A stretch of DNA of 10,736 nucleotides from an uncultured Thermococci archaeon (GTDB taxonomy: Archaea; Methanobacteriota_B; Thermococci; Thermococcales; Thermococcaceae), in assembly GCA_964615185.1 (NCBI GenBank), contig CAZTOS010000038.1:1-10736 (forward strand), written 5' to 3'. Shown here one piece after another: positions 1 to 10,736 of this stretch. The position numbers and the translations under genes are program-made. Below the pieces are notes generated by a model. It searched no databases, was not told the DNA's origin, and saw only the letters and a program-made list of their open reading frames with translations. Every line of letters starts with the position of its first letter. Within the stretch, counting starts at the first letter, position 1.

Positions 1-517
1 ACTTGCAAGAAAAAACAGGGAGGGGCTCTTCAGAAATCATAACTGAAAAACCTGCAGTTGGTTTATTCCTTTTAAAAAAGTTCTATTACGATTACAAGCT
101 GACATGTTACTCTGATGGGAATTTACTGGTTTTATTGTCCATTGATCCGGCGAACAAGCATGATGTTACAGTGATTAAGGAGAAGTTCTGGGGGATTGTT
201 GAGAAGTTTTCTGGCTGTTTCCTGTTTTTGGATAAGGGTTACGTGAGTGGGGACTTGAGGAGGAGTTTCGGCGGTTTGGGGTCGTTTATGTTCCGGTGAA
301 GCGGGAGAATCAGATTAGTGATCTGGAGGAGAAGAAGTTTTACAAGTACTTGTCTGATTTTCGCAGGCGGATTGAAACGCTGTTTTCTAAGCTGGACGCT
401 TTCCTGTTAAGGCCGAGCAGGAGTGTTACTCTGAGAGGCTTGGCTGTCAGGATTTTAGTGGCGATTCTAGCAGTTAATCTGGATCGCTTATACAACTTCA
501 CAGGTGGTGGGAACTAG
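1..517 (+). pseudogene. IS982-family DDE transposase, frameshifted C-terminal part (ORFs 3..299 and 296..517 belong to one gene)
   Basis: Motifs FYY(D)YKL, DPANKHD, FLDKGY and RRRIETLFSK. After DKGYVSG the protein continues in another frame as LEEEFRRFGVVYVPVKRENQ, implying a 1-nt deletion at about 249-254. A second frame switch is likely near 20-25, from frame 2 LARKNR to frame 3 GSSEII. Confidence 0.85.
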
Positions 518-520
518 GAT
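1..520 (+). mobile_element. IS982-family (ISPfu3-like) insertion sequence remnant, right-hand part; the left part lies outside the window
   Basis: Contains the DDE transposase fragments listed below. The sequence GGGAACTAGGAT (509-520) spanning the stop codon is one mismatch from a ...GGGT right end; IS982 ends typically begin ACCC. AT-rich intergenic DNA follows within a few bases. Confidence 0.75.
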
Positions 521-554
521 AGGTGTACTAATATATTACAACAAATGATTGTAT

Positions 555-574
555 ATATAACATAATATAACATA
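555..574. repeat. Perfect 10-bp tandem repeat (ATATAACATA x2) upstream of the dha TATA box
   Basis: Read directly at 555-564 and 565-574. Confidence 0.75.
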
Positions 575-595
575 TTAAATTATTATAACGCTATG

Positions 596-605
596 TTTAT
601 AAATA
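596..605 (+). promoter_or_regulatory. Putative archaeal TATA box of the dha-pts operon
   Basis: TTTATAAATA about 45-50 nt upstream of the dhaK ATG, with a purine-rich RBS AGGGGGATGG at 636-645. Confidence 0.6.
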
Positions 606-648
606 TTTGATGCAAAATGTATCATAAATATTTGCAGGGGGATGGTTT

Positions 649-1650
649 ATGAAAAAGCTAATTAACAAGCCGGAAAATGTTGTTAAAGAAATGCTGGAAG
701 GAATGGCAGCGGCACACCCTGACCTCATAAAGGTACATTTCGAGCCAAACTTTATCTATAGAGCAGACGCACCAGTAAAAGGGAAGGTAGCTTTAATTTC
801 AGGTGGAGGTTCTGGACATGAACCACTCCACGGAGGGTATGTCGGAAAGGGTATGCTCGATGCAGCATGTCCAGGAAACGTTTTCACTTCTCCAACACCT
901 GATCAGATGTATGAGGCAGGAAAAGTTGTAAACAGTGGTGCTGGGATTCTCCTAATAGTAAAAAACTACACAGGAGATGTTATGAACTTTGATATGGCCG
1001 CAGAGCTTCTTAAAGCTGAAGGCCACAAGGTTGAGTCCGTCGTCATAGCAGATGACGTTGCTGTTGAACAGTCTCTCTACAGTGCTGGAAGAAGAGGTGT
1101 TGGAGGGACAGTCTTTGCTGAAAAGATTGGAGGTGCTGCTGCTGAAAAAGGATGGCCTTTAGAGGAGGTAAAAAGAGTTGTCCAGAAAGTAGCGGACAAT
1201 GTTCGTTCCATTGGGATTGCATTGACGCCATGTACTGTTCCAGCAGCCGGAAAGCCCACATTTGAGCTTAAGGAGGATGAATTTGAATTTGGAATTGGTA
1301 TTCATGGAGAACCGGGGAGAAGAAGACTGAAGATGAAGCCAGCTGATGAGATAGTGCAAATGATGATGGATGCAATTCTCAAGGACATGCCCCTCGAGAA
1401 AGGTGATGAAGTTGCACTTTTAATTAATGGAATGGGTGGAACACCCTTGATGGAACTTTATATTGTGAACAGAAAGGTCAGTCAGATTCTGGATAACATA
1501 GGTGTCAAACGTTACAGAACTTTGGTAGGAAATTACATAACTTCCCTTGAAATGCAGGGTGCTTCTATAACAGTGTTAAAACTTGATGAGGAATTGAAGG
1601 AGCTGTTGGATGCTCCAGTACATACTCCTGCCCTTAGATGGGGCATCTGA
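649..1650 (+). CDS. dhaK: PTS-dependent dihydroxyacetone kinase, DHA-binding subunit K
   Basis: 333 aa starting MKKLINKPE, with [22 protein letters not shown] and GIHGEPG (the His that binds DHA covalently), and C-terminal TSLEMQG and [10 protein letters not shown]. Confidence 0.96.
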
Positions 1651-1677
1651 TTTTCTTAACTTTTTTGGGTGATTAGA

Positions 1678-2313
1678 ATGATGTATGATACAGAATATTT
1701 CATTAGATTTGTAAAAATATTTGCAAAATATCTTGCAGAAAATAAAGACTACTTGACACAACTGGATGCTGCAATTGGAGATGGGGATCATGGTATAAAT
1801 ATGGACAGAGGTGCCAGAGTTGCGTTGGAGAGACTTGAATCTATAAATCCCAAAACCCCCGGAGAGATCATGAGAACTGTTGGGATGGCATTACTTTCAA
1901 GTGTAGGTGGTGCTGCCGGACCACTTTATGGTACTGTGTTCATGAGGATGAGCATGACTTTCAGGAACAAGGAACAGGTTGATGATAAAGAACTAGTTTC
2001 CGCACTTGAGCAAGCATTGCTTGGGATAAAGGGGCTTGGAAAGGCAGAGGTTGGAGATAAAACCATGGTGGATGTATGGGAACCTGTGGTCATTTTTTTG
2101 AAAGAAAAGATTGAAAATGGAAGAACTTTGCCAGAGATGTGTAAAGATGTAGTATCACTGGCAGAAGAGTGTGTTAAAGCTACCATCCCACTGCAGGCAA
2201 GGAAAGGTAGGGCGTCATATCTTGGTGAAAGAAGTATTGGTCATCAAGATCCGGGAGCAACAAGCTCATATTACTTTTTTAAGAGTCTTTGTGAGGCAAT
2301 ACGGGGGGAGTAG
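1678..2313 (+). CDS. dhaL: Dihydroxyacetone kinase ADP-binding subunit L
   Basis: Motifs LDAAIGDGDHG, GGAAGPLYG, GKAEVGDKTMVD and KGRASYLGERSIGHQDPGA. The ORF-track GTG at 1669 is part of the RBS GGTGA (1668-1672), so the start is probably ATG 1678 (or 1681). Confidence 0.95.
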   Translation: MMYDTEYFIRFVKIFAKYLAENKDYLTQLDAAIGDGDHGINMDRGARVALERLESINPKTPGEIMRTVGMALLSSVGGAAGPLYGTVFMRMSMTFRNKEQVDDKELVSALEQALLGIKGLGKAEVGDKTMVDVWEPVVIFLKEKIENGRTLPEMCKDVVSLAEECVKATIPLQARKGRASYLGERSIGHQDPGATSSYYFFKSLCEAIRGE

Positions 2314-2315
2314 CC

Positions 2316-2705
2316 TTGCTCTCGGTTTTAATTCTTTCACACAGTCCAGATATTGCAAAAGGCCTTAAGAAAATGTGTCTTCAGATGGTTTCAGATGGTG
2401 TTATTATTGATGCCATAGGAGGCACAAGAGATGGGAGCCTTGGAATCGATGCAGAGCTTGTTTTGACTAAGCTAAAAGAGATGACAGCTGAAAGTGATGG
2501 AGTTGTTATATTGGGGGATATTGGTAGTACAATAATGGCGGCGAAAAATGCTATAAACATGCTTGGAATTTCAGAAAAAGTGCGTATAGCTGATGCTCCA
2601 CTCGTTGAAGGAGCACTCGTAGCAGCTATTGAAGCTTCTATAGGTTCTTCAATAGAAGAAGTTGTCAGAAAAGCCGAGAAAGTAAAATTCGTAAGTAAGC
2701 TCTGA
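2316..2705 (+). CDS. dhaM: Dihydroxyacetone kinase phosphotransferase subunit M, stand-alone mannose-family EIIA domain
   Basis: 129 aa with ILSHS (phospho-His9), GG(T)xDGSLG, GDIGS and DAPLVEGA. TTG start with a G-rich RBS inside the end of dhaL. Confidence 0.92.
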   Translation: MLSVLILSHSPDIAKGLKKMCLQMVSDGVIIDAIGGTRDGSLGIDAELVLTKLKEMTAESDGVVILGDIGSTIMAAKNAINMLGISEKVRIADAPLVEGALVAAIEASIGSSIEEVVRKAEKVKFVSKL

Positions 2706-2714
2706 GGTGTCCTC

Positions 2715-2981
2715 ATGGTGAAAATAGTTAAAAGGATAATTGTTACAAATCCAGAGGGACTTCATGCAAGACCCGCAGGCAAGCTTGTCAAGTTGTTATC
2801 TGGAGTAAAGAGCTCGGTTATCATAAAGTATGGTGATAAAGAGATCAACGCAAAAAGCATTCTCAGCATTATGGCTCTCGGAATAAACCCTGGGGAGGAG
2901 ATAGAAATCATGATAGAGGGAGAAGATGCTGAATCAGCGTTGAAAATAGTTGAAGGTGTTGTATGTGAGAACGAAAATTGA
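2715..2981 (+). CDS. ptsH: Phosphocarrier protein HPr
   Basis: 88 aa with GLHARPA (His15 equivalent) and NAKSILSIMALG (Ser46 equivalent, 31 residues after the His). RBS GAGGTG at 2704-2709. Confidence 0.96.
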   Translation: MVKIVKRIIVTNPEGLHARPAGKLVKLLSGVKSSVIIKYGDKEINAKSILSIMALGINPGEEIEIMIEGEDAESALKIVEGVVCENEN

Positions 2982-4551
2982 AATTCATGTTAATGCATCA
3001 AATATAGTGTCTGAGGGCTATGCTTATGGTCGTTTAATATGTGTGAAGAGAACTGCTTCTCATTTGGATGGGGATTATTTAATAAGCTTGGAAGAACTAA
3101 AGAGAATTGCGAGAGAACTTGAGATGAGAATAGAGAGGGAATATGGAAGTTCTGGGTTATCTAGGGAAATAGGTGAGGTCCATATTATGATTCTCAATGA
3201 TCCTTTGCTGTGGGGAGAACTCGAGAAAAAGGCAAGGGAAAAAGGGAGAAAACTCTCTGTAGAGGATATCATGGAGGTGAGGGATAATATAATAAACCTC
3301 CTTATGGAGAGTGACAACCCATTGATTAAGGAGAGACAATATGATATCAAAGATCTTTTCAATGCACTACTTTCTGGGACTATGCATCTGACAATCAATA
3401 AGGGTGATGTGGTTTATATTGACGAGCTTTATCCTTCAGATATTCTTGCATTCCACAATGCTGGGGTAGGTGCTATTCTGAGTCATAGGGGGTCCCCTAC
3501 ATCCCATGCCTCAATCTTAGCTCAGGCTCTTGAAATCCCTTATATATATAATGTACCTCCACTTGATGAGTATTGTGGTAGAATGGTTTTTGTGGATGCA
3601 GTTCATGGTAAAATAGTGATAGATCCGAAAAATATTGGGGCCATAGAAGCTCTCATCAAAGAGTATGACTCTGAGAAGAAGAGCCTTAAAAAATATTCTA
3701 GCATGAAGTTTGAGGGTATTGAGGTCATGGCTAATGTAGGATTTCTTCAAGAAATAGATGTAGCTAAGAAAAAAGGAGCCGATGGAATTGGTCTCTTTAG
3801 GACTGAGTTCTTGTTTCTCAACAGAATTCATCCACCATCAGAAGATGAACAATTTTTGGTTTATAAGAAAATTCTCGAAACATTTTCTCCGTCTAAAGTA
3901 ATAATTAGATTACTTGATATTGGAGGGGATAAAAAGGTTCCTTATCTTAGACTTCCAGAGGAGGATAATCCATTTCTAGGATTAAGGGGAATAAGAGCAC
4001 TAATAAAAAACGAAGAAATATTAAAAACTCAGTTAAAAGCTTTAATACGAGCTTCTCTTTATGGCAACCTTGGAATACTTATTCCTATGGTGTCAAAACC
4101 GGAGGAGGTGATTTATGTTAAAAAAGTACTCAGAAAAATTTCTAAGATGATTGAGTCCTGTGGAAGCTTTAAACTGGGTATTATGATTGAGGTTCCTTCT
4201 GTTATTTTTTCAATAGAAAAATTCATAGATCACATAGATTTTGCTAGTATAGGCACGAATGACTTGACCCAATATATTTTAGCTGCAGATAGAATGAATC
4301 CAAATGTCTCGAGATATTATAATGATGAGGATGATGCAGTACTTGAGGCAATAAAAATAGTAGTTGAAAAAATGAGAGAGGCAGGAAAACCTGTTGGAAT
4401 CTGTGGTGAACTGGCAGGAAAGAGTCGTATAATTAAAACTCTTTTAAATTTTGGTATAAATTCTTTTTCTGTTGCACCAGCAAAGATACCACGAATAAAA
4501 AAAGCCGTGTACGAAGCATTAAAAGAAATGGGAAATACAAAAGGGTTATAA
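2965..4551 (+). CDS. ptsI: Phosphoenolpyruvate-protein phosphotransferase (PTS enzyme I)
   Basis: Motifs GSPTSHASIL (phospho-His, codon 3505-3507), GIGLFRTEF, RLLDIGGDK, EDNPFLGLRGIR, MIEVP, SIGTNDLTQY and GICGELAG (catalytic Cys, 4402-4404). The start is uncertain: GTG 2965 follows RBS AGGTG (2954-2958), while the ORF is open from TTG 2950. Confidence 0.94.
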   Translation: MRTKIEIHVNASNIVSEGYAYGRLICVKRTASHLDGDYLISLEELKRIARELEMRIEREYGSSGLSREIGEVHIMILNDPLLWGELEKKAREKGRKLSVEDIMEVRDNIINLLMESDNPLIKERQYDIKDLFNALLSGTMHLTINKGDVVYIDELYPSDILAFHNAGVGAILSHRGSPTSHASILAQALEIPYIYNVPPLDEYCGRMVFVDAVHGKIVIDPKNIGAIEALIKEYDSEKKSLKKYSSMKFEGIEVMANVGFLQEIDVAKKKGADGIGLFRTEFLFLNRIHPPSEDEQFLVYKKILETFSPSKVIIRLLDIGGDKKVPYLRLPEEDNPFLGLRGIRALIKNEEILKTQLKALIRASLYGNLGILIPMVSKPEEVIYVKKVLRKISKMIESCGSFKLGIMIEVPSVIFSIEKFIDHIDFASIGTNDLTQYILAADRMNPNVSRYYNDEDDAVLEAIKIVVEKMREAGKPVGICGELAGKSRIIKTLLNFGINSFSVAPAKIPRIKKAVYEALKEMGNTKGL

Positions 4552-5670
4552 TGATTCAAATCTGTTTTTAAGCCTTTCAAGAACGTGTGGTAAGGTTGTG
4601 TACTCCATTTCCTCAAGTGGTAGTCTGTGTGGTTCAAATGGTCCATGCCTTCTCATGTAATCTGTAATCTCCAATGCTTTCTGTCTTGTCCAATCAAATG
4701 CTGGATCATCGAAGAGGTCAACCGGACCAATCAGCTTTCCTTCTGGGCTTATCTGCCATCCCAAAGCGACGGCTCTTGGGGGTCCATCGAATCTTGAGGG
4801 AGTTGCATATTTAAGTGGTACTGGCATTATTGGTCCGTTGTGAGAACCTCTCATCCAACCGCTTACCAAGTGTGGAAATGCAAACGGCTCAAGAACTTCT
4901 CCAAGAGCTGGTAAACCACTCTGAGCCCTTACTATTGCCACAGGATCATCCTTTCCTACATACTCGCCAGCAATTTCATAAAGCTTTTCTGTAGAAACGA
5001 CGGCAACTGGTTCATCTTTCGGTATCTTGTGCCCTTCTTTTGGATAGACCCTCTTTATGACATATCTTGACTTTGCTCCAATCAATGCTAATATGTCATA
5101 CATTTCCTCTGGAGAATTCATCATTACTCTTTTATGCTCCCTAATATCCCAAATTTCAAATCTAAATCCCATATGCATGTTTGGATCGATTACAAGTCCA
5201 GCTGTGTTGAATGGGTCAGCGAACATTCTGAAGATCGGCAGGTTAAATGCTCCCGGCTCAGTTTTGTCCATGTGAAATGTGACTATTGGCTCGCTTTTCC
5301 TTAGGGTGATTTCCATTTCGGCAGCTCCTGGGCCCATTCCTCTAATATTTCCGCTGAATGCATCTTTGAGCAAATCTTGCCCAGCCCCATAAAGACCAAG
5401 CTCTTTGGCAACTTTAGTTGCCTCTTTGAATGTATTCCAAGCCAAGCCATGAATGTCTGGACTGTCAACTCCTTTCTTATGTGTCATTATCAATTGCAGG
5501 TCATCGCCACAATATGTGACGTGGAAGTCAATTATTACTCCTTCTTCTTTTGCCTTCGAGAGAATTTCTTTTGCCCTCTCAATTAGAGCTGGGTGAACCT
5601 TGTGGTGTCCTGGCCAGCCTCCTATGTCTGCTTTTATAACGCTAATTGTTATTTTTTCCCCAACTGCCAT
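4546..5670 (-). CDS. fbp: Bifunctional fructose-1,6-bisphosphate aldolase/phosphatase (class V FBPase)
   Basis: 374 aa with SVIKADIGG, GDD, GLYGAGQDLL, DKTEPGAFN, YVGKDDP (Schiff-base Lys), GWMRGSH and HGPFEPHRL. RBS GGTGAT lies upstream. Confidence 0.97.
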   Translation of the reverse strand: MAVGEKITISVIKADIGGWPGHHKVHPALIERAKEILSKAKEEGVIIDFHVTYCGDDLQLIMTHKKGVDSPDIHGLAWNTFKEATKVAKELGLYGAGQDLLKDAFSGNIRGMGPGAAEMEITLRKSEPIVTFHMDKTEPGAFNLPIFRMFADPFNTAGLVIDPNMHMGFRFEIWDIREHKRVMMNSPEEMYDILALIGAKSRYVIKRVYPKEGHKIPKDEPVAVVSTEKLYEIAGEYVGKDDPVAIVRAQSGLPALGEVLEPFAFPHLVSGWMRGSHNGPIMPVPLKYATPSRFDGPPRAVALGWQISPEGKLIGPVDLFDDPAFDWTRQKALEITDYMRRHGPFEPHRLPLEEMEYTTLPHVLERLKNRFESL

Positions 5671-5705
5671 TGCTAATCACCAGATAATTTTTATGTTATT
5701 TTAAA

Positions 5706-5714
5706 CTTATAAAA
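5706..5714 (-). promoter_or_regulatory. TATA box of fbp
   Basis: Minus-strand TTTTATAAG about 36-44 nt upstream of the ATG. Confidence 0.65.
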
Positions 5715-5732
5715 TTTTGTTAGGCAAGTTTG

Positions 5733-5749
5733 TATCACTACAAATGATA
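5733..5749. promoter_or_regulatory. Thermococcales Glycolytic Motif (Tgr/TrmBL1 site) upstream of the fbp TATA box
   Basis: TATCAC-TACAA-ATGATA, one mismatch from TATCAC-N5-GTGATA, inside the perfect inverted repeat TTTGTATCA-N7-TGATACAAA (5729-5753). Its position upstream of BRE/TATA matches the activating arrangement known for gluconeogenic genes. Confidence 0.85.
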
Positions 5750-5829
5750 CAAAAATCTGAAAAGTCTTTGATTATGAAAATATTTTGCTTGTAAAATATA
5801 AAAGAACAGGCAAAGATTCTTTATGTTTA

Positions 5830-6063
5830 TCACTCACAAATATCACTCCATCCAAACTCCTCTTTAACGACCTTTATCAGGTTTTTGAGTTCTTCTTTTT
5901 TAATGTTAACACTGCTTGTTGCTCCTACAAGAGCTATGATTCCATGAATTTCTTCTTGGACTTGTATAACGTCATCGCTGACTTTCATGACTTTGAGCTC
6001 TCTTTTTGCCATCTCCTCCTCACTAATCTTAAATTTGTCTTGTCCAATCATTATGACACTCAT
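5830..6063 (-). CDS. Small hypothetical protein (77 aa)
   Basis: K/E/I-rich, host-like composition. RBS GGTGA precedes ATG 6063, making it a more likely start than TTG 6075. Tandem stops TGA TAA, and BRE/TATA GGAAAG-TTTTATTA at 6110-6097. Confidence 0.75.
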   Translation of the reverse strand: MSVIMIGQDKFKISEEEMAKRELKVMKVSDDVIQVQEEIHGIIALVGATSSVNIKKEELKNLIKVVKEEFGWSDICE

Positions 6064-6125
6064 ATCACTCACCAAGTGATATTATTGTATTAAAGTTAAT
6101 AAAACTTTCCGCAAAATTAGGATAA

Positions 6126-6137
6126 AGCTTATAAGCT
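6126..6137 (+). promoter_or_regulatory. TATA box of tRNA-Trp
   Basis: A-rich BRE followed by CTTATAAG, within the palindrome AGCTTATAAGCT, about 30 nt before the mature 5' end. Confidence 0.65.
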
Positions 6138-6164
6138 GATCCACACCTAAGGAGTATTGGACGT

Positions 6165-6305
6165 GGGGGCGTGGTGTAGCCTGGTCCATCATCGCGGGCT
6201 CCAGAGGTGTGAAGACAGGCGGGTTTGCTGATTTGGGGATGAGCCTTTGGAGCTCTGACCCGGAGAAACCCGCGGACCGGGGTTCAAATCCCCGCGCCCC
6301 CACCA
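6165..6305 (+). tRNA. tRNA-Trp(CCA) with a 63-nt intron (6205-6267) at position 37/38; CCA end encoded
   Basis: Acceptor stem GGGGGCG/CGCCCCC, anticodon stem GCGGG/CCCGC, anticodon CCA at 6201-6203, T-arm GGTTCAAATCC and ACCA 3' end. Bulge-helix-bulge motif: CTCC (6199-6202) pairs with GGAG (6262-6265), with 3-nt bulges AGA and AAA. Confidence 0.97.
6205..6267 (+). ncRNA. Intron-encoded box C/D guide RNA predicted to direct 2'-O-methylation of C34 and C39 of pre-tRNA-Trp
   Basis: Box C GTGAAGA 6209-6215, D' CTGA 6228-6231, C' GGGATGA 6236-6242, D CTGA 6255-6258. Guide GCGGGTTT pairs with 6266-6273 and guide CCTTTGGAGC pairs with 6198-6207. The N+5 rule lands on 6269 (C39) and 6201 (C34). Confidence 0.92.
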
Positions 6306-6400
6306 TTTAGCAATTCTAATAGAGAAATCTATTCTTGGGCTCATTTAATTCCTCGCCTCATCATAAAATCAGAAAGGAGAACGATAATCATCGCCCAAAG

Positions 6401-6853
6401 TTAAACCTCCTCTTTTACTGTAACAAATGAGACCATTGTAACTGTTTGATCTACTCCTTTTATCTCCCGCAATTTATCAATTACTATCTTCCCTATATCC
6501 TCTGCCGAGGATGCTCTGACTTTTATCAATAAATCCCACTCTCCAGCAATTATGTGGACTTCATAAACTCCATTAATGTTTGCTATTCTTTCAGCAACTT
6601 CTCGCTGGGTAAATCCGGAATCTGGATCGTAGCGTGCCAAAATAAATGCTGTTGTTCCCAAGTTAAGCTTTTTGTAATTGGGTTTTATAGTGAATTTCTC
6701 GATGATGCCTTCCTCGACGAGCTTCTTTATGCGATAATGGACGGTTGTCCTGGGTATGCCTAATTTTTTGCTAAGTGTTGCTATGTTCTCTCTTGCGTTC
6801 TTTTTCAGTTCCTCCAAAAGTCTTAAATCTATTTTGTCCAAAACTTCCCCCAT
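6401..6853 (-). CDS. Lrp/AsnC family transcriptional regulator
   Basis: 150 aa with N-terminal HTH (LDKIDLRLLEELKKNAR...LGIPRTTVHYRIKKL) and C-terminal RAM domain (IAGEWDLLIKV). Confidence 0.95.
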   Translation of the reverse strand: MGEVLDKIDLRLLEELKKNARENIATLSKKLGIPRTTVHYRIKKLVEEGIIEKFTIKPNYKKLNLGTTAFILARYDPDSGFTQREVAERIANINGVYEVHIIAGEWDLLIKVRASSAEDIGKIVIDKLREIKGVDQTVTMVSFVTVKEEV

Positions 6854-6916
6854 CCTAACCCCTCACGGTATTGTCATTTCTTCAATTCATGACCTACCAT
6901 TTTTGTCGTTTAACCA

Positions 6917-7471
6917 TTATATAAGGTTTTCCTTTAGCCATTTTGAAAATGCTGCTAATGCCCTACTCCGATGTGATATTTTGTTCTTTTCCTCAGTTGT
7001 CATTTCGGCAAACGTTTTATTAAATCCTTCGGGAATAAATATTGGATCAAAGCCAAAACCAAAATGTCCTCTTTTTTCATGATGAATTTTTCCCCTCACT
7101 ACTCCTGTAAAGATGTGAATATTGCCGTCATAATATCCAACAACGCTCTTGAAGTACGCATTTCTATTTCTAACGCCTCTCATGAGTTTTAAAATACCAT
7201 CATTTCCAAGAGTTTTGAAGACGTATGCAGAATAAACTCCTGGAAATCCGTTTAGAGCATCAATGAAAAGTCCGGAATCATCAATGAAGAATGGTTTGCT
7301 GATTTGATCCTTAAGCCAGTTGAGAGCAAATCTAACAACGTCTTCCAGTTCATTTGCCTGTATCTCTGGATATTCAATTTTTTTCTGGATAATTTTAATT
7401 CCCAAAGGTCTAAAATATTTCTGTGCCTCCTTTACTTTCCCTTTGTTTGACGTTATGAATACTATTTCCAC
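6917..7471 (-). CDS. rdgB: XTP/dITP diphosphatase (RdgB/HAM1 family non-canonical purine NTP pyrophosphatase)
   Basis: Motifs ITSNKGK, DDSGL, GFPGVYS, FGFDPIF and KNKISHR. Start probably GTG 7471 after RBS GGTGA (7481-7477). Confidence 0.95.
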
Positions 7472-7616
7472 TCCAATCACCAATAACGATTAAATACCAC
7501 AATCCCAAAATAAAAGTTTTGGGTATTGAAAGCGGCTAATGAAAATATTAGGAAACTAACAAGGTGACAAAAGAAGAAAGAATATTTGATATCGAGTTTA
7601 AGAGAACTCATAATTC

Positions 7617-8105
7617 TCAATCAATAGTGTAACCTATTTTTTCTACAAGCGCTCTTCTTTCTTTTTTCTGTTCATCTGTTTCAATTTTGTTTGCGGCTTT
7701 GCCATCAACTATCCCGAGCACAGCCCTTCCCAATTCTGTTTCTGCAACTATGACTTGCATTGGATTCTCGCCTGCTCCGTAAACCATGGCAACTGCAGGA
7801 TGGTTTTTAACTGTGTTAAGAACGTTTATTGGAAATGCATTTTTCATCAGAATTACAAAAACATGTCCGGCTCCTATTTTTACAGCATTCTTCGCTGCAA
7901 GTTCTTCAAGTTGCTTGTCGTTCCCTGTATATCTTGTTAGTTGTGGTTTTGCTTCGTTCATTGCTATTCCGAATTTGACCCCTGGAACGGTTGTTAGTAG
8001 TGCTTTTGCTAAATCATCAACAGTGAAAATTGAGAAGTTTCCCTGCCCGATGATACACTCAACTCCTTCTGGTTTTTCAATATCTACCACTTCTATTTTA
8101 ACCAT
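7617..8105 (-). CDS. Adenosine-specific kinase family protein (DUF355-like)
   Basis: 162 aa with IIGQ, KFGIAMNEA, GAGHVFVI, FPINVLN, NPMQVIVAET-GRAVLGIVDG and C-terminal IGY. RBS GGTGATG. Confidence 0.85.
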   Translation of the reverse strand: MVKIEVVDIEKPEGVECIIGQGNFSIFTVDDLAKALLTTVPGVKFGIAMNEAKPQLTRYTGNDKQLEELAAKNAVKIGAGHVFVILMKNAFPINVLNTVKNHPAVAMVYGAGENPMQVIVAETELGRAVLGIVDGKAANKIETDEQKKERRALVEKIGYTID

Positions 8106-8166
8106 TCCACATCACCAAAAATAATTTAATGCAAATACCATAAAACTTTTTCTTAGTGGGGATGGA

Positions 8167-9069
8167 ATGAGTGGAATAAGAATTGAAGATATTGAATACC
8201 TTGCAGAAGTACTTGAAAGGCATCCAAGGAAGAGTCTTTTGAAAATAGCAAAAAGTGAAGGTATAGAATATTATAAACTTAAAAGACTTTATGACAGATA
8301 TTACGGCAAATATGTTCATGTTTCTGCAATTTATGATATTGCAAAGCTTGGTTTGAAAAGTTATGTTGCATTTTTGTCGGTTCCTCGAGAAGATCTAAGA
8401 AGGGTCGCATTGGAAATGTCAAAAAATCCTTTCATCCCCTCCATAGCTGCGATATTTGGATTCAAGAATGGGATTTCTGCAGTTCTTCATATACCAAAGG
8501 ATCAGACTGATCTCATCGATGAATTGCTTTCAAAATATTCTTCTGATTATGAGTATTATGAGGTTAGGGGATATCCGGAACGGCAAATAGAATTCGGTGA
8601 ATGGAATTTAAGTTATGAGTATGCTGTTTTGATGGACATATTGAAATATGATGCCAGAACCAGTCCAACAAAGATTTCCGAGATTTTAGGAAAGTCAAGA
8701 CCGACCATCAATTATATGATCAAGAGACTTGAGGAAACAGGAATAATCCGGAAGTACTCTGGTCTTGTTGACATAACGGCATATGATAGAGGCTTCTGCG
8801 GCATCGCTGATGATCTTTCAGAAAAGCTACTTGAGAAGTATAAAAACTATGAAATTTTGATAGGGGTTTTAAAGCCTCATGGATATCTTGTGGAGTGGTA
8901 TTTCTCCTCAAAGGAAGATATAGGGAAGAAAATATTTGAGTTCAGCAGATATGTAAAGAAGTTTGCAATTTATTATTTTGATTTTTTAAAGGGGATTGAA
9001 CCAAACTACAAGTTTTCAGAGAGAGTAAAAAAGGATGGAAGTGGATATAGGTCTATCTTAGAGTTCTAA
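8167..9069 (+). CDS. Tandem-domain Lrp/AsnC-like winged-helix transcriptional regulator
   Basis: 300 aa. One clear AsnC-type HTH (ILKYDARTSPTKISEILGKSRPTINYMIKRLEETGII) and a more degenerate N-terminal unit (HPRKSLLKIAKSEGI...DIAKLGLKSYV). Confidence 0.8.
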   Translation: MSGIRIEDIEYLAEVLERHPRKSLLKIAKSEGIEYYKLKRLYDRYYGKYVHVSAIYDIAKLGLKSYVAFLSVPREDLRRVALEMSKNPFIPSIAAIFGFKNGISAVLHIPKDQTDLIDELLSKYSSDYEYYEVRGYPERQIEFGEWNLSYEYAVLMDILKYDARTSPTKISEILGKSRPTINYMIKRLEETGIIRKYSGLVDITAYDRGFCGIADDLSEKLLEKYKNYEILIGVLKPHGYLVEWYFSSKEDIGKKIFEFSRYVKKFAIYYFDFLKGIEPNYKFSERVKKDGSGYRSILEF

Positions 9070-9990
9070 GTTACAGTATTCAATGCCGAAGATATCTCCA
9101 CTTGCTTGGTATTCCAAAGCCCTGCAATCATGGCAGAGATACTTAAATGGACACATACTGCATCCTTCAATCCTGTCTTTTGTAAGCTTCCAGAAGTTTT
9201 TTAATCTCTTTTTCCTCCGAAGCTGTTTAATTGTTTCCTTTTTTGCATCTCCAACTATGAAGTTTCTTAAGAGTGGACAGGGTAAGGCATAACCATCAGC
9301 GGTTATTGCAAGTGTTCCGGCAAGGCAGTCGTGATACATGTTGGTTGTTGCAGAATGTATCCGTTTCATCTCTATTACATTGAATTTTAGGTGTCTCAAT
9401 GATCCGGGATAAAGCAGGTCTATATAAATTTCTCCGTTAAATTCTGCATTACTTTTGGTGAATTCTGCGTATTGATCTGGTGTCATCATTATCAATGCTC
9501 CATGAACCCATTTCAATTCCTTTAGTTTTTCCAAATTCTTTTTGGAATACTCAAACTCCACGATTATTCTAACATCTTCTTCCGGAATTATTTTTTCGAT
9601 GTCTTCAATTCTTACGACTGCGTAAACTTCCTTAATACCAATGGCAGCTGCGTATCTTGCAATACTGATCATGTATTCAATGCTATCGTAATTGGTAAGG
9701 TATATCTCCCTACCATTGGCAAAATAAAACTCTCGGATTATTTCTTTTGTTCTTTCGACGCTGAGTGGTTCTCGTCTGAGTATAAATTCATTATTTCCAA
9801 TACATCCAATGGATCTTGGAATGCCGGTAATTTCGGAGAATTTTCCTTTTCCTTGTCCGAGCTGTAAGATAAGCCGCTCCAATTTTCCTGAGTGGGAATA
9901 ATTTGCCCATGGCGGTTTTGCAATGGTTGCAATGTTCCATGGTTCTTTTATGTCCATTTGGGAAACATTAACACTGATAGCCTCCTCCAT
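9058..9990 (-). CDS. SPASM-domain Fe-S protein with a degenerate radical-SAM-like N-terminal region
   Basis: C-terminal CLAGTLAITADGYALPC and CSMCPFKYLCHDC...C (7 Cys). No CxxxCxxC anywhere. Start probably ATG 9990 after RBS GGTGA (10000-9996), with a TATA-like TATATATA at 10023-10030. Confidence 0.85.
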   Translation of the reverse strand: MEEAISVNVSQMDIKEPWNIATIAKPPWANYSHSGKLERLILQLGQGKGKFSEITGIPRSIGCIGNNEFILRREPLSVERTKEIIREFYFANGREIYLTNYDSIEYMISIARYAAAIGIKEVYAVVRIEDIEKIIPEEDVRIIVEFEYSKKNLEKLKELKWVHGALIMMTPDQYAEFTKSNAEFNGEIYIDLLYPGSLRHLKFNVIEMKRIHSATTNMYHDCLAGTLAITADGYALPCPLLRNFIVGDAKKETIKQLRRKKRLKNFWKLTKDRIEGCSMCPFKYLCHDCRALEYQASGDIFGIEYCNLEL

Positions 9991-10103
9991 CAGCTTCACC
10001 GAAAAATAATTACAAAAAGGGCTATATATACTTTTTCTATTCGGATTTTTCTTACTACTTATGTTAGTTTGCAAAAAATGAAGAGTACAAAAGTGTACAA
10101 CAA

Positions 10104-10538
10104 CTATCCTACGGGTATTGTCTTGTCTCCCTCTATCCAGAATTCACCCTCATCAGTTACCTCTCTCTTCCAAATAGGGACTCTTTTTTTGACTTCATCG
10201 ACTGCCCAAATACAGGCTTCAAATGCCTCTCTCCTGTGCTTTCCGGCTGTGACTATTAATATTGTATTTTTGCCAACCTCAAGCTCTCCGTAACGATGCC
10301 ATATCAAGATTTCCTCAATTGGAAACTTTTCTTTTGCTTCTTTTCTTATCTTCTCCATTTCCTTGAGTGCCATTTCCTCATAGGCTTCGTAGATAAGCTT
10401 TTTCACTTTTCGTCCATGGCTTTCTTCTCTCACCTTACCCAGGAAGATTACAATACCTCCAGCTTTTCTTGAAGAAACCAGCTCAATAGCTTTATTAACA
10501 TCAAAATCTTCTGGCTTTTTGAATAGTTTTGCAAACAT
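10104..10538 (-). CDS. moaE: Molybdopterin synthase catalytic subunit
   Basis: Motifs GGIVIFLGKVR, LIYEAYEEMA, HRYGELEVG, HRREAFEAC and KKRVPIWKRE. RBS GGAGG at 10550-10546. Confidence 0.95.
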   Translation of the reverse strand: MFAKLFKKPEDFDVNKAIELVSSRKAGGIVIFLGKVREESHGRKVKKLIYEAYEEMALKEMEKIRKEAKEKFPIEEILIWHRYGELEVGKNTILIVTAGKHRREAFEACIWAVDEVKKRVPIWKREVTDEGEFWIEGDKTIPVG

Positions 10539-10540
10539 TT

Positions 10541-10736
10541 TTAACCCTCCAGAAATTCGCTAAGTGGCAGGTTTTTCCTTGGATTTTTGAAGATTAAAAC
10601 ATCTGAGACTCCAAGGATGCCATTGCTGGACTTTGGTCACAACGTTATAGTCTTTAAAGAAGACACTTCCTATCCCCAATATCCCAGCTATGTCCCATAG
10701 TCTATGTTCTTCTTCAGCAATTTTTTCAAAATCAGG
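10541..10736 (-). CDS. 3' end of an unidentified gene running in from beyond the window, possibly frameshifted near 10630
   Basis: The frame from 10736 reads PDFEKIAEEEHRLWDIAGILGIGSVFFKDYNVVTKV and stops at TAG 10562-10560. An alternative frame, SNGILGVSDVLIFKNPRKNLPLSEFLEG, stops at 10543-10541, directly before moaE. Confidence 0.5.

Follow-up and report, generated by a model that had tools for sequence, protein, structure and literature searches.

The window analysed here (a stretch of 10,736 nucleotides from an uncultured Thermococci archaeon whose genome, G000, is 95.6% complete) carries the genes dhaK-dhaL-dhaM-ptsH-ptsI. With a probability of roughly 0.7, these genes specify a three-subunit dihydroxyacetone (DHA) kinase, DhaKLM, that is driven by phosphoenolpyruvate (PEP) through its own Enzyme I (EI) and HPr, and that belongs to a laterally spread glycerol/DHA island feeding central carbon metabolism. 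Judging from the predicted proteins, the relay likely uses PEP instead of ATP for phosphorylation of DHA. Features of the operon and its flanks are given in Table 1.

Table 1. Features of the dha-pts operon and its surroundings, with window positions
Feature	Position	Strand	Evidence and remarks
IS982-family element, 3' part, frameshifted transposase remnant	3..520	+	NF033520 partial matches; end motif 511-520
TTATAAC site	583..589	+	66 nt upstream of dhaK; conserved; candidate operator
TATA-box-like TTTATAAA	596..603	+	sequence; alignment across relatives
dhaK, DHA-binding subunit, 333 aa	649..1650	+	TIGR02363 503 bits vs cut-off 406; H57, D110, H219
dhaL, ADP-binding subunit, 211 aa	1678..2313	+	TIGR02365 243 vs 138; D30, D35, D37, R178
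dhaM, single-domain EIIA-Man-like phosphoryl donor, 129 aa	2316..2705	+	TIGR02364 111 vs 98 bits; H9
ptsH, HPr, 88 aa	2715..2981	+	TIGR01003 93 vs 48 bits; H17, R19, S48
ptsI, Enzyme I, 528 aa	2965..4551	+	TIGR01417 411 vs 342 bits; H181, C480
fbp, FBP aldolase/phosphatase	4546..5670	-	NF041126 over cut-off; resident flank, outside module

The initial annotation described five co-oriented frames without frameshifts that retain their key residues, next to an archaeal core gene, and this description holds: all five frames are open and in one orientation, each product exceeds its NCBIfam cut-off and keeps its catalytic residues, and the adjacent gene, which overlaps the ptsI stop by 6 nt, encodes the archaeal FBP aldolase/phosphatase. 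Alternative starts exist for two genes (dhaL frame, 1669/1678-2313; ptsI frame, 2950/2965-4551). The most likely start of dhaL is the ATG at 1678, as a record with an identical sequence has 211 aa, and that of ptsI is the GTG at 2965, which is preceded by a ribosome-binding-like GAAGGTG and agrees with a 97% identical homologue of 528 aa. The kinase is encoded as separate K, L and M subunits, as opposed to the fused K-L of ATP-dependent enzymes, and no protein of the window reaches the cut-off of the model for the latter (TIGR02361). Alignment with the PTS-dependent DhaK structures of the E. coli and L. lactis type places the catalytic His/Asp/His triad in DhaK, and alignment of DhaL with PDB 2btd, 3pnl and 3cr3 places its Asp cluster and Arg; triad, cluster and Arg are invariant in all six related loci. 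DhaM matches PF03610 and its His9 aligns with 3ct6/3cr3. Besides the two residues listed in Table 1, EI has R279, R315, R341, E409, N432, D433 and R443, the PEP-binding residues among them. It belongs to a compact Thermococcales lineage and has a divergent N-terminal domain (PF05524, 25.2 bits against a cut-off of 24.4). HPr, the only one in G000, has the phosphorylatable His and the accompanying Arg. Key residues of DhaK, DhaL, DhaM and EI are identical in 6/6 related loci, and those of HPr in the five that have ptsH. An Rfam search gave no matches, and a sigma-70 promoter scan, a model unsuited to archaea, gave matches at chance level.

Chimeric assembly at the ptsI/fbp junction is ruled out. 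A contig from another study spans 4375-6136, junction included, with no differences, a contig from a third study spans 492-4582, and three other genomes have ptsI and fbp joined in the same way. In three of four runs the operon has a lower contig depth than fbp, and one contig departs from the window at the fbp end; because depth sums other organisms too, these observations are no more than a hint that strains without the island exist.

The operon might be a mere passenger in G000, either silent or in decay. The IS982 remnant, 83% identical in nucleotides to full copies in genome G078, lies 130 nt upstream of dhaK, with the contig starting inside it, and in G078 IS982 elements split both ptsI and the island glpK, which indicates that the module can decay. 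The five open frames and their retained key residues speak against a passenger, and the operon genes are under purifying selection (pN/pS 0.03-0.25, with dhaK at 0.03-0.05; no higher than for neighbouring core genes, at 0.09-0.24). Promoter-like elements upstream of dhaK are also conserved in relatives, among them the presumed archaeal promoter element TTTATAAA, recognised from its consensus, and near-identical open copies of the operon occur in DNA from other studies. A passenger is thus very improbable.

The initial annotation called the relay transporter-less and explained its private EI and HPr by the lack of a general PTS in the host. Seven families (PF02378, PF03609, PF03611, PF00359, PF02302, PF00358 and PF03830), covering EIIC, EII-Sor, EIIC-Gat, EIIA-Fru, EIIB-Lac/Fru, EIIA-Glc and EIIB-Man, had no matches in G000 while positive controls matched; a missed EII is conceivable since the genome is 95.6% complete. 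The membrane EIIC with EIIB and EIIA that marks a sugar-transporting PTS was thus not found in G000, and transporter-less is accurate as far as EII is concerned. A missing general PTS cannot fully account for a private relay, however, because G078 has a fructose-class PTS as well as the dha module, and the island does bring a channel gene, glpF, that is confined to dhaK genomes.

The operon appears to form one half of this island, which from gene order probably lies between fbp and the GAPOR gene. Besides the operon, the island comprises glpF, a second glpK and G3PDH, and a gene for a 60-aa ribbon-helix-helix (RHH)-like protein. Among 97 Thermococcaceae genomes, dhaK is present in seven, spread over three genera, and glpF and the 60-aa gene in the same six, all of which have dhaK. 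Island-type GlpK (89-100% identity) is found in the seven dhaK genomes and in G075. In three genomes glpF-glpK-G3PDH lies divergently upstream of dhaK on a single contig, and in three others, G078 and G091 included, ptsH-ptsI ends a co-oriented glpF-glpK-G3PDH run. GAPOR directly follows fbp in all six same-genus loci fetched, and fbp itself is present in 95/97 genomes of the family. In G000 the 60-aa gene is on contig C17 and the operon on the window contig, C38. The two contigs probably adjoin, a join suggested by synteny, as no target-site duplication was found at it and a further contig, C35, begins with a second IS left end. At least 80 metagenomic loci (80 counted) carry a DhaK of this type at 57-69% identity, and among those listed 61 have glpF, 48 glpK, 34 dhaM and 22 EI.

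In the proposed scheme, DHA and glycerol would enter through GlpF by facilitated diffusion. Phosphate would pass from PEP to EI-His181, HPr-His17, DhaM-His9, the ADP bound to DhaL and finally the DHA bound to DhaK, trapping DHA as DHAP. Island GlpK and G3PDH may convert glycerol to the same DHAP pool, which could drain through triose-phosphate isomerase into GAPOR glycolysis or through FBP aldolase/phosphatase, two activities whose genes flank the island. An internal source of DHA was sought as well. GldA (NF006941) exceeds its cut-off in none of the seven dhaK genomes and in only one of the 97, G075, which is without dhaK; by inspection, the three Fe-ADH-family matches of G000 read as an alcohol dehydrogenase, a G1P-dehydrogenase-like and an AroB-like protein. 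The fermentative GldA-DhaK glycerol pathway thus wants its GldA, and no transaldolase/FSA was found in G000. Both absences are shared with Haloferax volcanii and Haloquadratum walsbyi, for which environmental DHA has been proposed as substrate (PMC3102087).

Alternatively, the kinase could be a salvage or detoxifying enzyme that re-phosphorylates DHA or D-glyceraldehyde arising within the cell, for example from triose phosphates that lose their phosphate or from glycerol oxidised in side reactions, and so spares reactive trioses heat decay. Trioses are chemically labile when hot, GldA was not found in the dhaK genomes, and the position between fbp and GAPOR would suit such a role. D-glyceraldehyde is also accepted by DHA kinases (PMC3863723). 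Since dhaK is missing from 90 of the 97 genomes, salvage would not be a general need, and the strict link to glpF points to an external substrate; a salvage function is therefore unlikely. Uptake of external DHA as the purpose of the kinase has its own complication, as in H. volcanii growing on DHA deletion of glpK is more harmful than deletion of dhaKLM (PMC3863723), and the DhaKLM kinase may therefore be secondary.

The arrangement in which ptsH-ptsI closes the glpF-glpK-G3PDH run would also fit activation of the island glycerol kinase by HPr-phosphate through histidine phosphorylation, as in Firmicutes (mechanism: 10.1101/2024.02.29.582781). The loop concerned, which carries a histidine in PDB 3g25, lacks one in the island GlpK and in all eight island-type GlpKs, and HPr kinase (PF07475) was not found in G000. 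Activation of the Firmicutes type was rejected on this basis, leaving it the least probable of the alternatives.

Upstream of dhaK, TTATAAC occurs at -66 to -72 in 7/7 dhaK genomes and is shared with the upstream regions of glpF (6/6), and it stands at a like position before only six of 1724 ORFs of G000. The 60-aa gene adjoins dhaK in both gene orders (6/7 dhaK genomes), even where glpF is located elsewhere, and has a pN/pS of 0.07-0.08. Its product has no Pfam match over cut-off; a VAPB_antitox match is weak (E 0.079, one orthologue), and the Atlas leads are DUF7557 (0.90) and RHH_1 (0.89). Through the shared candidate site, this protein may regulate both dhaK and glpF. Carrying this further, the relay might act mainly as a sensor, in which the phosphorylation state of DhaL and the DHA on DhaK would steer the 60-aa protein and so switch on the glycerol genes. 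DhaR of E. coli is a regulator controlled in this way. Homologues of DhaR, DhaS and DhaQ were not seen in the loci examined, DhaK scores 277 against a DhaQ cut-off of 413, and 60 aa leave little room for a sensor domain, all of which makes a primarily sensory relay distinctly improbable.

The distribution of the island is patchy and its history non-vertical. G000 and G091, two carriers from one genus, are placed in separate subclades for both DhaK and EI, with fbp 96% identical between them, and together with the presence of dhaK in 7/97 genomes this rules out broad vertical inheritance. Composition gives no sign of recent transfer (GC 0.36-0.44 and GC3 0.27-0.38, within the range of neighbours). 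DhaK is nested among bacterial proteins, with Desulfurella/Atribacteria-type dhaK (72-76%) as its sister group, which lies outside the metagenomic sample described above. EI and HPr are part of a lineage within Thermococcales that also serves fructose-class PTS transporters, as judged for EI from one quick tree and one careful tree without a mixture model. EI stands apart from the 15 dha-linked EIs sampled from listed metagenomic loci, and a single clade of Thermococcales dha EIs with five of them was rejected (AU p 2.4e-48); the sample holds no EI adjoining Desulfurella/Atribacteria-type dhaK, and the trees hold no haloarchaeal sequences. Haloarchaeal proteins were not among the named nearest matches. 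The suggestion of a horizontally acquired module is thus upheld for DhaK, which has bacterial ancestry, and not for a bacterial arrival of EI and HPr together with dhaKLM.

The nearest relatives of EI (50-53%) and HPr (55-56%) are those of the fructose-class PTS operons found in four Thermococcales genomes, G075 and G078 among them. These operons (DeoR, 1-phosphofructokinase, EIIA, EIIBC, HPr, EI) differ from the present one in having a membrane EIIBC and no dhaKLM. Thermococcus sp. 2319x1 carries the fructose-class type of EI (P0020), but D-fructose is listed among the substrates that it does not use (PMC4853606). Altogether 14 of the 97 Thermococcaceae genomes have EI and HPr, in three contexts. 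PTS proteins are not unique to G000, which is probably contrary to the expectation of specialists in archaeal sugar metabolism. In recent texts archaeal PTS is still assigned to halophiles (10.1101/2024.02.29.582781; PMC12965863), and a PTS transporter gene has been noted in Thermofilum (PMC6965361).

Hosts of the E. coli and L. lactis type have a general EI and HPr, with DhaR or DhaS/DhaQ as regulators, neither of which was seen here. Subunits, catalytic residues and predicted chemistry resemble those of their DhaKLM (PDB 1oi2, 3pnl, 3ct4, 3cr3; mechanism, PMC3863723), and DhaM has the short form with one domain seen in 3ct6/3cr3. The dha operons of Mesorhizobium loti and Bradyrhizobium japonicum likewise carry their own ptsH/ptsI with dhaKL, and EIIA-Man-HPr-EI fusions exist (PMC2405797); as a difference, the EI of G000 falls outside the sampled dha-linked metagenomic EIs. 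The same genes (G3PDH A-B-C, glpK, glpF, dhaK, dhaL, DhaM, HPr, EI) recur at a locus of a thermophilic bacterium whose proteins UniRef labels Fervidobacterium thailandense; the GlpK of this locus shares 83% identity with the island GlpK and 72% with the resident one. It differs in forming one co-oriented run with a GlpP antiterminator at its head and a DhaM-HPr-EI fusion (829 aa), and in its EI (37%) and DhaK (65%); it is a single locus, and no paper describing it was found. Closest in design are the haloarchaea. H. walsbyi has a cytosolic, permease-free DHA kinase dependent on the PEP-PTS (PMC1544339), and H. volcanii has DhaKLM (HVO_1544-1546) linked, as here, to glycerol genes (glpK, HVO_1541; ptsH2, HVO_1543) (PMC3863723; 10.1101/2024.02.29.582781). 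An archaeal DhaKLM of three subunits supplied by soluble PTS proteins, facilitated diffusion of DHA (as proposed here) and the lack of a glycerol dehydrogenase are common to both and to the present system, which differs in its host, a hyperthermophilic anaerobe of another phylum, and in its GlpF channel, Thermococcus-type G3PDH and RHH-like gene.

A permease-free PEP-driven DHA kinase is therefore already known from rhizobia and H. walsbyi, and the chemistry itself is not new. The initial annotation left open whether the locus was undescribed. No Thermococcales description was found in the open literature searched, which took in the main texts of genome papers; the design is already in print for an archaeon (PMC1544339).

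Confinement of glpF to island carriers bears on an older question, namely that T. kodakarensis, whose GlpK and G3PDH are characterised, could not be grown on glycerol. A more speculative and rather improbable reading would have a heat-stable EI/HPr lineage of the Thermococcales serve varied outputs, from several sugar permeases to a cytosolic DHA kinase, the GlpF island enabling some strains to grow on glycerol or DHA where T. kodakarensis cannot, and the island forming one regulon under the 60-aa protein, which would read the state of DhaK and DhaL as an archaeal counterpart of DhaR built from unrelated parts. The locus is also a source of EI, HPr and DhaKLM proteins from a hyperthermophile. 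Among cultured species, sequence records of T. barophilus (ALM76024/ALM76028 in one strain), T. bergensis and T. atlanticus contain genes of the dhaK operon, and as T. barophilus has a genetic system, a direct test is possible.

The dha operon (dhaK-dhaL-dhaM-ptsH-ptsI) is real and intact, as the initial annotation had concluded from its five co-oriented reading frames and their key residues. DhaK, DhaL, DhaM, HPr (ptsH) and EI (ptsI) each score above the cut-off of their own curated model, and their key residues line up with those of solved structures and are invariant in all six related loci checked (five for HPr). The roles of these residues are presumably those assigned in the E. coli enzymes. 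The window proteins did not reach the model for the ATP-dependent fused kinase or that for DhaQ. EI is compact (528 amino acids) with a weakly scoring N-terminal domain. Against three relatives, the operon genes have pN/pS values of 0.03 to 0.25, and it is very improbable that the operon is a silent or decaying passenger. The five proteins already carry correct names in NCBI.

A chimeric assembly where ptsI meets fbp, the FBP aldolase/phosphatase gene on the 3' flank, had been named as a possible objection. The junction is real, since contigs from two metagenome runs cover this stretch: contig 15 of run X3 spans 4375-6136 with zero differences to the window, which rules out the chimera, and contig 1 of run X2 spans 492-4582. 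The stretch is present in 19 runs, and every run with a listed habitat is a vent metagenome; one of these is flagged as a possible source. The source genome assembly (2.26 Mb, 138 contigs) is 95.6% complete, and profile searches of it returned zero matches for seven EII families and HPr kinase, with controls matching, which bears out the expectation that the genome has no EII transporter.

Features of the window and of contig C17 of the same genome
Feature	Location	Strand	Remark
dha operon	window 649-4551	+	five open frames
81-aa ORF	window 5830-6075	-	no Pfam or NCBIfam match
tRNA-Trp(CCA)	window 6165-6305		63-nt intron; found only with intron option
Double-HTH Lrp-like gene	window 8167-9069	+	convergent with SPASM-domain gene
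SPASM-domain protein	window 9058-10074	-	radical-SAM Pfam match absent
60-aa ORF, RHH-like (L054)	C17 252-434		conserved in dhaK carriers only
glpF-glpK-G3PDH A	C17 538-4400		recent exchange tract

The family set searched comprised 97 genomes in six genera, with named matches in Thermococcus and Palaeococcus. dhaK occurs in seven of them (5 of 79 good genomes; three of the six genera), and a phylum set of 133 genomes holds no dhaK beyond these seven. Database records exist for T. barophilus (ALM76028.1, DhaK; ALM76024.1, EI), T. atlanticus (GAB6103188.1 and GAB6103184.1) and T. bergensis (MCA6214154.1). Two gene orders are found. The source genome and three genomes of another genus (G064, G070 and G047) have five co-oriented genes tail to tail with fbp; in G091, G085 and G078, dhaKLM is convergent with ptsH-ptsI, which terminate the glycerol run. 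Sequence comparisons indicate that spread of the module within Thermococcales is lateral. In the DhaK and EI trees the source genome groups with G064, G070 and G047 and not with G091, which is of its own genus, and this placement, together with the few carriers, speaks against broad vertical inheritance, the possibility raised earlier.

In G064, G070 and G047, glpF, glpK, three G3PDH-type genes and tpi lie divergently upstream of dhaK on one contig, and in the source genome the same glycerol genes stand at the start of contig C17. C17 begins with the left end of an IS982 element and the window's contig with the right part of one; we infer from synteny that the two contigs join. No target-site duplication was found at the join, and contig C35 also begins with an IS982 left end. 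fbp is followed directly by GAPOR in all six same-genus loci fetched (seven such genomes exist), whereas in the source genome GAPOR comes after the G3PDH genes on C17; therefore about 11 kb would have inserted between fbp and GAPOR. The source genome also retains its resident glpK-G3PDH on contig C12. From glpF through G3PDH A, nucleotide identity to the G064 locus L036 is 90-99% across two genera and drops to about 75% on either side, which marks the stretch as recently exchanged. Lateral spread also shows at four-fold sites, where glpF and glpK differ from those of G064 by 8%; the nine core genes examined in the same way differ by 48-71%. In G078 (L040, L056), IS982 copies interrupt ptsI and the island glpK and also sit just upstream of glpF. 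This genome retains a second EI/HPr in a fructose-class operon, making it a natural test of cross-feeding.

The most likely reading (probability about 0.7) is a PEP relay to DHA, which would enter through GlpF, with glycerol taking a parallel route by way of GlpK/G3PDH. As in the family mechanism described in PMC3863723, phosphate would pass from PEP to EI-His181, HPr-His17, DhaM-His9, DhaL-bound ADP and finally DHA, which DhaK would hold, yielding DHAP. We infer the substrate, external source and regulation of the kinase. By our reckoning the PEP route brings zero ATP gain over an ATP kinase, and its value would therefore lie in trapping a dilute and reactive triose tightly and in one direction. 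Six of the 97 genomes have glpF, and all six carry dhaK (the seventh dhaK carrier is 75% complete). In none of the seven dhaK carriers does a protein reach the GldA cut-off. That the kinase instead salvages intracellular DHA or glyceraldehyde is considered unlikely. Activation of the island GlpK by HPr-phosphate is the least probable of the alternatives weighed. The sole genome with GldA over cut-off, G075 (L210, L186), has an island-type GlpK and two PTS operons, without dhaK or glpF.

The 60-aa ORF (pN/pS 0.07-0.08) is found in the same six genomes as glpF and is absent from the other 91. Its product bears a faint resemblance to ribbon-helix-helix proteins, and its exact sequence is absent from the protein collection searched. 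TTATAAC lies 66-72 nt before dhaK in 7/7 genomes, with a TATA-like box a short way downstream of it; ahead of glpF, TTATAAC or GTTATAA is present in 6/6. As a background, 6 of 1724 ORFs in the source genome have TTATAAC in a like position, but the motif was drawn from the same alignment and the genomes are kin. It is rather improbable that the relay serves mainly as a sensor for this protein.

EI and HPr co-occur in an identical 14 of 97 genomes. Their settings are of three kinds: the dha genes, a fructose-class PTS, and a PTS of the ascorbate or mannose class. PF02378 is found in four of the 97, of which G078 alone has dhaK; other EIIC families were searched in the source genome alone. Complete fructose-class operons (L042-L045, in G015, G075, G035 and G078, respectively) encode DeoR, 1-phosphofructokinase, EIIA, EIIBC, HPr and EI, with an HPr-EI fusion in G035. 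The third EI type (L046-L049; G075, G096, G090, G081) accompanies an EII of the ascorbate or mannose class together with nagA and a glmS-like gene. An additional orc1/cdc6 gene always lies alongside, pointing to an integrated element.

Horizontal acquisition of the module, as proposed initially, is supported for DhaK, but EI presents a different picture. Thermococcales DhaKs form a single group (support 96; FastTree, 75 rows) whose sister (support 100) comprises ten proteins including Desulfurella and Atribacteria records, and both are nested within presumed bacterial sequences. The dha EIs group with Thermococcales fructose-class EIs on a common, fully supported long stem in each of three trees (FastTree on 98 rows, a quick mixture model on 40 rows, careful LG+G4 on 24 rows) that took in at most 45 of 150 representatives, haloarchaeal rows being absent. 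Among 1.84 billion cluster representatives, nothing fell between 58% (a member of the same lineage) and 42%. AU tests rejected clades of the Thermococcales dha EI with five metagenomic dha EIs (p 2.4e-48) and with the EI of L091 alone (p 3.1e-13). A clade of dha, fructose-class and L091 EIs was not rejected (p 0.16), so the relay may either have been recruited from a resident transporter or have come with dhaKLM and then been lent to one. L091, a bacterial locus with the UniRef label Fervidobacterium thailandense, has the same gene set as the island (G3PDH A-B-C, glpK, glpF, dhaK, dhaL) but is headed by GlpP and has a DhaM-HPr-EI fusion. Its GlpK groups with the Thermococcales island GlpKs.

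The design itself is known. Three papers describe, in H. walsbyi, a cytosolic DHA kinase of the PEP-PTS type whose substrate enters by facilitated diffusion (PMC1544339), a dhaKLM deletion in H. volcanii (PMC3863723) and rhizobial dha operons that include an EI and HPr of their own (PMC2405797). A literature search found no account of the locus, the earlier description that had been allowed for, although such genes may appear in Pickl 2012, Brasen 2014, Barabote and Saier 2005 or Erni 2006. The T. barophilus Ch5 paper (PMC4714111) mentions neither PTS nor DHA. Thermococcales PTS or DHA kinase is undescribed in the accessible parts of 10.1101/2024.02.29.582781, PMC11962113, PMC11212667, PMC3102087, PMC8100219, PMC12965863, PMC4853606 and PMC6965361, and a 2026 preprint on the Thermococcales pangenome uses 'phospho', 'dihydroxyacetone', 'glycerol' and 'fructose' zero times in its main text. 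What is added for this lineage is the setting of the operon in an island, the EI/HPr lineage of Thermococcales and a candidate regulator.

Downstream of the operon lies the tRNA-Trp gene, whose intron is known in Thermococcales as a box C/D guide. The SPASM-domain and Lrp-like genes are both kept in G064, G070 and G047, and a sequence similar to the 81-aa ORF occupies the same place in these three genomes.
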